Notes under the pieces: model-generated | What the model was told of the DNA's origin: nothing | What the model saw: only the letters and a program-made list of their open reading frames with translations | The model's database searches: none | Virus record (IMG/VR): IMGVR_UViG_3300023239_000322 | Location: 1 to 64,000 of that record | DNA length: 64,000 nt | Source: a virus | Strand: one strand, 5' to 3' | Position numbers and translations under genes: made by a program | In this document: piece after piece, positions 1 through 64,000 of the stretch | Layout: each line of letters begins with the position of its first letter | How positions within the stretch are numbered: position 1 is the first letter of the stretch

Positions 1-938
1 GTAAGATGAAAGAACTGCTCGGCGATATTGACGAACTAACTAGCGACGAGTTCAGTGACAAGTACAGCATGTCCAAAGCAGAAGCAAAAGCAAAGTTCAA
101 CTTTGGAGATGAAGAAGTTAACGAAGGCGACGGTATCTATCACGACTGCGCTACAAAATTTGAACACAAAGTTTACGGTGAATGCACAGTACTTCCGGGA
201 GAGCATACTCTACTAGAAGATGGAACTGTAACACACTATGATGCTACTTTTATTAAAGAAGGTAAAACCCGTATTGTACGCAATGTAGCAGTTAAGAATA
301 TGCACAATGTCGTTTCAGAAGGACACACACATGCCTCTAAATCAACACGTGACAAGAAGATGAAAGAGTCTGCTATTGCTGAAGGTGCTGACGGCAAAAT
401 GCCATCAAAGAAGCATGTCATGGACATGTGCAAAGATGGAAAGTCTGAAAAAGAAATGTTAGAAATGCATGCTGATGCAGACAAAGATAAACTAAAAGAT
501 TTAATCAAGACTTGCAAGGAAGAAATGAAAGACTCTAAACAGTCTGCTATTGCTGAAGGTGTTGCTAGAATTGAAGAAAAACTGTTAAAAGAATTTACAG
601 AGTTTAAAGAAGGAAAAGCGTTTGCCGCCAGTGGTGTACGTGCTGACAAACGTGGCAAGTATAATACTGCCCCACAGACATTTTATCATGTTAAGCTAGA
701 AAAAGACAACGTTACAAAAGCAGAACGTATCCTTGCAAGCGACGGTGATTCAGAGTCAGATGTTAAAAGCAATGCAAAACGTGATAACCCAGGTTGGAAA
801 GTAGTAAGCGTTCGTAAACTTGATGAAACTGCCAAGCAAAAAGCAAAGCCAGATTATTTAGATTTAGATGGTGACGGTGACAAAAAAGAGCCAATGAAGA
901 AAGCCGCCAAAGACAAAAAAGCAAAAGAAAACAAGTAG
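1..938 (+). CDS. Modular candidate head-internal protein, probably 5'-truncated by the window edge
   Basis: The frame is open upstream of ATG 6 (..K-M, matching EGKMKELLGD in ORF 3640). Acidic/basic modules are separated by IAEG/LDE/VNEG-type motifs. ESAIAEG/QSAIAEG is encoded by a 21-nt repeat at 367 and 541. Confidence 0.5.
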   Translation, partial: KMKELLGDIDELTSDEFSDKYSMSKAEAKAKFNFGDEEVNEGDGIYHDCATKFEHKVYGECTVLPGEHTLLEDGTVTHYDATFIKEGKTRIVRNVAVKNMHNVVSEGHTHASKSTRDKKMKESAIAEGADGKMPSKKHVMDMCKDGKSEKEMLEMHADADKDKLKDLIKTCKEEMKDSKQSAIAEGVARIEEKLLKEFTEFKEGKAFAASGVRADKRGKYNTAPQTFYHVKLEKDNVTKAERILASDGDSESDVKSNAKRDNPGWKVVSVRKLDETAKQKAKPDYLDLDGDGDKKEPMKKAAKDKKAKENK

Positions 939-947
939 GCTAGTCGA

Positions 948-2849
948 ATGCGTCTAAGGGAGTTTAAAGGACCAGAGAAAAAGGGTATAAATTGGGACAG
1001 GATAATAAAAGACAATCCAATTCTTAAAGATATACTAAAAAAAATTACGCCTGGCACTGTGGCAAAAATCCTTAACCCTAACAAGGTTATGCAACTTATC
1101 ACCACAATATTTAGTTCCGGCCAATTAAACAAAGGTGAGCAAGCAGAATTAGATAGAATAAAGGATTTGGCAAAGAGCTATGCAGATTTAGAAGATGCGT
1201 TTGGTACAGAGGTAGCTCCCAAAACTCTACCAAAGAGATCAAAAACAAAGATCGAACCAGGTGATACTCCGTTGCCACAAAGGCAAGCAGAGCCGAAGCC
1301 AGGTAAGATAGACGTTCCAGAGCCAGTTATACCTAAGGTTGAACCACAGCCTCTTATTAAACCAGGACTGCTACCAAAGAGATCAAAAACAAAGATCGAA
1401 CCAGGTGATACTCCGTTGCCACAAAGGCAAACAACACCAACACCAACACCTGGTAAGATAGACGTTCCAGAGCCAGTTATACCTAAGGTTGAACCACAGC
1501 CTCTTATTAAACCAGGACTGCTACCAAAGAGATCAAAAACAAAGATCGACCCAGGTACTAACGCACCGCCGGTGCGTTCTCAGACGAAGACCTCACAATC
1601 AACAACAATAAAAGCACCAACAGTATCAATACCAAAAACAGGTGAACCAAGTATACGTAATCGTAATCGTAATCGTAATAAATTGACCCCGGTCCTAACA
1701 CCAGTTGGTGACACGGATACGGGAGTTGATCTCTATGGATGGATGGCTAATCGAGGTTCGTATTATGATTGGGATAAACCCGGAGTGCCTCTTAAAGAAC
1801 AACAAAGTTACACCAAAGAACAGTATGCAGATCTCGTGCGCAAATACTCTAAACAATATGGTGTGCCAGAATCATTAGCTCTACATGTCCTTAATCGAGA
1901 AACAGGAATATACGACCCAAACAAAGCGGCCACGATTAAGAGCAGAGCGGGGGCAGTAGGACCCATGCAACTACTTCCCCGGTACGCAAAAGACTTTGGT
2001 ATTAAAAAGCGAGATCTCACTAACCCAGTAAAAAACATTGAAGCAGGTGTTAGGTATCTTGCAAAGAACTATAATAGGTTTAGTGAGAATCCTCAGCATG
2101 CACTTATGGCATATAATTGGGGACCAACAGCAACAGCCAACTGGCTAGCAAAAGGCGGCAAAGGGAATATACCACAAGAAACACGTGATTACATTTACGG
2201 CAGTGAAGAAAAAGGTTGGGCTCCTTATAACGATGATTTTACCCAACAGATCAATGCTTATTTAGGAACAAATGCACAATCATATCTAGAAAAACAGACA
2301 CTCGCTCCACAGCTAGATACAAGAAAACTTGATCCGCAACAAATGGCAACTGGCGCCGCGCAAGGATTCGATACAATAGCACAGACTGCACAAGATTATG
2401 CTAAAAAAGGGTATGATTATGTTGCTCCTATAGCAAAAGATTTAGGTAAGGCAGCTGGCACCATTGGCAAAGAAGTATACAAAAAAGATATAGAGCCTGT
2501 GTTTAAAAAAACTTCAGATTATTTGAATAAAAAATGGCAAGACTTTAAAACGGACGCAATGGCAACAAGTGCCGGAACAGACACAGCCACTATTGCAGGA
2601 GCAGGCGATACAGGTGAGTTGCCAGATGTTATAGAACCACGTTCACCAGCGCCTCGACCACAAACACAGGGTGGTCCTATTAGGGATAAAGCAAAAGAAT
2701 CTGCGCCACCAGGCGACAAGTATGAGCGCATGGTTAAAGATATTAAAAAAGGCTATACCAAAGACGGCAAGTTAACCGACACAGAACGGGGTATAGCCTA
2801 CGCTACAGCATGGAATTTGTACAATAAGCGTAAAGGCAAAAAGAGCTAA
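948..2849 (+). CDS. Lytic transglycosylase (SLT) domain protein with Pro-rich repeats, probably virion-associated
   Basis: SLT motifs: LNRETG (catalytic E), SRAGAVGPMQL, NIEAGVRYL, ALMAYNWG, ETRDY. Confidence 0.8.
   Translation: MRLREFKGPEKKGINWDRIIKDNPILKDILKKITPGTVAKILNPNKVMQLITTIFSSGQLNKGEQAELDRIKDLAKSYADLEDAFGTEVAPKTLPKRSKTKIEPGDTPLPQRQAEPKPGKIDVPEPVIPKVEPQPLIKPGLLPKRSKTKIEPGDTPLPQRQTTPTPTPGKIDVPEPVIPKVEPQPLIKPGLLPKRSKTKIDPGTNAPPVRSQTKTSQSTTIKAPTVSIPKTGEPSIRNRNRNRNKLTPVLTPVGDTDTGVDLYGWMANRGSYYDWDKPGVPLKEQQSYTKEQYADLVRKYSKQYGVPESLALHVLNRETGIYDPNKAATIKSRAGAVGPMQLLPRYAKDFGIKKRDLTNPVKNIEAGVRYLAKNYNRFSENPQHALMAYNWGPTATANWLAKGGKGNIPQETRDYIYGSEEKGWAPYNDDFTQQINAYLGTNAQSYLEKQTLAPQLDTRKLDPQQMATGAAQGFDTIAQTAQDYAKKGYDYVAPIAKDLGKAAGTIGKEVYKKDIEPVFKKTSDYLNKKWQDFKTDAMATSAGTDTATIAGAGDTGELPDVIEPRSPAPRPQTQGGPIRDKAKESAPPGDKYERMVKDIKKGYTKDGKLTDTERGIAYATAWNLYNKRKGKKS
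1227..1555 (+). repeat. In-frame tandem repeat, about 2.2 units of 144-150 nt (LPKRSKTKIEPGDTPLPQRQ...GKIDVPEPVIPKVEPQPLIKPGL)
   Basis: Near-identical units start at 1227, 1371 and 1521. Confidence 0.95.
1656..1679 (+). repeat. (CGTAAT)4 microsatellite encoding RNRNRNRN
   Basis: Directly visible. Confidence 0.9.
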
Positions 2850-2852
2850 ATA
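2847..2852 (+). promoter_or_regulatory. T4-like late promoter core TAAATA
   Basis: The motif recurs at gene boundaries throughout the window. Confidence 0.55.
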
Positions 2853-2872
2853 CACTATCCTAGGGGAAACAA

Positions 2873-3634
2873 ATGAAAGATTTAAACGATTTATTAAAAT
2901 TATCTGGTATGACCCAGCTCAACGAAAGTGTTGAAGTTGAGGAAGCATACGCTAACGAACCAGATGAAGAGTATCAAACAGTTGACACTATTATACGTCA
3001 AGGTACAGACCTAAACAGAGAAAAGCGACAGCACCCAGTTGCTGGGTTTACAGGTGACAATCCGCTTGCTGAAGAAGAAAGCGATGAAGATGAAGTACGT
3101 GAACTTGTGCTTTTTATTGACAACGATAGTCAACTATACCAACAACAAGGCGAGCCTATCATGCGTAACCTTTCACGCAAGTGGGACAAAGGCATTTATG
3201 ATCATGACCTAGCACAAAAGCTATGGTACTACCTAGCAGTTAACGGTGCTAAGAAGTATGGACAAGAACATGGCACAGGCAACGGTCTAAAAATGTTTAG
3301 TCCTGCTGTGCGTAGAGCAGCCGCTAAAGAGATGGCTGACAACTGGATGGAAGAGCTAAAAGCTGGCAACAAGATGGATGAAGCTGAAGAAGATTTAGAA
3401 GCAATGTTGGCTGAAATCTTAATTGGTGAAGAATCTGATGAAGAAGTCAACAGCAGACCTACCAGAGGTTATGTTAGTAACAAACTAGAAAAGACAGTTG
3501 CTGACATGGAAAATAGGGCTGATGGCGGTGCACATGCAGGTTTTGAACCAGTGAGCATAACAGTCCCATCTCCAGTTAAAGGACAAGAAAACGATCCAGT
3601 AACAGCTAAATTTTACCAGCACAGAGACAAGTAA
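2873..3634 (+). CDS. Modular hypothetical protein (candidate head-internal protein)
   Basis: N-terminal DLLKLSGM..LNES; acidic linkers; late promoter and GGGG RBS upstream. Confidence 0.5.
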   Translation: MKDLNDLLKLSGMTQLNESVEVEEAYANEPDEEYQTVDTIIRQGTDLNREKRQHPVAGFTGDNPLAEEESDEDEVRELVLFIDNDSQLYQQQGEPIMRNLSRKWDKGIYDHDLAQKLWYYLAVNGAKKYGQEHGTGNGLKMFSPAVRRAAAKEMADNWMEELKAGNKMDEAEEDLEAMLAEILIGEESDEEVNSRPTRGYVSNKLEKTVADMENRADGGAHAGFEPVSITVPSPVKGQENDPVTAKFYQHRDK

Positions 3635-3639
3635 ACACA

Positions 3640-5055
3640 ATGAAAACATTTAACGATTATCTAATAGCAGAAGAACACGCCAACGAAACCCCTAGCGTTG
3701 GTGATGTTTTTGAAATTGAAATGGCTCGTGACGAGACTTTAATTGAAACCACTGTAGTAGAAGTTTTAGAAGATGGTATTGTAATCAACGCAGATGACGC
3801 TGTTATGAAAATGTTTGAAGACGCTGGATACTTGCAAGAGTACAATACTGGCATGCCAGCACCAAGCGGTGGTAGTAAGAGTGCCATGGGCAGTGCTTAT
3901 AAAAAAGCAAACACCCAGCAGTCTAAGCCAGGCGAGTTGGCAGAAGGCAAGATGAAAGAATTACTTGGCGATATTAACGAACTCACACACGATGAGTTCA
4001 GCGGCAAGTACAACATGTCCAAAGACGAAGCAAGAGAAAAGTTTGACATCAAAGATGAAGAAGAACTTGATGAAATGTCAGCCATGCGTCGATTGGCCGG
4101 TATGATGCAAGACAAAGAAAACATTAAGAATACACGTATTCCCGGTCATGACGAACGCAGAATACAAGTTGATCTAATAGACCTTACTGATGAAGAATTT
4201 GAAGCCAAGCATAAAATGTCAAAGGCAGAAGCAGGTGAAAGGTTCAACGAAGCAAGTGATGCTAGTGCAGAAGAGGAAGATGATTTCCATACTGAACTAG
4301 ATGATCTTGTACATAAAACATTTGGACACAGCTCAGACGAAAAGAAAAAGAAAAAGAAAAGCAACAAACCATATGACTTGTACCACAAAACATTCTCTGA
4401 TGCTATGCAACATGCTTATGCATACGCAATGGAAAATCTTGGTATTGAGATTGATCCAAATGAGATTGATAACGAAGTTGCAATGGGTCCCCCAAAACCA
4501 GCCACTGGTAAAACAAACTCTTACCGCCTATTAGGAAAAGATGGAAAGAAGGCTATTCAAGTACAGGTTTACAACACAGGTAACTCGTACGAATTGAACA
4601 TGTACAAAGAACAAATTAACGAAGCAGATGTTGATAAAGGGTACATCAATATTGGTGGTGCTAGAGTAAAAGCTGATAAGGCTTCTATACTACAACATTT
4701 TAAGAAAACATTTCCTAATGTAACTAAAATTAAAAAAGATCCACAGCATGGTTGGGTTCCAGTTTTTGATAATGAGCTAGACGAAGCAGAATACCAAGGT
4801 CGTGAAGTTACACTTAACAAGCCAACACGTGGTGATGTTAAAAAGTCTAAGGTATATGTTAAAGATCCAAAGACAGGCAACGTAAAAAAAGTCAACTTTG
4901 GACACGGCGGTACAAGTGCTAAACGTGCCGGCCAAAAAACAATGAGTATTAAAAAGAGTGATCCAGCAAGAAGAAAGAGTTTTAGAGCAAGACACAATTG
5001 TGATAATCCGGGACCAAAGACCAAGGCTCGCTATTGGAGTTGTAGGGCTTGGTAG
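3640..5055 (+). CDS. Modular candidate head-internal protein with a basic C-terminal domain (RKSFRARHNC..ARYWSC)
   Basis: N-terminus MKTFNDYLIAEE resembles the T4 capsid-targeting sequence; shares a module with the first ORF. Confidence 0.55.
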   Translation: MKTFNDYLIAEEHANETPSVGDVFEIEMARDETLIETTVVEVLEDGIVINADDAVMKMFEDAGYLQEYNTGMPAPSGGSKSAMGSAYKKANTQQSKPGELAEGKMKELLGDINELTHDEFSGKYNMSKDEAREKFDIKDEEELDEMSAMRRLAGMMQDKENIKNTRIPGHDERRIQVDLIDLTDEEFEAKHKMSKAEAGERFNEASDASAEEEDDFHTELDDLVHKTFGHSSDEKKKKKKSNKPYDLYHKTFSDAMQHAYAYAMENLGIEIDPNEIDNEVAMGPPKPATGKTNSYRLLGKDGKKAIQVQVYNTGNSYELNMYKEQINEADVDKGYINIGGARVKADKASILQHFKKTFPNVTKIKKDPQHGWVPVFDNELDEAEYQGREVTLNKPTRGDVKKSKVYVKDPKTGNVKKVNFGHGGTSAKRAGQKTMSIKKSDPARRKSFRARHNCDNPGPKTKARYWSCRAW

Positions 5056-5116
5056 TGTAGTACATTTAGTAATATAAAATAATAATAATTACAGTAATTC
5101 AAAAGGAGCAATCAAG

Positions 5117-5599
5117 ATGCAACACAATGAGTATGACGTAGTCGTCATTAAAGTAGTTGATGGCGATACCGTAGACGTAGATATCGATTTAGGATTTGGC
5201 GTTTGTCTTAAGGACGAGCGTGTACGTATTATGGGTATTGATACCCCGGAGTCAAGAACAAGTGACCGAGTAGAGGACTTGTTTGGTGAAGCAGCCAAAG
5301 CAAGACTAAAAGAACTTATGAAACACGGTGGTAAACTTATTACCACAGAAGACAAAAGTGGCGAGGATATGAAAGGCAAGTTTGGACGTATCCTAGGCGA
5401 CTTCAAAGTAGAACACAACGGCGAAATGAAACGTGTAACTGAAATCATGGAAGCAGAAGGACATTGTGTTCCTTACTTTGGCGGAAGCAAAGAAGATACA
5501 CAAGCCGCACATGAAGTAAACAGAGTGCGTCTACTAGCAGAAGGCATTGTTACTCAAGAAGCGTATGAAAAAGCAGTCAAACAAATGGAAAAGAAATAA
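5117..5599 (+). CDS. Staphylococcal nuclease (thermonuclease)-like protein
   Basis: VVDGDTVDV, RVRIMGIDTPES, KFGRILG motifs; AAGGAG RBS. Confidence 0.85.
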   Translation: MQHNEYDVVVIKVVDGDTVDVDIDLGFGVCLKDERVRIMGIDTPESRTSDRVEDLFGEAAKARLKELMKHGGKLITTEDKSGEDMKGKFGRILGDFKVEHNGEMKRVTEIMEAEGHCVPYFGGSKEDTQAAHEVNRVRLLAEGIVTQEAYEKAVKQMEKK

Positions 5600-6215
5600 C
5601 TTAGAAATTGTAGTCTGTGGCGACAGTTTCTGTTCACGTGATGAGAATGCACCAGGCAAACACTTCAGTGAACAACTTGAAGGCACAGTAACCAACCTAG
5701 CACGTGGCGGGATATCCAATTCCGCCATTTTTATGCAACTACACAAAGCATTAACACTAGATCCAGATGTAATCATCTATTCTGTTACAGACCCTGCCAG
5801 GATGACAGTACCAGCAAAACCAAATTGGAATGCACAGTTTTCCACGGGCGATCCACTAGCAAACATCAGATACAAAGTAGACGGACCAGAACCTTTTGTG
5901 AGCCATACTATCCCTTGTATAATGGGAGAAATGGATTTAGGCTTAGACCCTGCTGTAATTGACGCTGTTAAAAGTTATTTTAATGTATTGTATGATGCAA
6001 TGTTGCAGGACTTTTTGGATAGAGAAATGTTTGCAGGGTACAAGAGTCGTGCCAAACAGCAAAACATACAGGTAATCAACCTTAACAATCAAGTCACTGA
6101 AGTGTACGATGAAGCAAGAGATCTAAACGACGATCCTGTGCCTGAAGTGTTTCACACTACCTACCCTACCCAAACGGTAGCCGCTGAGAAGATTATGAAC
6201 TTGATCAACACATAA
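5565..6215 (+). CDS. SGNH/GDSL-like hydrolase or acyltransferase
   Basis: VCGDSF block I, NLARGGISN block II, C-terminal FHT; start uncertain. Confidence 0.6.
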   Translation: MKKQSNKWKRNNLEIVVCGDSFCSRDENAPGKHFSEQLEGTVTNLARGGISNSAIFMQLHKALTLDPDVIIYSVTDPARMTVPAKPNWNAQFSTGDPLANIRYKVDGPEPFVSHTIPCIMGEMDLGLDPAVIDAVKSYFNVLYDAMLQDFLDREMFAGYKSRAKQQNIQVINLNNQVTEVYDEARDLNDDPVPEVFHTTYPTQTVAAEKIMNLINT

Positions 6216-6223
6216 ATAATAAT

Positions 6224-6415
6224 ATGACTATAGCAGAACTACAACGGTTAGCAGGCATTACTGAGAAGAAGAAATCAAAGTCTTTCAGTAACATCAGTTA
6301 TACTGCGGCCGAAAAAGCTAAAATAATGAAAAAAAGAAAAATTAAACCAGGCACGCCTGAATGGTTTAAGTTGTGGTTTTCGAGACCCTATCTCACAGGC
6401 GAAAAACCTTACTAA
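6224..6415 (+). CDS. Small basic hypothetical protein
   Basis: TAAATA 5 nt upstream; ELQRLAGI N-terminal motif; PGTPEWFKLWF. Confidence 0.6.
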   Translation: MTIAELQRLAGITEKKKSKSFSNISYTAAEKAKIMKKRKIKPGTPEWFKLWFSRPYLTGEKPY

Positions 6416-6939
6416 GCAACCTTTGCTTTTATACCTAAATACTGTTCCCACTTAGGGTCTTTGATTTCTACATGACTGTTGCGCCATGCTGATGCTAGTC
6501 CCCAATAGTCTGGTTTAAACGGTTTGCGTATCGGCTTTCTCAGTTTATCAGCCTTGCGACTATTGCAACTCTTACATGAAGTTACACAGTTCTCCCACGA
6601 CGTTTTGCCATTTAGGCTACGTGGGATAACATGATCTATGGATAAATCTTTGAAGTCAAACGTATCTGCACAGTACTGACACTGATATAAATCACGCAAA
6701 TAAACATTTGTTCTACTGAAACGTACATAACGTTTAGGATTAAAGTATTCCTTGGTAACTGCTACACTAGGCACATTTAAGGTAAGTTTTTCGCTGTTTA
6801 TGTGCCAATCAGGATAGGTTTCCAGCACTTGTATGCGGCCTAAGAACATCAATTTAACTGAGTGGTGCCAATGTATTACAGACAGCGGCAGTACTGAAAT
6901 GGGGGTGTAATCTTTGTTTAGTAGCAGAGTATCTGACAT
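6412..6939 (-). CDS. HNH endonuclease (McrA/HNH_5-like)
   Basis: RDLYQCQYC...SIDHVIPRS...WENCVTSCKSCNSRK; likely start MSDTLLLN at 6939. Confidence 0.9.
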   Translation of the reverse strand: MSDTLLLNKDYTPISVLPLSVIHWHHSVKLMFLGRIQVLETYPDWHINSEKLTLNVPSVAVTKEYFNPKRYVRFSRTNVYLRDLYQCQYCADTFDFKDLSIDHVIPRSLNGKTSWENCVTSCKSCNSRKADKLRKPIRKPFKPDYWGLASAWRNSHVEIKDPKWEQYLGIKAKVA

Positions 6940-6967
6940 AAGTACTGTATATAAAGTATATATCATT

Positions 6968-7615
6968 ATGTCAAACGAAGCAAACATTATTAAGTCTCCT
7001 TACCAGAAGGTAAGCTTCACAGAGGAGCAAATACAGGAATTCATGAAGTGTGCAGACCCAGACACCGGGCCGACCTTCTTTATGAGTAACTTCTTTAATA
7101 TACAGCACCCCACAAGAGGTAAGATGCTGTATAAGCCATTTGAGTACCAGGATAGACTGATCAACGCTTACCATACAAACCGATTCAGCATTAGTCTTAT
7201 GCCCAGGCAGACTGGTAAAACAACCACTGCCGCTGGGTACCTGCTATGGCGGGCCATGTTTAACCCAGATAGCACAATTCTTATTGCCGCACACAAGTAC
7301 ACAGGTGCGCAAGAGATTATGCAACGTGTTAGGTATGCATACGAACTTTGCCCGGACTATATACGTGCTGGTGTTGTTAGTTACAACAAAGGCAGTATAG
7401 ACTTTGAAAACGGATCACGTATTGTTTCACAAACAACCACCGAAACAACTGGACGAGGTATGAGTATTACACTGCTATATTGTTTAGGTGGAGACACTAT
7501 TGTTCGTATTCGAAACAAACAAACGTTGGCAGAAGAAGATATTACATTAAAGGATTTATGTATTAAACTTTATAGTCCAGATGAATATTCAGGTGATGAA
7601 TTTGCATTCGTATAA
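6968..7615 (+). CDS. terL: Terminase large subunit, N-terminal fragment fused to split intein N-half
   Basis: gp17-like Walker A PRQTGKTT and TGRGMSITLLY, followed by the intein block A CLGGDT; likely start MSNEAN at 6968. Confidence 0.92.
   Translation: MSNEANIIKSPYQKVSFTEEQIQEFMKCADPDTGPTFFMSNFFNIQHPTRGKMLYKPFEYQDRLINAYHTNRFSISLMPRQTGKTTTAAGYLLWRAMFNPDSTILIAAHKYTGAQEIMQRVRYAYELCPDYIRAGVVSYNKGSIDFENGSRIVSQTTTETTGRGMSITLLYCLGGDTIVRIRNKQTLAEEDITLKDLCIKLYSPDEYSGDEFAFV
7481..7612 (+). mobile_element. Split intein N-fragment (about 30 aa core plus a 14 aa tail)
   Basis: CLGGDTIVRIRNKQTLAEEDITLKDLCIKL resembles the short IntN of atypically split TerL inteins (AceL-TerL/Cat type). Confidence 0.88.
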
Positions 7616-7618
7616 ATA
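7611..7618 (+). promoter_or_regulatory. T4-type late promoter TATAAATA for the endonuclease and IntC-TerL genes
   Basis: Exact T4 late consensus overlapping the stop of terL-N; ATG at 7623. Confidence 0.65.
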
Positions 7619-7622
7619 CAGT

Positions 7623-8516
7623 ATGAACAAACTAGAGCAATTTAAACGTAGAAATCAAAAAAGAAACTCGCAACTATATTCAGATTACTTAACAGAAAAT
7701 ATAGATTATATACTTTGTCCAGTAAGTAACGAGCGATTAAGTATGATAAAAACAACATACATTGAACGTGTACTAGAGATGACCGTAGCAGAATATGACA
7801 AATTGTTCCCTGGTGTTAGAGGTGTAACGCCCGCCCGCCGAAAAAATATCAAAGATGGCTTAAAAGAAATAGATAAGACTAGTGGATTAACGAAGCACCA
7901 GCTGGCATGTGTTAAATCAAAACAGACATTATCCAGTCTGGATTCAGACGGTGTATCAGGATACGCCAAACTAGGCAAAAAGACCCGTGCTACTCATATG
8001 AACAATATAGACCAATTTGGCAGAAACGGTTATTCACAATTAGCAACACATGCTATTGTAAAAGGCAATAACACTAAGGTTAAGAAAGGAATTATATTAG
8101 ATCCTGCACTACGAAACGAATTTTACCGTTATAAGTCAATAGTATTATATCTTACCGAAAAACAGCGATCAGCTATAACAACTGGATACAAAACAGGAGT
8201 TGCTGGAGTTGCTGGGGCCTACCATATAGACCATATATATTCTATACTACAAGGATATAAAGATAATGTTAGTCCATTATTGATAGGTAGTAAAAGTAAT
8301 TTACAAATGTTGCCTTGGCATGATAATTTATCAAAACATGGTAAGTGTACTATAACCTTGGATACTTTATTCAACCGTGCTAGTTATAATATAGATAGAT
8401 CAAAAAGTGAATTTGATGTTTTTTTAAATATGATTCGTTATGACATAAAAGAATCTGCATTGGTTAGTGGTGCAATGCTAATAGAGAGGTTTAATGAAAC
8501 AAACTTACGCACCTAA
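7623..8516 (+). CDS. Free-standing HNH-like homing endonuclease between the split-intein halves
   Basis: C-terminal YHIDHIYS...NLQMLPWHDNLSK; N-terminal CPVS..MTVAEYDKLFPG; located inside the fractured gene. Confidence 0.7.
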   Translation: MNKLEQFKRRNQKRNSQLYSDYLTENIDYILCPVSNERLSMIKTTYIERVLEMTVAEYDKLFPGVRGVTPARRKNIKDGLKEIDKTSGLTKHQLACVKSKQTLSSLDSDGVSGYAKLGKKTRATHMNNIDQFGRNGYSQLATHAIVKGNNTKVKKGIILDPALRNEFYRYKSIVLYLTEKQRSAITTGYKTGVAGVAGAYHIDHIYSILQGYKDNVSPLLIGSKSNLQMLPWHDNLSKHGKCTITLDTLFNRASYNIDRSKSEFDVFLNMIRYDIKESALVSGAMLIERFNETNLRT

Positions 8517-8829
8517 TACAGAATACCAAATTTTTACACCCAACGGTTGGGAAGATTTTGAAGGCATTTTTGTAAATGAAACTGCAAATAAAGACTCTCG
8601 AAAAATAACATTTAATGATGAGTCGTTTATTATTGCTACCCTTGAGCATCGATTTTTTATCAGTAATACTGAAATTAAAGTAAAAGATATTGTACTAGGT
8701 GATAAATTAGATTCTGAAAATACTATTAAAATAGTAACAGCATTAGAAGATATGGTATTAGAAGACACATACGAAATATTTAATGCAGAGAATCATGTCA
8801 TACTAGCAAATAAGATTAATTCTCATCAA
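8494..8829 (+). mobile_element. Split intein C-fragment (112 aa) ending His-Gln, +1 residue Cys
   Basis: IFTPNGW, block B ATLEHRF (TxxH), block F DTYEIFN, block G ANKINSHQ/C. Confidence 0.88.
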
Positions 8830-9882
8830 TGCGACGAGTTCGCATTTGTTCGACCCACCATTGCTAGAGAGTTTTGGACATCCATATCACCCACACTTAG
8901 TACTGGTGGTCAAGCAATCATTACATCAACACCAAACAGTGACGAAGATCAGTTTGCGTTTATATGGAAACAAGCCAACAAGAGTGTAGACGAGTATGGT
9001 AACCCAACCAAAAACGGGTTAGGTATTAATGGTTTCTATGCGTACAAGTCAGACTGGTGGGAACATCCTGACAGGGATGACAAGTGGAAAGAAGAGGAAA
9101 TGGGGCGTATCGGTGAAGAACGCTTCAGACGAGAACACGGATGTGAGTTCTTAATTTACGACGAAACACTGATTAACAGCACCACACTGATTGACATGGA
9201 AGGGAAAGGTCCCATAGAGAAACAAGGACAAGTGCGTTGGTATAAAAAACCTCAAAAAGGCAAAACATACGTAATTGGGTTGGATCCAAGTCTTGGCACA
9301 GGTGGTGATCCCGCGGCTATACAAGTATTTGAATTGCCTACAATGATACAATGTGGCGAATGGCAACACAACAAAACACCAATACAAAGACAAATTGGTA
9401 TCCTAAAGGAAATTTGTGACTACATTGCGGAAATGACACAAACACCCAATAACATTTATTATAGTATAGAAAACAACACACTTGGCGAAGCAGGACTGGT
9501 AGTGATCAGTGATATGGGTGAAGAGAACATCAAAGGCACATTTTTAAGTCAGCCTGTTACCCCGGGTTCGTCTAGACTACACAGAAAAGGGTTTACTACT
9601 ACAAATAGGTCTAAGCTAACAGTGTGTGCAAAGTTTAAAAGTTTGATCGAAAGTAAGAAAATGATTATCAACAGTCAAAACTTAATTAGTGAACTTAAAA
9701 CATTTGTGGCGCACGGTGCTAGTTTTAGCGCAAAACAAGGCGAACGTGATGATTTGGTCATGGCCAGTTTATTGGCATTAAGAATGACACAGGCACTACA
9801 GAGTTTTGACAGTGAACTAGATAGTCACATGCGTGATGGTGCAGATGATTTCCAAGCGCCGATGCCCTTTATAATGATATGA
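8494..9882 (+). CDS. terL: Split intein C-half fused to terminase large subunit C-terminal fragment
   Basis: After SHQ comes CDEFAFV (Walker B), then ITSTPN (motif III) and the nuclease motifs IGLDPS, SIENN, DDLVMA. Confidence 0.92.
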   Translation: MKQTYAPNTEYQIFTPNGWEDFEGIFVNETANKDSRKITFNDESFIIATLEHRFFISNTEIKVKDIVLGDKLDSENTIKIVTALEDMVLEDTYEIFNAENHVILANKINSHQCDEFAFVRPTIAREFWTSISPTLSTGGQAIITSTPNSDEDQFAFIWKQANKSVDEYGNPTKNGLGINGFYAYKSDWWEHPDRDDKWKEEEMGRIGEERFRREHGCEFLIYDETLINSTTLIDMEGKGPIEKQGQVRWYKKPQKGKTYVIGLDPSLGTGGDPAAIQVFELPTMIQCGEWQHNKTPIQRQIGILKEICDYIAEMTQTPNNIYYSIENNTLGEAGLVVISDMGEENIKGTFLSQPVTPGSSRLHRKGFTTTNRSKLTVCAKFKSLIESKKMIINSQNLISELKTFVAHGASFSAKQGERDDLVMASLLALRMTQALQSFDSELDSHMRDGADDFQAPMPFIMI

Positions 9883-10424
9883 AAATTACTCCGGTTGACA
9901 GTCAACATAATCTATTTCTAGTAGAAGACATTTATCCGCAAGATTTGATCGACCAAATTAGTCAAGTAGACTTTATGGAATATGATTGGGAGTTGCAAGA
10001 AGGGCAATTGGATTGGCCTAGACGAAAATTATTACCACCCCAAGACAGCATATTGTTTGAATTGGATAAGCATCTCAATACCGTGCGTCTTGATATTGCA
10101 GATTCAATGAATGGACACTTTCCGGAATATGATTGCTGGAGTAGTTTTTGGCTTGATTACTCTCCATATACTTGTAAAATGCACACAGATGGTGACATAC
10201 CAACAGCAATGCAGATATATCTATTAGATAATGCAGGGTCAGAACATGGTACAGTGTTTTATAACCCAGACAAAACAATACGTTATACGTTCCATTACAA
10301 GGTTAATACAGGTTACTTCATGTTGAATGGCTCAGACCAATATCACGGAGTTCCTAACGTACTCCCTAAGGACCAATTGCGCCTAAGCAGTTACACCTAC
10401 TTCGGCTCTTTTACGCATAAATAA
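9879..10424 (+). CDS. 2OG-Fe(II) oxygenase-like protein
   Basis: HTD...YHGV...RLS facial-triad pattern. Confidence 0.7.
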   Translation: MKITPVDSQHNLFLVEDIYPQDLIDQISQVDFMEYDWELQEGQLDWPRRKLLPPQDSILFELDKHLNTVRLDIADSMNGHFPEYDCWSSFWLDYSPYTCKMHTDGDIPTAMQIYLLDNAGSEHGTVFYNPDKTIRYTFHYKVNTGYFMLNGSDQYHGVPNVLPKDQLRLSSYTYFGSFTHK

Positions 10425-10428
10425 TGTA

Positions 10429-11862
10429 ATGCGTGAATTAGACAACATATCAGCTTCTTTATTTGAAAAAATCCGTGCTCGTTTTGACAACATTAGTCTT
10501 GGGAACAACAAGGCTAACCGTACTAGCGACCCCGAACTTGCAAGATTTTTTAACTTTGACTACGTAGGAGAAGATGGAGAGAATTACGGAAATGTTACTA
10601 TTAGTATCATTGATGAACAATCACTTAAAGTTTATTATGGTATGAACATAACAGAAGAAATGTCCGATCTCGACACAAAAAAATGGTTTATGTTCTTAAA
10701 GGATTTGCGCATGTTTGCAAAAAGAAACATGTTAAACTTTGATGTCCGTGATATCAATCGTAGTAACCTTGATTTAAGAAATATAAAACAACAAAGTGTA
10801 GCAGATGGTACTTTGGACTCAGACGAGGTAGTATCAGAAGCAAAGTTGTATGGTGACAATAGAGACAAGCATACCAGTTATGCAAACTTAGGTGAGCATA
10901 AAATTATTATTAAACACGTAGAATCAATTGACCCAGACAAACATGGTGCTCGTGCCAGAAACATCAGCAAGGTTTTTATTGAAACACCAGTAGGAGAACG
11001 CTTCTTACTTGATCACAAAAACCTACATGGTGCTAGGGCATTAGCGAATCACCTAAATCGTGGTGGCGAAATTAACGATAGCGGTAGCGAAGTTATCGCT
11101 GAGATGGTTAAAGAGATGAGTGCTATGCGACACTTTGCTCGTAACATGAACAACAGAACATTTGAAGACACAGAAACAACACGCATGGTCGAAGCGGCAC
11201 TTGCTCGCTATCAAGAAGTTAAAAAGAATTTGGAAAGTTTCAAAGGATCCAAAGGACACGGGATATTGTTATCCATGGCAGAAAACTATGCCAAACCAGA
11301 AGACGACGTCGATATAGATGATTTGCGTGAGCGTTTTGTTAAGAAAATATACGACGATAGATTCAATGACGCACTACCGTATGTACAACGTGCGTACACA
11401 AGTCAATTTGAAGACTGGGCAACAGACGTAACAGAAGAAACATTTGGTCCAGCCGCAACCGATAAACTTTTAGAACTGTTTGACGATCCAATCACAACTG
11501 GTGTAGACGGACAAGACGCCATGGCCGCAATACAAGGTATTAGTATCGTGGATAACGATGATGTATCAGCTCAGTTACAAGAATTAAGCAAGCAAGGACC
11601 AGATGTAGATGCAAGACCAATGATTTCTGCCTGGCTAGCCCAAAACGGTGAATCAGACCTAGCAGAAGAACTTGAAGCAATACTGCAATCACAAGCAATA
11701 AACACAACCGCTCCTGCACCACGCCCACAAGAACCAGACAATGACACATATGCGGCATCAACAATGCCAGCTGGTAATGGCGATCCAGTAATACCTAATG
11801 CCATGAACGAAGATGAAGATTTAGACATGATTCGTTGGTTAAGTGGTTTGGATAAAAAATAA
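10429..11862 (+). CDS. Hypothetical phage protein (late, probably structural)
   Basis: 477 aa ORF with TAAATA 5 nt upstream. Confidence 0.6.
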   Translation: MRELDNISASLFEKIRARFDNISLGNNKANRTSDPELARFFNFDYVGEDGENYGNVTISIIDEQSLKVYYGMNITEEMSDLDTKKWFMFLKDLRMFAKRNMLNFDVRDINRSNLDLRNIKQQSVADGTLDSDEVVSEAKLYGDNRDKHTSYANLGEHKIIIKHVESIDPDKHGARARNISKVFIETPVGERFLLDHKNLHGARALANHLNRGGEINDSGSEVIAEMVKEMSAMRHFARNMNNRTFEDTETTRMVEAALARYQEVKKNLESFKGSKGHGILLSMAENYAKPEDDVDIDDLRERFVKKIYDDRFNDALPYVQRAYTSQFEDWATDVTEETFGPAATDKLLELFDDPITTGVDGQDAMAAIQGISIVDNDDVSAQLQELSKQGPDVDARPMISAWLAQNGESDLAEELEAILQSQAINTTAPAPRPQEPDNDTYAASTMPAGNGDPVIPNAMNEDEDLDMIRWLSGLDKK

Positions 11863-11873
11863 TAAATTTCTCT

Positions 11874-11901
11874 TTGACAAGATAAATAAAACTGTTATAA
11901 T
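11874..11901 (+). promoter_or_regulatory. Sigma70-like promoter with an embedded TAAATA
   Basis: TTGACA-16nt-TATAAT upstream of the SSB gene. Confidence 0.65.
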
Positions 11902-11966
11902 ATTGCACAGTGCAGTGTTATATCTAGGCACATTTATTAAGGCATTTTATTAAGGAGAAATACATT

Positions 11967-12968
11967 ATGGCAACATCATTGGCTGAAATCAGAGCAAAAC
12001 TACAAGCGCAAGACACACGCAGTGCAGGCGGAGGAAGATCACCGGGCGACAACGCCATTTATCCGCATTGGAACATATCAGAAGGTTCCAGCACTAGAAT
12101 TAGATTCCTACCAGACGGCAACTCAAACAACGACTTCTTTTGGGCAGAACGCCTAATGATTAGACTTCCATTTGCAGGAGTTAAAGGGCAAGCAGACAGC
12201 AGGCCTGTTATTGTACAAGTACCTTGTGTAGAAATGTACAAAGAAGCATGCCCCATTCTAGCAGAAGTACGTGGATGGTTTAAAGACGCAAGTTTGGAAG
12301 ACATGGGTCGTAAGTACTGGAAGAAGAAAAGTTACTTGTTCCAAGGCTTTGTGCGAGAAAATGCTCTTGCTGATGACAAGGCTCCAGATAATCCTATTCG
12401 TAGGCTTGTGATTAGTCCGCAGATCTTTAACTTGATCAAATCGGCACTAATGGATCCAGAACTAGAAAATCTTCCAACTGATATTACAGCAGGATTAGAT
12501 TTTACAGTTACAAAAACCAGCAAAGGCGGCTATGCAGACTATAGCACCAGCAAGTGGAGTAGACGTGAGTCAGCATTAACAGCAGACGAACAAGCGGCTA
12601 TTGACACACACGGTTTGTTTAATCTTAGTGACTTCTTACCAAAACAACCTGGCGAAGTTGAACTTAAAGTAATTAAAGAAATGTTTGAAGCCAGCGTTGA
12701 CGGACAAGCATATGACGCAGAACGCTGGGGGCAGTATTATAGACCACCAGGCATGATGGTAACAAATGCGGCACCAGCAACCAAGAGCGAAGAATCATCA
12801 CCTTCTGTAGCACAACCTACGCCTAGTGCGGAGCCTGCTACACCCGCTCCTGTTGTTGAAGCCGCACCCGCTCCTGTTGCTGAAACTGTAACAGCAGAAG
12901 CACCAGCAAACGATTCGAGCAAACGTGCCGAAGACATATTGGCAATGATTCGAAATCGTAGTAAGTAA
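11967..12968 (+). CDS. Single-stranded DNA-binding protein (T4 gp32-like)
   Basis: IRFLPD, CPI..E, YWKKKSY, KTSKGGYADYSTSKW; Ala/Pro linker; AAGGAG RBS. Confidence 0.85.
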   Translation: MATSLAEIRAKLQAQDTRSAGGGRSPGDNAIYPHWNISEGSSTRIRFLPDGNSNNDFFWAERLMIRLPFAGVKGQADSRPVIVQVPCVEMYKEACPILAEVRGWFKDASLEDMGRKYWKKKSYLFQGFVRENALADDKAPDNPIRRLVISPQIFNLIKSALMDPELENLPTDITAGLDFTVTKTSKGGYADYSTSKWSRRESALTADEQAAIDTHGLFNLSDFLPKQPGEVELKVIKEMFEASVDGQAYDAERWGQYYRPPGMMVTNAAPATKSEESSPSVAQPTPSAEPATPAPVVEAAPAPVAETVTAEAPANDSSKRAEDILAMIRNRSK

Positions 12969-12997
12969 TACTATTAATTATAATAGTACTTGTGTTA

Positions 12998-13037
12998 AAT
13001 ATGTTGGGGTGTTCTTTGCCCCAACATATTACTTTTT
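12998..13037 (+). terminator. Rho-independent terminator
   Basis: 12-bp stem AATATGTTGGGG/CCCCAACATATT followed by a T-run. Confidence 0.75.
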
Positions 13038-13044
13038 GTAAAAA

Positions 13045-14181
13045 ATGAATCCAGTTAAATCTATTACATTTGGTCTTGATCCTTCAGCACCACCTGCTTT
13101 CTTGTTGGATTGGGAACTAACTAAAAAATGCAATTTAGATTGTTCTTATTGCGGCATCGGCGAGTTTGGCGGACACGACAATAGCACACAGCACCCACCA
13201 CTGGAAGAGTGCGTAAAGTCAATTGACTTTATGTATGCGTATGTGGACCTGTACATGCAGTACAGAAAAGAAAGTAATAGAAAAGTTGTATTAAATGTTT
13301 ACGGTGGCGAAAGTTTAGTACATCCACAAATTCTAAGAATCTTAGAACTTGTCAGAGAAAAATATCAACAGTATAAAGATCGATGGGAACTAACTGTTAC
13401 CTGTACAACAAATGGTATTGTAGGTACACGGATGTGGAGTAAGATTATTCCACATATAGATGAGTTTATTGTAAGTTATCATCCAGAGAACATACCCAAG
13501 CAAAAAGAGCAGTATAAGAAAAACATCCTGCAACTGAAAAAGATAAACAAACGTTTCAAGTGTGTGATGCTAATGCACAACGATAAAGAAATGTTTGATG
13601 ACGTAGAACGTATGGTACAGTATTGCAAGGACAATAACCTACCATTCTTTCTTAAACGGCTAGACAACACAGAAGAACAATGGGCCTATACCGGCAAGCA
13701 GTTTCAAAAAATACAAGCAAACTTCACAAGTAACGAAGTTGAAGGATCCGACGAAAAAGTATTAAGCATAGCAAAAGGTAGAGCTTGCTGTGGCGGACGT
13801 AAGATGTGTGTAAATGGCAACTATAAAGAAAACTTGCTGTATATTAACAAGCAAGGATTCAAAGACTGGAACTGTAGTGTTAATTGGTACTTTTTGTTTC
13901 TAAGACAGTATAACGGTAAAGTTTATTCTAGCACAAAAGATTGTTTAACGAATGTAACTACTAACCGTGTTGAGCCGTTGGGTAATATTGATAATTACCA
14001 GGTAATGTTAGACACACTTAGAAAACAACTAGAAACTAAAAGCATGCCAGTAATCAAATGCGTAAAAAGCATTTGTGTTTGTGGATATTGTGCGCCAAAA
14101 GCTACTACAGAGTCTGAACTAAACGAACTTTTGAAATATAGAATAGACATTAATGTGTTAAAGTATGCTAAGTCAGATTGA
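13045..14181 (+). CDS. Radical SAM enzyme with Cys-rich C-terminus
   Basis: CNLDCSYC, YGGES, TTNG; C-terminal CxxxxCxCxxC. Confidence 0.85.
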   Translation: MNPVKSITFGLDPSAPPAFLLDWELTKKCNLDCSYCGIGEFGGHDNSTQHPPLEECVKSIDFMYAYVDLYMQYRKESNRKVVLNVYGGESLVHPQILRILELVREKYQQYKDRWELTVTCTTNGIVGTRMWSKIIPHIDEFIVSYHPENIPKQKEQYKKNILQLKKINKRFKCVMLMHNDKEMFDDVERMVQYCKDNNLPFFLKRLDNTEEQWAYTGKQFQKIQANFTSNEVEGSDEKVLSIAKGRACCGGRKMCVNGNYKENLLYINKQGFKDWNCSVNWYFLFLRQYNGKVYSSTKDCLTNVTTNRVEPLGNIDNYQVMLDTLRKQLETKSMPVIKCVKSICVCGYCAPKATTESELNELLKYRIDINVLKYAKSD

Positions 14182-14761
14182 TACAATATTGTTTCCAGAC
14201 TCATGCGAAGTATTGGAAGTTGCTCCAAGAAGATTTGTGTATCCTATACACAAAAACGGATCAACTAGTCTACACAACTCCGGGTTTAGGAAACTAGAAC
14301 TAGAAGAAATAAAACAACTGGACATGATTGAAGTATTTGTTCGTGATCCTGTTGACCGTTATGTAAGTGGTGTAACCAAGTTTGTCGAAGACACTGAATT
14401 AGATGACTATACAGTTTTGCATTTTGTTGATAACTATCTGTTCCTCAATAATCACTATGCTCCACAATTTTATTGGCTACTTAATTTACAGCGTTTCACT
14501 GATGCTAAACTTATATTGCGTCCGCTGGATCAACTAAACACCATTACCAAATTACACCACAATATAAGTGATAAGAATAAATTAGTAAGGGTAAGCAATA
14601 AAGTACAATTTTACCTAAAACTTGATCAAGTATTAGTTGGTGAACTGTTAGGTAAAACTGTTACATTTAAACAGATAGTACAAACAATCAAACACCGTTA
14701 TCCGGAAGTATACAAAGAAGTTATACAGAGATCAATAGACTTATGCAATGTCCTCGTTTAG
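14165..14761 (+). CDS. Sulfotransferase family (Sulfotransfer_2-like) protein
   Basis: PIHKNGSTSL (5'-PSB), VRDPVDRYVSG (3'-PB), HYAPQ. Confidence 0.65.
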   Translation: MLSQIDTILFPDSCEVLEVAPRRFVYPIHKNGSTSLHNSGFRKLELEEIKQLDMIEVFVRDPVDRYVSGVTKFVEDTELDDYTVLHFVDNYLFLNNHYAPQFYWLLNLQRFTDAKLILRPLDQLNTITKLHHNISDKNKLVRVSNKVQFYLKLDQVLVGELLGKTVTFKQIVQTIKHRYPEVYKEVIQRSIDLCNVLV

Positions 14762-15684
14762 ACCATTTTGTAAGATTTAATCCAGGCGGGACCGTAAGCC
14801 GTTGTGGTCACATGGTTGATCCACCTAAGTTTGCTGGTCTTGACGCAATGGAGCAGAGTGATTGGTTGTATAACTTACGAAACCAAGAATGGCCTGCGGA
14901 GTGTGTGCGGTGCTATGACACTGAGAGCGTTAACGGTAAAAGCATTAGACAAAATGCTATAGAATTTGATCAACAGCAAGATAAACACAACTATCTCACA
15001 GTAGGTGGCATACTGGATAATGTGTGTAACAGTGCCTGTTTTACGTGTGATGCATCCTACAGCACAAAGATTGGTAGTTTAACCAACAAGATATATCCTG
15101 TAGTAGACAACAGCAACGCATACTGGAACTTACCACTTGATCGTGTGGTACACTTGGATATAAACGGTGGTGAACCAAGTGCAAGTAAAAATTACAAACG
15201 GATACTGCAAAACTTACCGCCTAACTTAAAATCATTACGATTAAACACAAATTGTAGTTTGGTCATAGAAGAACTTGAAGACATTGTAGCAAAGGGTATT
15301 GATGTAACTGTTACAGTGAGTTTGGATGGTATAGGAGATGTGCATGATTATGTACGCTGGCCTATCAAATGGGATAAGTTTTATAGTAACCTAATGATAT
15401 ACAAAAGCATGAATGTTAAACTCAACACCTGGACAACAGTTAGCGCACTAAACATACGGGACTTTAAGAACATAATTAAGTTTGTTAAACAAAACAAGTT
15501 AGAACACAGTTATGCATTTTTAGAAAAGCCAGATGTACTGAGTGTTAAGTACAGAAACAAGTTTACCAGTGCATGTGCTGGACAGTTTGATTTAGTAGCA
15601 ACCCAAAGAAACAATAACTTTGAATTAGAAGCATTTTTAGAAGAACAAGATAAAGTTAGAGGGATTGATGAAGCCTTACGCTGA
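14743..15684 (+). CDS. Radical SAM enzyme with N-terminal SPASM/twitch-like domain
   Basis: N-terminal C..RC..CVRC; CNSACFTC; NGGEP; SLDG..DYVRWP. Confidence 0.85.
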   Translation: MQCPRLDHFVRFNPGGTVSRCGHMVDPPKFAGLDAMEQSDWLYNLRNQEWPAECVRCYDTESVNGKSIRQNAIEFDQQQDKHNYLTVGGILDNVCNSACFTCDASYSTKIGSLTNKIYPVVDNSNAYWNLPLDRVVHLDINGGEPSASKNYKRILQNLPPNLKSLRLNTNCSLVIEELEDIVAKGIDVTVTVSLDGIGDVHDYVRWPIKWDKFYSNLMIYKSMNVKLNTWTTVSALNIRDFKNIIKFVKQNKLEHSYAFLEKPDVLSVKYRNKFTSACAGQFDLVATQRNNNFELEAFLEEQDKVRGIDEALR

Positions 15685-16213
15685 AATACCAGTAGACGTA
15701 ACAGACATTGCCAATCAAATAGTTGATTATATATCAACCAACGACAGTATAAGTTTATACGAAGGTAGTCCGTGGAAGTTTTTAGACACACGTGACCTGT
15801 TAGTCAGTTGCCCTGCACTACTCTATTTCTTTAAACAGCATAAATTAGTAGTCAAGGATAGTGCAATAACATACATAACAGATAGCAATGATTTACCTAT
15901 GCATGTAGATGAAAAGCCTGTTGTAGCAAAAATGAACTTTCCTGTGCTTAATGCCAAGGGCTGGACAAACAAATGGTTTACGGTAGACAATCTAGAAAAC
16001 TATCCAAAGATTAAAAACCAATTTGGCAGTGAAGTATATGATTTATCCACAGCGGCAGGAGTGTTGTTAGCAGAATATCGTGACATGCCCTATCCTATAG
16101 TGTTCAACAGCAGTATTGCCCACAGTGTCGAACAATACTCAGACAATGCAAGGATACCAAGGATTGTAGCAAGTTTCACATTTCACAAGGAACCAATTGA
16201 ATGGCTAGAATAG
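15668..16213 (+). CDS. 2OG-Fe(II) oxygenase-like protein
   Basis: MHVD...AHSV...RIVAS. Confidence 0.55.
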   Translation: MKPYAEIPVDVTDIANQIVDYISTNDSISLYEGSPWKFLDTRDLLVSCPALLYFFKQHKLVVKDSAITYITDSNDLPMHVDEKPVVAKMNFPVLNAKGWTNKWFTVDNLENYPKIKNQFGSEVYDLSTAAGVLLAEYRDMPYPIVFNSSIAHSVEQYSDNARIPRIVASFTFHKEPIEWLE

Positions 16214-16752
16214 CAATAACAGGACACAGTGCTGGCATTGGCCGAGCATTTGCAAAAATTTACAAAGAACAAGGACATGAAGTTGTTGGACTTAGTCGTC
16301 GTGATGGTAATAACATTAGAAACACAATGAAAATGTTAAAATATATAGAGCCTTGCGACTTGTTTATTAATAATGCACAAGCTGGGTTTGCACAAACAGA
16401 ACTATTGTTTGCTGTGTTTGGAGCATGGCAAGGAAAACTACACAAGAAGATCGTTAATATTAGTACACTTATGACAAGTGAACCAGTCAGTTGTTTGCCT
16501 GGGTTTGATATGTTAAAGTATCACGTGGAAAAAACAACACTAGAAGAAGCCATCCGCCAACTACGTGGACTGCATACTCTGCCTAAACTTTGCTTAGTCA
16601 AACCAGGAAAGGTAAACACACAAGGAGACAGTGGTGTAAACCCCGATGCATGGGCTAAACGTATTGTTGACATATTAGATTCAGGTAATGATATGCAAGT
16701 AGAAGAAATTGCCATTGGAGAATATTGGGAATGGAACCCAAAGATTACTTAA
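16201..16752 (+). CDS. Short-chain dehydrogenase/reductase
   Basis: ITGHSAGIG, INNA, NIST, YxxxK. Confidence 0.85.
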   Translation: MARIAITGHSAGIGRAFAKIYKEQGHEVVGLSRRDGNNIRNTMKMLKYIEPCDLFINNAQAGFAQTELLFAVFGAWQGKLHKKIVNISTLMTSEPVSCLPGFDMLKYHVEKTTLEEAIRQLRGLHTLPKLCLVKPGKVNTQGDSGVNPDAWAKRIVDILDSGNDMQVEEIAIGEYWEWNPKIT

Positions 16753-17882
16753 CTAATCGTAACTTTTGTCCTATCCCGTGGACTGGGTTAATGTATAACT
16801 TTGACGGTAATGTTAAAACCTGTATCAGATCCAGTGCGCCCATTGGCAATATACGTGAACAAGGTATAGAACAGATATTAAACGGCGAAAACAATCAAGC
16901 AACACGGGTCAACATGTTAAACAATAAGCCAGGTGAACGCTGTGATCCTTGTTATGAACTAGAGCAAGGGGGAAATAAGTTTGATATTATTAGTGATAGA
17001 GTTTTTTACCTGCGCGAACTCAAGCAGGTGCCACTAGACACGTACGATAAGGTAGATGCGCATAGATTAGAAAAAATAGATGTGCGTTGGACCAATCTCT
17101 GCAACTTTAGTTGTGTGTATTGTAACGCAGACTTTAGCAGTCAATGGGCAAACGAGTTGGGTGTAAAAATAGACACACCCAACAAACAACAGCGAGACGA
17201 CTTCAAAGCATATATCTTCAAACATGTGGATACACTAAAACATGTTTACATGGCTGGCGGCGAGCCCTTGTTAATGAAGGAAAATGAAGAACTACTAGAA
17301 AAACTATTATTAGTCAATCCAGATGTTAATTTGCGCATCAACACCAATTTAAGTCATACAAATACTCGTGTGTTTGATTTAGCGTGTAAGTTTAAGAACG
17401 TACACTGGACAGTTAGCGCAGAAACAATGGGCGACGAGTACGACTATATACGACACGGGGGACAGTGGGCAACATTTTGTCGCAATCTAAGAAAAATAAA
17501 AGATTCGGATCATAAAATTACATTCAACATGTTGTATTTTGTACTTAATCCCTTCAGTGTATTTAAATTTGTGGACAAGTTTATGAACGATTGGAACTTC
17601 CACCCAAACGCTTTTGTAATTGGCCCATTATTGTTTCCTGACTACCTAAATATTAGACATTTACCAGATAAGATGTTACAATTAGTCAAGCAAGAGTTAG
17701 AACAACGCATTGCAGAACATCCAGGATTTTTATTGGAAAATAGTTATCAAAATTTGTTGCGTTATATCGAGCAACCAATTGAAAAGAATTTAGCAGGAAC
17801 ATTTGAACAGTTAGCAGTAATGGACGCCAGACGTGGTGTTGATAGTAGTAAAATATTCATAGATCTATATAAGGAAAAATAA
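16731..17882 (+). CDS. Radical SAM enzyme with N-terminal twitch/SPASM domain
   Basis: FCPIPW..KTC..CDPC; CNFSCVYC; AGGEP; INTN. Confidence 0.88.
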   Translation: MEPKDYLTNRNFCPIPWTGLMYNFDGNVKTCIRSSAPIGNIREQGIEQILNGENNQATRVNMLNNKPGERCDPCYELEQGGNKFDIISDRVFYLRELKQVPLDTYDKVDAHRLEKIDVRWTNLCNFSCVYCNADFSSQWANELGVKIDTPNKQQRDDFKAYIFKHVDTLKHVYMAGGEPLLMKENEELLEKLLLVNPDVNLRINTNLSHTNTRVFDLACKFKNVHWTVSAETMGDEYDYIRHGGQWATFCRNLRKIKDSDHKITFNMLYFVLNPFSVFKFVDKFMNDWNFHPNAFVIGPLLFPDYLNIRHLPDKMLQLVKQELEQRIAEHPGFLLENSYQNLLRYIEQPIEKNLAGTFEQLAVMDARRGVDSSKIFIDLYKEK

Positions 17883-17884
17883 AC

Positions 17885-18976
17885 ATGGCAAAACCGTTTG
17901 ATATAAGTAAATTTCGCAAGGGACTGACCAAGAGTATTGAAGGAATCAGTTTTGGGTTCAATGATCCAACAGACTGGGTAAGCACAGGAAACTATGCATT
18001 AAACTATCTTATCTCAGGAGACTTTTACAAAGGTGTTCCACTAGGTAAAGTTACAGTGTTTGCCGGAGAGTCAGGCGCAGGTAAAAGTTATATCTGTTCA
18101 GGTAATATCATAAAGTCAGCACAAGAGCAGGGTATTTTTGTAGTGCTGATTGACTCAGAAAATGCACTAGACGAAGCATGGCTAAAAGCACTTAATGTAG
18201 ACACATCAGAAGACAAACTGTTAAAACTTAACATGGCTATGATTGATGATGTTGCTAAAACTGTTAGTGACTTTATGATAGAGTACAAAACACTAGCAGA
18301 GGAAGACAGACCCAAGGTGCTGTTTGTAATTGATAGTTTGGGTATGTTGCTAACACCCACTGACGTAGCACAGTTTGAAAAAGGTGATATGAAAGGTGAT
18401 ATGGGTCGTAAGCCCAAGGCACTAACATCACTTGTACGTAACACAGTTAACATGATTGGTTCGCTCAATGTGGGACTTGTGGCAACTAACCACACATACG
18501 CAAGTCAGGACATGTTTGATCCAGATGATAAGATCAGCGGTGGACAAGGCTTTATCTATGCAAGCAGTATTGTTGTTGCAATGAAGAAGATGAAACTTAA
18601 AGAAGATGAAGACGGTAACAAGATATCAGAAGTAAAAGGTATCAGAGCAGGCTGTAAGATAATGAAGACTCGTTACGCAAAACCATTTGAAGGCATACAA
18701 GTTAAAATACCGTATGAAACCGGTATGAACCCTTACAGCGGACTTGTGGATCTGTGTGAGAAAAAGAGTTTATTGGTGAGAGAAGGCAACAGCCTTAAAT
18801 ACACAACTTCATCAGGTGATGAAATCAAACAGTTCCGCAAGGCTTGGGAACGTAACGAAGGCGGGTCTTTAGACATCATTATGAATGACTGGGAAAATAA
18901 AGCCGCAGGCAAGGAAGTCGAAATTGTAGTAGAATCGGATGTTGATAACTTAGGAGAAGAGAACTATGTCGATTGA
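17885..18976 (+). CDS. uvsX: RecA/UvsX-like recombinase
   Basis: GESGAGKS Walker A, IDSE, VIDSLG, TNHTY, SGG. Confidence 0.92.
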   Translation: MAKPFDISKFRKGLTKSIEGISFGFNDPTDWVSTGNYALNYLISGDFYKGVPLGKVTVFAGESGAGKSYICSGNIIKSAQEQGIFVVLIDSENALDEAWLKALNVDTSEDKLLKLNMAMIDDVAKTVSDFMIEYKTLAEEDRPKVLFVIDSLGMLLTPTDVAQFEKGDMKGDMGRKPKALTSLVRNTVNMIGSLNVGLVATNHTYASQDMFDPDDKISGGQGFIYASSIVVAMKKMKLKEDEDGNKISEVKGIRAGCKIMKTRYAKPFEGIQVKIPYETGMNPYSGLVDLCEKKSLLVREGNSLKYTTSSGDEIKQFRKAWERNEGGSLDIIMNDWENKAAGKEVEIVVESDVDNLGEENYVD

Positions 18977-19184
18977 TGTAGAAGTCCTAGTAGAAGCGTA
19001 TACCATACTAAAGCAATATATTCCAGCGAAGGAGCGGCAAGAAGCCGCAGATAACCTAGTAAGTATGTTAAACGATGCTATTAACGATAAGGAGTTTAGG
19101 GAGTTTGGTCTTGCTGATAATTATACTAGCTCAGCAGTAACTGAGTTTGTTGATGATGAAGATAACGATTATTACGAAGAATAA
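18966..19184 (+). CDS. Hypothetical protein
   Basis: Coupled ORF with GGAG RBS. Confidence 0.6.
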   Translation: MSIDVEVLVEAYTILKQYIPAKERQEAADNLVSMLNDAINDKEFREFGLADNYTSSAVTEFVDDEDNDYYEE

Positions 19185-19636
19185 TGTGGTATAATAAAGT
19201 TGTAGCAGACCTTGCCAAGATACCAGACTTTATACGCCATTACGAGAAAGAACTGGATGAAGCTAAAAAGGAAACCTATATCAGTGGCAGCCTTGAACGT
19301 GCCGCGGCAAACCTTCCAGGCATAACAGAGCACCGTTTTAATCAATTGCAAGAGATTGAAGCAGTGCTAAACTTTTTGAATATTGAACTGCGCAAAATAC
19401 GCAGGACATATTTTCAAAAATACTTAGAAGGATATCAACGAGCATTAAGCAGTCGAGATGCAGAAAAGTATGTAGATGGCGAGGATGATGTTATACACTT
19501 TGAGACATTCATCAACGAAGTAGCACTATTGCGTAACAAATGGTTAGGGCTAATGAAAGGCCTAGAAAGCAAAAACTTCATGATAGGTCATGTGGTTAGA
19601 TTGCGTACAGCAGGAATGGAAGACATAGTATTATGA
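19184..19636 (+). CDS. uvsY: Recombination mediator UvsY-like
   Basis: Helical, LSSRDAEKYVDGE motif, located after uvsX. Confidence 0.7.
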   Translation: MWYNKVVADLAKIPDFIRHYEKELDEAKKETYISGSLERAAANLPGITEHRFNQLQEIEAVLNFLNIELRKIRRTYFQKYLEGYQRALSSRDAEKYVDGEDDVIHFETFINEVALLRNKWLGLMKGLESKNFMIGHVVRLRTAGMEDIVL

Positions 19637-20397
19637 TAACATTTAAGAATGAATTTGAATCACACGAACACAGTTTAATCACACTAGATCAACTATACGA
19701 ATACGATAGTTTCTTGGATAGCCTTACTACTATTGCAGATTTTGGATGTGGCACAGGTAGGGATGTGCAATGGTGGGCAAACTTAATGACACGCGATGAT
19801 CCCCCAAGACCACGTAACTATAAAGTGTATGCGTGTGACCGAGCAGTTGACAAGGTATTAGATGCCGAAGTGCGTGAATATGCAAATGTACACCCAGCAA
19901 ATATTGATATTGACTCAGACGATCCACCGTTGAGCGTTGAAGTTGACTTTATATGGAGTCACGACACGTTTCAATACGTAATTAATCCTATGCGTACACT
20001 GGCTGCCTGGAATCGGCAATTGGTAGTAAACGGTATGCTGATGATGGTATTCCCACAGTCAACCTACACGAAATATGGGCATGAAGAAGTAATATACAGT
20101 GCTTCGCAAATGTACTACAATCACAATCTAATACACATGGTTTACATGTTAGCAGTGAACGGATTTGACTGCAAAGATGCATACATGAAAAAAGATGCAG
20201 ATGATCCGTGGTTACACGTTGCAGTATATAAATCTTGTGAGCCGATGGATCCAAAAACAACAACTTGGTTTGATCTCGCTGACAAAGATTTGATAAACAA
20301 GACTTTTGTAGAATGTTTAAACAAGCACAGTTACATAAGGCAAGACAAGATACTTACCCAGTGGATCGACAAGGGACTTTACTTTAATAAACGATGA
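19633..20397 (+). CDS. Class I SAM-dependent methyltransferase
   Basis: IADFGCGTG; DFIWSHDTFQY. Confidence 0.8.
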   Translation: MITFKNEFESHEHSLITLDQLYEYDSFLDSLTTIADFGCGTGRDVQWWANLMTRDDPPRPRNYKVYACDRAVDKVLDAEVREYANVHPANIDIDSDDPPLSVEVDFIWSHDTFQYVINPMRTLAAWNRQLVVNGMLMMVFPQSTYTKYGHEEVIYSASQMYYNHNLIHMVYMLAVNGFDCKDAYMKKDADDPWLHVAVYKSCEPMDPKTTTWFDLADKDLINKTFVECLNKHSYIRQDKILTQWIDKGLYFNKR

Positions 20398-21137
20398 ACA
20401 AAGTTGTACTATGTACCGGTGGCTACGATCCTTTGCACAGTGGCCACATAGCTTACTTTCGTGCCGCAAAAGAACTAGGCGACTACTTGGTAGTGGGCAT
20501 AAACTCAGATGCTTGGCTTGAACGCAAAAAAGATCGTGCATTTATGAATTGGAATGAACGTGCTACTATTGTAAAGAATTTAGAAATGGTAGACTATGTT
20601 GTTGAATTTGACGATGCAGACGGCAGTGCGAGAGATGCTATACAAACAGTAAAACAAACTTGGGCAGGGCACGAGATTGTTGTTGCCAACGGTGGCGATC
20701 GTACAGCACAAAATGTTTTAGAAATGGATGTCGACGGTGTTACATACGAATGGGGTGTAGGCGGGACATACAAGATGAACAGCAGTAGTGACCTACTCAC
20801 AGATTGGACAGCGTTCTGGGAAAAAACAGACAGTAGAACAGATCGCCCATGGGGACATTATGATGTGCTGTACAGTGTACCTGGAACCAAAGTAAAAACG
20901 CTTACAATAGAACCAGGACAAAGTCTAAGTCTCCAGCGTCACCGCAAGCGCACAGAGCTTTGGTTAATAGCACAAGGTCGTTGTTGTGTTGGGAATGTTG
21001 AGCTTAATACACACGATTACTATAAAATAAATCCAACAGTGTGGCACCAATTACGCAATCCATACAACGAGCCTTGCGTACTTGTAGAAATACAGTACGG
21101 TAGCGAATGCGTAGAAGAAGATATAGATCGGCACTAA
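20394..21137 (+). CDS. Cytidylyltransferase fused to a mannose-6-phosphate isomerase-type cupin
   Basis: GGYDPLHSGH (HxGH), NGGDR, RPWG, SLQRH..E. Confidence 0.85.
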   Translation: MNKVVLCTGGYDPLHSGHIAYFRAAKELGDYLVVGINSDAWLERKKDRAFMNWNERATIVKNLEMVDYVVEFDDADGSARDAIQTVKQTWAGHEIVVANGGDRTAQNVLEMDVDGVTYEWGVGGTYKMNSSSDLLTDWTAFWEKTDSRTDRPWGHYDVLYSVPGTKVKTLTIEPGQSLSLQRHRKRTELWLIAQGRCCVGNVELNTHDYYKINPTVWHQLRNPYNEPCVLVEIQYGSECVEEDIDRH

Positions 21138-21147
21138 ATACACTATT

Positions 21148-22494
21148 ATGCGAGCAAAAGAATTTATTATTGAAGCAAAAGGTGTGTTTGGCCGTAACCA
21201 AGGTGACCCTTTTGTACACGCAAACGGAGAAATAGCAGAGTTTGTAGACGTTGGTGCTTTTCCTGATTTACAAACACAAGGAAAACAGTACGACAGTCCT
21301 GAATCACGAGATAGTAGCATCTCTAATATTGAAAAAGAATATAACACAGTTATACAATGGGTTAATGCGCCTAACGCTACTAGTTTAGCATTTGCAGTTG
21401 CAAGAGTGCAAACTTCAGACGGCAAGGTTCTATTGTGGGGCAGGTACTTTAAACAAGTATCGCCGGACATGATGGGTAAATGGAGCAACAAAGAAGTCCC
21501 TGCAGGATGGTCATTACAAACCAAAGGTGCAAAGAAAGTTGCTAGTGGATTAGATCCGCAAACACTAATAGGATCAGAACAACAGTTTAAAGGGCCAGGA
21601 TCTGTAATCCAACAAGTTGCTAGATCCGGCGACGAAGTTTTAACAAATGCACTAGAGCAAACAGCACAAGGCAAACTTGCTGTATTCCCGGGAATGGTAG
21701 ATCAATTAGAAACTATCAGAGACTACTTTGGTGAGATAATGGGACCTGTTGCCATGATGGGCGGTATAGTTGGCGGCCAAGCAGATGAAGCAAAAGTTGC
21801 GTTAGCAGGCGGAACAGACTGGGCGAACATGCCTATCTTTTGGCCACAAAGTAAAAATCATAATCTAGTAGACAGTGTATTTGTAGCGCCAGACGGTGTA
21901 GAAATTGGTGTAAGTAGCAAAGGTGGCAAAGGCGCTGCCGCAAGTGTAAAGAACTTATACGATAGTGTACAGAAAAACAAAGATAACGCAGAGCTTATGC
22001 GTACAGTAGCGTATGCTAGAAAAATAGTTACTGCTATTGCAGAAAACACAGCAATGCAAGGACCGTTTGTATTGGGAGAAATGTTAGGTATAAGTACTCC
22101 TGCACTGCGTGACGAAGTAAACAGTTGTATAGAATCAGGTAAACGTGATTTTGACGGACTGAGTGAAGAAGCAACAAAGTTTGCAAGCACAATCAAGTCA
22201 GACCCCAGCAAGCCTGGTTTCAACACAGGATACGCTATACTAGCAGGATTAGCAAAAGCAGTTGCAGGCGTTGTCAACAGCAATCCAGAATTCACAAAAG
22301 GTGCGTTAGCACTCCTAAACACAGCCAGCATTGTTCAGCTATATACAAAAGTCGGCAAGAAAGGCGATGATGTTGCAGTTACATCATACGAAGCAGTTTA
22401 TCCGCCTAACTTTAAAGGCACTATACTATTAGACAACGGTAAAACATACTACGGCGGAGTTCCTAAGGGTAAGTTCGCTTTTAAATTCAATTAA
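21148..22494 (+). CDS. Hypothetical late protein, possible PD-(D/E)XK-like fold
   Basis: MRAKEFIIE N-terminus; LVDS-x9-GVSSKG; TAAATA upstream. Confidence 0.5.
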   Translation: MRAKEFIIEAKGVFGRNQGDPFVHANGEIAEFVDVGAFPDLQTQGKQYDSPESRDSSISNIEKEYNTVIQWVNAPNATSLAFAVARVQTSDGKVLLWGRYFKQVSPDMMGKWSNKEVPAGWSLQTKGAKKVASGLDPQTLIGSEQQFKGPGSVIQQVARSGDEVLTNALEQTAQGKLAVFPGMVDQLETIRDYFGEIMGPVAMMGGIVGGQADEAKVALAGGTDWANMPIFWPQSKNHNLVDSVFVAPDGVEIGVSSKGGKGAAASVKNLYDSVQKNKDNAELMRTVAYARKIVTAIAENTAMQGPFVLGEMLGISTPALRDEVNSCIESGKRDFDGLSEEATKFASTIKSDPSKPGFNTGYAILAGLAKAVAGVVNSNPEFTKGALALLNTASIVQLYTKVGKKGDDVAVTSYEAVYPPNFKGTILLDNGKTYYGGVPKGKFAFKFN

Positions 22495-22497
22495 TTT

Positions 22498-23379
22498 ATG
22501 AAAACAATGCCCACACTGGAAATTACAACCATGATTGGCTGTCCACTCATGTGTAATTTTTGTCCACAAGAAAACTTACGAGACAAGTACGGTGAAGACA
22601 CCAAGTACATGAGCTTGGATACATTTAAAACAGCACTTAGTAAAGTACCAAGCGACACACGTATAGACTTCAGTGGCATGGCAGAAGCCTGGGTTAACCC
22701 AGAAGCAACCAACATGTTGCGCTATGCACTAGAGTCCAATCATCGTGTTGCTATATACACAACACTGTATAACTGGACAACAGACACTGCTAACGAAGTA
22801 TTAGAATTGTTGACATCACACAAACCGTTAGTAGACACGTTTAGTATACACTTTCCAGATGAGTACGGTAACATGAAAGGCTGGAAGTATACCAAAGAGT
22901 GGGAAGATGTTTACAACATCATGACCGGTGGTGTCCAGAGTGCAGGCATTAAACTAGAAGCAATGACCATGAGCGATCATGGCAAGATACACGAAGATCT
23001 ACAACACCTGGGTGTGCAGTTGTACAACTGGTTTGGACACGATCGTGCAGGTAGTTTAAACAAACAACAAGTAGAAACAGATCAAGAAATCAAGTTTGTT
23101 GAACGACACGAAACACCAATACGCTGTAGCAAGACGGTAAACTACGATCAACATGTGCTTATGCCCAATGGCGATGTTGCAATATGTTGTATGGATTACG
23201 ATCTAAAACATGTGATCGGCAACCTAAACAAGGACAGTTATTGGGACTTGTTTACCGGGCCGGGCATGACCAATCTAATAAGAGAAAATACCAAAACTTG
23301 TTTCTCAGACAAGAGCTTGTGCAAAAGTTGCACAGACGCATTACCGGACAAACTTACCTATCTAGTTGACATAGTATAA
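22498..23379 (+). CDS. Radical SAM/SPASM protein
   Basis: CPLMCNFC; RAG; C..NGDVAICCMD..GN..CKSC. Confidence 0.88.
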   Translation: MKTMPTLEITTMIGCPLMCNFCPQENLRDKYGEDTKYMSLDTFKTALSKVPSDTRIDFSGMAEAWVNPEATNMLRYALESNHRVAIYTTLYNWTTDTANEVLELLTSHKPLVDTFSIHFPDEYGNMKGWKYTKEWEDVYNIMTGGVQSAGIKLEAMTMSDHGKIHEDLQHLGVQLYNWFGHDRAGSLNKQQVETDQEIKFVERHETPIRCSKTVNYDQHVLMPNGDVAICCMDYDLKHVIGNLNKDSYWDLFTGPGMTNLIRENTKTCFSDKSLCKSCTDALPDKLTYLVDIV

Positions 23380-23394
23380 GCAATCGCTTATAAT
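23366..23394 (+). promoter_or_regulatory. Sigma70 promoter
   Basis: TTGACA-17-TATAAT with ATG 6 nt downstream. Confidence 0.75.
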
Positions 23395-23400
23395 AGTGCT

Positions 23401-23670
23401 ATGACTGAAAAAGAACGAGAGATATTGGGTATCACCCAAGAAGAGTGTGCTGAGGTTATACAAGCAATCAGCAAGTGTGTGCGTTTCGGAATAGACAATA
23501 GTCATAAGTCTGGTGCCACACAACGTGAAAATTTAAGCATGGAAGTCGGCGACTTAGTTTGCATGATTGGCCTAATGGTAGAGTCTGGGTTGGTTAAAGA
23601 AGAAGATATTAACCGTGCCCATGGTGAAAAGATTGAAAAATTAAAAGTTTACAGCAATATTTTTAAATGA
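23401..23670 (+). CDS. MazG-like NTP pyrophosphohydrolase
   Basis: EECAEVIQAISK..EVGD. Confidence 0.8.
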   Translation: MTEKEREILGITQEECAEVIQAISKCVRFGIDNSHKSGATQRENLSMEVGDLVCMIGLMVESGLVKEEDINRAHGEKIEKLKVYSNIFK

Positions 23671-24446
23671 TCACACGTATAATGATGATTGGTCCCGGGC
23701 GTTTAAATGATGCCTGTTGTGCGCTTAGTTTTGATGAGTTCTTATCCCCTGGTATAGATCAAACTGTAATAGTCAGTCCGATAAGCAGTACTAATATTAT
23801 AGACAAATTTGCACAGTTTCCTCACATTGATCAGACCAAACTGATTTTCAAAAAAGACAGTGAATTTAATTTGCCTGGATGGGATGACCACTGGTACAAA
23901 CAGCAAGGTCTAAAATTCAGTCTATTGGATAGCTTAGACTCGGACATTGTGATACAGGATTGCGATGTGTTCTATATCAAACCGTGGCAGTACATACAGA
24001 ATGGACATCCTGTATTTAGAACAGAAGATGTGTGGAACGACCATCACGCTGTGTACGAACAAGCAGTAATAAAACTAATCGGAGCAGGACGAACAAGCAA
24101 CGAAAGTTATGTAACAGAATTTATGCCTTATCTTAAACAAGACTGGGTTGCACTTAAACAGAAACTAGGTGGTGATTGGAAAACAGCAATCGAAAGTGTT
24201 GGGCCGTTTGATGACACCAAATGGTTAAGCGAGTATGAGTTACTGGGAATTTACAAGAGTGTGTTTGATCCAGATAACTATCATTATATAAAAGATAAAA
24301 TGCCTATAATACATCATATCAACGAGCTAGAAGGGTTGGATTGGGCAGAAGCAAATGTAGTAAAGTTTAAAGCAAGACCCCTTAAAGGGATGAACGAGGA
24401 AGATGCACACAGAATAGTAGATTATTTTAAGAGGATAACAGCATGA
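23667..24446 (+). CDS. Hypothetical protein, possible glycosyltransferase-like
   Basis: [12 protein letters not shown] (DxD), SEYELLG. Confidence 0.45.
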
Positions 24447-24769
24447 CATTTTTAGTAACAGAAGCCTGCGTAAAATGCAAATATACAGATTGTGTAAACG
24501 TCTGTCCAGTGGATTGTTTTTATGAAGGTCCAAACTTTTTAGTAATCAATCCAGATGAGTGCATTGACTGTGCAGTGTGTGTTCCTGAGTGTCCTGTGGA
24601 TGCAATTGTTGCTGATAACGAACTCGACGGTGCAGAACTTGATTACTGGTTAAAAATAAACACAGAACTCAGTGAAAAGTGGCCTAACATTGACAAAGCA
24701 AAAGACCCACTCCCAGAAGCAGAAGAATACAAAGACATTAAGGATAAAAGAGACCTAATAGAAAAGTAG
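24443..24769 (+). CDS. fdxA: 7Fe ferredoxin
   Basis: [17 protein letters not shown] and [12 protein letters not shown]. Confidence 0.93.
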
Positions 24770-24772
24770 TAG

Positions 24773-25306
24773 ATGACCAAAAAGAAAAACTCCAATGAGG
24801 CAAAAGGAAGGTACAGCTACGACAGTGAACTAGGTGGTAGTTTAGTTACTTTCCTGAACAAAAGCGTAACTCCTTATCCAACAGAAGCAGGCAGTCCCAA
24901 GTTTGAACTGGTTAAAGTAGAAGAACAAAAGGATTTGATGCTGAACGTTGCTCGTATGCATGCAGAGCAGGAGTACAAACGCATTATGGATCTTGTTGCT
25001 GTACTGCAAGGACAAGCAGAAGAAATAAAGCGTAGACTATATGTTACAGATGCAGTGCATGCCGCACACTATGAATTTCAACCATATCCTGGACAGATTT
25101 ATAATTTAGTTTGGGACAACATCAAAGAACGAACTATACTAGAAATAATGGACAAGGACCAGTGGACCAGTGGTATACCAGATAACTACGAGTATCTAGC
25201 TAGAGTTAAATGGTTAGGTGATTTTACTTGGATTGAAGTTGATGATCAAGGTAACCTTAAAGGTTCTACCATACAAACTTCTGCTGGTAGTGACGAACAA
25301 TCGTAG
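24773..25306 (+). CDS. Hypothetical protein (DUF2452-like)
   Basis: PYPTEAGSPKF, A.Y.FQP..GQIY motifs. Confidence 0.5.
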   Translation: MTKKKNSNEAKGRYSYDSELGGSLVTFLNKSVTPYPTEAGSPKFELVKVEEQKDLMLNVARMHAEQEYKRIMDLVAVLQGQAEEIKRRLYVTDAVHAAHYEFQPYPGQIYNLVWDNIKERTILEIMDKDQWTSGIPDNYEYLARVKWLGDFTWIEVDDQGNLKGSTIQTSAGSDEQS

Positions 25307-26219
25307 CAAGCTCAGTATTAAAATTAGCAACAGCATCCCAATTTAAATTCCTTAACTTACTATCGTCGATACTGTAGCGCACATCCTGCCCTTGTCTTGT
25401 TACTGATAAGTCAAGATGGCGGTCTGTGTCTTGTTCTTTGCCTTTAAAAAAGTCATTAATAATCTTACGTGCAACCACAATGTTTTGTTCTTCGTAGTTG
25501 CCTGCAATGTTGAAGATTTCGTTTTGCACACCACTTTCTATTAGAGTAGTTACTGCTTCAGCAGTGTCGCTAACGTGCAACCATGTGCGTGTTGGTGTAC
25601 CAGCATCGTGCAGTGGAATAGTCCTGCCTAGTTGTAGGCTCTTGATGCTTTTGGGTATAAATTTTTCTGTGTATTGTCCTACGCCGTAGTTGTTTGTAGG
25701 GCGTACAATAATGTAAGGCACGTTAAATGTTCTAGCCCATGCTAGTATTAACTGATCAGCGGCAGCTTTTGTGGCACTGTAAGGATTGCTGGGTTTCAGC
25801 AAATCTGTTTCCACATGACTACCTTCTACGATATCACCGTAAACCTCGTCAGTACTAAAGTGTAGCAGTGTAGGCATCTTAAACCGGTGTTTTTCTTTAA
25901 TTAGGTTCAATAAATGATGCACTCCGTTAACATTACTGCGCAAAAATACATCACTGCTTACTATGCTATTATCTACATGTGTTTCCGCGGCAGTATTAAT
26001 AATATAGTCACAATCGTATAAAAAGTCTATATCGTTTATGTCTTTGCGTTCAAACACAAAGCGAGTATTTGTCTCGAGCTCTGCAAGTAAGTCTTCATTT
26101 GCGGCATACGTACCTTTGTCAATGCCACGCACATACCAACCTTTGCTTAGGCAGTGCTGTGCAACATGATATCCAATAAAGCCTAAACAGCCTGTAACAT
26201 AAACAACTTTTGTACTCAT
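25266..26219 (-). CDS. dTDP-glucose 4,6-dehydratase-like
   Basis: TGCLGFIG, AAETHVDNS, STDEVYG, YSATK, NNYG. Confidence 0.9.
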   Translation of the reverse strand: MSTKVVYVTGCLGFIGYHVAQHCLSKGWYVRGIDKGTYAANEDLLAELETNTRFVFERKDINDIDFLYDCDYIINTAAETHVDNSIVSSDVFLRSNVNGVHHLLNLIKEKHRFKMPTLLHFSTDEVYGDIVEGSHVETDLLKPSNPYSATKAAADQLILAWARTFNVPYIIVRPTNNYGVGQYTEKFIPKSIKSLQLGRTIPLHDAGTPTRTWLHVSDTAEAVTTLIESGVQNEIFNIAGNYEEQNIVVARKIINDFFKGKEQDTDRHLDLSVTRQGQDVRYSIDDSKLRNLNWDAVANFNTELATIVRHYQQKFVW

Positions 26220-26698
26220 ATTTTTCTTCTTAAATTCAAGTATGCAGGTTCTGTACTAAACAAGAACTCCTGCCATATGTTTTCTAAATCTTCTACTGTG
26301 TTTGGTTTGTACAGTTTGATATTAGGCAATGCTGCCAACACCTGTTCGTCGTCGTGTGCCCAATGACTTATGCCATCGTGATTGTAATCGTAGTCACGTC
26401 CGCTACCAATTAACTTAACAGGGATACGTTCGTGATTAACATAGTTGCGCAACAACTCAAATGGTCTGTACAACAAGAAACTGCTCATGCTGTAGCACAC
26501 AGGTATTACACCTTCGTTGGCCATCCCAACTGCTATACCAGCCATGGTAAACTCTGCGGCTCCGACATTGTAAAAACGTTCTGGAAATGCCGCACGTACT
26601 TGATCCAATACACCAAATCCCAAATCAGCAGTAACAACACGCACATGATCAGAGTCAACCATACTGCCTAACAACAAGTCTGCCGCTTCACGCCTCAT
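26216..26698 (-). CDS. Transketolase-like, pyrimidine-binding domain only
   Basis: TADLG, NVGAAE, GISH. Confidence 0.85.
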   Translation of the reverse strand: MRREAADLLLGSMVDSDHVRVVTADLGFGVLDQVRAAFPERFYNVGAAEFTMAGIAVGMANEGVIPVCYSMSSFLLYRPFELLRNYVNHERIPVKLIGSGRDYDYNHDGISHWAHDDEQVLAALPNIKLYKPNTVEDLENIWQEFLFSTEPAYLNLRRKI

Positions 26699-27308
26699 TG
26701 ATCAACTCCTTGTAGTCCTGTTCTTTGAGAACGTAGTAATGTGTAAGTAAATCTTTAGCAAATGACCAATTGGGTAATTCACTTTGTCTTATTCTAATAC
26801 GTGGCATAAAAGCTCTTAGTCTTTTAATCAGTGTTGCAGAGTCAACAGGATCATATGCACCCATACCGTTTATGTTTGCATAAACTTCTATGTTGTTGAC
26901 CTTGTTGTCTGTGATATAACGTAGACTTTCCCATATGCTGCCTTCGGCGGCTTCACCGTCGCTGATCATGCACCAAACACGCTTTTCAGGTGTTGCTAGT
27001 GCATGCCCAATGGCAATAGGGAGACCACTGCCGAGACTGCCTGTACTACAGTACAAATGATTTTCAAGATCTCTACCCGGATGGATACCATGTTTATGCA
27101 ACATGGCTACGGGATCAACTCCGTAGTATTTCTCGAGAACTACGTACAGTGCAAGTCCGGCGTGGCCATTGCTCAGTATAAAAACTTCGTCGTTATTGCG
27201 ATGATGATATATTTCTTCAATAATCGGCAACGCACTAAGCGTACTGCTCAGATGACTAAGTTTTTCTTGATAGGTGACGTCTAAGAGTCTACGTTCTAGT
27301 TCGTTCAT
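26688..27308 (-). CDS. Transketolase-like, N-terminal TPP-binding domain
   Basis: LSNGH, STGSLGSGL, SDGEAAEGSIWE..N. Confidence 0.88.
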   Translation of the reverse strand: MNELERRLLDVTYQEKLSHLSSTLSALPIIEEIYHHRNNDEVFILSNGHAGLALYVVLEKYYGVDPVAMLHKHGIHPGRDLENHLYCSTGSLGSGLPIAIGHALATPEKRVWCMISDGEAAEGSIWESLRYITDNKVNNIEVYANINGMGAYDPVDSATLIKRLRAFMPRIRIRQSELPNWSFAKDLLTHYYVLKEQDYKELINEA

Positions 27309-28015
27309 GCTTTGAATGCGTATAATTGATCATGTATAACTGGTTCCACTGTGTAGCCACAGTTTTCAAACACAGTCTTTAGTTGTTGTCTGTTCGTTTC
27401 CAGGTTACCTGGCCATTGATGACTTTCATTATTGGTCTGATGTATTTCAATGAACCAAAAGTCAATCTTGTCTGCTACTGCTCCTACCGTTTCTTCTGTT
27501 AGTGCAATCACTTCTGATCCTTCAATGTCGCATTTAACAAAGTCAACATGGTCAATTTCTAATGTTTCTAGCAAACCTGCAATGGTAATACCGGGTACAG
27601 TAATCTCATCCCCTTTGTGGCCTACTAAACTGTTGGTAGTTGAATTTTCGTTAAGATAAAAACTAACATCTCCATTATAGTTATTGATTGCATATGGTCG
27701 CATTTCTATGTTGTGATGCTTTGCTGTAAGCTCTTGGGCAATCTTATAGGTGCTAGGCACTGCTTCCACAGCAACAACACGGTCGCAACTGTCCGCGGCA
27801 TATAAACTAAACAGTCCTATGTTAGCACCCAAGTCTAACACAGTCATATCTTTTTTGTCTAGGAAAATAGGATCGTACATGCGTTCTTCGTTAATCTGTT
27901 TTAGTATGGTGTCTACATGGTTTTCTGGCTCGTCAAAATGTAATTTTGCTTCTGCAGATTCTGCAACCACGTTAATTTTGTTACCTTTGCTTGTTCTAAG
28001 TATTTTTGCTCTCAT
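27305..28015 (-). CDS. FkbM family methyltransferase
   Basis: LDLGANIG, KCDIEGSE. Confidence 0.88.
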   Translation of the reverse strand: MRAKILRTSKGNKINVVAESAEAKLHFDEPENHVDTILKQINEERMYDPIFLDKKDMTVLDLGANIGLFSLYAADSCDRVVAVEAVPSTYKIAQELTAKHHNIEMRPYAINNYNGDVSFYLNENSTTNSLVGHKGDEITVPGITIAGLLETLEIDHVDFVKCDIEGSEVIALTEETVGAVADKIDFWFIEIHQTNNESHQWPGNLETNRQQLKTVFENCGYTVEPVIHDQLYAFKA

Positions 28016-28844
28016 AATGTGCCTTGGTTAAAAAATATATTATACCTTCTTCTAATGAATAGTTACATTCAAAACCTAACTGTTTTGATTTTGTTGTGTC
28101 GCACACCCACAGTTTACTTTCGAATGCTTTTCTAATTTCAAATACTTCTGTTACTGGTGCTGTTTTCTTTGTTATTTTTTCGAATATTTGCAGTACTTCT
28201 TTGTTGCTTACCTGCACTCCGCTACCAAAGTTATAAATTTCACCTGGTGCAATGTTGTCCTGTGTTAGCATTTCTATACCACGACAAAAATCATGTATGT
28301 AGATAAAGTCATGATAGCCTTCGTACAGTGTCATAGGTTCATTGTACTTGAATGCTCTCCACAAGTGTGGAAATAGTCTATGTGGTCTTTCTCCTGGACC
28401 ATACACACTGTAAGGTCTTGCTATGTAAATTTTTAAATCGTGCGCCCTTGCCCAACCTTGGCACATGAGCGTAGCCGCGGCCTTTGTGCCTTGATAAAAG
28501 TCCACTGGCTTCAGCAGTGTGTCTTCTGCTGTTGCGTATTCTGTTGGGCCATATTCACTGCTACTGCCAATTTGTATCATACGACATTTAGCGTCTCTTA
28601 CATATTCGAGTAACTTGTATGTGAGCAGTATGTTTGGTTCAAACATTTTATTAGCATCGTATATCTCTGCCGCACAGTTTATTATAACATCTGGCTGGAA
28701 ACTTTGCAACTGTGCTGTGAGTTGCCGATGTGCTGTGACGTCGTCAGTACGCACGTGTAGTATAACCGCATGTCCTCTTGTACGAAAGTAATCGGCTAGA
28801 TTGAGTCCTACAAACCCAGTTGCGCCTGTGATGTAAACCTTCAT
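27996..28844 (-). CDS. NAD-dependent sugar epimerase/dehydratase/reductase
   Basis: TGATGFVG, GSSSEYG, YQGTK, VYGPGE. Confidence 0.88.
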   Translation of the reverse strand: MKVYITGATGFVGLNLADYFRTRGHAVILHVRTDDVTAHRQLTAQLQSFQPDVIINCAAEIYDANKMFEPNILLTYKLLEYVRDAKCRMIQIGSSSEYGPTEYATAEDTLLKPVDFYQGTKAAATLMCQGWARAHDLKIYIARPYSVYGPGERPHRLFPHLWRAFKYNEPMTLYEGYHDFIYIHDFCRGIEMLTQDNIAPGEIYNFGSGVQVSNKEVLQIFEKITKKTAPVTEVFEIRKAFESKLWVCDTTKSKQLGFECNYSLEEGIIYFLTKAHYESKNT

Positions 28845-29485
28845 CTGATTATTTGTCTACCAACTCGCTCTGCTCTTTTGAGCCTAACGTTTTTGTAAGT
28901 GCCGGGCCAGTGTACTATCCAATCTCCTTGTGCCCATGCGCCTGAGTTGCCCATAATATCTTTGCTGGCATCACAGTAATCATAAATTTGTGGCTCGTAA
29001 CTGTTCATGTACCTTTGCGGAACAATCTTAACAATGTCTTGGTATTCTTCAATAGTGTCAATAACAACTTGTTGTTCAGCCCACTCTATTAATATGTAGT
29101 CTGGCTCTTTGTCTATTATCATTTGTAGCCAAGCTCTGCCTTGCTCTGTGTTGCGCACCAAGAAGTTTCCTGTGTTTATGTTTAGTCTGTCCACTGGCAC
29201 TATTACATGGTAGTCGTTGTCTATCTTCTCATCGATGGGAATAGTGAGATTAGTAATCATAGCATCGCACTCTGAAAACAACAACCAATCAATATCAGGA
29301 TGCAGTTTAAAAAGTTCTAGTGTATAATGTATTTTATTGAAGCCTGTGATCTTGCTGTACTTCATTTCGGTTAGTTCAAAGAACTTGTAACCGTAGCGTT
29401 CACAGTATTCTATTTTGGGTTCATTTGTTAGTTCAGCGAGGTCGCGATAGTTGTCATCATATAGCGTCGCTACGGCATGTGGCAT
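28841..29485 (-). CDS. Glycosyltransferase (GT34/GMA12-MNN10-like)
   Basis: YCERYGY, ECDAMITN, NTGNFLVRN, EQ, IVHWPG; likely start MPHAV at 29485. Confidence 0.7.
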   Translation of the reverse strand: MPHAVATLYDDNYRDLAELTNEPKIEYCERYGYKFFELTEMKYSKITGFNKIHYTLELFKLHPDIDWLLFSECDAMITNLTIPIDEKIDNDYHVIVPVDRLNINTGNFLVRNTEQGRAWLQMIIDKEPDYILIEWAEQQVVIDTIEEYQDIVKIVPQRYMNSYEPQIYDYCDASKDIMGNSGAWAQGDWIVHWPGTYKNVRLKRAERVGRQIIR

Positions 29486-29537
29486 ATATTGTCCTTGAAA
29501 ATCATTTGTAAGAATATTTATTATACTAAGTATTGCT

Positions 29538-30371
29538 ATGAAAATATACGACAGTTTCCCCTTTTTCAATGAGTTTGGGCTTCTTGAGCTCAGACTGCGT
29601 GAACTATATGATCATGTGGATTATTTTGTATTAGTAGAAGCCAATAGAACATTCCAAGACAATCCCAAAGACCTGCTGTACTACAACAATAGAGAACGTT
29701 TTGCACAATGGGCAGATAAAATTATCTACTATCCTGTTACAGACATGCCCAAAGACACAGATACATGGGGCAGGGAAAGACATCAGCGCAATGCTATATT
29801 AAACGGTGTGCGGGATGCAGACGACAATGATATAATCATAGTAAGCGATATAGATGAAATACCCAGAACAGAAACCATTGAGAAACTTAGAGCAAGTAGT
29901 GCAAGTATATGGCCATTCAGAATGCCCTTGTTTAACTTTAAGTTTAATTACATGCTAATTAACCAAGACAACTATGTTGTGTGGAGCAGTGCATGTAGGA
30001 AGAAACTGCTGGACAATCCAGAAGACTTTAGACGAGCAAGGCATCAACTACAAGGCTTTCCGTATAACCACAAAGATGACACTGTGGAAATGATTGAACA
30101 TGCTGGGTGGCACTTTACGTATTTTGGCAACGAAGAGTTTGCTAAACAAAAAATTGGTAGTTTTGCACACGACGAAACCAACGATCCGTGGATACTAGAA
30201 CAGTTGAACGTTGAAGAAAGCATACGCAAAGGGCATGGCATAATACAAACAGATGAACGCTACAAGTTTGCACCTGTTGCCCTAGATGATTACTTCCCAG
30301 AATCCATACGCAACAGCACCAGTGTTATCACAGGCGATTATCCTTCCGCACGTACATATCTTCCGCAGTAA
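29538..30371 (+). CDS. Glycosyltransferase family 17-like
   Basis: FPFFNE..LELRL, VDYFVLVE, QRN, SDIDEIP, GWHFTY. Confidence 0.85.
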   Translation: MKIYDSFPFFNEFGLLELRLRELYDHVDYFVLVEANRTFQDNPKDLLYYNNRERFAQWADKIIYYPVTDMPKDTDTWGRERHQRNAILNGVRDADDNDIIIVSDIDEIPRTETIEKLRASSASIWPFRMPLFNFKFNYMLINQDNYVVWSSACRKKLLDNPEDFRRARHQLQGFPYNHKDDTVEMIEHAGWHFTYFGNEEFAKQKIGSFAHDETNDPWILEQLNVEESIRKGHGIIQTDERYKFAPVALDDYFPESIRNSTSVITGDYPSARTYLPQ

Positions 30372-30405
30372 CAAAAATTTAATATAATTGTAACGTTACT
30401 GTAAC
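30366..30405 (+). promoter_or_regulatory. Pho-box-like 11-nt-period direct repeats upstream of pstS
   Basis: CAGTAAC-AAAA-ATTTAAT-ATAA-TTGTAAC-GTTA-CTGTAAC resembles PhoB CTGTCAT repeats. Confidence 0.6.
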
Positions 30406-30451
30406 ACTATTATGTTTAAATAATAGCGAGTAAACCAAGGAGGATATATCA

Positions 30452-31459
30452 ATGAAATTATTACTCGCTGTGTTAGTATTAGCATTTAGTTCATCAATCC
30501 ATGCAAGAGATTACGTTAGTATTGCTGGATCTTCAACCGTATTTCCGTTCGCAACAATTGTGGCAGAACAACTAGGAAAAAATCCAAACTTAAAAACCCC
30601 AGTAGTAGAATCGGGTGGCTCTAGCGTTGGTAAGAAAGGCGTGTGTGATGGGATTGGCACACAGTTTATTGATATTGGCAATGCAAGCTCAAGAATGAAG
30701 GTGAAAGAACTTGCCTATTGCGATAAAAATAAAGTTACTGTTACTGAAATTAAAGTTGGGTATGATGGTATAGTATTAGCAAACTCAAAAGATGTACCAC
30801 AACTTAAAATTTCATTAAGCGATCTTGGCAAGGCACTAACTGCCAAGGTTCCAGTAAATGGCAAGATGGTGGAGAATCCTTATAAGACATGGCAGGATGT
30901 TAATTCAGAACTTCCTGACATAGAAATACGTGTGTATGGCCCACCAACAACATCAGGCACAAGAGCAAGTTTTGCTGAGATTGTTAATGAAAAAGCATAC
31001 TGTAAAAAAGACCCTGAAGTAAAAGCAATTGGGTATAAAGCAAAGAACTGTCGTGCAATGCGCACTGACGGAGCTTACATAGAGGCGGGCGAACAGGACA
31101 ACCTGATTGTCCAAAAGCTGAATGAGGATTTAACTGCATTTGGTATATTTGGGTTTTCGTATTTGGATCAGAACAGTGACACGGTACAGGGTGCAGAACT
31201 ATCTGGTGTTATACCAACCTTTGATGCTATTGCTGAAGGCAAGTATAAAGCATCACGTGCTCTTTACTTCTATGTCAAGCATGCACATGTTAATGTTGTT
31301 CCGGGTATTGTGGAATACATGACTGAGTGGACAAAGCACTGGAGTGATGATGGTATCCTTGCTGATTCTGGTATGATCCCAATGAGTAAAGCAGAACGTA
31401 AAGAAATGATGGATAGAATGAACAGTCTGCCAGTATTACAAGCAAGCGATTTAGAATAA
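30452..31459 (+). CDS. pstS: Phosphate ABC transporter substrate-binding protein
   Basis: Signal peptide, IAGSSTVFP, NASSR, YDGI, PPTTSGTR, SRALYFYVK. Confidence 0.93.
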   Translation: MKLLLAVLVLAFSSSIHARDYVSIAGSSTVFPFATIVAEQLGKNPNLKTPVVESGGSSVGKKGVCDGIGTQFIDIGNASSRMKVKELAYCDKNKVTVTEIKVGYDGIVLANSKDVPQLKISLSDLGKALTAKVPVNGKMVENPYKTWQDVNSELPDIEIRVYGPPTTSGTRASFAEIVNEKAYCKKDPEVKAIGYKAKNCRAMRTDGAYIEAGEQDNLIVQKLNEDLTAFGIFGFSYLDQNSDTVQGAELSGVIPTFDAIAEGKYKASRALYFYVKHAHVNVVPGIVEYMTEWTKHWSDDGILADSGMIPMSKAERKEMMDRMNSLPVLQASDLE

Positions 31460-31474
31460 AGATATTAAAACGGA

Positions 31475-31587
31475 CTGTAACATTTTTGTCCAAAAATAGT
31501 TAAGTGTGTTGTTTATTGGCAACACCCACCTATAAGTAATTGCTAGAGTTATTTGTAGAAATACCGTAACTGTAACATTTATACAAC
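31475..31587 (+). promoter_or_regulatory. Further Pho-box-like half-sites upstream of the porin gene
   Basis: CTGTAAC-ATTT-TTGTCCA at 31475 and CTGTAAC-ATTT-ATACAAC at 31570. Confidence 0.45.
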
Positions 31588-31611
31588 AAAATTTAAATTG
31601 GAGATATACAA

Positions 31612-32223
31612 ATGAAAAAAATCGTAGCAATAGTATCAGCAGTTGCACTTGCAACAATTATTGGATGTGGTAAAGAAGCAGAAGCCGCAGATGATAACTG
31701 GAATACATCTGAACACAACTACAACCTCAACAGTGGTAACTGGGGTGTAGAAGTTAGAACCATGGGCAACGATGATTACGATCACGTTGAAGGAAAGTAC
31801 AAGTTATCTGACAGCTTAGAGCTTGCACTTCGTTATGCTGAAGATGGTGTAGTCACAGAGATTCGTCCAAAGTTAACACACAAGATTCTTAAAGCAGGTC
31901 CATTGAGTCTTGCACACCGAATTGAGTATCGTTATTTTGAAGGCACAAAAGACGACAGCGCAAGATACCGTGGTATTATCGGACTTAAGGCAGGTAGCGC
32001 ATGGGTTAAACTGCAACCACGTTGGACATTTGGTGCTGGCAAGACTGGTGACGCAAAAATTGATGATGTTAAATGGCAAGCTGGTTACGACTGGACATTA
32101 GATTCAGACGAAAACAGTTCAGTTAAACTTACACCATATGTTGAGTACTTAACAGCAGGTGAAGATGGTGACTGGGCTAAAACACACATGATTCTTGGTA
32201 CTAGATTAGCGGTTAAATTCTAA
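31612..32223 (+). CDS. Small outer-membrane beta-barrel (porin-like)
   Basis: Signal peptide, alternating amphipathic strands, C-terminal Phe (RLAVKF). Confidence 0.65.
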   Translation: MKKIVAIVSAVALATIIGCGKEAEAADDNWNTSEHNYNLNSGNWGVEVRTMGNDDYDHVEGKYKLSDSLELALRYAEDGVVTEIRPKLTHKILKAGPLSLAHRIEYRYFEGTKDDSARYRGIIGLKAGSAWVKLQPRWTFGAGKTGDAKIDDVKWQAGYDWTLDSDENSSVKLTPYVEYLTAGEDGDWAKTHMILGTRLAVKF

Positions 32224-32252
32224 TTGACATTTAACAGTTAATCAACTATAAT
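32224..32252 (+). promoter_or_regulatory. Sigma70 promoter
   Basis: TTGACA-17-TATAAT. Confidence 0.75.
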
Positions 32253-32288
32253 AAAGGGGTGGTAATTGTTACTACCCCTTTTATTTTG
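32253..32288 (+). terminator. Rho-independent terminator
   Basis: AAAGGGGTGGTAA-TTG-TTACTACCCCTTT followed by a T-rich tail. Confidence 0.75.
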
Positions 32289-32296
32289 GAGTTTTT

Positions 32297-33112
32297 ATGC
32301 ACTTTCATTTACACGGATATGGATACGTTGGCAGAGCTGTAGTCAACAAGTTTGCTGAACGAGATAGTTTTACTATTTTTGATCCACTACACCCCGAACT
32401 AGAAACTGGTTTTAAAGATCCAGATGGTGTTATTGTGTGCGTACCAACACCAGAAAACGTTACGTTTAACGTAGAAGGCAGTTGCGACTTCTCAATAGTC
32501 AGCAGTGTAGTCAAACAGTACGACAGACAAATACCCATACTGATCAAAAGCACAATAGATCAAACTGGCCTGGATCAATTGGTAGACTGGAACGTTACAT
32601 TTAATCCAGAGTTCTTACGTGCTGAAACAGCAGATGCAGACTATGCTAACCAAACACACATTTATATAGGTGGTGGCAGTGTTGACTTTTGGGAAATGAT
32701 ATTCTTCAGACACTTTGCCAAGGCATACATTGTCAAAAGTGATATACCCACACTGGTACTGACCAAATACTTTAAAAATGCTTTCCTAGCAACCAAAGTT
32801 GCATTCTTTAATCAAGTGTATGATATATGCCAAAAGCAGGGTGTTAAGTTTGAAGATGTTAGAAAGTTTGTAACACAAGATGCAAGGATTGGTGACAGTC
32901 ACAGTTGGGTTACAGAAGAACGTGGCTTTGGCGGAGCCTGTTTCCCAAAAGATACACGGGCATTAGTGTATGAGCATCCAGAAGCAACTATAGTAGCAGA
33001 CGCAGTACGTTACAACAATGAAGTTGAAGTACGCATGATAAATAACAACATTCAACAAACGAAAGAGTTCAATGAAATTAATTTCAGGCAATTCCAATCC
33101 AGGCCTCTCTGA
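32297..33112 (+). CDS. UDP-glucose/GDP-mannose dehydrogenase-like (lacking the C-terminal domain)
   Basis: [30 protein letters not shown]. Confidence 0.88.
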
Positions 33113-34001
33113 AGCAATTGCTACTCACAGTCTTAAATCACTTGTTGGTGCCAAGATAGGCACATTCTCAGACGGTGAAACAAAAGTAGAATATCTAGAA
33201 AACCTGCGTGGAGAAGATGTATTTGTAATACAATCCACTTCAACTCCTGTTAACCAAAACTTTATGGAATTATGCGTCATGGTAGACGCCGTTAAACGAA
33301 GTAGTAGTAAACGTGTTACTGCCGTTTTACCCTACTTTGGTTACGCAAGACAGGACAGAAAGAGTGCATCAAGGACTCCTATTAGTGCAAAACTAGTAGC
33401 CAACTTGCTTAGTATTGCCGGGGCGGACCGTGTACTTACATTGGACTTACATGCAGGACAAATACAGGGCTTTTTTGATATTCCAGTAGATGACTTAAGC
33501 AGTAGACCAATCTTTGTTAAAGATATTCAGGACCAAGAATTAACAGACACTATAATTGTATCACCAGATGCAGGCGGTGTTGTACGAGCTCGTAAGTTTG
33601 CTGATGCTGTGAATGGTGGCTTAATTGCTATTGTGGATAAACGCAGACCAGAAGCAGGTAACTCAGAAGTAATGAACTTAATTGGCACTGTTAAAGGCAA
33701 GCATGCAATACTTGTTGATGACATTGTTGATTCAGGTGGTACACTATGTAATGCCGCACAGGCTATTATGGACGCTGGCGCAAAATCAGTAAGGGCGTAC
33801 ATTACACATGGGGTACTAAGTGGCAAGGCTTGTGAAAAAATACAAGACTCTGTCCTGACAGAATTAGTTATAACAGACAGCATACAATTCCATTGTCCAA
33901 AATCAGTAGATAAAATCAGAGTAGTAAGTGTTGATGCACTATTTGGTGAGGCAATAAGGCGTGTGCATAACGAAGAATCTGTAAGCAGTCTGTTTGGCTA
34001 A
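33072..34001 (+). CDS. prs: Ribose-phosphate pyrophosphokinase
   Basis: [37 protein letters not shown]. Confidence 0.95.
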
Positions 34002-34063
34002 CAAATAGTATACACAACATCAGAGTGATGTTAATATAGTAGTATCTTAATAAGGAAAACACA

Positions 34064-34252
34064 ATGAGTACAATTATTCAATTAGAAGAAGCAGTAGCGG
34101 CATGGAAAGACGAAGACGACAAATTTGAAGGTGGAAATAATGCCGCTGGAACAAGAGCTCGTAAGGCTTTACAAGACGTCGCAAAATTAGTAAAGAACAG
34201 ACGTAATGAAATCACTGCTACCAAAAACGCAAGAAAAGAAGCAAAACAGTAA
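34064..34252 (+). CDS. Histone H1-like (Hc1-type) small basic protein
   Basis: KFEGGNNAAGTRARKALQ..R..I motif. Confidence 0.7.
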   Translation: MSTIIQLEEAVAAWKDEDDKFEGGNNAAGTRARKALQDVAKLVKNRRNEITATKNARKEAKQ

Positions 34253-34294
34253 TATACAGTTGTTTTAAATGACGCCCATGTTCTTAAATACTAT

Positions 34295-34513
34295 ATGTTG
34301 GTTCAAAAGAACAGAGGGCTTCGACCCAATTATCACATTTATCCTTGGCAAGTACATACGCCTTGGATTAGGTTAGCTGGCTGGAAAGATGCAGAGTACT
34401 GGTGCATACACACATTTGATTGTACGTGGTGCAGGTATGGTGCTTTTTTCTATTTTGATCAACACGACTACGCAACAACATTCTGCTTAAGATGGTTAGA
34501 CGAATTAACTTAA
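34295..34513 (+). CDS. Hypothetical protein
   Basis: TAAATA upstream; ends F.LRW like neighbouring small ORFs. Confidence 0.5.
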   Translation: MLVQKNRGLRPNYHIYPWQVHTPWIRLAGWKDAEYWCIHTFDCTWCRYGAFFYFDQHDYATTFCLRWLDELT

Positions 34514-34695
34514 CTGAACTTCAACTCAACTATTCAGTTGAAATGCGCAACGCAAGTTTGGTACACGATGCACGGGAATATTGCTGGTCCTGTCAAGGTA
34601 CTACACTAATAATGCAAAAGAATGATTACTCAAACAATAATGTATTGTTTGAAGACGAACAGGAAGCATTGATGTTTGCACTAAAATTCTCATAA
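34492..34695 (+). CDS. Hypothetical protein
   Basis: Coupled ORF ending FEDEQEALMFALKF. Confidence 0.5.
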   Translation: MVRRINLTELQLNYSVEMRNASLVHDAREYCWSCQGTTLIMQKNDYSNNNVLFEDEQEALMFALKFS

Positions 34696-35354
34696 TGGAC
34701 ATAACAAATACTAAGTTTTTACAGTACTTTGATCTGCCAGATTTGCCAGAAGACATGTATGATGAGCTGGTATTAATTGGTGACAATATGTGTCACTACC
34801 TACTTGAGGCAAGATTCCAAGATAAACAAATTGTCGACAAGGAACTATGGCACGAGAAGCAACCTGTGCATAATCAAACTAGTGCCAAATACGATTGGTC
34901 GCTCAATGATCCAGACATATGTAAGCCAGGCACTAGGTTATGGGATATTAGACATCACGTAGAAGAATTAGTAAAACCTTTCGGCGTTAAAGCACAATGG
35001 ATATCACCTGTTGTACAAGTTAATATGAAGCAGTCAACTGAAAAGTTTGCTACCACAGCGGCACATGTAGATATAGAACGCCAAGCGAGCATTAATTATC
35101 TCATTACAAAAGGTGGTAGTGACATAGTTACTCGTTGGTATAACGTTGTACAGGATAAGCCAGTGGATTATCCACACTGTTACCCAGCAGATGAACTGAT
35201 AGGACCAGTGCATGAGGAAAGAATAGACCTGAGACGTTGGCATTACTTTAACGCTGGGATGCCACATAGCATACACAACATAGAGGACTACAGAGTTATG
35301 TTAGGTATACAAACAAACTGTAGTCACAATGAACTTTTAGAGAGGTTAACATAA
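34695..35354 (+). CDS. 2OG-Fe(II) oxygenase-like protein
   Basis: AHVD..R..SINY, PHSIHN, RVML. Confidence 0.6.
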   Translation: MDITNTKFLQYFDLPDLPEDMYDELVLIGDNMCHYLLEARFQDKQIVDKELWHEKQPVHNQTSAKYDWSLNDPDICKPGTRLWDIRHHVEELVKPFGVKAQWISPVVQVNMKQSTEKFATTAAHVDIERQASINYLITKGGSDIVTRWYNVVQDKPVDYPHCYPADELIGPVHEERIDLRRWHYFNAGMPHSIHNIEDYRVMLGIQTNCSHNELLERLT

Positions 35355-35950
35355 TGTCTGGCATACCTGGGTGTATTGAATACTTAGACTTGCCTCCTAT
35401 CCCCAAGGATGTTCAAGATAAATTGATACGTGATGCCCATTATTTTATTAATATACCTGTTACCGAAGGAGATCAGACATATTACTTCGAACAGATTCCG
35501 GCGAGGTATGGCACAGATACCGTATACTTTAAGTACTATATGTATCCTCCTGTAGAGTTCGTACAGGATGTAATACAACCTTTGTTTAAAAATCCACTTG
35601 TCTATGTGTTATCCATTATTAAAAGCCACACAGGCAACCCCAGTATGTTCTGGCCTCACACAGACCATGACAGATGGAGTGGGATACAAATTAATTTAGA
35701 TAATGGTGGTGATAATGTGTTAACTAGGTTTTATAAGAAGTTCAATAAAAAACCTAACATGTATGATAACTTATATGATTTCGATCAGTTAGGTGATATG
35801 CACGAAACACGAACAGAAGAAAATAAGTGGGTAGTTTTTAATCCTACTGTAGTACATAGTGTTCATAACGTTACTGATATCAGGATTACATTGGCTATTG
35901 ACACAGGAGAACTACTACACTACGATGAAATGCATTCACACTTTAAGTAG
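35354..35950 (+). CDS. 2OG-Fe(II) oxygenase-like protein (paralog of the preceding gene)
   Basis: PHTD..R, GGDNVLTRFY, VHSVHN, RITL. Confidence 0.6.
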   Translation: MSGIPGCIEYLDLPPIPKDVQDKLIRDAHYFINIPVTEGDQTYYFEQIPARYGTDTVYFKYYMYPPVEFVQDVIQPLFKNPLVYVLSIIKSHTGNPSMFWPHTDHDRWSGIQINLDNGGDNVLTRFYKKFNKKPNMYDNLYDFDQLGDMHETRTEENKWVVFNPTVVHSVHNVTDIRITLAIDTGELLHYDEMHSHFK

Positions 35951-36710
35951 ATTCTCGTTGGATGTCATCCTCAATACAACTATCACCGTATTGAATTTCA
36001 ATTACACGACACTCCATGGCAGACTTATTACAAAGTTGATGCCAGTCTCCTACAGGGACTCTGTATTCATCATGCCGTTTAAGTAGTTGTGGGGGATGAA
36101 GGTTGCCAACCGGTGTTTTACTGTTAACAACACACTCACCAAATTGTACAATCCAGTACTCGTTACGCTGTTTATGCCGTTGCATGCTCAAACTTTTTCC
36201 TGGCATCACAACCAGTTCTTTAACTTTCATTTGTATTGCATTGTGCAACACTCTGTAATACCCCCAGGGCCTTAGTACTTTTTCCGTTTCCATTTTCTTT
36301 AGTATCCATGAACTACTGTTCTTTTTATTGTCACCACCTACGCCAAATTCAAATTTAAGTTTATGATCTATTATTCCCTGCTCGGGAATATTATTAGCGG
36401 TACGATCACCGCCATTGGCAAAGATAATATTGTCATCTGGAAATAGTTCACGAGTACGTACTATTGCATCACTGGCTGAGCCATCGTCATCGTTAAAATT
36501 TAAAACTGCATCAACATCTTTAAGTTCTGATATTATACTGGAACGTTCATCTTGACTCTGGTAACTTGCACCTTTCTTACGTTCAAGCCAGGCATCACTG
36601 TTAACACCAACAACTAGTATATCACCTAATGCTTTGGCTTCTTTAATGTACGCTAGATGTCCTGCATGCAATGGGTCGAATCCACCTGATATCACAACTA
36701 TTTTTCTCAT
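35943..36710 (-). CDS. Cytidylyltransferase-cupin fusion (paralog of 20394)
   Basis: SGGFDPLHAGH, NGGDR, RPWG, SMQRH. Confidence 0.85.
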   Translation of the reverse strand: MRKIVVISGGFDPLHAGHLAYIKEAKALGDILVVGVNSDAWLERKKGASYQSQDERSSIISELKDVDAVLNFNDDDGSASDAIVRTRELFPDDNIIFANGGDRTANNIPEQGIIDHKLKFEFGVGGDNKKNSSSWILKKMETEKVLRPWGYYRVLHNAIQMKVKELVVMPGKSLSMQRHKQRNEYWIVQFGECVVNSKTPVGNLHPPQLLKRHDEYRVPVGDWHQLCNKSAMECRVIEIQYGDSCIEDDIQREST

Positions 36711-36762
36711 AGTGGTATTTATTTGGCTGTGTTTTAGATTAAATATTATTGGGGGACAAGTT

Positions 36763-36969
36763 ATGCAATTTCATATGGAGCACTTTTGGCAGATTCAGGA
36801 CTGGGTATCTGAATTACCAGACGAAGAGTCTCAGCAGTTTACCATATACATACTGACCAGAGACTCTTGTTTTACAGTGGAGTGTACGAACGAACAACTC
36901 TTAAGTTATATGGCTCTTCGATGGTATGGAGTAGTTGACAATCCGACGGATTCACTATATAATATATAG
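36763..36969 (+). CDS. Hypothetical protein
   Basis: ATG 36763 with GGGGGA RBS and TAAATA upstream. Confidence 0.45.
   Translation: MQFHMEHFWQIQDWVSELPDEESQQFTIYILTRDSCFTVECTNEQLLSYMALRWYGVVDNPTDSLYNI
36935..36963 (+). promoter_or_regulatory. Sigma70 promoter
   Basis: TTGACA-17-TATAAT. Confidence 0.75.
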
Positions 36970-36996
36970 TATTGTATAATAATTTAGGGTGAGTAA

Positions 36997-37308
36997 ATGT
37001 CATTATTTGATTTGTTTATAATTGTTACAGCAGGTTACTTTTTTATAGGTATATACCAGAAAGCTAAGTTACAGCAAAGAGCAATAGAAATAAAAAAAAC
37101 ATTATTATCCCAGCCTTATTATTATTATGAACTGGTCAAGATTTCAGATGGTGATAAACAATACCTACTATATGCGGTAAGAGACGACAGTTATCAGGGA
37201 CAGTCCAATACACTGAACGGCATTAAAAAACTAGCAAAAAACTTACACCCAGAATACAATAATATATTCATTAAGAATCCAGTAACAAACAAAATTTCGG
37301 TAGTTTAA
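36997..37308 (+). CDS. Hypothetical protein with N-terminal TM helix
   Basis: Hydrophobic N-terminus. Confidence 0.55.
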   Translation: MSLFDLFIIVTAGYFFIGIYQKAKLQQRAIEIKKTLLSQPYYYYELVKISDGDKQYLLYAVRDDSYQGQSNTLNGIKKLAKNLHPEYNNIFIKNPVTNKISVV

Positions 37309-37309
37309 T

Positions 37310-37732
37310 ATGACAATGCATTTAGTAGGTCCTTATCTGACCACCACTTCATATAAGAAACGTAAAACTAAGATAACAAAAACAGCACTGACAAACTTTC
37401 AGACTGAACATCTGGCATATAATAAACAACTTAAGCGCCAGGGCAGACACAGCGAGCAACTTACACTAGAACAATACATTGATTACAAGTGTGGCACACT
37501 TAAAGTAAATACGGACAAGCCTGTGTTTACTGCTTACGGGCCACCTAAGATATATCGACGACAGACCCCACATATACCAAGTCACAGTGGAGGTGTAGGA
37601 ATAGCAGTAAAAGCACCAGATAAGGTTTACACAGGCAACAAAATTATTGGTATAGGTACGATGCATAAATCAAATGCTGTACCTATTTTTAGCAACGAAC
37701 AAGCAGTCGAAATTAGCAAAATGAGGAGATAG
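37310..37732 (+). CDS. Hypothetical T4-like phage protein
   Basis: C-terminal [17 protein letters not shown] motif. Confidence 0.6.
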
Positions 37733-37733
37733 T

Positions 37734-37955
37734 TTGGCAAAAAAAGATGATGTAATTAAAATGGATTGTGAAGTATTAGATGTACTACCTAATACTTTGT
37801 TTAGAGTTAAGAATCCAGACAATGGCCATGAGCTTATTGCTTATCTAGGTGGCAAGATGCGTAAAAGAAGAATTAGAATTACACTAGGCGATACTGTAGA
37901 AGTAGAAATGAGTCTATATGACCTTAACAAAGGCAGGATAACATATAGAAGATAA
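37734..37955 (+). CDS. infA: Translation initiation factor IF-1
   Basis: KDDVIKM..EV..VLPN..FRV..GKMRK.RIRI..GD.V.VEMS.YDL.KGRITYR; TTG start. Confidence 0.92.
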
Positions 37956-38983
37956 TGTACAACATCAAGGACATCAAGGAAGTCCATTTAGAGATTTCAA
38001 GTCTATGCAACGCTCGTTGTCCAGAGTGTCCTAGAAACTATCGTGGATACCCTTTTAACGATGGTTACCCAGAAACAAGTTTAACATTAGCACAAGCACA
38101 ACAGATATTTGAACCACTGTTTCTTAATCAGTTACAGACTATACTGATTAACGGCAACTATGGCGACATAGTTATGAACGAAGAAGCAACTGATATTATC
38201 AGATTCTTTAGACAACACAACAAGCATTGTGACATATATATCAGCACCAACGGTAGTGCAAGACGAGAAGAATTCTGGCAAGAACTGGCAGAGCTTAACT
38301 GTAAGATAGAATTTGACCTAGACGGTATGGCAGACACACATACCTTATATAGGCAGAACACAAACTGGAACACAGTAATAAAAAATGCCAAGACATTTAT
38401 AAATGCAGGTGGCCACGCTGTGTGGAAGTTTATTAAGTTTAAACATAACCAACACCAAGTACATGAGTGTGAAGAACTCAGCAAGCAGTTAGGGTTTAGT
38501 GTTTTTAAAGTGGTGGAAGAAGGCAGAGATCAAGGACCTGTATACGACAAACAAGGCAACCTAGTACATGTACTGGGAGACTGGACTAACCACTGGGACG
38601 GAGTAGCACACGATACTGTAGAGCCCTACATCACAAAACGTAAAGGTGAGATGTTGTTATTTGATGACATTGCTCAGTACTTTACTCCTGCCAAACAGAT
38701 AAACTGTGAAGTGAAGAAAACTAAAAGTGTTTATATCACAGCAAACGGTGAAGTCTACCCTTGTTGTTATTTGGGGTTTTATCCTAAAACTAATGTTGGT
38801 TTTGGTGAACAACTTGAAGTTTTAAACAAACAACTACAACCACTTATCTCAGACAACAATGCATTAGAACATCCATTGTCGGAATGCATAGCATGGTTTA
38901 ACGAAATAGAAAAATCCTGGCAGTGTGATTCCTACAAAGAAGGCAGATTAATGAAGTGTGATCAACAATGTGGCGCTAAATAG
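37955..38983 (+). CDS. Radical SAM/SPASM protein
   Basis: CNARCPEC, GNYGD, STNG, NGEVYPCC. Confidence 0.88.
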   Translation: MYNIKDIKEVHLEISSLCNARCPECPRNYRGYPFNDGYPETSLTLAQAQQIFEPLFLNQLQTILINGNYGDIVMNEEATDIIRFFRQHNKHCDIYISTNGSARREEFWQELAELNCKIEFDLDGMADTHTLYRQNTNWNTVIKNAKTFINAGGHAVWKFIKFKHNQHQVHECEELSKQLGFSVFKVVEEGRDQGPVYDKQGNLVHVLGDWTNHWDGVAHDTVEPYITKRKGEMLLFDDIAQYFTPAKQINCEVKKTKSVYITANGEVYPCCYLGFYPKTNVGFGEQLEVLNKQLQPLISDNNALEHPLSECIAWFNEIEKSWQCDSYKEGRLMKCDQQCGAK

Positions 38984-39040
38984 TGGTATGAACACTTCTA
39001 GAGAACTCCAAAAGCACCTAGACATAACGGAGAATAGATA

Positions 39041-39757
39041 ATGCGTGTGAAAATTGGAAATTATATAAATGATTTTGGCCCATACCAACTAGCAGAACTA
39101 CTTTGCTTTTGGACAAAAGACGTAGAAGACGAATGCGGAATGAAAGGTAAACCTGTCTGGGTTCGCAATTTTGGTGAATGGCTTGCTCACGGTAGTGTAG
39201 AACCTGCTGCAGAGGTTGGTGATATTACCAGTTGGGATCGAGGTCGACACAACACTTTGCTATCTAAGTTCTTAGCTTGGATTCACAGCAAAAAAGAGCA
39301 AACAGTCCAAGTACACATTGATCGGTGGGATACCTGGAGTATGGATCACACACTGGCGCATATTGTGCTACCTATGCTCAAGCAACTTAAAGAAACCAAA
39401 CACGGCGGCCCTTGTGTTGACCTAAAGGATGTGCCAAAAGAACTGCACGGTAAGAAACTAACCAAGAAGCAACGTGCAAGTGGTGAAGTTGACGACAAGT
39501 ATTTTGAACGGTGGGACTGGGTATTAAATGAAATGATCTTTGCGTTTGATAGCAAGATCAATGACGACTGGGGAGAACAGTTTCAATCTGGGGTAAGTGA
39601 CATACAGTGGAAGAAACTAGAAGGCGGCGCCAGTGAATTGATGAACGGACCCAATCATACTATGGTTTATGACCACGACGGAATGAAATTACACGAAGCT
39701 CGTATACAAAATGGATTCCGCCTGTTTGGAGTCTACCTCCAGAACTTGTGGGATTAG
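39041..39757 (+). CDS. Hypothetical T4-like phage protein
   Basis: DRWDTWSMDHTLA..RWDWVL.EMIFAF..GF.LFG.Y..NLWD. Confidence 0.65.
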   Translation: MRVKIGNYINDFGPYQLAELLCFWTKDVEDECGMKGKPVWVRNFGEWLAHGSVEPAAEVGDITSWDRGRHNTLLSKFLAWIHSKKEQTVQVHIDRWDTWSMDHTLAHIVLPMLKQLKETKHGGPCVDLKDVPKELHGKKLTKKQRASGEVDDKYFERWDWVLNEMIFAFDSKINDDWGEQFQSGVSDIQWKKLEGGASELMNGPNHTMVYDHDGMKLHEARIQNGFRLFGVYLQNLWD

Positions 39758-39759
39758 AG

Positions 39760-40122
39760 ATGAAGAAAATACTAGTCACAGTTCTTGTTGTCATTTGCTT
39801 TGTAATTGGAGTTGGCCTTGCAGATGACAATTTGGAAAAGGAGGAATCCGACCAGTACATAGAAGCAGACAAACAGGTTAAGCCGGTGAACTGTTGGTCC
39901 TTGATGTATGTATTAGAAGGCATCAAAGCACAAGGCTTAAACGTCGTATGGCAAGCACAAAATAAAGATGACGAATTCCAGAATAATCAAGTTCTTTTTA
40001 CCAATGATTCAAATGTGTGGGTGCTATTAGAGTTAAATGACACCATAGCATGTGTACTTGGAGCAGGCGACAGCTTTATTCTATTAGACAACAGATATAA
40101 CCAAGGAGAGAACGAATTATGA
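39760..40122 (+). CDS. Hypothetical exported protein
   Basis: Signal-peptide-like N-terminus. Confidence 0.55.
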   Translation: MKKILVTVLVVICFVIGVGLADDNLEKEESDQYIEADKQVKPVNCWSLMYVLEGIKAQGLNVVWQAQNKDDEFQNNQVLFTNDSNVWVLLELNDTIACVLGAGDSFILLDNRYNQGENEL

Positions 40123-40286
40123 TTACTAAATGGGTAACAACACGATTAACAGAGCGCACAAGTTGGGACGGTATTGTTCTAGTAGGTGCTGGTGTGGTAT
40201 TTCTAATATTTAAACCTATTGCAAGTATAGTAGCATACGGTGCTATTGCATACGGCGCTTGGACTCTTTGGAAAAAAGAAGACTAA
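40119..40286 (+). CDS. Small 55 aa membrane protein (absent from the ORF track)
   Basis: MITKWVTTRLTERTSWDGIVLVGAGVVFLIFKPIASIVAYGAIAYGAWTLWKKED; ATGA overlap with upstream stop; GGAG RBS. Confidence 0.7.
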   Translation: MITKWVTTRLTERTSWDGIVLVGAGVVFLIFKPIASIVAYGAIAYGAWTLWKKED

Positions 40287-40345
40287 CTTAGGCTTAGTTT
40301 TTGTACCCAATACAATAAGTACTGGTGTTAACCTAGGAACTTATT

Positions 40346-40825
40346 GTGAATAATATCTGGAAGTATGTATTAATGATTCCTGCAATTGCGGCAGTGATCA
40401 GTTCGGTGTATGTTGGATTAAGTTATATCCACACATTGCAGGCAACGGTGGGATTTAACGAAAAACATATTGCCGAACTGCAACAGGCACTGAACGTTAC
40501 CGAAAAAGATACAAACGTTCAGACCGAAAAACTAGACAGTCGAGTACAAAGTGCAATCGAAAAGTTACAGATTCGATTAGCAGGTGTTGAAACCCTGTAC
40601 AAAGATGGCAGTGAACGTATGCTGATTGAAATGACCAACATGGCGTCTGGGATTGCCGAAGTTAGAGTAAGGGGACAAGCCCTACAAGATAACCAACACA
40701 TGTTAGCATCGGAAGCAGAGTTTCGTTCACTAGAGCAGTCGTACTATCAACTTAAAGATGCTTACTACCAACAACAAAATGCTATCCAGCAATTAAGACA
40801 AAAAATAGACTTTGGTGGGTACTGA
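40346..40825 (+). CDS. Membrane-anchored coiled-coil hypothetical protein
   Basis: N-terminal TM helix followed by heptad-rich helix. Confidence 0.55.
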   Translation: MNNIWKYVLMIPAIAAVISSVYVGLSYIHTLQATVGFNEKHIAELQQALNVTEKDTNVQTEKLDSRVQSAIEKLQIRLAGVETLYKDGSERMLIEMTNMASGIAEVRVRGQALQDNQHMLASEAEFRSLEQSYYQLKDAYYQQQNAIQQLRQKIDFGGY

Positions 40826-40826
40826 T

Positions 40827-41339
40827 ATGAAAAAACTTACTTTACTATTATTTTTATTATTCTCAACATCAGCATACTCACAACAGACGCAATATTTAGG
40901 GATGAGTCCGGGGCATTGTGCGTTAGCAGATCTTGAACCCTATGTTGAATATTCACAAAACACCAATACAGGCACAGGTCAAAATCTGAGTGGATATCTT
41001 GATGATCGTGCAACTGTAGGTATTAGATTGCGGATCCCGCTTTTTGGAACCTGTACTACACGGTATCAAAAAATCATGTTGGAAAATGAATTACTAAAAC
41101 AACAGATGGAATTGCTTAAACAGTGTGCAAAATATCAAAACTTAGAACTAGGACCTCAGTTTTCAGAAGTTAGTAGAATGTGTGCAGGGGTTAACGTGAA
41201 GCCAGGCTATGAGGAAGTTCATACTACACTTGACATGCTACCACCAAGAGAAGTTATTACTAACGGCCCCCTTGGTGAGGAACCACCTGACATGGAAGAA
41301 TTCCAGTTCATGCGTGAAGAAGAAGAACTGTTTGAATAA
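40827..41339 (+). CDS. Hypothetical exported protein
   Basis: MKKLTLLLFLLFSTSAYS signal peptide. Confidence 0.55.
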   Translation: MKKLTLLLFLLFSTSAYSQQTQYLGMSPGHCALADLEPYVEYSQNTNTGTGQNLSGYLDDRATVGIRLRIPLFGTCTTRYQKIMLENELLKQQMELLKQCAKYQNLELGPQFSEVSRMCAGVNVKPGYEEVHTTLDMLPPREVITNGPLGEEPPDMEEFQFMREEEELFE

Positions 41340-41347
41340 CAAATAGA

Positions 41348-41376
41348 GTGACATCAACCTGAATTAAGCGTATAAT
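41348..41376 (+). promoter_or_regulatory. Sigma70-like promoter
   Basis: GTGACA-17-TATAAT. Confidence 0.6.
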
Positions 41377-41397
41377 ACTATGCTTAAAGGAGATATC

Positions 41398-41601
41398 ATG
41401 TTATACGAACTTATTTTAGTAACCGCAATGGGTGTTAGCAACGTAGCCACATTCAGTAACGAGTACGAGTGTTTGACCTACGCTGATGAATGGCGGCTCC
41501 AGAACGTAAAAGCAGGATGCGTTCCAGTGCAAGATCCAGAAATGCAACTTGGGAAAATACTTGACATGATGAACAGGCTAACCGCAGAGGACTACGAGTA
41601 A
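41398..41601 (+). CDS. Hypothetical protein
   Basis: AAGGAG RBS before ATG 41398. Confidence 0.55.
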   Translation: MLYELILVTAMGVSNVATFSNEYECLTYADEWRLQNVKAGCVPVQDPEMQLGKILDMMNRLTAEDYE

Positions 41602-41816
41602 TGGGAATAACCGTCACAGCACAGACACTAGAAAGAATAAAAGCCAACCCACAGGCACATGCAGTATTACTGGAACTGTGGGAACGCAGTTTTGGTGGCA
41701 ATATATCAGTTACTCAAGTACAGGAAAAACTTGTTGAGTCTAACCTAATCGATACTGGTAACGAGGATATTGAGTTTGTTATATCTTCTATTAGGCTTAA
41801 TATTGGCAGTCAGTAG
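41601..41816 (+). CDS. Hypothetical protein
   Basis: Translationally coupled ORF. Confidence 0.5.
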   Translation: MGITVTAQTLERIKANPQAHAVLLELWERSFGGNISVTQVQEKLVESNLIDTGNEDIEFVISSIRLNIGSQ

Positions 41817-41936
41817 TACCCCATAAACCTAAAATCAGATTTGGAGGTTATTCAGAATGTATAGAACACATTATAGACATACGCAAGTATGTTCCGATCA
41901 GGGTCGGCAATCCCTACAGGGAGGGCTAGGCGGACT

Positions 41937-42275
41937 ATGACATATATCGTGAACGACGCTTGTATTAAATGCAAGTATACAGATTGTGTTGAAGTCTGCC
42001 CTTAGCTAGTAGACTGTTTTTACGATGCAGGAACAATGCTGGTAATTAATCCTGAAGAGTGCATTGACTGTGGTGTGTGTGAGCCAGAGTGCCCAGCAGG
42101 AGCGATTAAAGCAGACACAAATATGTCTGAAGAACTAGAGTTCTTCCTACAGTATTCTATAGAACAAAGCAAGGACAAGGAACCTGTTACTAAAACGTCT
42201 GAGCCTTACCCAGATGCTGATGATCTAAATCCTGTGTTAAATACTAGTATAGGAAACAAGAGGCACTTACTATGA
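41937..42275 (+). pseudogene. fdxA: Second FdxA-type ferredoxin interrupted by an in-frame TAG (pseudogene or recoded)
   Basis: [52 protein letters not shown]; TAG at 42003-42005. Confidence 0.8.
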
Positions 42276-42595
42276 TTGAAATAACTGAATCAGCTTTAAC
42301 TAAATTAACTACTATTTTAAATGAGGAAAACCCTGGATCAAAGTTACGTATCTTTATTCAGGGCGGTGGATGCTCAGGCTTCCAGTACGGCTTTGCTATT
42401 GAGCAAACTCAGGAAGAAGACGACTTCGTTATAACGGAAGGTGATGTTAGTGTACTGGTGGACTCAATGAGTAGCGCATACCTCCAGGGAGTTACAATAG
42501 GTTACGAACAAGATATCAATGGTGATAACTTTACTATAAAAAATCCCAATGCCGCATCTACTTGCGGATGCGGATCATCATTTACTCCAAGCTAA
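42272..42595 (+). CDS. erpA: A-type Fe-S cluster carrier (ErpA/IscA)
   Basis: GGGCSGFQY, NPNAASTCGCGSSF. Confidence 0.9.
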   Translation: MIEITESALTKLTTILNEENPGSKLRIFIQGGGCSGFQYGFAIEQTQEEDDFVITEGDVSVLVDSMSSAYLQGVTIGYEQDINGDNFTIKNPNAASTCGCGSSFTPS

Positions 42596-42601
42596 ACTTA
42601 G

Positions 42602-42647
42602 TCCTTGATTACTGAAACTAATAAATAACAGTAACAGTAATCAAGGA
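42602..42647 (+). promoter_or_regulatory. 13-bp inverted repeat enclosing a late promoter and sequestering the RBS
   Basis: TCCTTGATTACTG / CAGTAATCAAGGA with ATAAATA at 42621 in the loop. Confidence 0.7.
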
Positions 42648-42656
42648 TACTTTAAT

Positions 42657-43043
42657 ATGGCAAGACAACTTATTAATATTGGATCTAGTGCCAACGATGG
42701 CACAGGCGACCCTATAAGATCAGCATTTGATAAAATAAACGATAACTTCCAGGAAGTTTATGGCGCATCAGCCGTTGGAACAAACATAGACATTAGTAGC
42801 AATACCATCGCAAGCACTAATACTAACGGCAACATCACACTAGATCCTAACGGTACAGGACTGGTTGTTATAGATGATGACCAGTTTAAAATTAGTACAA
42901 GTAAGACGCCAGCCGCAAGCATAGGCGCAAGTGGTGATGTTGCAGGACTGGTAGCATGGGACAGCAGTTACATCTATGTTTGTACAGGAACCTACGACGG
43001 ATCAACAGCAATTTGGGCAAGAACCGCTATAAGCACTTGGTAA
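42657..43043 (+). CDS. Baseplate/tail-associated protein (gp9/gp10-like N-terminus)
   Basis: INIG..ANDGTGDPIRSAFDKINDNF. Confidence 0.7.
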   Translation: MARQLINIGSSANDGTGDPIRSAFDKINDNFQEVYGASAVGTNIDISSNTIASTNTNGNITLDPNGTGLVVIDDDQFKISTSKTPAASIGASGDVAGLVAWDSSYIYVCTGTYDGSTAIWARTAISTW

Positions 43044-43052
43044 GGATAAACA

Positions 43053-45068
43053 ATGGCAAGACAGACAATTAACATAGGTACCATTCAGAATGACGGCACG
43101 GGAGATAAACTCCGTGATGCTATGGACAAAGTCAATGATAACTTCCTAGAGCTCTATACTGAACTAGGGGGCGAATCATTAAGCAACCTAGACATTAGTG
43201 GTAATACTTTAAGTTCAGCGAACTCTAATGGGGACATTATCTTAGACCCCAATGGCACTGGAAAAGTTAAGATAGATAATCTTGCTATCTCAGGTAACAC
43301 GCTCTCAAGTACAGATACTAACGGCAATATAACACTGGATCCAGCTGGTACGGGTAGTGTTGTATTGGATAGTCCAGTCAGTATTACAGGTACTCTAACA
43401 CTAAGCACATCATTAAGTGCCAATGTCATTGGAAATTTAACAGGTGATGTTACTGGCACAGTTAGTAGTATCAGCAACCACACAACAACTAATCTTATTG
43501 AAGGCACAAATTTATATTACACTAATACTAGAGCAAGAGCCGCATTAAGTGCGACAGGCAGTATTAGTTACGATAGCGGAAGTGGTGTAATTAGTTACAC
43601 AGAATCAGTAACTAGTGTTAATGGTGAAACAGGCGCAGTTGTATTGACTCTGAGCGATATAGCGGTAGATGGTCAACTTGATGGAGACCTAGTAGGTAGT
43701 GTGTTTGGCAACGACAGTACTATTCTAGTAGATGGTGGTGCTAACGAAATAGTTGGTACTATTAATTCCACAAGTGGCACAATTACAACACTAAATGCAA
43801 CAACAATTACGGGATTTACAACATTAACTGGTGCAGGCGATGCAATTATTACTGCTGGTGTGTTCTATGGTGATGAAACACAAGTAGACAGATACTTGAT
43901 GAAAGATTCATCTATTGTTATAGATGAAACAGGAACACTACTTGCTGATATAAACAACAGCACATCAGCAACCTTCTCTGGCACAGTAAATTTAAACGGC
44001 GCCACAGTATCCAACGCCTCATTTAACTTAACTGGTAACTTAACTGGTGTTGTAGACGGTGACTTAATTGGTAGTGTATTTGGTGATGACAGTACAACAA
44101 TTATTGATGGTATTAATAAAACAGGAACACTTACTGAATTAGATGTAGATGATATAAACATCGATGGTAATACAATTAGTGCCGCTGGTGCCGCATCCAA
44201 TCAGAATCTTATCTTAAATGTTAAGGGTGTTGCCGCATTAGAGACAAACTCAGATACAATTTCGTTTCAACCAAGAACAGACTTTGGACTTGATGGTATT
44301 GGTGCGGTTGGTGATGCAGACAACTTATTCAGTCAGAACGATGACTATCTATACAAATCAACAGTTGCATATGACGGCAGTACACTAATTTGGAAACGTG
44401 CAAAGTTACGTTATTTTAACGAACCACTATTTTATGTTGGGGCAGATGACAGCACAATGCGTGGTGTTGGTGACCTAGAAGGTATTAAGATTATAGGTGG
44501 TACCAATGTAAGCACATCAAGTGACGCTGAAGGTAACATTACAATCGACGCAACTGATACAGGTATTACAGATGTAGTCAGTGATACGACGCCTCAACTA
44601 GGTGGCGACTTAGATGTAAACGGATTTAAGATTACTACAGCACGTAGCAACGAAGACCTACAACTAGAACCGAACGGCACTGGTACAGTTGTAATTAACA
44701 GTGGCCTAAGACTAGAAGAAGGCACACAAGACAGATTTAGCACACTAACTGGGGCCACTGGCACAGTAGCACATGATTGCGCAAACGGAAACATATTTTA
44801 CCACACAAGTATTAGTGCTAACTTCACTGCAAACTTTACAAACTTACAATTAGACACAAGTTATGCTACAGCAGTCACATTGGTATTGGTGCAGGGCGGC
44901 ACAGCATATATTCCAAACGTAGTACAGATAGGTGGTGCGGGCCAAACTATTAATTGGCAAGGCAATTCAGAACCTACTGGAACTACAAGTCGTGTAGATA
45001 CTGTTTCGTTAACTATTCTCAATAACAGCGGAAGTTATACTGTGCTTGGACAACTAACGGACTTTTAA
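43053..45068 (+). CDS. Tail fibre / baseplate-attached fibre protein
   Basis: Same N-terminal motif; NGNITLDPNGTG repeats; DGDLxGSVFGxDST twice; TTPQLGGDLDVNG. Confidence 0.7.
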   Translation: MARQTINIGTIQNDGTGDKLRDAMDKVNDNFLELYTELGGESLSNLDISGNTLSSANSNGDIILDPNGTGKVKIDNLAISGNTLSSTDTNGNITLDPAGTGSVVLDSPVSITGTLTLSTSLSANVIGNLTGDVTGTVSSISNHTTTNLIEGTNLYYTNTRARAALSATGSISYDSGSGVISYTESVTSVNGETGAVVLTLSDIAVDGQLDGDLVGSVFGNDSTILVDGGANEIVGTINSTSGTITTLNATTITGFTTLTGAGDAIITAGVFYGDETQVDRYLMKDSSIVIDETGTLLADINNSTSATFSGTVNLNGATVSNASFNLTGNLTGVVDGDLIGSVFGDDSTTIIDGINKTGTLTELDVDDINIDGNTISAAGAASNQNLILNVKGVAALETNSDTISFQPRTDFGLDGIGAVGDADNLFSQNDDYLYKSTVAYDGSTLIWKRAKLRYFNEPLFYVGADDSTMRGVGDLEGIKIIGGTNVSTSSDAEGNITIDATDTGITDVVSDTTPQLGGDLDVNGFKITTARSNEDLQLEPNGTGTVVINSGLRLEEGTQDRFSTLTGATGTVAHDCANGNIFYHTSISANFTANFTNLQLDTSYATAVTLVLVQGGTAYIPNVVQIGGAGQTINWQGNSEPTGTTSRVDTVSLTILNNSGSYTVLGQLTDF

Positions 45069-45120
45069 CCCATACTGCACCAGCACCGTAAGTATAAATA
45101 CACTATAAGGAGTTTTTATA

Positions 45121-47556
45121 GTGGCAAAACCAGTTTGGCAAACACCTGAAGGTGATTTGGGTATCATTGCAGAACGTCAATTTTACAATCTACGTTTTGA
45201 TGTCAATGACTCGGATCAGCCTATTAGTCCCTCGTTAACGTACACTATTACAGCAGGAGCGTTGCCACGTGGCCTCAGTCTTAAAGACGATGGGTTTATT
45301 GAAGGTACTCCTACAAAAAATAAAGTATTCTTAAGAGGTGTTCCGTTAGATGTTGGACAGAACGAGACCAGCAGATTTGCGGTTAGAGTATCCACTCCAA
45401 GCGGTCATATTGCAGACAGAACTTTTCAGTTAACCGTTACAGGTCAAAACCCGCCTAATATTACTACTTTATCGCAACGCCTGGGTATTGTATATGACGG
45501 CACTTTCTTTAGTTTCCAACTACTTGCTGTTGACTTAGATATTGATGACATAATTACGTGGTCATTTTCTACTGGTGAACTTCCGCCAGGACTAACAGTT
45601 AGTACAACAGGATTAATATCTGGTTATACAACACCACAAGCACTTATTGCTAATCCTAATCCTGGATTTGATTTCCAAGAGTGGGACGAATTTCCCTGGG
45701 ATAATTCAAGTCCCAGTGTTAATAAAACATATAGTTTTGAAATTAGTGCAACAGACGGCAAGGACTTTGACGTAGCCACTTATACTATTGAAGTATTAAG
45801 TAAAGATACATTGACTGCTGACGCAGAAGATTTTACAGCAGATCACCAAGACTTACTTACAACAGACACTGACAACAAACGACTGCCAGTATTACGGTAT
45901 GCGCCGACCACACTGGGTACGATATTGCATGATAATTACTTTGCATATAAATTTGATGGCTTTGATTTTGATGGTGACCGCATAACATATGCGTTATCCT
46001 TGGGTTCAGGCTCCCTATATGACGACGGTGGCTTTGATTCTCAGAGATATTCTGGCGGAGACTTTATTGCTCCCCCTGGACTAACCCTAAATGCCGACAC
46101 CGGTTGGCTACATGGATACATACCTATCCAGGCACTTACGCAACAAGAATTTACATTTGGTATTCAGGTAGAAAAGGCAGAGTTTAACGATTACCAGAGC
46201 GACGTTGAAATCGTTACCTTAACACTAGTTACTGATTTGCTAAGATTAGTTACATGGGCAACTCCTGCGGCACTGGGATCAATAGAAAATGGTGCAGTAA
46301 GTGAATTATACGTGGAAGCGACTAATCCATTGGATAGAACGTTATACTACAGATTAAAAAGAGGCGAGTTAAATAGACTACCTCAAGGTCTTAAATTATT
46401 AGACAACGGGCTTATTGTAGGTCGATGTAGTTTTAATGTTTTCCAACTAGATAGTGGTGATATTTCTTTTGACACAGATACGTTATCGTTCGATACTACC
46501 TTTACAAGTACTATAGAGGCATATGACTTAGAAGGGGAAATTACTGTAACCAGAGACTTTACTATTACTATTACCGTTGCTAATACCAAACCGTATGAAG
46601 ATTTATACTTTGTAAGCAGAACTAAGAATACTGATAGGTCAAGTTTTACATCATTATTAAACAATGCTAATATTTTCCCTGCAACTAAGATTTATAGATC
46701 GTCAGATCCGTATTTTGGTAAGCAGACAGATTTAAGATTTATGGTTGCTACCGGGTTAGAGCCCAAGTCAGTAAATCAATACGTAGCAGGAATGAGTAAA
46801 AACCACTACAACAAGAAATTAAAGTTTGGAGGTATAGGGTCCGCCAGAGCACTAAACACTGATGGAACTACCAGATACGAAGTTGTCTATGTGGAAATAA
46901 CAGACGATCAGGAAAATACCCTGGGAAAAAGCACGAGTAGTTCATTAAATCTTTCTAACAAAATAGATAATACACTTAGTGTAGACAAAGGTTACATAGA
47001 TGTGTCGTCAGGGCACTGGCAAGCAAGTGCAACTAATGAGTACCTGGTGTACCCAAATAGTATATTAAACATGCAACAAGCAATGGTTACTGGTGTTGGC
47101 CAATCTAACGTTGGCACATTACCAGACTGGCAAACAAGTAAACAAAAAAATGATCAGACTCTAAACTACAAGCACTATGCTATACTAGCATATGTTACAT
47201 CAGGCAATGCGGAACAAATAGCATTCCTGTTAACTAGACACATTGCCAATAATAATTTTGATTTTAAAGACATAAAATGGGAAACAGACAGATACGTTCA
47301 TGATCTTAACTTGAGCAAGAATTACGATAAATCTCTGGGCGTGTTTACTTCTGCTGGAGAAACATCATTTGATGAGGATGGGGTTAAATACGGAGCAGAG
47401 ACAACTTTTGACGGTGCAGGCACTAAGTTTGTTAAATATAAAGATGTATACGAAGAGCCCGATCAGAACGATAAATACTTGGTATTTCCGAGAAGAGGCA
47501 TATTCGGACGAGAACCAAACGTAGACTACGAACTAATACAGTATCAGACAGATTAA
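45121..47556 (+). CDS. Virion structural protein with putative Ig-like repeats
   Basis: GxLPxGL repeats (GALPRGL, GELPPGL, PPGLTLN, LPQGL); TATAAATA and AAGGAG upstream; GTG start. Confidence 0.65.
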   Translation: MAKPVWQTPEGDLGIIAERQFYNLRFDVNDSDQPISPSLTYTITAGALPRGLSLKDDGFIEGTPTKNKVFLRGVPLDVGQNETSRFAVRVSTPSGHIADRTFQLTVTGQNPPNITTLSQRLGIVYDGTFFSFQLLAVDLDIDDIITWSFSTGELPPGLTVSTTGLISGYTTPQALIANPNPGFDFQEWDEFPWDNSSPSVNKTYSFEISATDGKDFDVATYTIEVLSKDTLTADAEDFTADHQDLLTTDTDNKRLPVLRYAPTTLGTILHDNYFAYKFDGFDFDGDRITYALSLGSGSLYDDGGFDSQRYSGGDFIAPPGLTLNADTGWLHGYIPIQALTQQEFTFGIQVEKAEFNDYQSDVEIVTLTLVTDLLRLVTWATPAALGSIENGAVSELYVEATNPLDRTLYYRLKRGELNRLPQGLKLLDNGLIVGRCSFNVFQLDSGDISFDTDTLSFDTTFTSTIEAYDLEGEITVTRDFTITITVANTKPYEDLYFVSRTKNTDRSSFTSLLNNANIFPATKIYRSSDPYFGKQTDLRFMVATGLEPKSVNQYVAGMSKNHYNKKLKFGGIGSARALNTDGTTRYEVVYVEITDDQENTLGKSTSSSLNLSNKIDNTLSVDKGYIDVSSGHWQASATNEYLVYPNSILNMQQAMVTGVGQSNVGTLPDWQTSKQKNDQTLNYKHYAILAYVTSGNAEQIAFLLTRHIANNNFDFKDIKWETDRYVHDLNLSKNYDKSLGVFTSAGETSFDEDGVKYGAETTFDGAGTKFVKYKDVYEEPDQNDKYLVFPRRGIFGREPNVDYELIQYQTD

Positions 47557-47566
47557 GGAACTATAA

Positions 47567-48313
47567 ATGGCCAGTAATATTAATCCAAATACCATTGACG
47601 GCTTGTATCCAGTAGCTGGACAAGACAATGACAGTCAAGGTTTTAGAGACAATTTCACAAATTCTAAAAATAACTTTACGTATGCTAAGACAGAACTTGA
47701 AGACTTGCAAAGTAAAGTTATTCTTAAGTCCGCATTGTCGGGTGGTTCACTTGACAATGACATGAACGATGCGCTTATTAAAGCGGCTAAGATACAAGAC
47801 TTTTCAGAAGCAAGGCTTGACAAAGGCTCAACCTCAGGCACAATGACTTTCAGCCATACTGAGGGACATTACCAAACTGTAACAGCAACGGGTTCATTAA
47901 CGTTTGCGTTTAGTAATTTCCCCCCAGCAGGACAGTTGGGACGAATCAAAGTAGAGGTTACAATTAGCAACGTGGGCCACACAGTAACATTACCCACAGC
48001 AGTAAGTATCGGACACGAAAACATCGCAGGTATTAGCTCAAGAGTTATTACTTTTGATGAAGTAGGCACCTATATTTTTGAATTTACCACAGAAGACAAT
48101 GGCTCAGCAATTGCAGTAAACGATATTACACGAAATTTAACAAGAATACATGCAAACAGACTTAGATTAAACACCGTAACGCCAGCAAACATTGGACAGG
48201 CAGGCGACGTGGCAGGGTTGCTCGCTATTGATGCTTCCTATGTGTATGTATGTACAGGCATTTACGATGGCTCCACAGTAATTTGGAAGAGGGCGGGAGT
48301 TAGCGCATACTAA
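47567..48313 (+). CDS. Tail/baseplate-associated structural protein
   Basis: YPVAGQDNDSQGFRDNF; C-terminal module shared with 42657. Confidence 0.6.
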   Translation: MASNINPNTIDGLYPVAGQDNDSQGFRDNFTNSKNNFTYAKTELEDLQSKVILKSALSGGSLDNDMNDALIKAAKIQDFSEARLDKGSTSGTMTFSHTEGHYQTVTATGSLTFAFSNFPPAGQLGRIKVEVTISNVGHTVTLPTAVSIGHENIAGISSRVITFDEVGTYIFEFTTEDNGSAIAVNDITRNLTRIHANRLRLNTVTPANIGQAGDVAGLLAIDASYVYVCTGIYDGSTVIWKRAGVSAY

Positions 48314-48339
48314 CCTAAGTTAAAATAAACGGGGAAACG

Positions 48340-48364
48340 GGCTAGTAAACTAGCCTTTTTCTTT
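48340..48364 (+). terminator. Rho-independent terminator
   Basis: GGCTAG-TAAA-CTAGCC followed by TTTTTCTTT. Confidence 0.7.
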
Positions 48365-48391
48365 GACTTTATCATCGGCTTTAGTTATAAT
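48363..48391 (+). promoter_or_regulatory. Sigma70 promoter
   Basis: TTGACT-17-TATAAT. Confidence 0.7.
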
Positions 48392-48409
48392 AACATACAA
48401 GGAGAGCAC

Positions 48410-48814
48410 ATGATAGACTTAAACAAGTACAAGGATTTTGTTGCAGAAGTAACAAGCGAACAATCCAATATTACAGGAAGACTGGTAGAAACCCTCGCTA
48501 GTCTCAACATACACACAGACATTAATCCAGCACTGTTACTTACAGCCGCTCTTGGATTGGCCGCAGAGTCAGGTGAGTTTGCAGAGATACCTAAAAAGAT
48601 TATATTCCAAGGCAAACCGTGTGACGAAGATGCTATATTCCATATGAAACGTGAACTTGGTGATGTTGCGTGGTACTGGATAAATGCTTGTAGAGCACTT
48701 AACCTAGATCCAAACGACGTAATAGAAGAAAACATTAAGAAGTTGGAGTCACGTTATCCAGGTGGCAAGTTTGATGCACACTATAGTGAAAACAGGCATG
48801 AAGGCGACTTATAA
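48410..48814 (+). CDS. mazG: MazG-like nucleotide pyrophosphohydrolase
   Basis: GLAAESGEFAEIPKK..ELGDVAWY..KLESRYP. Confidence 0.88.
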   Translation: MIDLNKYKDFVAEVTSEQSNITGRLVETLASLNIHTDINPALLLTAALGLAAESGEFAEIPKKIIFQGKPCDEDAIFHMKRELGDVAWYWINACRALNLDPNDVIEENIKKLESRYPGGKFDAHYSENRHEGDL

Positions 48815-48822
48815 ATAACAAT

Positions 48823-49068
48823 ATGTTTCATCCTTTACTAAACGACTTATCAGAACTTAATGATCAGGAACTTAATGATCGGGCACAGGATATTTCTCGA
48901 AAATTATCTTCAGTGTATAGAGTAGGCGCAAATTCCGGTCTCATACAGCAAATGCAACTGGTTAACGCACAACTTCAAGACGAAGTTATGTTCAGACAGC
49001 GCAAAGAACTTGAGAAATTAATGGATAAGAACGGTAAAGATTTCAAAAATATTATCGATATAAAGTAA
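48823..49068 (+). CDS. Hypothetical protein
   Basis: TATAAATA upstream. Confidence 0.6.
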   Translation: MFHPLLNDLSELNDQELNDRAQDISRKLSSVYRVGANSGLIQQMQLVNAQLQDEVMFRQRKELEKLMDKNGKDFKNIIDIK

Positions 49069-49072
49069 TTTT

Positions 49073-49699
49073 ATGGAAGCAAGCATAAGAATATCAAAGC
49101 AGTTCACTGCAACTGCTGTAATCAATGATCGTATACTGTCAAATAAGTACGACATAAGTTATGCAATCTCATTGGTGTCAGCAGATCAACACGAACAAAA
49201 AATAGCATACGATCGAGTTAAGTTTTTAACTGAGAGTATATTTGAGTCTACAATTTTTATAAAGTACAATAACCCTTTACTTAAAAAACTAAAAGGAAGT
49301 GTTAATAACTTGTATAGTCAGTTTTACGCAGAACCTTACGATAGTATAATGGTAGACTATCTGTTTCTTAAAGGTCAGGCTATTCTTGAAGACAAAGCGA
49401 ACATCGATCAGATAAGTCTAAGTAGTTGGCAAGGAAGAGACATAGAGTTCTATGCTGATTGTGAACATGATTACAGTGCTTACAGTAAAGCACCATGGAT
49501 CAAGGCAAAAGACGGTATTCCCTGGTACATGAGATCAGATATCTACGTAGGTGACTACAAAGAGAATGAGATGTTAGAATTTCCAGTCTGGGACGACTTA
49601 TATCTAGGATGGAAAGAACCACAAGAGGAAGAAGCAGAGATAATAGATTTTAGAAAGTTTACCGGCAAAGTAGTTAAGGGCGGAAAACGTGGTAAGTAA
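49073..49699 (+). CDS. Hypothetical protein
   Basis: Long ORF within the operon. Confidence 0.6.
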   Translation: MEASIRISKQFTATAVINDRILSNKYDISYAISLVSADQHEQKIAYDRVKFLTESIFESTIFIKYNNPLLKKLKGSVNNLYSQFYAEPYDSIMVDYLFLKGQAILEDKANIDQISLSSWQGRDIEFYADCEHDYSAYSKAPWIKAKDGIPWYMRSDIYVGDYKENEMLEFPVWDDLYLGWKEPQEEEAEIIDFRKFTGKVVKGGKRGK

Positions 49700-50216
49700 C
49701 CAGTTTGGACAGACATTTTTAGAATCAGATGATCTAGTCACTATGCTTTACCGTGATCCTGACATGGATGTTACAGATTACGAAATTAATGATCCAGACG
49801 AATACAATAATGCTGTTAAGCAATTACATTTAAAGATTCCAGAGCTTAAACAGCCTAGATTAGACACAACTAAATGGCTCACACAAGAGCAATTTGATCT
49901 AGCACACCAAGCAGAGTACTTTATTCCCAAAGAGTATGAACAAATAGACGTCATGGATTACCTCAGTAAACAGTTAACTGACAAACCACAAAGCATTATA
50001 GATAGAGTTATAACGGAATATCAAGCATTTGCAGATTTAAACATGATACCTATGCTACGCTATCTCATATATCTAGTTGACGTAATGAGAGAAAACAATG
50101 TGGTATGGGGAGTAGGTCGTGGATCAAGTGTGGCTAGTTATATACTGTATCTGATAGGCATACACAAAGTAGACAGCGTTAAACATAATTTAGATTACAC
50201 AGAATTTTTGCGGTAA
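49689..50216 (+). CDS. DNA polymerase III alpha (DnaE)-like fragment
   Basis: RV..EY..F..YL..LVD....VWGVGRGSSVASYILYLIGIHKVD..L..EFL. Confidence 0.75.
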   Translation: MVSNQFGQTFLESDDLVTMLYRDPDMDVTDYEINDPDEYNNAVKQLHLKIPELKQPRLDTTKWLTQEQFDLAHQAEYFIPKEYEQIDVMDYLSKQLTDKPQSIIDRVITEYQAFADLNMIPMLRYLIYLVDVMRENNVVWGVGRGSSVASYILYLIGIHKVDSVKHNLDYTEFLR

Positions 50217-50251
50217 ATATAATATATACGTATATAAAGGAGTTTTCAATT

Positions 50252-50677
50252 ATGGCTAGAAAAATACATAGAACAGCAAGAGGTGCGACTATTGATATGG
50301 AACGTCTGCGACTCGCCAACGAAGATACCATTGCTGTTGGTAATATGAAAGTAAATGCTCGGGGCGACGAGTTGGGATTTGGTGGTAGTATTGTAAAGAC
50401 CAGAAAAGAAGTAATAGATGCAACTTATAAAGTTCATACTATGGTGCCACAAGATGACCGTGTATACACCGACGCAATGCATAGTGAAGCCGCAATGGCT
50501 GAGCCAGCGCCGGGTGTTAGCGCAGAGCCCAAACCAAAAGTTGAAGAAGTTGCAACACCAACCGAAGAATCTAAAACAATGCGTGGTGGTTTGGCAGCGG
50601 CACTTGCTAGAAAAGTAGAAGTATCAGAGCCTGAAATTAAACTTAATAGTCTATCAACCGGCGTTAAAAGAATTTAG
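50252..50677 (+). CDS. Hypothetical protein
   Basis: AAGGAG RBS; AVGNMKVNARGD. Confidence 0.6.
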   Translation: MARKIHRTARGATIDMERLRLANEDTIAVGNMKVNARGDELGFGGSIVKTRKEVIDATYKVHTMVPQDDRVYTDAMHSEAAMAEPAPGVSAEPKPKVEEVATPTEESKTMRGGLAAALARKVEVSEPEIKLNSLSTGVKRI

Positions 50678-50689
50678 AAAGGGTATAAT

Positions 50690-51109
50690 ATGCAAGAGAA
50701 TCCATACGGAAAAAATATAGGATATCAATTTCGCCTTGACTTTGAAGGCAAAACAATTAAACCACTACACAACAATGTAGTTGTGCGTGACATGAACTTT
50801 GCAGGACGTACACTGGACAGCGGTATCGTGTTGTTGGCTGACGACGGCAAGACAGATGGTATACGTCCACGTTGGGCACAAGTATATGCTGTTGGTCCTG
50901 AGCAAACAGATGTTACTGTGGGACAGTGGGTACTGTTAGAACACGGACGTTGGAGTCGTGGAATTAACATTACCCAAGATGGCGAAGAACTTACTATACG
51001 CAGAGCTGATCCAGACGCTATCTTAATGGTAAGTGACGATGAGCCCAATGCAGAAACAATTGCAGATTCTGTGCATGCCGAACGTAAAACCAGAGAACTT
51101 GCAGACTAG
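50690..51109 (+). CDS. groES: GroES-like co-chaperonin
   Basis: IKPLHNNVVV..SGIVL..AVGP..VTVGQWVL. Confidence 0.8.
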   Translation: MQENPYGKNIGYQFRLDFEGKTIKPLHNNVVVRDMNFAGRTLDSGIVLLADDGKTDGIRPRWAQVYAVGPEQTDVTVGQWVLLEHGRWSRGINITQDGEELTIRRADPDAILMVSDDEPNAETIADSVHAERKTRELAD

Positions 51110-51135
51110 ACATTTTTCAATAACTACTGTATAAT
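51107..51135 (+). promoter_or_regulatory. Sigma70-like promoter
   Basis: TAGACA-17-TATAAT with ATG 7 nt downstream. Confidence 0.65.
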
Positions 51136-51142
51136 ACTCTAT

Positions 51143-52066
51143 ATGAACCAATTATGGACTGAACTATATAGACCCAAGACTGTTGCTGACTATGTTTTTA
51201 CAGACAACACACAACGCCAACAAGTAGAATCCTGGGTTAAAGAAAAGAGTATCCCACACTTACTACTAAGTGGTAGCCCGGGTACTGGTAAAACAACCCT
51301 TGCTAAGATGTTAATGCATGAACTAGAAGTTGATGACATGGACGTCTTAGAAATTAATGCTAGTCGTGAACGTGGCATTGATCTTGTAAGAGACAAGATT
51401 GTAAACTTCTCAAGCACTATGCCTTTCGGTGAGTTTAAAATTATCCTCTTAGATGAGGCAGACTACTTAACTCCAGAAGCACAAGCATGTATGCGTGGAG
51501 TTATGGAAGCCAATCATCAGACAGCAAGATTTATACTAACCTGTAACTATCCACATAAGATTATTCCTGCAATACATTCTAGATGTCAAGGCTTTCACAT
51601 TGCTAAGACTGACCAAATAGAGTTTACTGCTCGTATTGCTAAGGTGATGATTGAGGAAGGCATTGAGTTTGAACTTGATGTGTTAGACAACTATGTTAAA
51701 GCAACATACCCAGACTTGCGTAAGTGTTTAAACATGACACAGATGAATAGCAGTTCTGGCATACTTGTAGAAACACAAGCAAGTCAACAAGGTGGTGGTG
51801 AGTTTAAGTTAGACGTTGTTAAGTTGTTTAAGGCAGGTGAACTTAAACAGGCAAGACAAAAACTCGTTGACAGTGTGCGCCCAGATGAGATGGAAGGTGT
51901 TTTTAGATGGATGTACGACAACATCACATTGTGGGGAGAGACTGATGAAGCACAAGATGAAGCAATTATAACTATTAGGCGTGGTCTTGTACAACATATT
52001 AGTTGTGCTGATCCTGAAATAAACTTATCAGCAACATTTACAGAGTTATGCAGATTAAATGGCTAA
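51143..52066 (+). CDS. Clamp loader AAA+ subunit (gp44/RFC small-like)
   Basis: WTELYRP, GSPGTGKT, NAS, LDEAD, SRC. Confidence 0.92.
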   Translation: MNQLWTELYRPKTVADYVFTDNTQRQQVESWVKEKSIPHLLLSGSPGTGKTTLAKMLMHELEVDDMDVLEINASRERGIDLVRDKIVNFSSTMPFGEFKIILLDEADYLTPEAQACMRGVMEANHQTARFILTCNYPHKIIPAIHSRCQGFHIAKTDQIEFTARIAKVMIEEGIEFELDVLDNYVKATYPDLRKCLNMTQMNSSSGILVETQASQQGGGEFKLDVVKLFKAGELKQARQKLVDSVRPDEMEGVFRWMYDNITLWGETDEAQDEAIITIRRGLVQHISCADPEINLSATFTELCRLNG

Positions 52067-52385
52067 AGATATATATCTACTGTGTCAATACATACAGAAA
52101 CCTAAACCAGGTACAAACACTGCACAGAAAGGCTTTGGTAATAATCCAGACAACTGGCAGTTTGACGAAGTCATAGCAGTAAGCCGTGGTTTAAAGAAAC
52201 GTGATATGTCAACGCAGAGCGTGATTCTTAATATGTCTACGCAGAAAGTAGAACGCTGTGGTCTTAGGCAAGGAGCAACTTGGGACGAACTATATGCGTA
52301 TTACAAAGAACACTATCCAGAATACATTAAAACTATCGAAAAAGAAATTGAAAGAAGCCAGCCATCGTTATTTACGATGATATGA
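52059..52385 (+). CDS. Hypothetical protein
   Basis: Coupled ORF. Confidence 0.55.
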   Translation: MAKDIYLLCQYIQKPKPGTNTAQKGFGNNPDNWQFDEVIAVSRGLKKRDMSTQSVILNMSTQKVERCGLRQGATWDELYAYYKEHYPEYIKTIEKEIERSQPSLFTMI

Positions 52386-52801
52386 TAGGAATTTCGTTTA
52401 GTAGTTTTGATTTATTCCATAGTGGTCACGTTGCTATGCTTAAAGAAGCAAGTGAGAACTGTGAATATTTAATTGTAGGATTACAAACAGATCCAACGAT
52501 TGATAGGCCTGAAAAGAATAAACCTATTCAAAGTGTGTTTGAAAGATATGTTCAGTTAAAAGGATGTAAGTATATTAATGAAATTATTCCTTACGAAACT
52601 GAACAGGACTTATTAGACATACTGCTAACTTATACAATTGATCGACGATTTATTGGCGAAGAATATAAGCAGTTAGACTTTTCTGGTAAACAAATATGTG
52701 TCGACAAAGGCATAGAATTATATTATAATAAAAGACAACACTCGTTCAGCACATCTAATTTGAGAAAACGAATAAGCGAGGCAGAACTATGGTCAAGGTA
52801 A
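52382..52801 (+). CDS. Glycerol-3-phosphate cytidylyltransferase-like (TagD family)
   Basis: FDLFHSGH, GLQTDP, STS. Confidence 0.85.
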   Translation: MIGISFSSFDLFHSGHVAMLKEASENCEYLIVGLQTDPTIDRPEKNKPIQSVFERYVQLKGCKYINEIIPYETEQDLLDILLTYTIDRRFIGEEYKQLDFSGKQICVDKGIELYYNKRQHSFSTSNLRKRISEAELWSR

Positions 52802-53367
52802 TATTAACGGACGTAGACGGAGTTTTATGCGACTGGGAGGGCGGTTTTAACTCATTTATGGAGTTAAAAGGCTTTGAAATGATAGAAAACGGGCACTTGG
52901 AGTACGCCATTGGCGATAGATTTGGTATCGACAGAGAAGTGGGTTATAGTTATGTGTGTGAGTTTAATAACAGTAAATCTATTGCTCAGTTAAAAACTCT
53001 TAAAGACTCTAATGAGTGGGTAAGGCGAATACATGACGAGCTAGGATACAAATTCCATGTATGCAGTAGCATGAGCCACTTGACAGAGTCAATGAACATG
53101 AGAACTTCCTATCTTAAAGAACAGTTTGGTGATATTTTTGTGGGATTCACTTACTTGCCCACAGGTGCTGACAAGGATGAGGCATTGGCTGCCTGGAAAG
53201 ACACGGGATATTTTTGGGTAGAAGATAATATAGCAAACTGTATAGCTGGAGAAGCCCAAGGTCTGCGACCAATATTAATCGACCACGACTATAATAGAAA
53301 TATAGACGTAGCGTACCCTAGAGTTAAGAACTGGCAGGCAATCTACCAGCTCTTATCCTCTGATTAA
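52789..53367 (+). CDS. HAD-superfamily phosphatase (5'(3')-deoxyribonucleotidase-like)
   Basis: DVDGVL, K, WVED, YN..RV.NW. Confidence 0.8.
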   Translation: MVKVILTDVDGVLCDWEGGFNSFMELKGFEMIENGHLEYAIGDRFGIDREVGYSYVCEFNNSKSIAQLKTLKDSNEWVRRIHDELGYKFHVCSSMSHLTESMNMRTSYLKEQFGDIFVGFTYLPTGADKDEALAAWKDTGYFWVEDNIANCIAGEAQGLRPILIDHDYNRNIDVAYPRVKNWQAIYQLLSSD

Positions 53368-54107
53368 ATGTCTGAATAGATTTGTAAAACTTCTATAACA
53401 GCAGGGTGTCTATGTATATCTTTGCCTAACATCTTGACTCCGCCTACGTAACTAAGTCCTTCATAACTATTGCATAAAGATTCAAAATTTAGTAGTCCGT
53501 TATCTGCCTCCTTTCTATCTGCTTGGCGAGTATCGCCTGTTATCACCATTTTACTGTTTTGACCGAGTCTGGTTAGGAGCATCTTCATCTGTCCTGGCGT
53601 GGCATTTTGCATTTCGTCTGCAATAATCCATGCATCTTTAAATGTTCGGCCTCTCATAAATGCTAGTGGAGAAATCTCAATTATACCTTCGTCTAACATT
53701 TTTGCAGTTTCTTTTGGTGAATAATATTCGTGTATAACATCAAATAGTGGTCTTGTCCACGGTTCCATTTTCTGATTGATGGTACCTGGTAAAAATCCAT
53801 GCTGTTCATCGTCTACGCCAACAGCTGGGCGGGTTAAAATAATCTTATTAACGTCTCCTTGTCTATATGCCTGTAAGCCTGCCAGCACCGCTAACATAGT
53901 TTTTCCTGTGCCTGCTGGGCCGGTTGAAAACACGATTAATTTGTCCGGATCCGTCAACAAATTAATATATGTTTCCTGTCTAAGTGATTTTGGATGCAAT
54001 CGAATGTTGCGTTGTTTGGGTGCATACTTCTGAAATTCTACTGTATTATCTTGATACGGAATGCTGTCATGGCGTTTTGAATTACTTTTGCGATGTTTTC
54101 TACTCAA
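53364..54107 (-). CDS. phoH: PhoH-like ATPase
   Basis: GPAGTGKT, LTRPAV, GFLPG, FMRGRTF, DEMQN, GD..Q.D; TTG start with AAGGAG RBS. Confidence 0.93.
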   Translation of the reverse strand: MSRKHRKSNSKRHDSIPYQDNTVEFQKYAPKQRNIRLHPKSLRQETYINLLTDPDKLIVFSTGPAGTGKTMLAVLAGLQAYRQGDVNKIILTRPAVGVDDEQHGFLPGTINQKMEPWTRPLFDVIHEYYSPKETAKMLDEGIIEISPLAFMRGRTFKDAWIIADEMQNATPGQMKMLLTRLGQNSKMVITGDTRQADRKEADNGLLNFESLCNSYEGLSYVGGVKMLGKDIHRHPAVIEVLQIYSDI

Positions 54108-54258
54108 TTTGTTCTCCTTACAATTTTTGAATATATGTACGTTAGTAGACATAGTAGTATTCTCTGTGAACTAATACTACAGTTGTCCACAAAAATACTT
54201 ACATACTCTTACAAGTAGAATTATAATGTGTTATTATTGTCTCGATGCCGACTATAAA

Positions 54259-54786
54259 TTACGAGTCTCTCACCCAGACTGCATAGATTCTATTCTTAGA
54301 TCCACTGTCTCGTTTGCACACTTCTACACGATAGCCCCATTGCGGTGCCATCAGATAGTGATCAACTTCACGCCAAGGATAAAACTGTATCTGGTATTGC
54401 ATTTGGTTATTGTGGTCGTAGTTGCCAGGATTACACCGCCAGTATATTCTGGACTTGGGTTTCATCAGTCGCATGATTCTGCCAATCTGATATTCTACCA
54501 CAGTTTTATCGCCAAAGTTTAAACTTCCCAAACAGAATGCAACATCAAAGCGTTGATCTGTATCAAAAAACTCTATTTGTTCTTTATGGTCAGCCGCATC
54601 GTTAGCAGGATCAATACCTACTAGGTTCTTAATCAGATCTTTGTACGGGTTATACCCACACCCTACATCAAGCACCCACTCGTCGTCTTTAACTTCATTT
54701 GCTAAGTTAAAGCCAGTCTCTCCAAATCCACTTGTACTGGGCTTCCAAACTGATGCAAAATATTCGTTAAGTAATTTTTGATTCAT
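54259..54786 (-). CDS. Class I SAM-dependent methyltransferase
   Basis: VLDVGCG, GID, FDVAFCLGS. Confidence 0.75.
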   Translation of the reverse strand: MNQKLLNEYFASVWKPSTSGFGETGFNLANEVKDDEWVLDVGCGYNPYKDLIKNLVGIDPANDAADHKEQIEFFDTDQRFDVAFCLGSLNFGDKTVVEYQIGRIMRLMKPKSRIYWRCNPGNYDHNNQMQYQIQFYPWREVDHYLMAPQWGYRVEVCKRDSGSKNRIYAVWVRDS

Positions 54787-54820
54787 CGACAATCCTTAAT
54801 AAGTACGTTATACTTATATT

Positions 54821-55405
54821 ATGATAATACCCGAACATATATTTTTTACTGGTGTGCCTGGATCACGTTGGTCAGGTATAGCACAAACTATTGAAACCAT
54901 ACCTGGATTTAATACCAGTGACCGCACCCCAGAACGAGCATACGACCATCATGCCTATAGTGGACACAAAGGTGCATACTTTGGTTGGGGTATGGAGTTT
55001 GATCCCACACACATTTATGGGTACAAGCACTTTGACCAAGCATGGACTGAGCCTGGTGGACACAAACTAATCAAAAGTCATGATTGGGCATACAGTCCGC
55101 GACAAGTAAAAGTGTATCATCCAGACAGTTGGTTTATAATGGTATATCGACCAGACATGGCAAGTTATGCCTGGTGGCACGAAGCTGGCGGTTTTAAGAT
55201 ACAGTACCCAAACTACAGTTGGTACAAGAACAGTGCAAAGATGTTGCAGGAAATACAAACACAAAACACACGCATATTGGAATATGCATGCGAAGTGGAT
55301 GCAAAATGGGAATACTTTACTCCAGACTGGATTGAACGTGAGTTTGGATATGCTGTTGATGTTCCCACTATACACAAAGACATATTGGTAACCATAATAA
55401 AATGA
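54821..55405 (+). CDS. Sulfotransferase-like / P-loop protein
   Basis: FFTGVPGSRWS, IKSH, VYR. Confidence 0.45.
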   Translation: MIIPEHIFFTGVPGSRWSGIAQTIETIPGFNTSDRTPERAYDHHAYSGHKGAYFGWGMEFDPTHIYGYKHFDQAWTEPGGHKLIKSHDWAYSPRQVKVYHPDSWFIMVYRPDMASYAWWHEAGGFKIQYPNYSWYKNSAKMLQEIQTQNTRILEYACEVDAKWEYFTPDWIEREFGYAVDVPTIHKDILVTIIK

Positions 55406-55638
55406 AAAGAGATCACGTTTGGTACATTAAATATGCTAGTGCAATTGTAATACTGATTGCAATGGTTTTCCATGTTAACGGTTGGACACCCTGGAACAGT
55501 TACTTACAACTACTAGGTGCCAGTGGTTGGATGTACGTTGGGTACCGTTGGCGGGAGTGGTCTATGTTGTTGAACTTTATACCACAAATTTTTATTATTG
55601 TGCCTTACTTAATATACTTCTCTTATTATAAACCGTGA
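55402..55638 (+). CDS. Small multi-TM membrane protein
   Basis: Three hydrophobic segments. Confidence 0.6.
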   Translation: MKRDHVWYIKYASAIVILIAMVFHVNGWTPWNSYLQLLGASGWMYVGYRWREWSMLLNFIPQIFIIVPYLIYFSYYKP

Positions 55639-56441
55639 TAGAAAATTTTATATTTTACACTGCAGGCAGTTATGGTGTTTTTATAGATTGGTGTATTAAT
55701 AATTTAACCAAACACTGTACAGAAGATAAGTTGCCTTTTACATCGACAGGCAGTTCGCACAATCATATAACATGTAACATGTTGTTTGATATAAGTCCTA
55801 AGGTCAACTACTTCAGTGCTGTAGGAGACACAACACACTATGTAGAACTGTTTTACAATAAACCTAATATCGATAATCTCATTATTTTGTTAGCCAGAGA
55901 AGAAGACGAAGTTTGGCGTATATCAAACTATTTAGAAAAAGAAGAGGTAACATCGTCTATATTTTTACCCGTAAGTTATCAGGATGCGAATCCAACATTA
56001 GACTACTTAGATAGACGCACACTACAATATTTTGGTAGAACTGATCTACTAAGCATGGATAGATGGGTAGCAAGAGAGATACTTAGTTTCGGTATATTGG
56101 ATAGACTTGCAGATAACATCGTTCAACAAAAATTAATGATAGACAACTTAGCATATGATAAACTAGTAGTTTATATTGACGAACTAAGAGACAACTTTGA
56201 GACAACTATCAATAAAATATTTAACTTTTGTAATTTAAAACCTTACGACCAAACTTTCCTACACAGTGTAGGTGTTAAGTGGGCTAGTAAACAGAAATAC
56301 ATGCATGATACCCGACCACATAATCTATTAAGTGAAGCAGTAGTGCAGGCAAAACTACGTAACAACGGCATAGAGCTAGCATGTTACAATCTTAACAAAT
56401 TCCCTAACAATGAGTCAGAACTTAGAAAACTATATAAATAG
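55635..56441 (+). CDS. Hypothetical protein (possibly degenerate sulfotransferase-like)
   Basis: IFYTAGSYG; IDEL..NF...I..I..F. Confidence 0.4.
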   Translation: MIENFIFYTAGSYGVFIDWCINNLTKHCTEDKLPFTSTGSSHNHITCNMLFDISPKVNYFSAVGDTTHYVELFYNKPNIDNLIILLAREEDEVWRISNYLEKEEVTSSIFLPVSYQDANPTLDYLDRRTLQYFGRTDLLSMDRWVAREILSFGILDRLADNIVQQKLMIDNLAYDKLVVYIDELRDNFETTINKIFNFCNLKPYDQTFLHSVGVKWASKQKYMHDTRPHNLLSEAVVQAKLRNNGIELACYNLNKFPNNESELRKLYK

Positions 56442-56476
56442 TATTGTATATACACACACCTTAAGGAGAAACATTA

Positions 56477-57172
56477 ATGAACGCACAACAATTTGTGAAA
56501 AATCTTGCTGACAACAATGAAGCATTGTTTAAAGCAAGTGAGATGCAGGTCGAAGCATACTTTAATTCTAAGCCATCTCAGGAAAAATTAGTTGAGCACT
56601 TTGTAGGTCGAATGGTTAACGAGCGTATGAACATGGTTGAAATCAGCCGTCAGGTTGCAGAACTAGGTGCAGACACAGATCCAGTAGAACTTGAGTTACT
56701 CACAAAACAAGCACAAGATGAAGCCAGGCACTTTAGAATGGTTAAAGAAGTAATTGAGCACATTAAAGGCGAAAAGATAGACGTATCAGAAGCCATTGCT
56801 CAGGAAGCCGCAAAGCCAACTGCTAAGGGCGCAAGCCTATTAGCCAAGTACGACGCAGACAAAGATGAAGCCGCACTAGCCGCATATCAGTTTATTGCTG
56901 AGGGTCGTGCAGAACGTGTCTGGGACAAAATGGCAGATTGCATTGAAGATAGTTTTATTAGCACTCGCTATGCTAAGATTGCTAGAGACGAAGGTTTCCA
57001 CAGCAAGATTGGTGAGAAGAAACTTTTAAAACTATGTGCAGATCCAGAAGTTCAGGCCAAAGTTGAAGCAATCGCTGACGCTATGAGAATGGACTTATAT
57101 GCTGTTTCTTGCATGAACACACAAGAAATACCAGAAGCACGTAAGATTATCGAAGACGCATACGTACACTAG
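56477..57172 (+). CDS. Ferritin-like diiron protein
   Basis: E..DEARH and E..DEGFH paired motifs; TATAAATA and AAGGAG upstream. Confidence 0.75.
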   Translation: MNAQQFVKNLADNNEALFKASEMQVEAYFNSKPSQEKLVEHFVGRMVNERMNMVEISRQVAELGADTDPVELELLTKQAQDEARHFRMVKEVIEHIKGEKIDVSEAIAQEAAKPTAKGASLLAKYDADKDEAALAAYQFIAEGRAERVWDKMADCIEDSFISTRYAKIARDEGFHSKIGEKKLLKLCADPEVQAKVEAIADAMRMDLYAVSCMNTQEIPEARKIIEDAYVH

Positions 57173-57175
57173 TAT

Positions 57176-57709
57176 ATGCGGATTGCGATAACACAACGTG
57201 TATTGCAACACAAGGGAAGAGCTTACGATAGTTTAGATCAGAGTTGGTGGGATTTATTACAGTCCCATCAACTTATCCCGATTCCAAATACTCCAAACCA
57301 AAACTTAACACAAACACTAGACGCAGTAGATTTAATAATACTGTCTGGTGGCGACGGTGACAATACTAGAGTTAATGTCGAGTCAGAAATATTTAACTAT
57401 GTTGACGAACACAAAACACCAGTACTGGGAGTTTGTAGAGGCATGCATCTAGTTGCTAGAAAATACGGGTTAGGTACTATTCCAGTAGACAATCACATGG
57501 ACACCAAACACACTATTACAATGTCAGGCAAAGAACACATAGTGCCTAGTCATCATACCATTGCTGTACTGCAAGGTGCTAACATAGAAGTTATTGCCAC
57601 AGACAAAAGAAATTATGTTGAAGCATTTCAAGTAGATAATTATACTTGCATGCAATGGCATCCTGAACGCATGCAACAACCCTTATGGCCAAAAAACTTC
57701 TCATTATAA
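57176..57709 (+). CDS. Class I glutamine amidotransferase (peptidase C26 / gamma-glutamyl hydrolase-like)
   Basis: LSGG, LGVCRGM, SHH, QWHPE. Confidence 0.85.
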   Translation: MRIAITQRVLQHKGRAYDSLDQSWWDLLQSHQLIPIPNTPNQNLTQTLDAVDLIILSGGDGDNTRVNVESEIFNYVDEHKTPVLGVCRGMHLVARKYGLGTIPVDNHMDTKHTITMSGKEHIVPSHHTIAVLQGANIEVIATDKRNYVEAFQVDNYTCMQWHPERMQQPLWPKNFSL

Positions 57710-58353
57710 CAGGACCGCAAGGATCAGGTAATCATCTTTTTAGTCGCCTATTCAGTTTACACCACGATGTGGGTGGCTGGAAAGAACTGATAGATGAGTA
57801 CTGGATACCCAGTGACCTAGAAACATTTGCACCTTATTGGGTTACCCCCAACAGCATGTCTATGGCAGACTTTGAAGGGCATGACTACTGGGTAGCGAAC
57901 GTTAGCGTACCTTTTGTATTTGATGGTGTTAAGCAAGTTCCTAAAATACACTTAATGGCTAAACAGGCACAGCAGTTGGGAATAGAAGTAGAAATAGCAA
58001 TTATTGTTAGAGACCAAAACATTAACTTAGAGCAACAACGTAGAGTACGCAGAGAAGAAACACTACCTATTGCACAAGAATACTACTACACAGAATTGTT
58101 ACCACATTTTAGTTGTCACTTCTTAGATCACGAAGCATTTTTCTTACATAAGGAACACTACTTAAAATGGACAAGCAAAATTTTAAACTTTCCCGTAGCA
58201 TGGGATTCAGAAGATATTAACAAGTTTATTAACAAGGATGCTAATCATAAATATGTAAAATATGTTGATACATATTGGTTAGACGAACATGTACATGCAG
58301 GACTTAAACCTAAACAAGAACGAGGCATAAATGCAACTGATGGAAAAAATTAA
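57685..58353 (+). CDS. Sulfotransferase-like / P-loop protein
   Basis: IITGPQGSGNHL, IIVRD. Confidence 0.5.
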   Translation: MAKKLLIITGPQGSGNHLFSRLFSLHHDVGGWKELIDEYWIPSDLETFAPYWVTPNSMSMADFEGHDYWVANVSVPFVFDGVKQVPKIHLMAKQAQQLGIEVEIAIIVRDQNINLEQQRRVRREETLPIAQEYYYTELLPHFSCHFLDHEAFFLHKEHYLKWTSKILNFPVAWDSEDINKFINKDANHKYVKYVDTYWLDEHVHAGLKPKQERGINATDGKN

Positions 58354-58984
58354 CGAGTGTCGTGTAGTCGTTGATCGCTGGAAAATGGCAATACATAAAA
58401 TAGAACCAGGTACACAGGTAACTAGAACACCTGATGGCACTGATATTGTTTTATTGTCTGATTGTCGTCTTGATGGCCAAGACATGCTACTAAAAAAAGT
58501 CACCGCGGCATGTATGTTAACACAGACATACGAAATAGACACATTAGCCGATGGTCATGCTGTTATTATCAAACTGCCAGGTTTTAGATCATCTGAGCAA
58601 GTAGTGGGACTAGTTACACCTGGAGACTTGGGCAATCTAGTGTACATGGATGGGGCGACTAATACTAATATTGTTAATCCTGGACGTAGCGGTGATCCCT
58701 GTGTTAACTACGTAAATTTTCCAGCAGGTATGGTTCAAACTAGACACGTACACCCTAGTCATCGGGTCGGATTGGTTCTAAAAGGACATTGTACAACAGA
58801 AACAGAAAATGGACACAATGTAGACCTTAAAGCAGGTGATGCTTTTTATATGCCACGTAATACTTGGCATAATTTTGTATGTGATGATGAGGATATGATT
58901 GCATTTGTAATGCATCCAGACAGTGAAGATGGGCCCACAGATCAAAAAAATCCATTGAATACTCGTACATACCTTAAAGGCTAA
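58331..58984 (+). CDS. Cupin domain protein
   Basis: HVHPS..G..G, WHNF. Confidence 0.75.
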   Translation: MQLMEKINECRVVVDRWKMAIHKIEPGTQVTRTPDGTDIVLLSDCRLDGQDMLLKKVTAACMLTQTYEIDTLADGHAVIIKLPGFRSSEQVVGLVTPGDLGNLVYMDGATNTNIVNPGRSGDPCVNYVNFPAGMVQTRHVHPSHRVGLVLKGHCTTETENGHNVDLKAGDAFYMPRNTWHNFVCDDEDMIAFVMHPDSEDGPTDQKNPLNTRTYLKG

Positions 58985-59017
58985 TTCAACTAAATAGTTA
59001 ATAACGGATATTAAATT

Positions 59018-59548
59018 ATGGCAACTTCATTGAAAGCAGTACTAGAAAACACAAAAGACATTTATATGAGCAATAGCAGTTTGGATGCACTGCTTGACTA
59101 CGAACGTGTATTAGATGAGCTTGACTTATATGCTTTTAAAAACTGGAAAAAAGGCGAGCTAGTTAGCGGACCTACATTTGAAAAGTACTACGTAAGTGCT
59201 GTGTTTATGTGGCCCAATAAAGCAATGCCAGACCCTAGAGGTGCAGAGCGTTTACTACAATATGACTGTGAAGTAAAATATACCAAGGATACATTAGAGT
59301 ATCCCATAAAAGTTGAAAGCCCAGATGATTTTAAAGCAGGCACAAAGGTTCCCAAACTTGCTAAGATGCCAGTTTGGTTGGTTGAAATCACTTTGCCAAA
59401 AAGTTTAATGCGTGACATTGAACGTGGCGCATTAGAACTTGAGAACGAGACCATCGACTTAGAAGACATCGAGCAGGCATACGAAGAAGGGTTTGATGAA
59501 TCCCAGTTTAAAACAGATCAAGGTGAAATAAATGCAGAAGAAATTTAA
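59018..59548 (+). CDS. Hypothetical late protein
   Basis: TAAATA upstream; long ORF. Confidence 0.6.
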   Translation: MATSLKAVLENTKDIYMSNSSLDALLDYERVLDELDLYAFKNWKKGELVSGPTFEKYYVSAVFMWPNKAMPDPRGAERLLQYDCEVKYTKDTLEYPIKVESPDDFKAGTKVPKLAKMPVWLVEITLPKSLMRDIERGALELENETIDLEDIEQAYEEGFDESQFKTDQGEINAEEI

Positions 59549-60101
59549 CGAAGGGTTAGAGTATGGCGATCTAAAAAGATCTGTTATCCCTGAAATAACC
59601 ATCGATACATTTAAAAGTAAAATGGGCGATGATAAAGATATCTGCACAATTGCGTTATTATGTAAAGAAAAGAATCCTGCAATAGACTTGATGGCGTTCC
59701 TGGAAAAAAGTTATGATTGGTTATTAGATGCTGAAGTTAGTGCAGGAGAGCGTGACGACGGCAAGTATCTGGTATTCATTGAGGCAGACAGGAATAAAGA
59801 ATTACCTACTCATATTCACCAGATGCTGGAAGACTTGCTCAACTTAACAGAAGATAAAATAGAAGACTGGAAGTTTAGGTATTACAGAAGCAAAGTCTAT
59901 CATGATGTCACAGTAGAAAATTTAGCAAGGGAGATACCATTGACTCCAAGAGAATACAGTAAAGAACACCCTAGTAAAAAAGATATAAAGCGTAAGTCAG
60001 AATTAAAACAACTTCAGGCTGTCGCCAATGTGCCTATTAAGGCAGAACGAACCGAAGACAAGGATCTACAGGCACTACAGAGTGCCGCAGGAATAATTTA
60101 A
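59532..60101 (+). CDS. Hypothetical late protein
   Basis: Coupled ORF. Confidence 0.6.
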   Translation: MQKKFNEGLEYGDLKRSVIPEITIDTFKSKMGDDKDICTIALLCKEKNPAIDLMAFLEKSYDWLLDAEVSAGERDDGKYLVFIEADRNKELPTHIHQMLEDLLNLTEDKIEDWKFRYYRSKVYHDVTVENLAREIPLTPREYSKEHPSKKDIKRKSELKQLQAVANVPIKAERTEDKDLQALQSAAGII

Positions 60102-60117
60102 TCAACCAGGAGCACAA

Positions 60118-60582
60118 ATGAAACTATCAAAGAATTTTTCACTTCAAGAATTTACAAAATCACAAACAGCATTAAGACAAGGTATTGACAACACACCACA
60201 AGGTAAGCACTTAGACGCTGCCAAGTTACTATTTGAAAACGTAGTACAAAAAGTTAGAGATAAATTTGGTATTACAGTTATCAACAGTGGCTACCGTGGA
60301 CCTAAGCTGAACGAAGCAGTTGGTGGTTCGAGCAGTTCACAACACTGCAAAGGTGAAGCCGCTGACATTGAGTGTCCTGGTGTCCCAAATGCAGAAGTTG
60401 CACAATGGATTGTTGACAACTGTGCCTTTGACCAAGTTATCTTGGAGTTTTACACACCAGGCATTCCTGACTCAGGTTGGGTACATGTAAGTTACAACTT
60501 TGATGGCGCACAGCGTAAAAGCATTCTCACAGCACTAAAAGAAAACGGCAAAACTGTGTACAAGCAAGGACTAATAAAATGA
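60118..60582 (+). CDS. Peptidase M15A endolysin
   Basis: LSKNFSL.EF, SGYR, SQHCKGEAAD, WVHVS. Confidence 0.9.
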   Translation: MKLSKNFSLQEFTKSQTALRQGIDNTPQGKHLDAAKLLFENVVQKVRDKFGITVINSGYRGPKLNEAVGGSSSSQHCKGEAADIECPGVPNAEVAQWIVDNCAFDQVILEFYTPGIPDSGWVHVSYNFDGAQRKSILTALKENGKTVYKQGLIK

Positions 60583-60998
60583 GATTAATCACCGCTTTAT
60601 TTGCTGTTTTAATACTTAACGGATGTGCATCGTACGATGCCGCCACAATGGCAAGGTTTGATAATAACGAATACCTACTTGCAGGTAAAGTTAGTGCCAC
60701 AGCAGAAATTGCAAAAAGTTATTGTGGTGATCCAGGCATTGCAGGATCTTATGCAACTACTATCTGGGTTGCGGCAAGAGAATTGCAGTTGTATAGTTTT
60801 AACAGAAACGAAAACAAAGACGTAATAGAACTAACTGGTGCTCTGTATGAAATTGCAGAAGGATTAGGGAAAAAGTACATGGAGCACGAAACAGCAGGCG
60901 CAGCCGCTCCTAGTGCAGACTATTGCAAACTTAAAATGAAATCATTAAGCGCCAGCGCCGCTAAGGTACAGGAAGCTATAGGAGATAAAGAACTATGA
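60579..60998 (+). CDS. Lipoprotein
   Basis: Lipobox LNGC. Confidence 0.65.
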   Translation: MRLITALFAVLILNGCASYDAATMARFDNNEYLLAGKVSATAEIAKSYCGDPGIAGSYATTIWVAARELQLYSFNRNENKDVIELTGALYEIAEGLGKKYMEHETAGAAAPSADYCKLKMKSLSASAAKVQEAIGDKEL

Positions 60999-61255
60999 CA
61001 TTAACTGAAATGTATGAAGTTGTAAAGAACATTAAAGCAGGTGACGATGCTATGCTCAAGGAAGTTGCTGGTAAGGTTGATGAACTCACTCACCTATTAG
61101 AAGCAAAGGACATCTCAGAATCTGAGTACAAAGAACTAATGGCTGACGTAGAACGTGAGCAGTTTATAGATGCAGAATGCAAGGATTTAGAAGGAAAAGC
61201 CGCAATAGCACAAGTCTTTAACTGGGCCAAAACAGCGGCATCATTTTTACTTTAG
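60995..61255 (+). CDS. Hypothetical protein
   Basis: Coupled ORF. Confidence 0.55.
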   Translation: MTLTEMYEVVKNIKAGDDAMLKEVAGKVDELTHLLEAKDISESEYKELMADVEREQFIDAECKDLEGKAAIAQVFNWAKTAASFLL

Positions 61256-61265
61256 AGGAACGACA

Positions 61266-61598
61266 TTGTCAGAGGGAACAGAGGGTAACACCGTAAGTAG
61301 GAAGATTAATATTGAAGTGGAGATAGACCCTATAGTTAATAGGGAAAGTCAAGTAAATCCATTTCAGAAATGGATATATTTAGCAAAAGCAGTTGATAGC
61401 TGGCGTATATTTCCAAGACTATTCTTAACCATTTACATTGTGCTACTGTACAGAACAGTAAATTGGTTTATGGGACTACCTGCACCCTCCATGGAACAAT
61501 CAGGATTAATCTCAGTTGTAGTAGGTGCAGGTGCGGCATGGTTTGGTTTGTATGCAGGTACAAGCAAACAGAGTTCATCATTTAAAGGAGACAAATAA
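61266..61598 (+). CDS. Two-TM membrane protein, holin-like
   Basis: DSWRIFPR plus two TM segments; lysis context. Confidence 0.5.
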   Translation: MSEGTEGNTVSRKINIEVEIDPIVNRESQVNPFQKWIYLAKAVDSWRIFPRLFLTIYIVLLYRTVNWFMGLPAPSMEQSGLISVVVGAGAAWFGLYAGTSKQSSSFKGDK

Positions 61599-61784
61599 AT
61601 GGCAGGACGTAAGGACATTGTATATCTAATACCAGAAGGTGAAACTCGAGATAGTCACACGTATCACTACACTTTACAAAAGACTAAGAATATAAAAAGT
61701 CAAAAAGTAAAGTTTCGTAAGTATAACCCAGTAAAACGTGTACACGAAATGTTTGTAGAAGCAAAAGCACCAGGGCATAATTAA
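61599..61784 (+). CDS. rpmG: Ribosomal protein bL33-like
   Basis: Y.YT..K.K....K..FRKYNPVKRVH..FVE.K. Confidence 0.7.
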   Translation: MAGRKDIVYLIPEGETRDSHTYHYTLQKTKNIKSQKVKFRKYNPVKRVHEMFVEAKAPGHN

Positions 61785-61792
61785 GGAAAAAA

Positions 61793-62056
61793 ATGGCTAC
61801 TATAGCAAAAAACGACTGGATGAAAAACAGGTGGCGACCGGCGATGGGCTGGACGTACATGACAGTGTGTATATTTGATTTTATTGTTGGTCCGATACTA
61901 TGGACACTTGCACAACAAGACGGGGGAGCAGTAGCACAACAATGGGCTCCACTAACTTTACAAGGTGCTGGATTCTTCCACATTGCAATGGGCGCAGTAC
62001 TTGGTATTTCAGCATTTGGTCGCACAATGGAAAAGCGTGACAGTAAAGCAGGTTAA
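61793..62056 (+). CDS. Holin (3TM/GTA-holin-like)
   Basis: WRPAMGW..TM..G..A.GRT.EK. Confidence 0.65.
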   Translation: MATIAKNDWMKNRWRPAMGWTYMTVCIFDFIVGPILWTLAQQDGGAVAQQWAPLTLQGAGFFHIAMGAVLGISAFGRTMEKRDSKAG

Positions 62057-62085
62057 TTGACAATCTGCTTTATACATAGTATAAT
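62057..62085 (+). promoter_or_regulatory. Sigma70 promoter
   Basis: TTGACA-17-TATAAT; ATG at 62092 is 6 nt downstream. Confidence 0.75.
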
Positions 62086-62091
62086 ATGTCT

Positions 62092-62937
62092 ATGGATTAC
62101 TATAAGTCACTGGGCGTAGAACGTTCTGCCAGCGCAGACGAAATCAAAAAAGCATACCGCAAACAAGCAATGAAACACCACCCAGATAGGGGTGGTGACG
62201 AAGCTCAGTTCAGACAACTTCAGGAAGCATACGACGTACTTGGTACGCCAAACAAACGAGCAATGTATGATGCTGGTGGGCACCGTAATCGTCAAAACTT
62301 TGACCCGAATGCATTCAATAATAGATTTGACCAAGGTGGGGTCGGAGATTTATTTGACTTCTTTGGTCGTAGACAACAACCACAGCAACCACAGCAACGT
62401 CGTAACAGAGATATGAAAATCACTGTGGAGATACCGTTACCTGATCTTACTGAATCACAAACTAAAACTATAAGAGTACAAACCAGTAAGGGCGCAGATA
62501 CAGAGGTTGAGATACAAATACCTGCTGGAATACAAAACAATATGCGTATAAGGTATCCAGGGTTAGGTGATAACTTTTTTGACACCATTCCTAGAGGAGA
62601 CTTGTATGTCTACATCAGACACCAAAATACTAAAAACTTGGTTAAAGTTACAGAAGTAGATGTTATGACCAGAGTCTATTGTGATTTGGCTACAGCAATA
62701 AAAGGTGGCAAAGTTCAGGTTGCAGGATTAGATGGGCCTATGTATAATGTAACTATACCTGCTGGAACACAAAGTAAGACTAAATTTAATATCAGTAATA
62801 AAGGGTTATGGCAAGATACAAATTGTAATATTAGGGGAAGCCTTATAGCTGAATTAAATATTACTATACCAAATATTAACGACAAACCTGAAATAGAAAA
62901 ATTAAAAAAGGCTTTAAATGTTAGCACACAATCCTGA
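62092..62937 (+). CDS. dnaJ: DnaJ/CbpA-like co-chaperone without zinc finger
   Basis: DYY..LG, HHPDRGG J-domain, GDLYV, IPAGTQ. Confidence 0.9.
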   Translation: MDYYKSLGVERSASADEIKKAYRKQAMKHHPDRGGDEAQFRQLQEAYDVLGTPNKRAMYDAGGHRNRQNFDPNAFNNRFDQGGVGDLFDFFGRRQQPQQPQQRRNRDMKITVEIPLPDLTESQTKTIRVQTSKGADTEVEIQIPAGIQNNMRIRYPGLGDNFFDTIPRGDLYVYIRHQNTKNLVKVTEVDVMTRVYCDLATAIKGGKVQVAGLDGPMYNVTIPAGTQSKTKFNISNKGLWQDTNCNIRGSLIAELNITIPNINDKPEIEKLKKALNVSTQS

Positions 62938-64000
62938 GATAGACACAATTATTGCTAAAGCAACAGATTATGCCAAGGAACTAAAACATGAATATGTTAT
63001 AGCGGAACATCTGTTGCTGGCGCTTATTACTTACGAAAATTTTTCGATAATGTTAAAAAAGTTTGGTGCGGATTATGATAATCTGTCAGCGGATTTACGA
63101 CTTTACCTTGAGGGCAGAAAAGAAATTGTTAGGGAAGGTGAAATTCTTCCTAAGAAGACCTATGCGTTAGAACGTATCTTCAATAGAGCATTTACACAGG
63201 TAATGTTCAGTGGTAGAGCGCATATGCAAACCATTGACTTATTTGTAAGCATATTGCAAGAATCTAACAGTCATGCCGCATATTTCCTATTGAAGTACGG
63301 AATTAATACGCAGAGCTTGGTAACGTTCTTTAATAAAAACTACACAGACAAAATAGGAAAAAGCAAACACCACCAACATGCAGATGCAGTCTTAGATGAC
63401 TATTGTACAAATTTATCTGACTTGGCAACAAAAGAAAAAATAGATCCAGTTATCGGACGAGAATCAGAACTAGACGAGATATTTAATGTACTTGCTAAAA
63501 AGAATAAGTCAAATATCTTAATGGTAGGTGATCCTGGTGTTGGTAAGACTGCTATTGCAGAAGGATTAGCTCTAAAAATAAGTCAAGGAAATGCACCTGA
63601 ATACCTACTACCGTATACCGTATATAATTTAGAAATTGGTAGTTTGCTCGCAGGATCAAAGTACAGAGGAGAATTTGAGGATAAAGTTAAAGAAGTATTA
63701 GAAGCACTTAAGGAAAAAGGCAACTGTGTCCTGTTTATTGATGAAGCACATCAAATGCACGGTGCGGGAGCAGGTAGCAGTAGCGGAGTAACCTTCGCAG
63801 AAATGTTTAAACCAGCTCTAGCAAAAGGTGACCTTAAGGTTATCGCATCAACTACCTGGGAAGAGTATACGCAGAGTTTTGAAAAAGATCGTGCATTGAT
63901 GCGTAGGTTCCATAGACTAACAATTGAGGAGCCAAGTCCTGAGGTAGCAAAGGACATCCTATATGGATTAAGGGAAGGATTTGAAAAGTTTCACAAAGGA
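62918..64000 (+). CDS. clpA: ClpA-like AAA+ chaperone, 3'-truncated by the window edge (absent from the ORF track)
   Basis: Translated by hand: HEYVIAEHLLLAL, DPVIGRESE, VGDPGVGKTAIAEGLA, AGSKYRGEFE, LFIDEAH. Confidence 0.9.
   Translation, partial: MLAHNPEIDTIIAKATDYAKELKHEYVIAEHLLLALITYENFSIMLKKFGADYDNLSADLRLYLEGRKEIVREGEILPKKTYALERIFNRAFTQVMFSGRAHMQTIDLFVSILQESNSHAAYFLLKYGINTQSLVTFFNKNYTDKIGKSKHHQHADAVLDDYCTNLSDLATKEKIDPVIGRESELDEIFNVLAKKNKSNILMVGDPGVGKTAIAEGLALKISQGNAPEYLLPYTVYNLEIGSLLAGSKYRGEFEDKVKEVLEALKEKGNCVLFIDEAHQMHGAGAGSSSGVTFAEMFKPALAKGDLKVIASTTWEEYTQSFEKDRALMRRFHRLTIEEPSPEVAKDILYGLREGFEKFHKG

Follow-up and report, generated by a model that had tools for sequence, protein, structure and literature searches.

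The locus described here raises the question of how a working large terminase subunit (TerL) could be made from a gene that is broken within the codons for its Walker B strand and has another gene lodged between its two parts. The window (the whole stretch of DNA analysed, 64,000 nucleotides of IMG/VR virus record IMGVR_UViG_3300023239_000322) belongs to an uncultured giant phage of roughly 350 kb, and its TerL gene is a known kind of fractured gene located at an uncharacterised site. Our main reading, to which we assign a probability of roughly 0.85 on the basis of sequence comparisons, is that a mobile element consisting of a split intein and an endonuclease gene occupies the Walker B codons, and that the exteins would be ligated by protein trans-splicing. 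The features on which this reading depends are listed below, where a caret marks a splice junction.

6968..7480, + strand: TerL N-extein, 171 aa, ending ...GMSITLLY, the first half of the Walker B strand
7205-7222, + strand: Walker A motif RQTGKT, within the TerL N-extein
7481..7594, + strand: N-terminal intein fragment (IntN), 38 aa, with Cys1, block A (CLGGDT), two strands and a helix
7592..7612, + strand: fossil of the C-extein start, GGT GAT GAA TTT GCA TTC GTA (C/G-DEFAFV), forming the last seven residues of ORF1
7611..7618, + strand: TATAAATA box, matching the T4-type late-promoter consensus; it holds the ORF1 stop codon TAA (7613-7615), and the endonuclease ATG follows 4 nt on
7623..8516, + strand: free-standing homing-endonuclease-like gene, 297 aa, with a presumed DNA-binding N-terminal part of ~146 aa and a probably HNH-like C-terminal part (HIDH...N...N)
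8494..8829, + strand: C-terminal intein fragment (IntC), 112 aa, with blocks B (TLEH), F and G (SHQ)
8830..9882, + strand: TerL C-extein, 350 aa plus stop, starting with Cys+1-DEFAFV (the Walker B Asp-Glu) and including the nuclease domain
Cys codon at 9142, + strand: second intein site, HG^CEF, uninterrupted and unoccupied in the window

The first-pass annotation had divided TerL between two ORFs on the plus strand, and both (ORF1, 6914/6968-7615; ORF3, 8494-9882) were confirmed, as was a middle ORF (7581/7623-8516) that encodes 297 residues from the ATG at 7623 in a different frame. ORF3 opens, as had been described, with 112 residues ending in ...NKINSHQ and followed by CDEFAFVRP. ORF1 reads ...SITLLY^CLGGDTIV...YSPDEYSG-DEFAFV and then stops; a short IntN is indeed present, with a length of 38 residues, and the tail noted after it is frameshifted read-through into a conserved DNA element and does not belong to IntN. 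The duplication of DEFAFV is real; its two copies differ at five of six third codon positions. The 3' end of the endonuclease ORF overlaps the start of ORF3 by 23 nt and contains both the IntC start codon and a GAGAGG Shine-Dalgarno sequence.

Both exteins are recognizable as terminase. The N-extein matches Pfam Terminase_6N (E 2.6e-9) as well as phrog_5989 and phrog_36964, which are both large terminase subunit families, and it is 90% identical to the uninterrupted TerL of the related locus L006. The C-extein matches Pfam Terminase_6C (E 7e-6) and, in a profile search, T4 gp17 structures (E 1e-45). Given that the window is a metagenomic contig, the intein might really be contiguous and have the endonuclease nested inside it, the ORF breaks being errors of sequencing or assembly, an outcome that the first-pass annotation had raised against its own proposal. 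We give this explanation almost no credence. The order TerL-N/IntN, endonuclease, IntC/TerL-C recurs in ~45 independent IMG/VR loci with the same stops, frames and overlap (14-23 nt), and these features are shared by the cultured Salicola phage SCTP-2; the exact ORF3 protein is recorded on 27 contigs; and the endonuclease occupies a separate frame with its own start. In addition, metagenomes contain more than 1100 proteins of 205-225 aa that consist of TerL-N and a short IntN. An insertion made of a group I intron or other RNA rather than an intein was also rejected, as positions 6300-10000 yielded no Rfam match at E values up to 1.

The earlier assignment of the two fragments to an intein holds when a profile of the family is used, although Pfam intein models remain below threshold for the window fragments (Intein_splicing, E 0.067; PT-HINT, E 0.081). 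Among PDB sequences the family profile matches CatC (6dsl_B, E 3e-11) and gp41-1 (E 2e-8), and also DnaE, DnaB and VidaL inteins. The window IntC alone matches CatC with an E value of 0.002, the alignment taking in block B and SH(Q/N)^C at the C terminus, and its block B (TLEH) aligns with those of both CatC and gp41-1. The fold was modelled on a contiguous relative, L013, whose IntC and IntN are 56% and 68% identical to those of the window. This protein is predicted to form a Hint domain (pLDDT 82.6) in which the split point is the sole low-confidence loop, and all matches listed by Foldseek against the PDB are inteins or other autoprocessing domains with a Hint fold (best E 6e-8). A 21-nt palindromic filler replaces the endonuclease gene in L013, such that IntN continues in frame into IntC, whose ATG persists as an internal Met; therefore, the two intein halves represent a single domain.

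The split is atypical, as had been proposed, because it falls between blocks A and B and leaves blocks B through G entirely in ORF3. IntN of the window is 60-80% identical to those of other split loci. Across 32 homologues of each fragment, Cys1 (Cys172), L173 and G175 are invariant on the N side, and T49, H52, S110, H111, Q112 and the subsequent C113 (Cys+1) are invariant on the C side. Block G is thus a Gln variant (S110-H111-Q112^C113) in which the terminal Asn is absent; inteins ending in Gln reportedly splice more slowly than those ending in Asn, although few have been studied. Relatives with an empty site had been suggested as a check, and they exist: P0001, P0002 and P0006 (90-94% identical) and L006 (90%) are uninterrupted and read ...ITLLYCDEFAFVRPTIAREFW..., with LLYCDEFAFV intact.

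Because the site is empty in close relatives, the fragments are homologous to inteins of solved structure and the catalytic residues are invariant, we judge that the parts of TerL are very probably joined by protein trans-splicing. As we envision it, the element between LLY and CDEFAFV would comprise the 38-aa IntN, the 21-nt fossil with its TATAAATA box, the HNH-like endonuclease gene and the 112-aa IntC. ORF1 (N-extein and IntN) and ORF3 (IntC and C-extein) would be translated separately, ORF3 relying on a start codon and Shine-Dalgarno sequence that lie within the end of the endonuclease gene. IntN and IntC would then assemble into one Hint domain and carry out a class 1 ligation, in which a thioester forms at Cys1, the N-extein is transferred to Cys+1, and the terminal Gln cyclises. 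The predicted product is a 521-aa TerL with a whole LLYCDEFAFV strand and the junction peptide ...ITLLYCDEFAFVR....

Ligation might also be dispensable, either with the intein halves acting as a non-covalent dimerisation module for functional TerL fragments or with TerL being a pseudogene in a defective phage. There is precedent for the former in the fragmented nrdA of phage Aeh1, which is reported to assemble non-covalently (PMC3045599). However, we consider this option very improbable for the window. Cys1, T..H, His-Gln and Cys+1 are all invariant across homologues that are just 55-75% identical, and both ORFs are intact in more than 100 lineages. Moreover, the break lies inside the Walker B β-strand, where a domain of 150 aa would block the ATPase fold, and the re-fused L013 retains one open frame of 682 aa.

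The middle ORF has more than 120 homologues, nearly all of which lie between IntN and IntC of the Walker B TerL site; the close homologues occur nowhere else, and the family is associated with this site in ~45 loci. D203, H204, N226 and N235 are invariant (a DH...N...N motif), and an AF2 model (pLDDT 90) places strands at 199-204 and 227-231 followed by a helix at 232-237. Because the invariant motif maps to this predicted β-β-α element, we classify the enzyme as probably HNH-like. Some weak similarities are in keeping with this assignment, namely a match to phrog_1035 (endonuclease VII, E 1e-3) and a VIA match to the phage GVE2 HNH protein 5h0o (Z 3.9, rmsd 3.4, 70 aligned residues). Other searches gave nothing clear: Pfam HNH models match none of 29 family members, and the window protein has no Pfam match of any kind; the endonuclease profile has no match among PDB sequences; and whole-protein fold searches reached only Foldseek E values of at least 0.45 and VIA Z scores of up to 4. 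The window protein carries neither a GIY-YIG nor a Vsr-like (EDxHD) motif. In sister loci L007 and L087, a Vsr-like C-terminal domain (...IEYQS.AWHADP...YFVW...) is mounted on the same N-terminal module, and the N-terminal 146 aa are 87% identical between endonucleases whose nuclease domains differ. The endonuclease would most likely cut intein-less TerL at the conserved site, leading to the whole element being copied in.

The element has a patchy distribution on the extein phylogeny. The window exteins are sister to those of the empty locus L006 (SH-aLRT 99) within a clade of nine empty alleles, and the tree requires at least seven gains or losses, four of which are forced by well-supported branches. 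L114 and L013 have identical IntN sequences (117/117 nt) and 98.5% identical IntC sequences, while their flanking exteins are just 72-75% identical. This contrast is a direct indication of mobility and demonstrates horizontal transfer of the intein; the pair records a recent transfer and loss of the endonuclease. Acquisition in the window lineage is not recent, because comparison with L006 reveals no co-conversion tract at the insertion, identity being flat at ~85%. L087 combines nearly the same IntN (80% identical) with an IntC of only 36% identity. We also rejected the idea that the N-fragment originally contained an entire intein. In SCTP-2, the 95-aa N-fragment tail has no similarity to IntC by BLASTP (E 3), its 10-bit HMM alignment to IntC positions 19-74 being only suggestive, and L012 and L013 place the cassette between residues ~39 and 40 with nothing missing.

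The DEFAFV tail of ORF1 calls for a separate explanation. We rejected selection or mimicry at the protein level, as most loci leave this DNA untranslated or have it in another reading frame, the in-frame tails vary (DKF, DEL, DNL, STF), and a 1-nt indel separates the window from L087. Judging from its alignment, the GDEFAFV tail derives from a fossil of the C-extein start, preserved as DNA and fused to the TATAAATA box at the 5' edge of the endonuclease gene. This 21-nt fossil is present at the IntN/endonuclease boundary in at least 25 distinct loci, and 41 of 51 exact IMG/VR matches to a 20-mer from it lie in the same context. In most of these loci ORF1 stops at a TGA inside the fossil and the remainder is untranslated; the fossil is read in frame in the window because ORF1 is 1 nt shorter, just upstream, than in its nearest relative, L087. 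The tail would thus have no role of its own. Between 15 and 19 of the 21 nt match the consensus of intein-less targets, and in the L118/L126 lineage the fossil tracks that lineage's own extein variant, DELAFV.

An alignment of 18-19 loci and measures of nucleotide diversity demonstrate that the fossil is constrained at the level of DNA. In codons 4-7, third-position diversity is 0.18 in the fossil versus 0.53 in the real coding copy, and first and second positions of the fossil have a diversity of 0.00. In codons 1-3, by contrast, the fossil has decayed at first and second positions (0.31 versus 0.00 in the coding copy). The adjoining TATAAATA box is invariant in the 18 aligned loci. It is not enriched within the window (4 copies versus 5.7 expected), although all four copies lie on the plus strand in intergenic positions directly upstream of start codons, a promoter-like placement. 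Together with the box, the constrained 3' 12 nt of the fossil may control the endonuclease gene. At TerL site 2, an unrelated endonuclease has its own C-extein fossil beside an ATAAATA box in six lineages; two independent sites in TerL, whose endonucleases are unrelated to each other, therefore share the arrangement. We also rejected an ancestor in which an endonuclease gene came first and broke TerL after LLYCDEFAFV before any intein was present, as the pattern TAY-TGY-GAY-GAR-TTY-GCN-TTY-GTATAAATA has no exact match in IMG/VR.

By analogy with I-TevI of phage T4, which represses itself at its own late promoter (Edgell et al. 2004, reviewed in PMC2988022), the fossil could be an operator: the endonuclease would bind this copy of the C-extein half of its homing site, which overlaps its own TATAAATA promoter, and repress its own transcription without cutting. 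We offer this proposal tentatively, and consider it less likely than not. The match to the target is comparable to the 15/20 of I-TevI (PMC2988022), the fossil adjoins a promoter box that 4 nt separate from the ATG of the endonuclease, and its 3' half is under tighter constraint than synonymous sites of the real gene. The same fossil is also kept with differing nuclease domains on the common N-terminal module, and both the site-2 fossils and the match to DELAFV in L118/L126 also speak for an operator. However, conservation is limited to the 3' 12 nt while the 5' 9 nt decay, and promoter context or an RNA hairpin could equally account for it. In I-TevI, a homing-site-like sequence likewise overlaps a late promoter just 5' of the endonuclease ORF (PMC2988022); the window element differs in being an evident copy of extein coding sequence, and its setting is a split intein, not a group I intron.

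The hairpin just mentioned would have the fossil as its 5' arm (TTYGTAT/RTATGRA) and would mask the endonuclease start in read-through transcripts, thereby confining translation to transcripts from the TATAAATA promoter, as for I-TevI and Aeh1 mobE. Over 18 loci, 96.8% of cells are compatible with a 7-bp helix, versus 29-72% when the partner is slid, and ViennaRNA predicts it in several loci. Furthermore, 15 of 16 endonuclease 5' regions in fractured genes were reported to have hairpins, often containing TATAAATA (Dassa 2009, PMC2677866). We nonetheless consider this unlikely to be the function of the fossil, given that no pair exhibits a compensatory change, three of seven pairs are G-U, and RNAalifold does not recover the helix (just -1.4 kcal/mol, no covariation). 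Of the 12 conserved bases in the fossil, moreover, just 7 would be explained by the helix. A more general form of the operator proposal holds that free-standing endonucleases which fracture genes by way of atypically split inteins carry a captured C-extein half of their homing site at a late promoter, kept as a self-regulating operator and as a record of the entry of the endonuclease cassette into the intein; this generalisation we regard as rather doubtful.

If trans-splicing holds, DNA packaging in widespread aquatic giant phages would need protein splicing. For protein engineering, the locus belongs to a large, natural and uncharacterised short-IntN family with Cys1/Cys+1 and a terminal Gln, represented by more than 1100 N-fragments in public metagenomes. 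The three atypical TerL inteins employed in labelling are only its distant relatives. L013 provides a natural, re-fused cis version, and the pairing in L087 hints at a promiscuous N-fragment. The locus pairs offer clean snapshots of an empty site, a filled site, endonuclease loss with healing, a swap of nuclease domains, and a recent move from one terminase to another with 25% divergence between them. The extein fossil conserved at the promoter of the endonuclease gene suggests, in testable form, how such endonucleases are restrained.

Among known systems, the closest in organization are the fractured genes described by Dassa, London, Stoddard, Schueler-Furman and Pietrokovski (2009, PMC2677866), which include a gp17-like terminase from Lake Gatun. 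The gene order on one strand is alike, the endonuclease gene runs at its 3' end into the start of IntC, by 23 nt in the window and by 6-69 nt in their loci, a TATAAATA box is located 5' of the endonuclease gene, and their terminase intein is broken after motif N1 with a C-part of 122 aa. Their endonucleases are GIY-YIG or Vsr-like, whereas the one in the window is probably HNH-like, and a text search of their paper found no mention of an extein fossil. In Salicola phage SCTP-2 (MF360958), an endonuclease homologue (33% identity) immediately precedes an IntC-TerL-C homologue that reads VSQ^CDEFAFV. Unlike in the window, TerL of this phage is divided among three loci separated by tens to hundreds of kb, with a second split at Walker A (GK^C) and an additional contiguous intein; its N-fragment bears a 95-aa intein part, and the endonuclease gene is not preceded by a TATAAATA fossil.

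The AceL-TerL, GOS-TerL and Cat (PDB 6DSL) inteins likewise reside in TerL and are split between blocks A and B. Their IntN fragments have 25, 37 and 30 aa versus 38 in the window, their IntC fragments have 104-115 aa versus 112, and the window shares Cys1/Cys+1 with AceL and Cat (PMC11766414). However, they are inserted at HG^CEF rather than in Walker B at LLY^CDEFAFV, and Cat-type inteins end in His-Asn (...SH(N)^CE) whereas the window intein ends in His-Gln and is roughly 25-30% identical to CatC. The IntC of a relative at site 2 (HG^CEF) matches CatC far more closely (E 1e-11) than does the window IntC (0.002). The window intein is therefore not allelic with the known one but is its distant paralogue, inserted at a new site.

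The TerL proteins nearest to that of the window belong to the jumbo myoviruses PA5oct, SCTP-2 and the RaK2/GAP32 group, and the window itself covers the initial 64 kb of a 141-kb IMG/VR virus record with a completeness estimate of 40%. Three ORFs, all on the + strand, occupy positions 6968-9882. Our reading of these frames agrees in each detail with the first-pass annotation, which had described a split TerL, an intervening 297-aa ORF and a 112-aa IntC.

Reading frames of the split terminase gene
ORF1, 6968-7615, + strand: Terminase_6N and PHROG terminase families, matched up to ...GMSITLLY; then CLGGDTIVRIRNKQTLAEEDITLKDLCIKLYSPDEYSG-DEFAFV-stop
ORF2, ATG at 7623, end at 8516, + strand: 297 aa, in a different frame
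ORF3, 8494-9882, + strand, starting 23 nt ahead of the ORF2 end and overlapping it: residues 1-112 end NKINSHQ; then CDEFAFVRPTIAREFW..., the remaining T4-type ATPase and the nuclease domain

At 6412-6987 (- strand), divergent from TerL, lies a gene for a canonical HNH endonuclease (Pfam HNH, E 8e-16); the start of this gene overlaps that of ORF1 by 20 nt. A conserved copy precedes TerL in 28 related loci, and the one in L006, a relative with an empty insertion site, is 91% identical. Because it also stands beside uninterrupted TerLs, the gene does not belong to the intein element.

Pfam matches to the window fragments fell short of threshold (Intein_splicing, E 0.067; PT-HINT, E 0.081). Despite this, the proposed intein (Hint) identity is supported by a family profile, a predicted fold and invariant catalytic residues. 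A 42-row family alignment searched against PDB matched the C-fragment of the consensus atypical TerL intein Cat (CatC, 6dsl_B; E 3e-11) as well as the gp41-1, DnaE, DnaB and VidaL inteins, with T4 gp17 structures ranking above the inteins by matching the extein part. The window IntC alone matches CatC at E 0.002, the two being in register at block B and at the C-terminal SH(Q/N)/C. In the relative L013, both halves lie in one 682-aa frame, which shows that IntN and IntC form one domain. The model of this 159-aa contiguous intein has a pLDDT of 82.6 and its sole weak stretch is the exact break point of the split alleles; the PDB matches listed by Foldseek are all inteins or other Hint-fold autoprocessing domains. 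Moreover, two sets of 32 homologues, 55-75% identical, show no variation at Cys1, T49/H52 or S110-H111-Q112-C113. The interpretation of the gene as a split-intein terminase holds, and TerL joined by trans-splicing would be a 521-aa protein of about 60 kDa with the junction ...ITLLYCDEFAFVR.

The first-pass annotation had asked for relatives with an uninterrupted site, and the nearest TerLs (90-94% identical) do carry ITLLYCDEFAFVRPTIAREFW uninterrupted, the L006-type intein-less allele reading ...CTATACTGTGACGAGTTTGCATTTGTG... In the tree built from ATPase exteins, L006 and the window are sisters (SH-aLRT 99) within a clade, itself well supported, of nine empty alleles, and intein presence or absence requires at least seven changes, four of which are forced by well-supported branches. 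The clearest sign of mobility is the pairing of L114, which is split and carries the endonuclease, with the contiguous L013: the IntN segments agree at 117/117 nt and the IntC segments at 98.5%, whereas the flanking exteins are 72-75% identical or less. In place of the endonuclease cassette, L013 has a 21-nt filler composed of an inverted plus a direct copy of the left flank, and it retains the IntC's own ATG as an internal Met. We read L013 as an intein that healed after endonuclease loss. The family is abundant in metagenomes.

Between IntN and the endonuclease start, 25 distinct loci share the layout N-TGA-YRAR-TTTGCATTTG-TATAAATA-N3-5-ATG, in which we recognize a ‘fossil’ copy (7592-7612 in the window) of C-extein codons 1-7, TGY GAY GAR TTY GCN TTY GTN. 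The window's fossil and endonuclease 5' region includes, within 7560-7625, the stretch TTTGCATTCGTA. The fossil of L095-97 still starts TGT GAC. At most loci ORF1 stops at the TGA within the fossil, leaving the remainder out of frame. Immediately 5' of the fossil the window lacks 1 nt relative to L087, and therefore its ORF1 reads on to a TAA inside TATAAATA. In-frame ORF1 tails vary among the other lineages. These observations contradict the suggestion of a companion note that DEFAFV is conserved at the protein level.

Nucleotide diversity in the fossil and in the real coding copy
Codons 4-7, third positions: fossil 0.18, coding copy 0.53
Codons 4-7, first and second positions: fossil 0.00, coding copy 0.02
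Codons 1-3, first and second positions: fossil 0.31, coding copy 0.00

Over the 30 nt that precede the fossil, diversity is 0.52. We conclude from these patterns that the fossil is decaying in its 5' part, and that its 3' 12 nt together with TATAAATA serve the endonuclease cassette as a functional element, DNA or RNA. Among exact IMG/VR matches to the fossil 20-mer, 41/51 lie in an IntN/endonuclease context, and the other 10 look like chance matches in AT-rich DNA. Elsewhere in the window, TATAAATA occurs three times only (45093, 48810 and 56433), always on the + strand, intergenic and 5-37 nt upstream of start codons; these positions are consistent with T4-type late promoters, and the window's copy number is not above chance.

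In some relatives the split lies at a second TerL site (RREHG/CEFLIYDE), with an IntC that matches CatC at E 1e-11; in the window this site, at 9142, is empty. A fossil is present at site 2 too, with an unrelated endonuclease of the HHIIP(R/K)H type.

Site-2 fossils, read from the DNA just 3' of the IntN stop in another frame, and the real C-exteins
L028: fossil KFVIFDET; C-extein CEFLIFDET
L117: fossil KFVIVDETLNN; C-extein CEFVIADETLVN
L107: fossil KFVVYDEMIN; C-extein CEFLIYDETLVS
L129: fossil KLVMYDATVN; C-extein CEFLVYDETLIS
L197: fossil ELIIYDETA; C-extein CEFLIYDETLIS
L199: fossil KFIIYDTK; C-extein CEFIIFDETLIN

In most of the six loci an ATAAATA-like box comes next, then the endonuclease ATG (L129 has GTAAAT only). 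Local alignments of the site-2 fossil DNA are individually modest (p ~0.02-0.04, two loci). In L199, the sequence that opens the site-2 extein fossil, AAGTTCATA, occurs three times in tandem at ~2832-2870, ahead of the fossil and endonuclease start.

The endonucleases at the two sites are unrelated to each other, and each has a copy of its own C-extein beside a promoter box; the arrangement argues for function rather than accident. We infer that the fossil may be an operator of its endonuclease, a candidate role to which we assign a probability of roughly 35%. The best precedent is the I-TevI operator, which resembles the homing site at 15/20 nt, overlaps a late promoter and is bound but uncut (PMC2988022). 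It is rather unlikely that the fossil is one arm of a hairpin hiding the start codon: across 18 loci the pairing is possible in 97% of cells, but covariation was not found. The operator and hairpin readings are compatible, not exclusive. As to origin, L012 and L013 reveal that the cassette is inserted between intein residues ~39 and 40 and that the intein lacks nothing, and thus the fossil is part of the invading cassette, as in the gene-breaking model of Dassa et al. An exact-match search of IMG/VR found no intein-less ‘HEG-first’ intermediate.

ORF2 has more than 120 homologues and matches no Pfam family (29 members scanned). Its close homologues in IMG/VR nearly all lie between IntN and IntC at the window's TerL site, and SCTP-2, a cultured Salicola phage, has one directly upstream of IntC-TerL-C. 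With moderate confidence we consider ORF2 HNH-like, because D203-H204, N226 and N235 are invariant on a predicted strand-strand-helix in its C-terminal part, and because there are weak matches to endonuclease VII (PHROG) and to a phage HNH enzyme structure (Z 3.9). In L007, L087 and P0349, the N-terminal 146 residues of ORF2 are kept (up to 87% identical) with a Vsr/PD-(D/E)xK-like nuclease domain instead, and the IntC is 33-36% identical to that of the window. This common N-terminal module is probably what reads the inferred target. For L087/L195 and P0349, which have the Vsr-like domain, the module is 87% and IntN 80% identical to the window's, the IntC being 36% identical and ending KN instead of HQ. 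The shared module with a different nuclease domain and IntC places a recombination joint within the endonuclease gene, and an IntN that is nearly the same serves two very different IntC partners. Six other homologues (P0311, P0319, P0335, P0338, P0340, P0348; 396-420 aa) have an extra N-terminal extension of ~100-120 aa, which in P0348 is a second copy of the DNA-binding-like module DY..CP....R......YI..VL.M.

A third TerL break occurs at Walker A (residues 84/85, ~1 kb inserted) in L086, L098, L110, L111, L113, L128 and L129, and as GK/C in SCTP-2 (L004 1375-1767, -); the window's Walker A, at 7205-7222, is intact. Counting sites 1 and 2, TerL of this phage group can be split at as many as three sites, into as many as four pieces. 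The SCTP-2 pieces (L001, L003, L004) lie at ~429.5 kb (-), 256.7 kb (+) and 216-218 kb (-), the C-piece has an additional contiguous intein, and in GenBank MF360958 the terminase label is given to the last piece only. L095-L097, L124 and L128 carry one more TerL ATPase fragment directly 5' of the fractured TerL; it has diverged (32-59% identity to that of the window), its Walker B is uninterrupted where seen, and it is truncated, depending on the locus, near C-extein residue 100 or earlier.

The window's TerL is arranged like the ‘fractured gene’ described by Dassa et al. 2009 (PMC2677866), a report that included one terminase with its intein broken after motif N1 and noted both that the endonuclease gene overlaps the downstream start and that a TATAAATA box is present. 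The already characterised atypical inteins of TerL (AceL/GOS/Cat) represent a different allele, CatC ending ...SH(N)/CE. Unlike these, the window intein lies in Walker B and ends in His-Gln, and on these grounds it is their distant paralogue. The split intein described here differs from the known kind in its TerL site, its terminal Gln and its HNH-like endonuclease partner.

Follow-up and report, generated by a model that had tools for sequence, protein, structure and literature searches.

Fractured genes, in which a split intein is combined with a free-standing homing endonuclease gene (HEG), were described by Dassa et al. (2009; PMC2677866). In the sections of that paper considered here, they include a Lake Gatun terminase locus (GOS-TerL) with an unusually early split, and TATAAATA boxes are found upstream of the HEGs, mostly within hairpins. 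The natural terminase inteins AceL-TerL, GOS-TerL and Cat-TerL (Thiel 2014, Bachmann & Mootz 2015, Stevens 2018) have an IntN of 25-37 aa and an IntC of ~104-122 aa, as given in the relevant part of PMC11766414. Inteins in the Walker B motif of the large terminase subunit are also known, such as mycobacteriophage TerL1-e (PMC5050341). A target-like sequence in front of an HEG has been described for I-TevI, encoded in the T4 td intron. According to the extracts of PMC2988022 used here, its operator overlaps a late promoter and has 15/20 identity to the homing site (Edgell et al. 2004), and I-TevII and I-TevIII look similar in layout. Fractured terL genes with an atypically split intein, TerL Walker-B inteins and HEG operators that mimic a homing site are already known.

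In this study, we analysed a stretch of 64,000 nt (the window) of a phage genome that consists of a single 141-kb contig. The terL gene here is a fractured gene, made up of an N-extein with a short IntN, a free-standing HEG, and a long IntC with the C-extein (Table 1). One enzyme is encoded by two ORFs on the same strand that carry the intein halves, with the motifs CLGGDT, TLEH and SHQ/C (the slash marks the junction). The intervening endonuclease ORF, whose assignment as a nuclease is itself weak, overlaps the downstream part by 23 nt (8494-8516), and IntC starts there behind a GAGAGG Shine-Dalgarno sequence. As in other atypically split TerL inteins, the short IntN holds motif N1 only and the long IntC holds the remaining motifs. 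The conserved core of IntN extends to ~7579 (~33 aa). From 7583 the frame is shifted relative to the relatives and reads EYSG-DEFAFV.

Table 1. Features of the fractured terL locus, with positions counted from the first base of the window
Feature	Positions	Strand	Evidence or remark
Classical HNH endonuclease gene	6412-6939	-	Pfam HNH_5/HNH, E ~1e-16; directly upstream of terL
TerL-N + IntN ORF	6968-7615	+	
TerL N-extein, 171 aa, Walker A QTGKT, ends ...SITLLY	6968-7480	+	Pfam Terminase_6N, E 2.3e-9
IntN, short atypically split N-fragment, CLGGDT...	7481-7612	+	Block A motif; alignment with 22 homologous TerL-N/IntN ORFs
G-DEFAFV-stop (reported feature)	7592-7615	+	25-nt block in its native frame; stop is the TAA inside TATAAATA
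Conserved 25-nt block TGATGAATTTGCATTCGTATAAATA	7594-7618	+	Putative half-site copy 7594-7612 overlapping the TATAAATA box 7611-7618
TGA of the block	7594-7596		Usual IntN stop; out of frame in the window
Putative HEG, free-standing, 297 aa	7623-8516	+	phrog_5104 match; 55 homologous loci
IntC + TerL-C ORF	8494-9882	+	
IntC, long C-fragment, 112 aa, block B TLEH, ends SHQ	8494-8829	+	25 homologous loci, 57-77% identity
TerL C-extein, Cys+1 then DEFAFV	8830-9882	+	Pfam Terminase_6C
Walker B of the C-extein	8830-8850		Resident copy of the half-site

The locus closely resembles the fractured genes in the sections of Dassa et al. considered here. Both have adjacent ORFs on one strand, an early split that leaves only N1 in IntN, a C-part that exceeds 100 aa, an HEG between the halves whose 3' end overlaps the C-part, and a TATAAATA box 5' of that HEG. 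The model of an invading element as the source of the upstream stop codon also applies (PMC2677866). Unlike those genes, the 22 loci analysed for RNA structure have no hairpin at the box, although the hairpin is frequent there rather than strictly defining. The HEG here is neither GIY-YIG nor clearly Vsr-like, and a duplicated extein or target sequence bordering the cassette on its 5' side is not mentioned in the same sections.

AceL-TerL, GOS-TerL and Cat-TerL, as presented in that part of PMC11766414, are likewise natural terL inteins with a short IntN, a dispensable C-terminal part of IntN and a long IntC. Compared by description rather than by sequence, the present intein differs from them in its position in Walker B and in its final Gln. 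This residue stands in place of Asn, and the SHQ/C ending is kept in all type-1 relatives. TerL inteins of the AceL/GOS type presumably sit in the nuclease half of the protein at .../CEF, a site that reads REHG-CEFL here. This site (window 9135-9160) is uninterrupted, so the intein occupies a different terL site, namely Walker B. The classical HNH gene in front of terL has the usual position of terminase-associated HNH genes and is unrelated to the intein HEG.

The TerL-N/IntN ORF has the 3' end ...LYSPDEYSG-DEFAFV-stop, and its last codons are GGT GAT GAA TTT GCA TTC GTA TAA. The C-extein follows directly after IntC (...INSHQ) and begins with TGC GAC GAG TTC GCA TTT GTT, or C-DEFAFV. We found that the six residues are identical in both places, together with 13/18 bases, and that all five mismatches are at third codon positions. 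This agrees in residues, codons and coordinates with the initial annotation, which had described DEFAFV as occurring twice with 5 of 6 third positions different. By simple arithmetic, the chance that the hexapeptide recurs at a fixed place is p ~20^-6, and ~0.0015 shared hexapeptides are expected anywhere between proteins of 215 aa and 462 aa. The extended 21-mer has a single occurrence in the window at no more than 3 mismatches, against 0.01 expected. The match between the IntN tail and the C-extein is real and not a product of chance.

Dozens of related fractured terL loci were collected from IMG/VR, with IntC, the HEG, a DNA pattern and an HEG profile as queries. Nearly all of them have the same 25-nt block, TGAYGAGTTTGCATTTGTATAAATA, immediately 5' of the HEG, and it is present in 32/32 distinct fractured terL junctions. 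When IMG/VR was scanned with the block pattern, all matches (32/32) were located at the IntN/HEG junction of terL, and the scan returned no other context. An intein-free terL with a break right behind DEFAFV was not found either. The majority base reaches at least 80% in 22/25 columns of the block in an alignment of 22 distinct junctions, compared with 30-70% in the flanks.

The reading frame through the block was tallied over 32 distinct pairings of an IntN tail with a block. IntN ends at the block's own TGA in 22 of them (...IIG, IIV, IIT, IIE or IIR before the stop), and at a TAA just upstream of the block in five more. The block is read in frame in only 5/32, which are the window, L020 (DEFAFV-stop), L181 (DEFGFVDK-stop), L182/L184 (DEFGFVDKKDK-stop) and L185 (DEFAFVHK-stop). 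Nor is it consistently open in the HEG frame, in which stops occur in L020, L022 and L026 and a spacer of ~50 nt is present in L056. Since both the IntN and the HEG frames vary relative to the block, the block is a DNA element and not a conserved peptide. A hidden small ORF or a recoding event in the DEFAFV frame was also considered and rejected, as inspection by eye showed neither a start codon nor a slippery site that recurs consistently in front of the block across loci. The same holds for a conserved regulatory hairpin, for which RNAalifold on 22 junctions returned only a trivial 6-bp stem (-1.9 kcal/mol), with minimum free energies within the range of shuffled sequences.

The closest relative of the window at the junction, L027, explains how the block came to be translated. 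The two are 92% identical over IntN and block, and L027 ends with ...SPDKIIR-TGA. In the window there is a 1-nt gap between 7582 and 7583 (GAT-GAATATTCAGG versus GATAAAATAATCAGG). As a result of this deletion, the IntN frame skips the TGA, enters the native frame of the block and stops at the TAA in TATAAATA. The DEFAFV tail very probably arose by frameshift, as a by-product of a DNA element, and it should not be pursued as a new feature of split inteins.

The in-frame reading could also be produced by a sequencing or assembly error, with one base missing from an A/T-rich run, and the single-base difference from L027 does fall within GATAAAATAATC versus GAT-GAATATTC. Against this, substitutions also flank the gap, and natural in-frame versions exist in other lineages. 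We consider such an error extremely unlikely, and at this 1-nt gap it would leave the conclusion unchanged.

The initial annotation had read the tail as a case of protein-level conservation, and had offered two protein roles for it: a placeholder Walker B strand for unspliced TerL-N, or an extein mimic that gates trans-splicing. Translation of the tail in the five in-frame junctions speaks for a function of this kind, but 27/32 distinct junctions have no translated tail, which removes the basis of both proposals and places the conservation at the level of DNA. The frame in the window results from a recent 1-nt deletion, and the translated blocks show non-synonymous change (DEFGFV) and variable extensions (DK, DKKDK, HK). 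Two of the checks named in that annotation agree with this: the protein tail is mostly absent from homologous loci, and the AlphaFold2 model of TerL-N with IntN (23 sequences) leaves residues 206-215 at pLDDT <50 with no secondary structure, which is a weak negative. In addition, the related GOS-TerL IntN (37 aa) remains functional after truncation to 27 aa (same part of PMC11766414), so this end of IntN is dispensable. A function of the tail as protein has very little in its favour, and is conceivable only for the few in-frame lineages, such as L020, L181, L182 and L185.

We found that the block travels with the HEG. In the HEG-deleted loci L001 and L002, the block is decayed and TATAAATA is lost. 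The contiguous, HEG-less allele L003/L004 is without the block; its sequence on either side matches that of the fractured L008 at 98-99% identity. Among divergent relatives of the HEG, L178 and L193 have degenerate blocks, and the HEG is kept without a block in L177, L175, L169, L195 and Salicola phage SCTP-2. Since some HEG-bearing loci have no block, the block is not essential.

The structure of these alleles was as follows. L001 (1535-2282) and L002 retain a 96-aa remnant of the HEG after an internal deletion that runs from the block into the nuclease half, and their IntN and IntC ORFs are intact. L003 (709-1234) and L004 (IMG/VR 3300022841_000190 and 3300022839_000552) encode a contiguous intein of 165 aa. 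Where L008 has 916 nt with the end of IntN, the block and the HEG, these alleles have an in-frame linker of 55 nt that includes a perfect 14-nt inverted repeat. L003/L004 represent either a very recent loss of the HEG or an empty site for HEG invasion.

More than 70 intein-free terL alleles were recovered, with the Walker B sequence TAC/TGT GAC GAG TTT GCA TTT GTG (the slash marks the insertion point). The block consensus is identical to this intein-free DNA at 20/21 bases. The similarity starts at the intein insertion point, and nothing 5' of the block resembles the N-extein. By these alignments, the first 19-21 nt of the block duplicate the C-extein half of the homing site. The third suggestion of the initial annotation, which took the tail as a scar or as a decoy of the nuclease target, comes close to this evidence and is supported in part.

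The exteins of the window are 88-93% identical to the closest intein-free alleles, L061-L066 (89-91% for the C-extein), and only 52-75% identical to those of other intein-bearing alleles. As they are nearer to intein-free than to intein-bearing alleles, the element has moved horizontally. There is no clear co-conversion tract in the comparison with the intein-free L061-L065; identity is even along the gene at ~84%, with 24-28/30 beside the junction. The two copies of DEFAFV have separate histories, one as coding Walker B and the other as a part of the cassette, and this accounts for the apparent synonymous recoding. Concerted evolution of the two copies was examined as a further candidate and rejected by a permutation test, in which the block and its own C-extein agreed at 75/150 wobble positions against 74.0 expected (p=0.46). 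The absence of such a correlation within loci supports the earlier view that no recent DNA duplication took place within this genome.

We then evaluated the constraint on the block where it does not encode DEFAFV. For this, 27 distinct loci without DEFAFV translation were used, and the minimum number of changes was counted on a tree from the flanking IntN and the N-terminal domain of the HEG. With codons set by the DEFAFV frame, the five third positions account for 22 changes and the first positions for 5, and second positions have none. This period-3 pattern depends on ~27 inferred changes and on a tree that recombination may distort. One first-position change, G to A in the Glu codon (GAG to AAG), is common and forms the minor state in 7/27 of these blocks. 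The TGA and TATAAATA are the best conserved parts of the block. In the 13 nt between them, second codon positions never change and first positions rarely do. The block also prefers TTT/GCA/TTT far more than the extein copies do.

The simplest explanation of this pattern would be a constraint that tolerates just the natural variation of the coding target, as expected of the DNA-binding module of the HEG. Tolerance of wobble positions in the target is documented for several homing endonucleases. On this explanation, the block is untranslated DNA with a codon-like period, whose reader would have co-evolved with a coding target, and it offers a natural experiment.

Wobble-only variation with a period of three would also be explained, with no further assumption, if gene conversion in the course of homing rewrote the block from time to time with coding Walker-B DNA, taken either from the resident extein or from an intein-free allele present through co-infection. 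T4-like phages recombine heavily, which would favour such re-copying. However, the homologous stretch is only ~20 nt, the wobble states of the block and its own C-extein are uncorrelated in the above permutation test, and the codon preference of the block is much stronger than in the extein copies. We regard re-copying as very unlikely.

The last 8 nt of the block form a T4-type late-promoter-like box, TATAAATA, which the half-site overlaps by 2-3 nt. We identified 4 such sites in the window, all on the + strand and at ORF ends or in intergenic gaps. In the window, TATAAATA shows no enrichment (4 sites versus 5.7 expected); only the shorter ATAAATA is enriched, genome-wide. Among 7-mers in the 70 nt that precede genes, it has the strongest enrichment in the whole genome (18 observed versus 1.3 expected), and ATAAGTA is second. 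Eight other genes have a box-N5-ATG layout, and the HEG has box-N4-ATG, so that its box lies only 4 nt before the AUG. The spacing of 5 nt at the eight genes suggests that many late mRNAs of this phage may be leaderless, a reading that takes the geometry of T4 late promoters as its basis. ATAA(A/G)TA sites were recorded at 10429, 36710 (- strand) and 48823 of the window, and at 73922, 97964, 98870, 106073 and 116135 of the genome. The block as a whole was rejected as a generic promoter element, as the other TATAAATA/ATAAATA sites share no upstream sequence and the 21-mer is unique in the window.

These observations bear on the possibility that the block is a relic of the capture of the HEG cassette at or into Walker-B DNA, kept only for the IntN stop and the promoter. 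An invading HEG element has been proposed to bring an upstream stop codon and its own promoter (Dassa et al., PMC2677866, in the sections considered here). The best conserved parts of the block are the very stop codon and box that such a relic would retain, and the loci without a block also agree with it. But a neutral copy should decay, and yet second positions are invariant although the HEG proteins of these relatives have diverged to ~50% identity and the flanks are conserved at 30-70%. Moreover, the upstream part of the block does not recur at the other boxes of the genome. We consider the relic rather unlikely.

Instead, we lean slightly towards a block that is retained as a C-extein half-site serving as an operator of the HEG in the manner of I-TevI, and that at the same time supplies the IntN stop and a putative late promoter. 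For the operator function taken by itself, we see the case as evenly balanced. In the proposed mechanism, the HEG would recognise the Walker-B DNA of terL, and insertion of the intein would part the two halves of the site and thereby protect the carrier genome. The N-terminal targeting module of the HEG would bind the block, which would be retained for that binding. Because the block is without the N-extein half of the site, it would be bound by the HEG and not cut. The operator would overlap a promoter from which the HEG is expressed, probably on a leaderless mRNA, together with the downstream IntC-TerL-C. By binding at the block, the HEG would restrict its own production, and perhaps that of IntC-TerL-C from the same transcript. 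The block also provides a stop codon for IntN, as the invasion model of Dassa et al. predicts.

The layout has parallels to that of I-TevI in the extracts of PMC2988022 used here. In both cases, a target-like sequence lies just 5' of the HEG ORF, with 15/20 identity there and 17-20/21 here, and is without part of the site needed for cleavage. It overlaps a late promoter in T4 and a putative one here. The systems differ in that I-TevI is a GIY-YIG enzyme of a group I intron, whereas a split intein and a putative HNH-like enzyme are found here, and in that binding and repression are proven for I-TevI and inferred here. A half-site copy with a late promoter at the edge of the HEG would extend the I-TevI type of layout from group I introns to fractured inteins. 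A limited literature search gave no account of a homing half-site duplicated at the edge of a fractured-intein HEG, nor of codon-periodic variation in such a copy. An exon-target-like sequence at the place where an HEG sits in its host element was reportedly noted by Loizos, Tillier and Belfort in 1994. That sequence is said to be split across the insertion point and cleavable, unlike the present one, in which the whole half-site is upstream of the HEG.

A more far-reaching version of this proposal, which we consider unlikely, is that the combined half-site and promoter act as a control point over both the HEG and the host gene, so that bound HEG throttles the late supply of the C-terminal half of TerL. 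If it were true, the HEG and IntC-TerL-C would share one leaderless transcript. The wobble variation of untranslated blocks would then reveal the code by which a new, modular HEG targeting domain recognises its DNA.

The HEG product consists of an N-terminal module of ~146 aa and an HNH-like C-terminal half. It gave no match in Pfam and none in a profile search of the PDB. Searches against PHROG returned phrog_5104 (E 2.8e-17) and, weakly, endonuclease VII (E 1e-3). The AlphaFold2 model has a pLDDT of 82, and its matches to HNH folds are weak (VIA Z 4.0 to GVE2 HNH; all Foldseek rows for Cas9-HNH and colicin E9 at E>0.3). A motif YHIDH...NLQMLPWHDNLSKH was recognised by eye. With the reservation that these profile and fold matches are weak, the middle ORF may be assigned as an HNH-like homing endonuclease.

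The N-terminal ~146 aa, with the signature DY[IV]xCP[VI]S, are fused to at least three unrelated-looking C-terminal halves across loci, and three tandem copies of the module are present in L175. None of the variant C-terminal halves was matched in Pfam. The portability of the module fits a role as a targeting domain, as far as can be judged from its distribution among these proteins, and the block is a candidate recognition sequence for this uncharacterised modular HEG family. Modular HEG genes were seen in L027, L036, L048, L177, L182-L190, L193, L195 and L175. Among them, the type with '...AWHADP...ILCLLKT' pairs with a different IntC (33-36% identical, ending TKN/C).

Among cultured relatives, Salicola phage SCTP-2 has the only clear homologue of the HEG (33% identity); this locus is without the block, and TerL-N is not adjacent. 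The distant homologue (L196; MF360958.1, 215733-221632) is gene 225 and lies directly upstream of gene 224, annotated as 'terminase large subunit'. Gene 224 in fact starts with an IntC, and another intein, a contiguous one, follows further along the gene. The neighbouring genes are on the other strand, hence the separate position of the TerL-N/IntN part.
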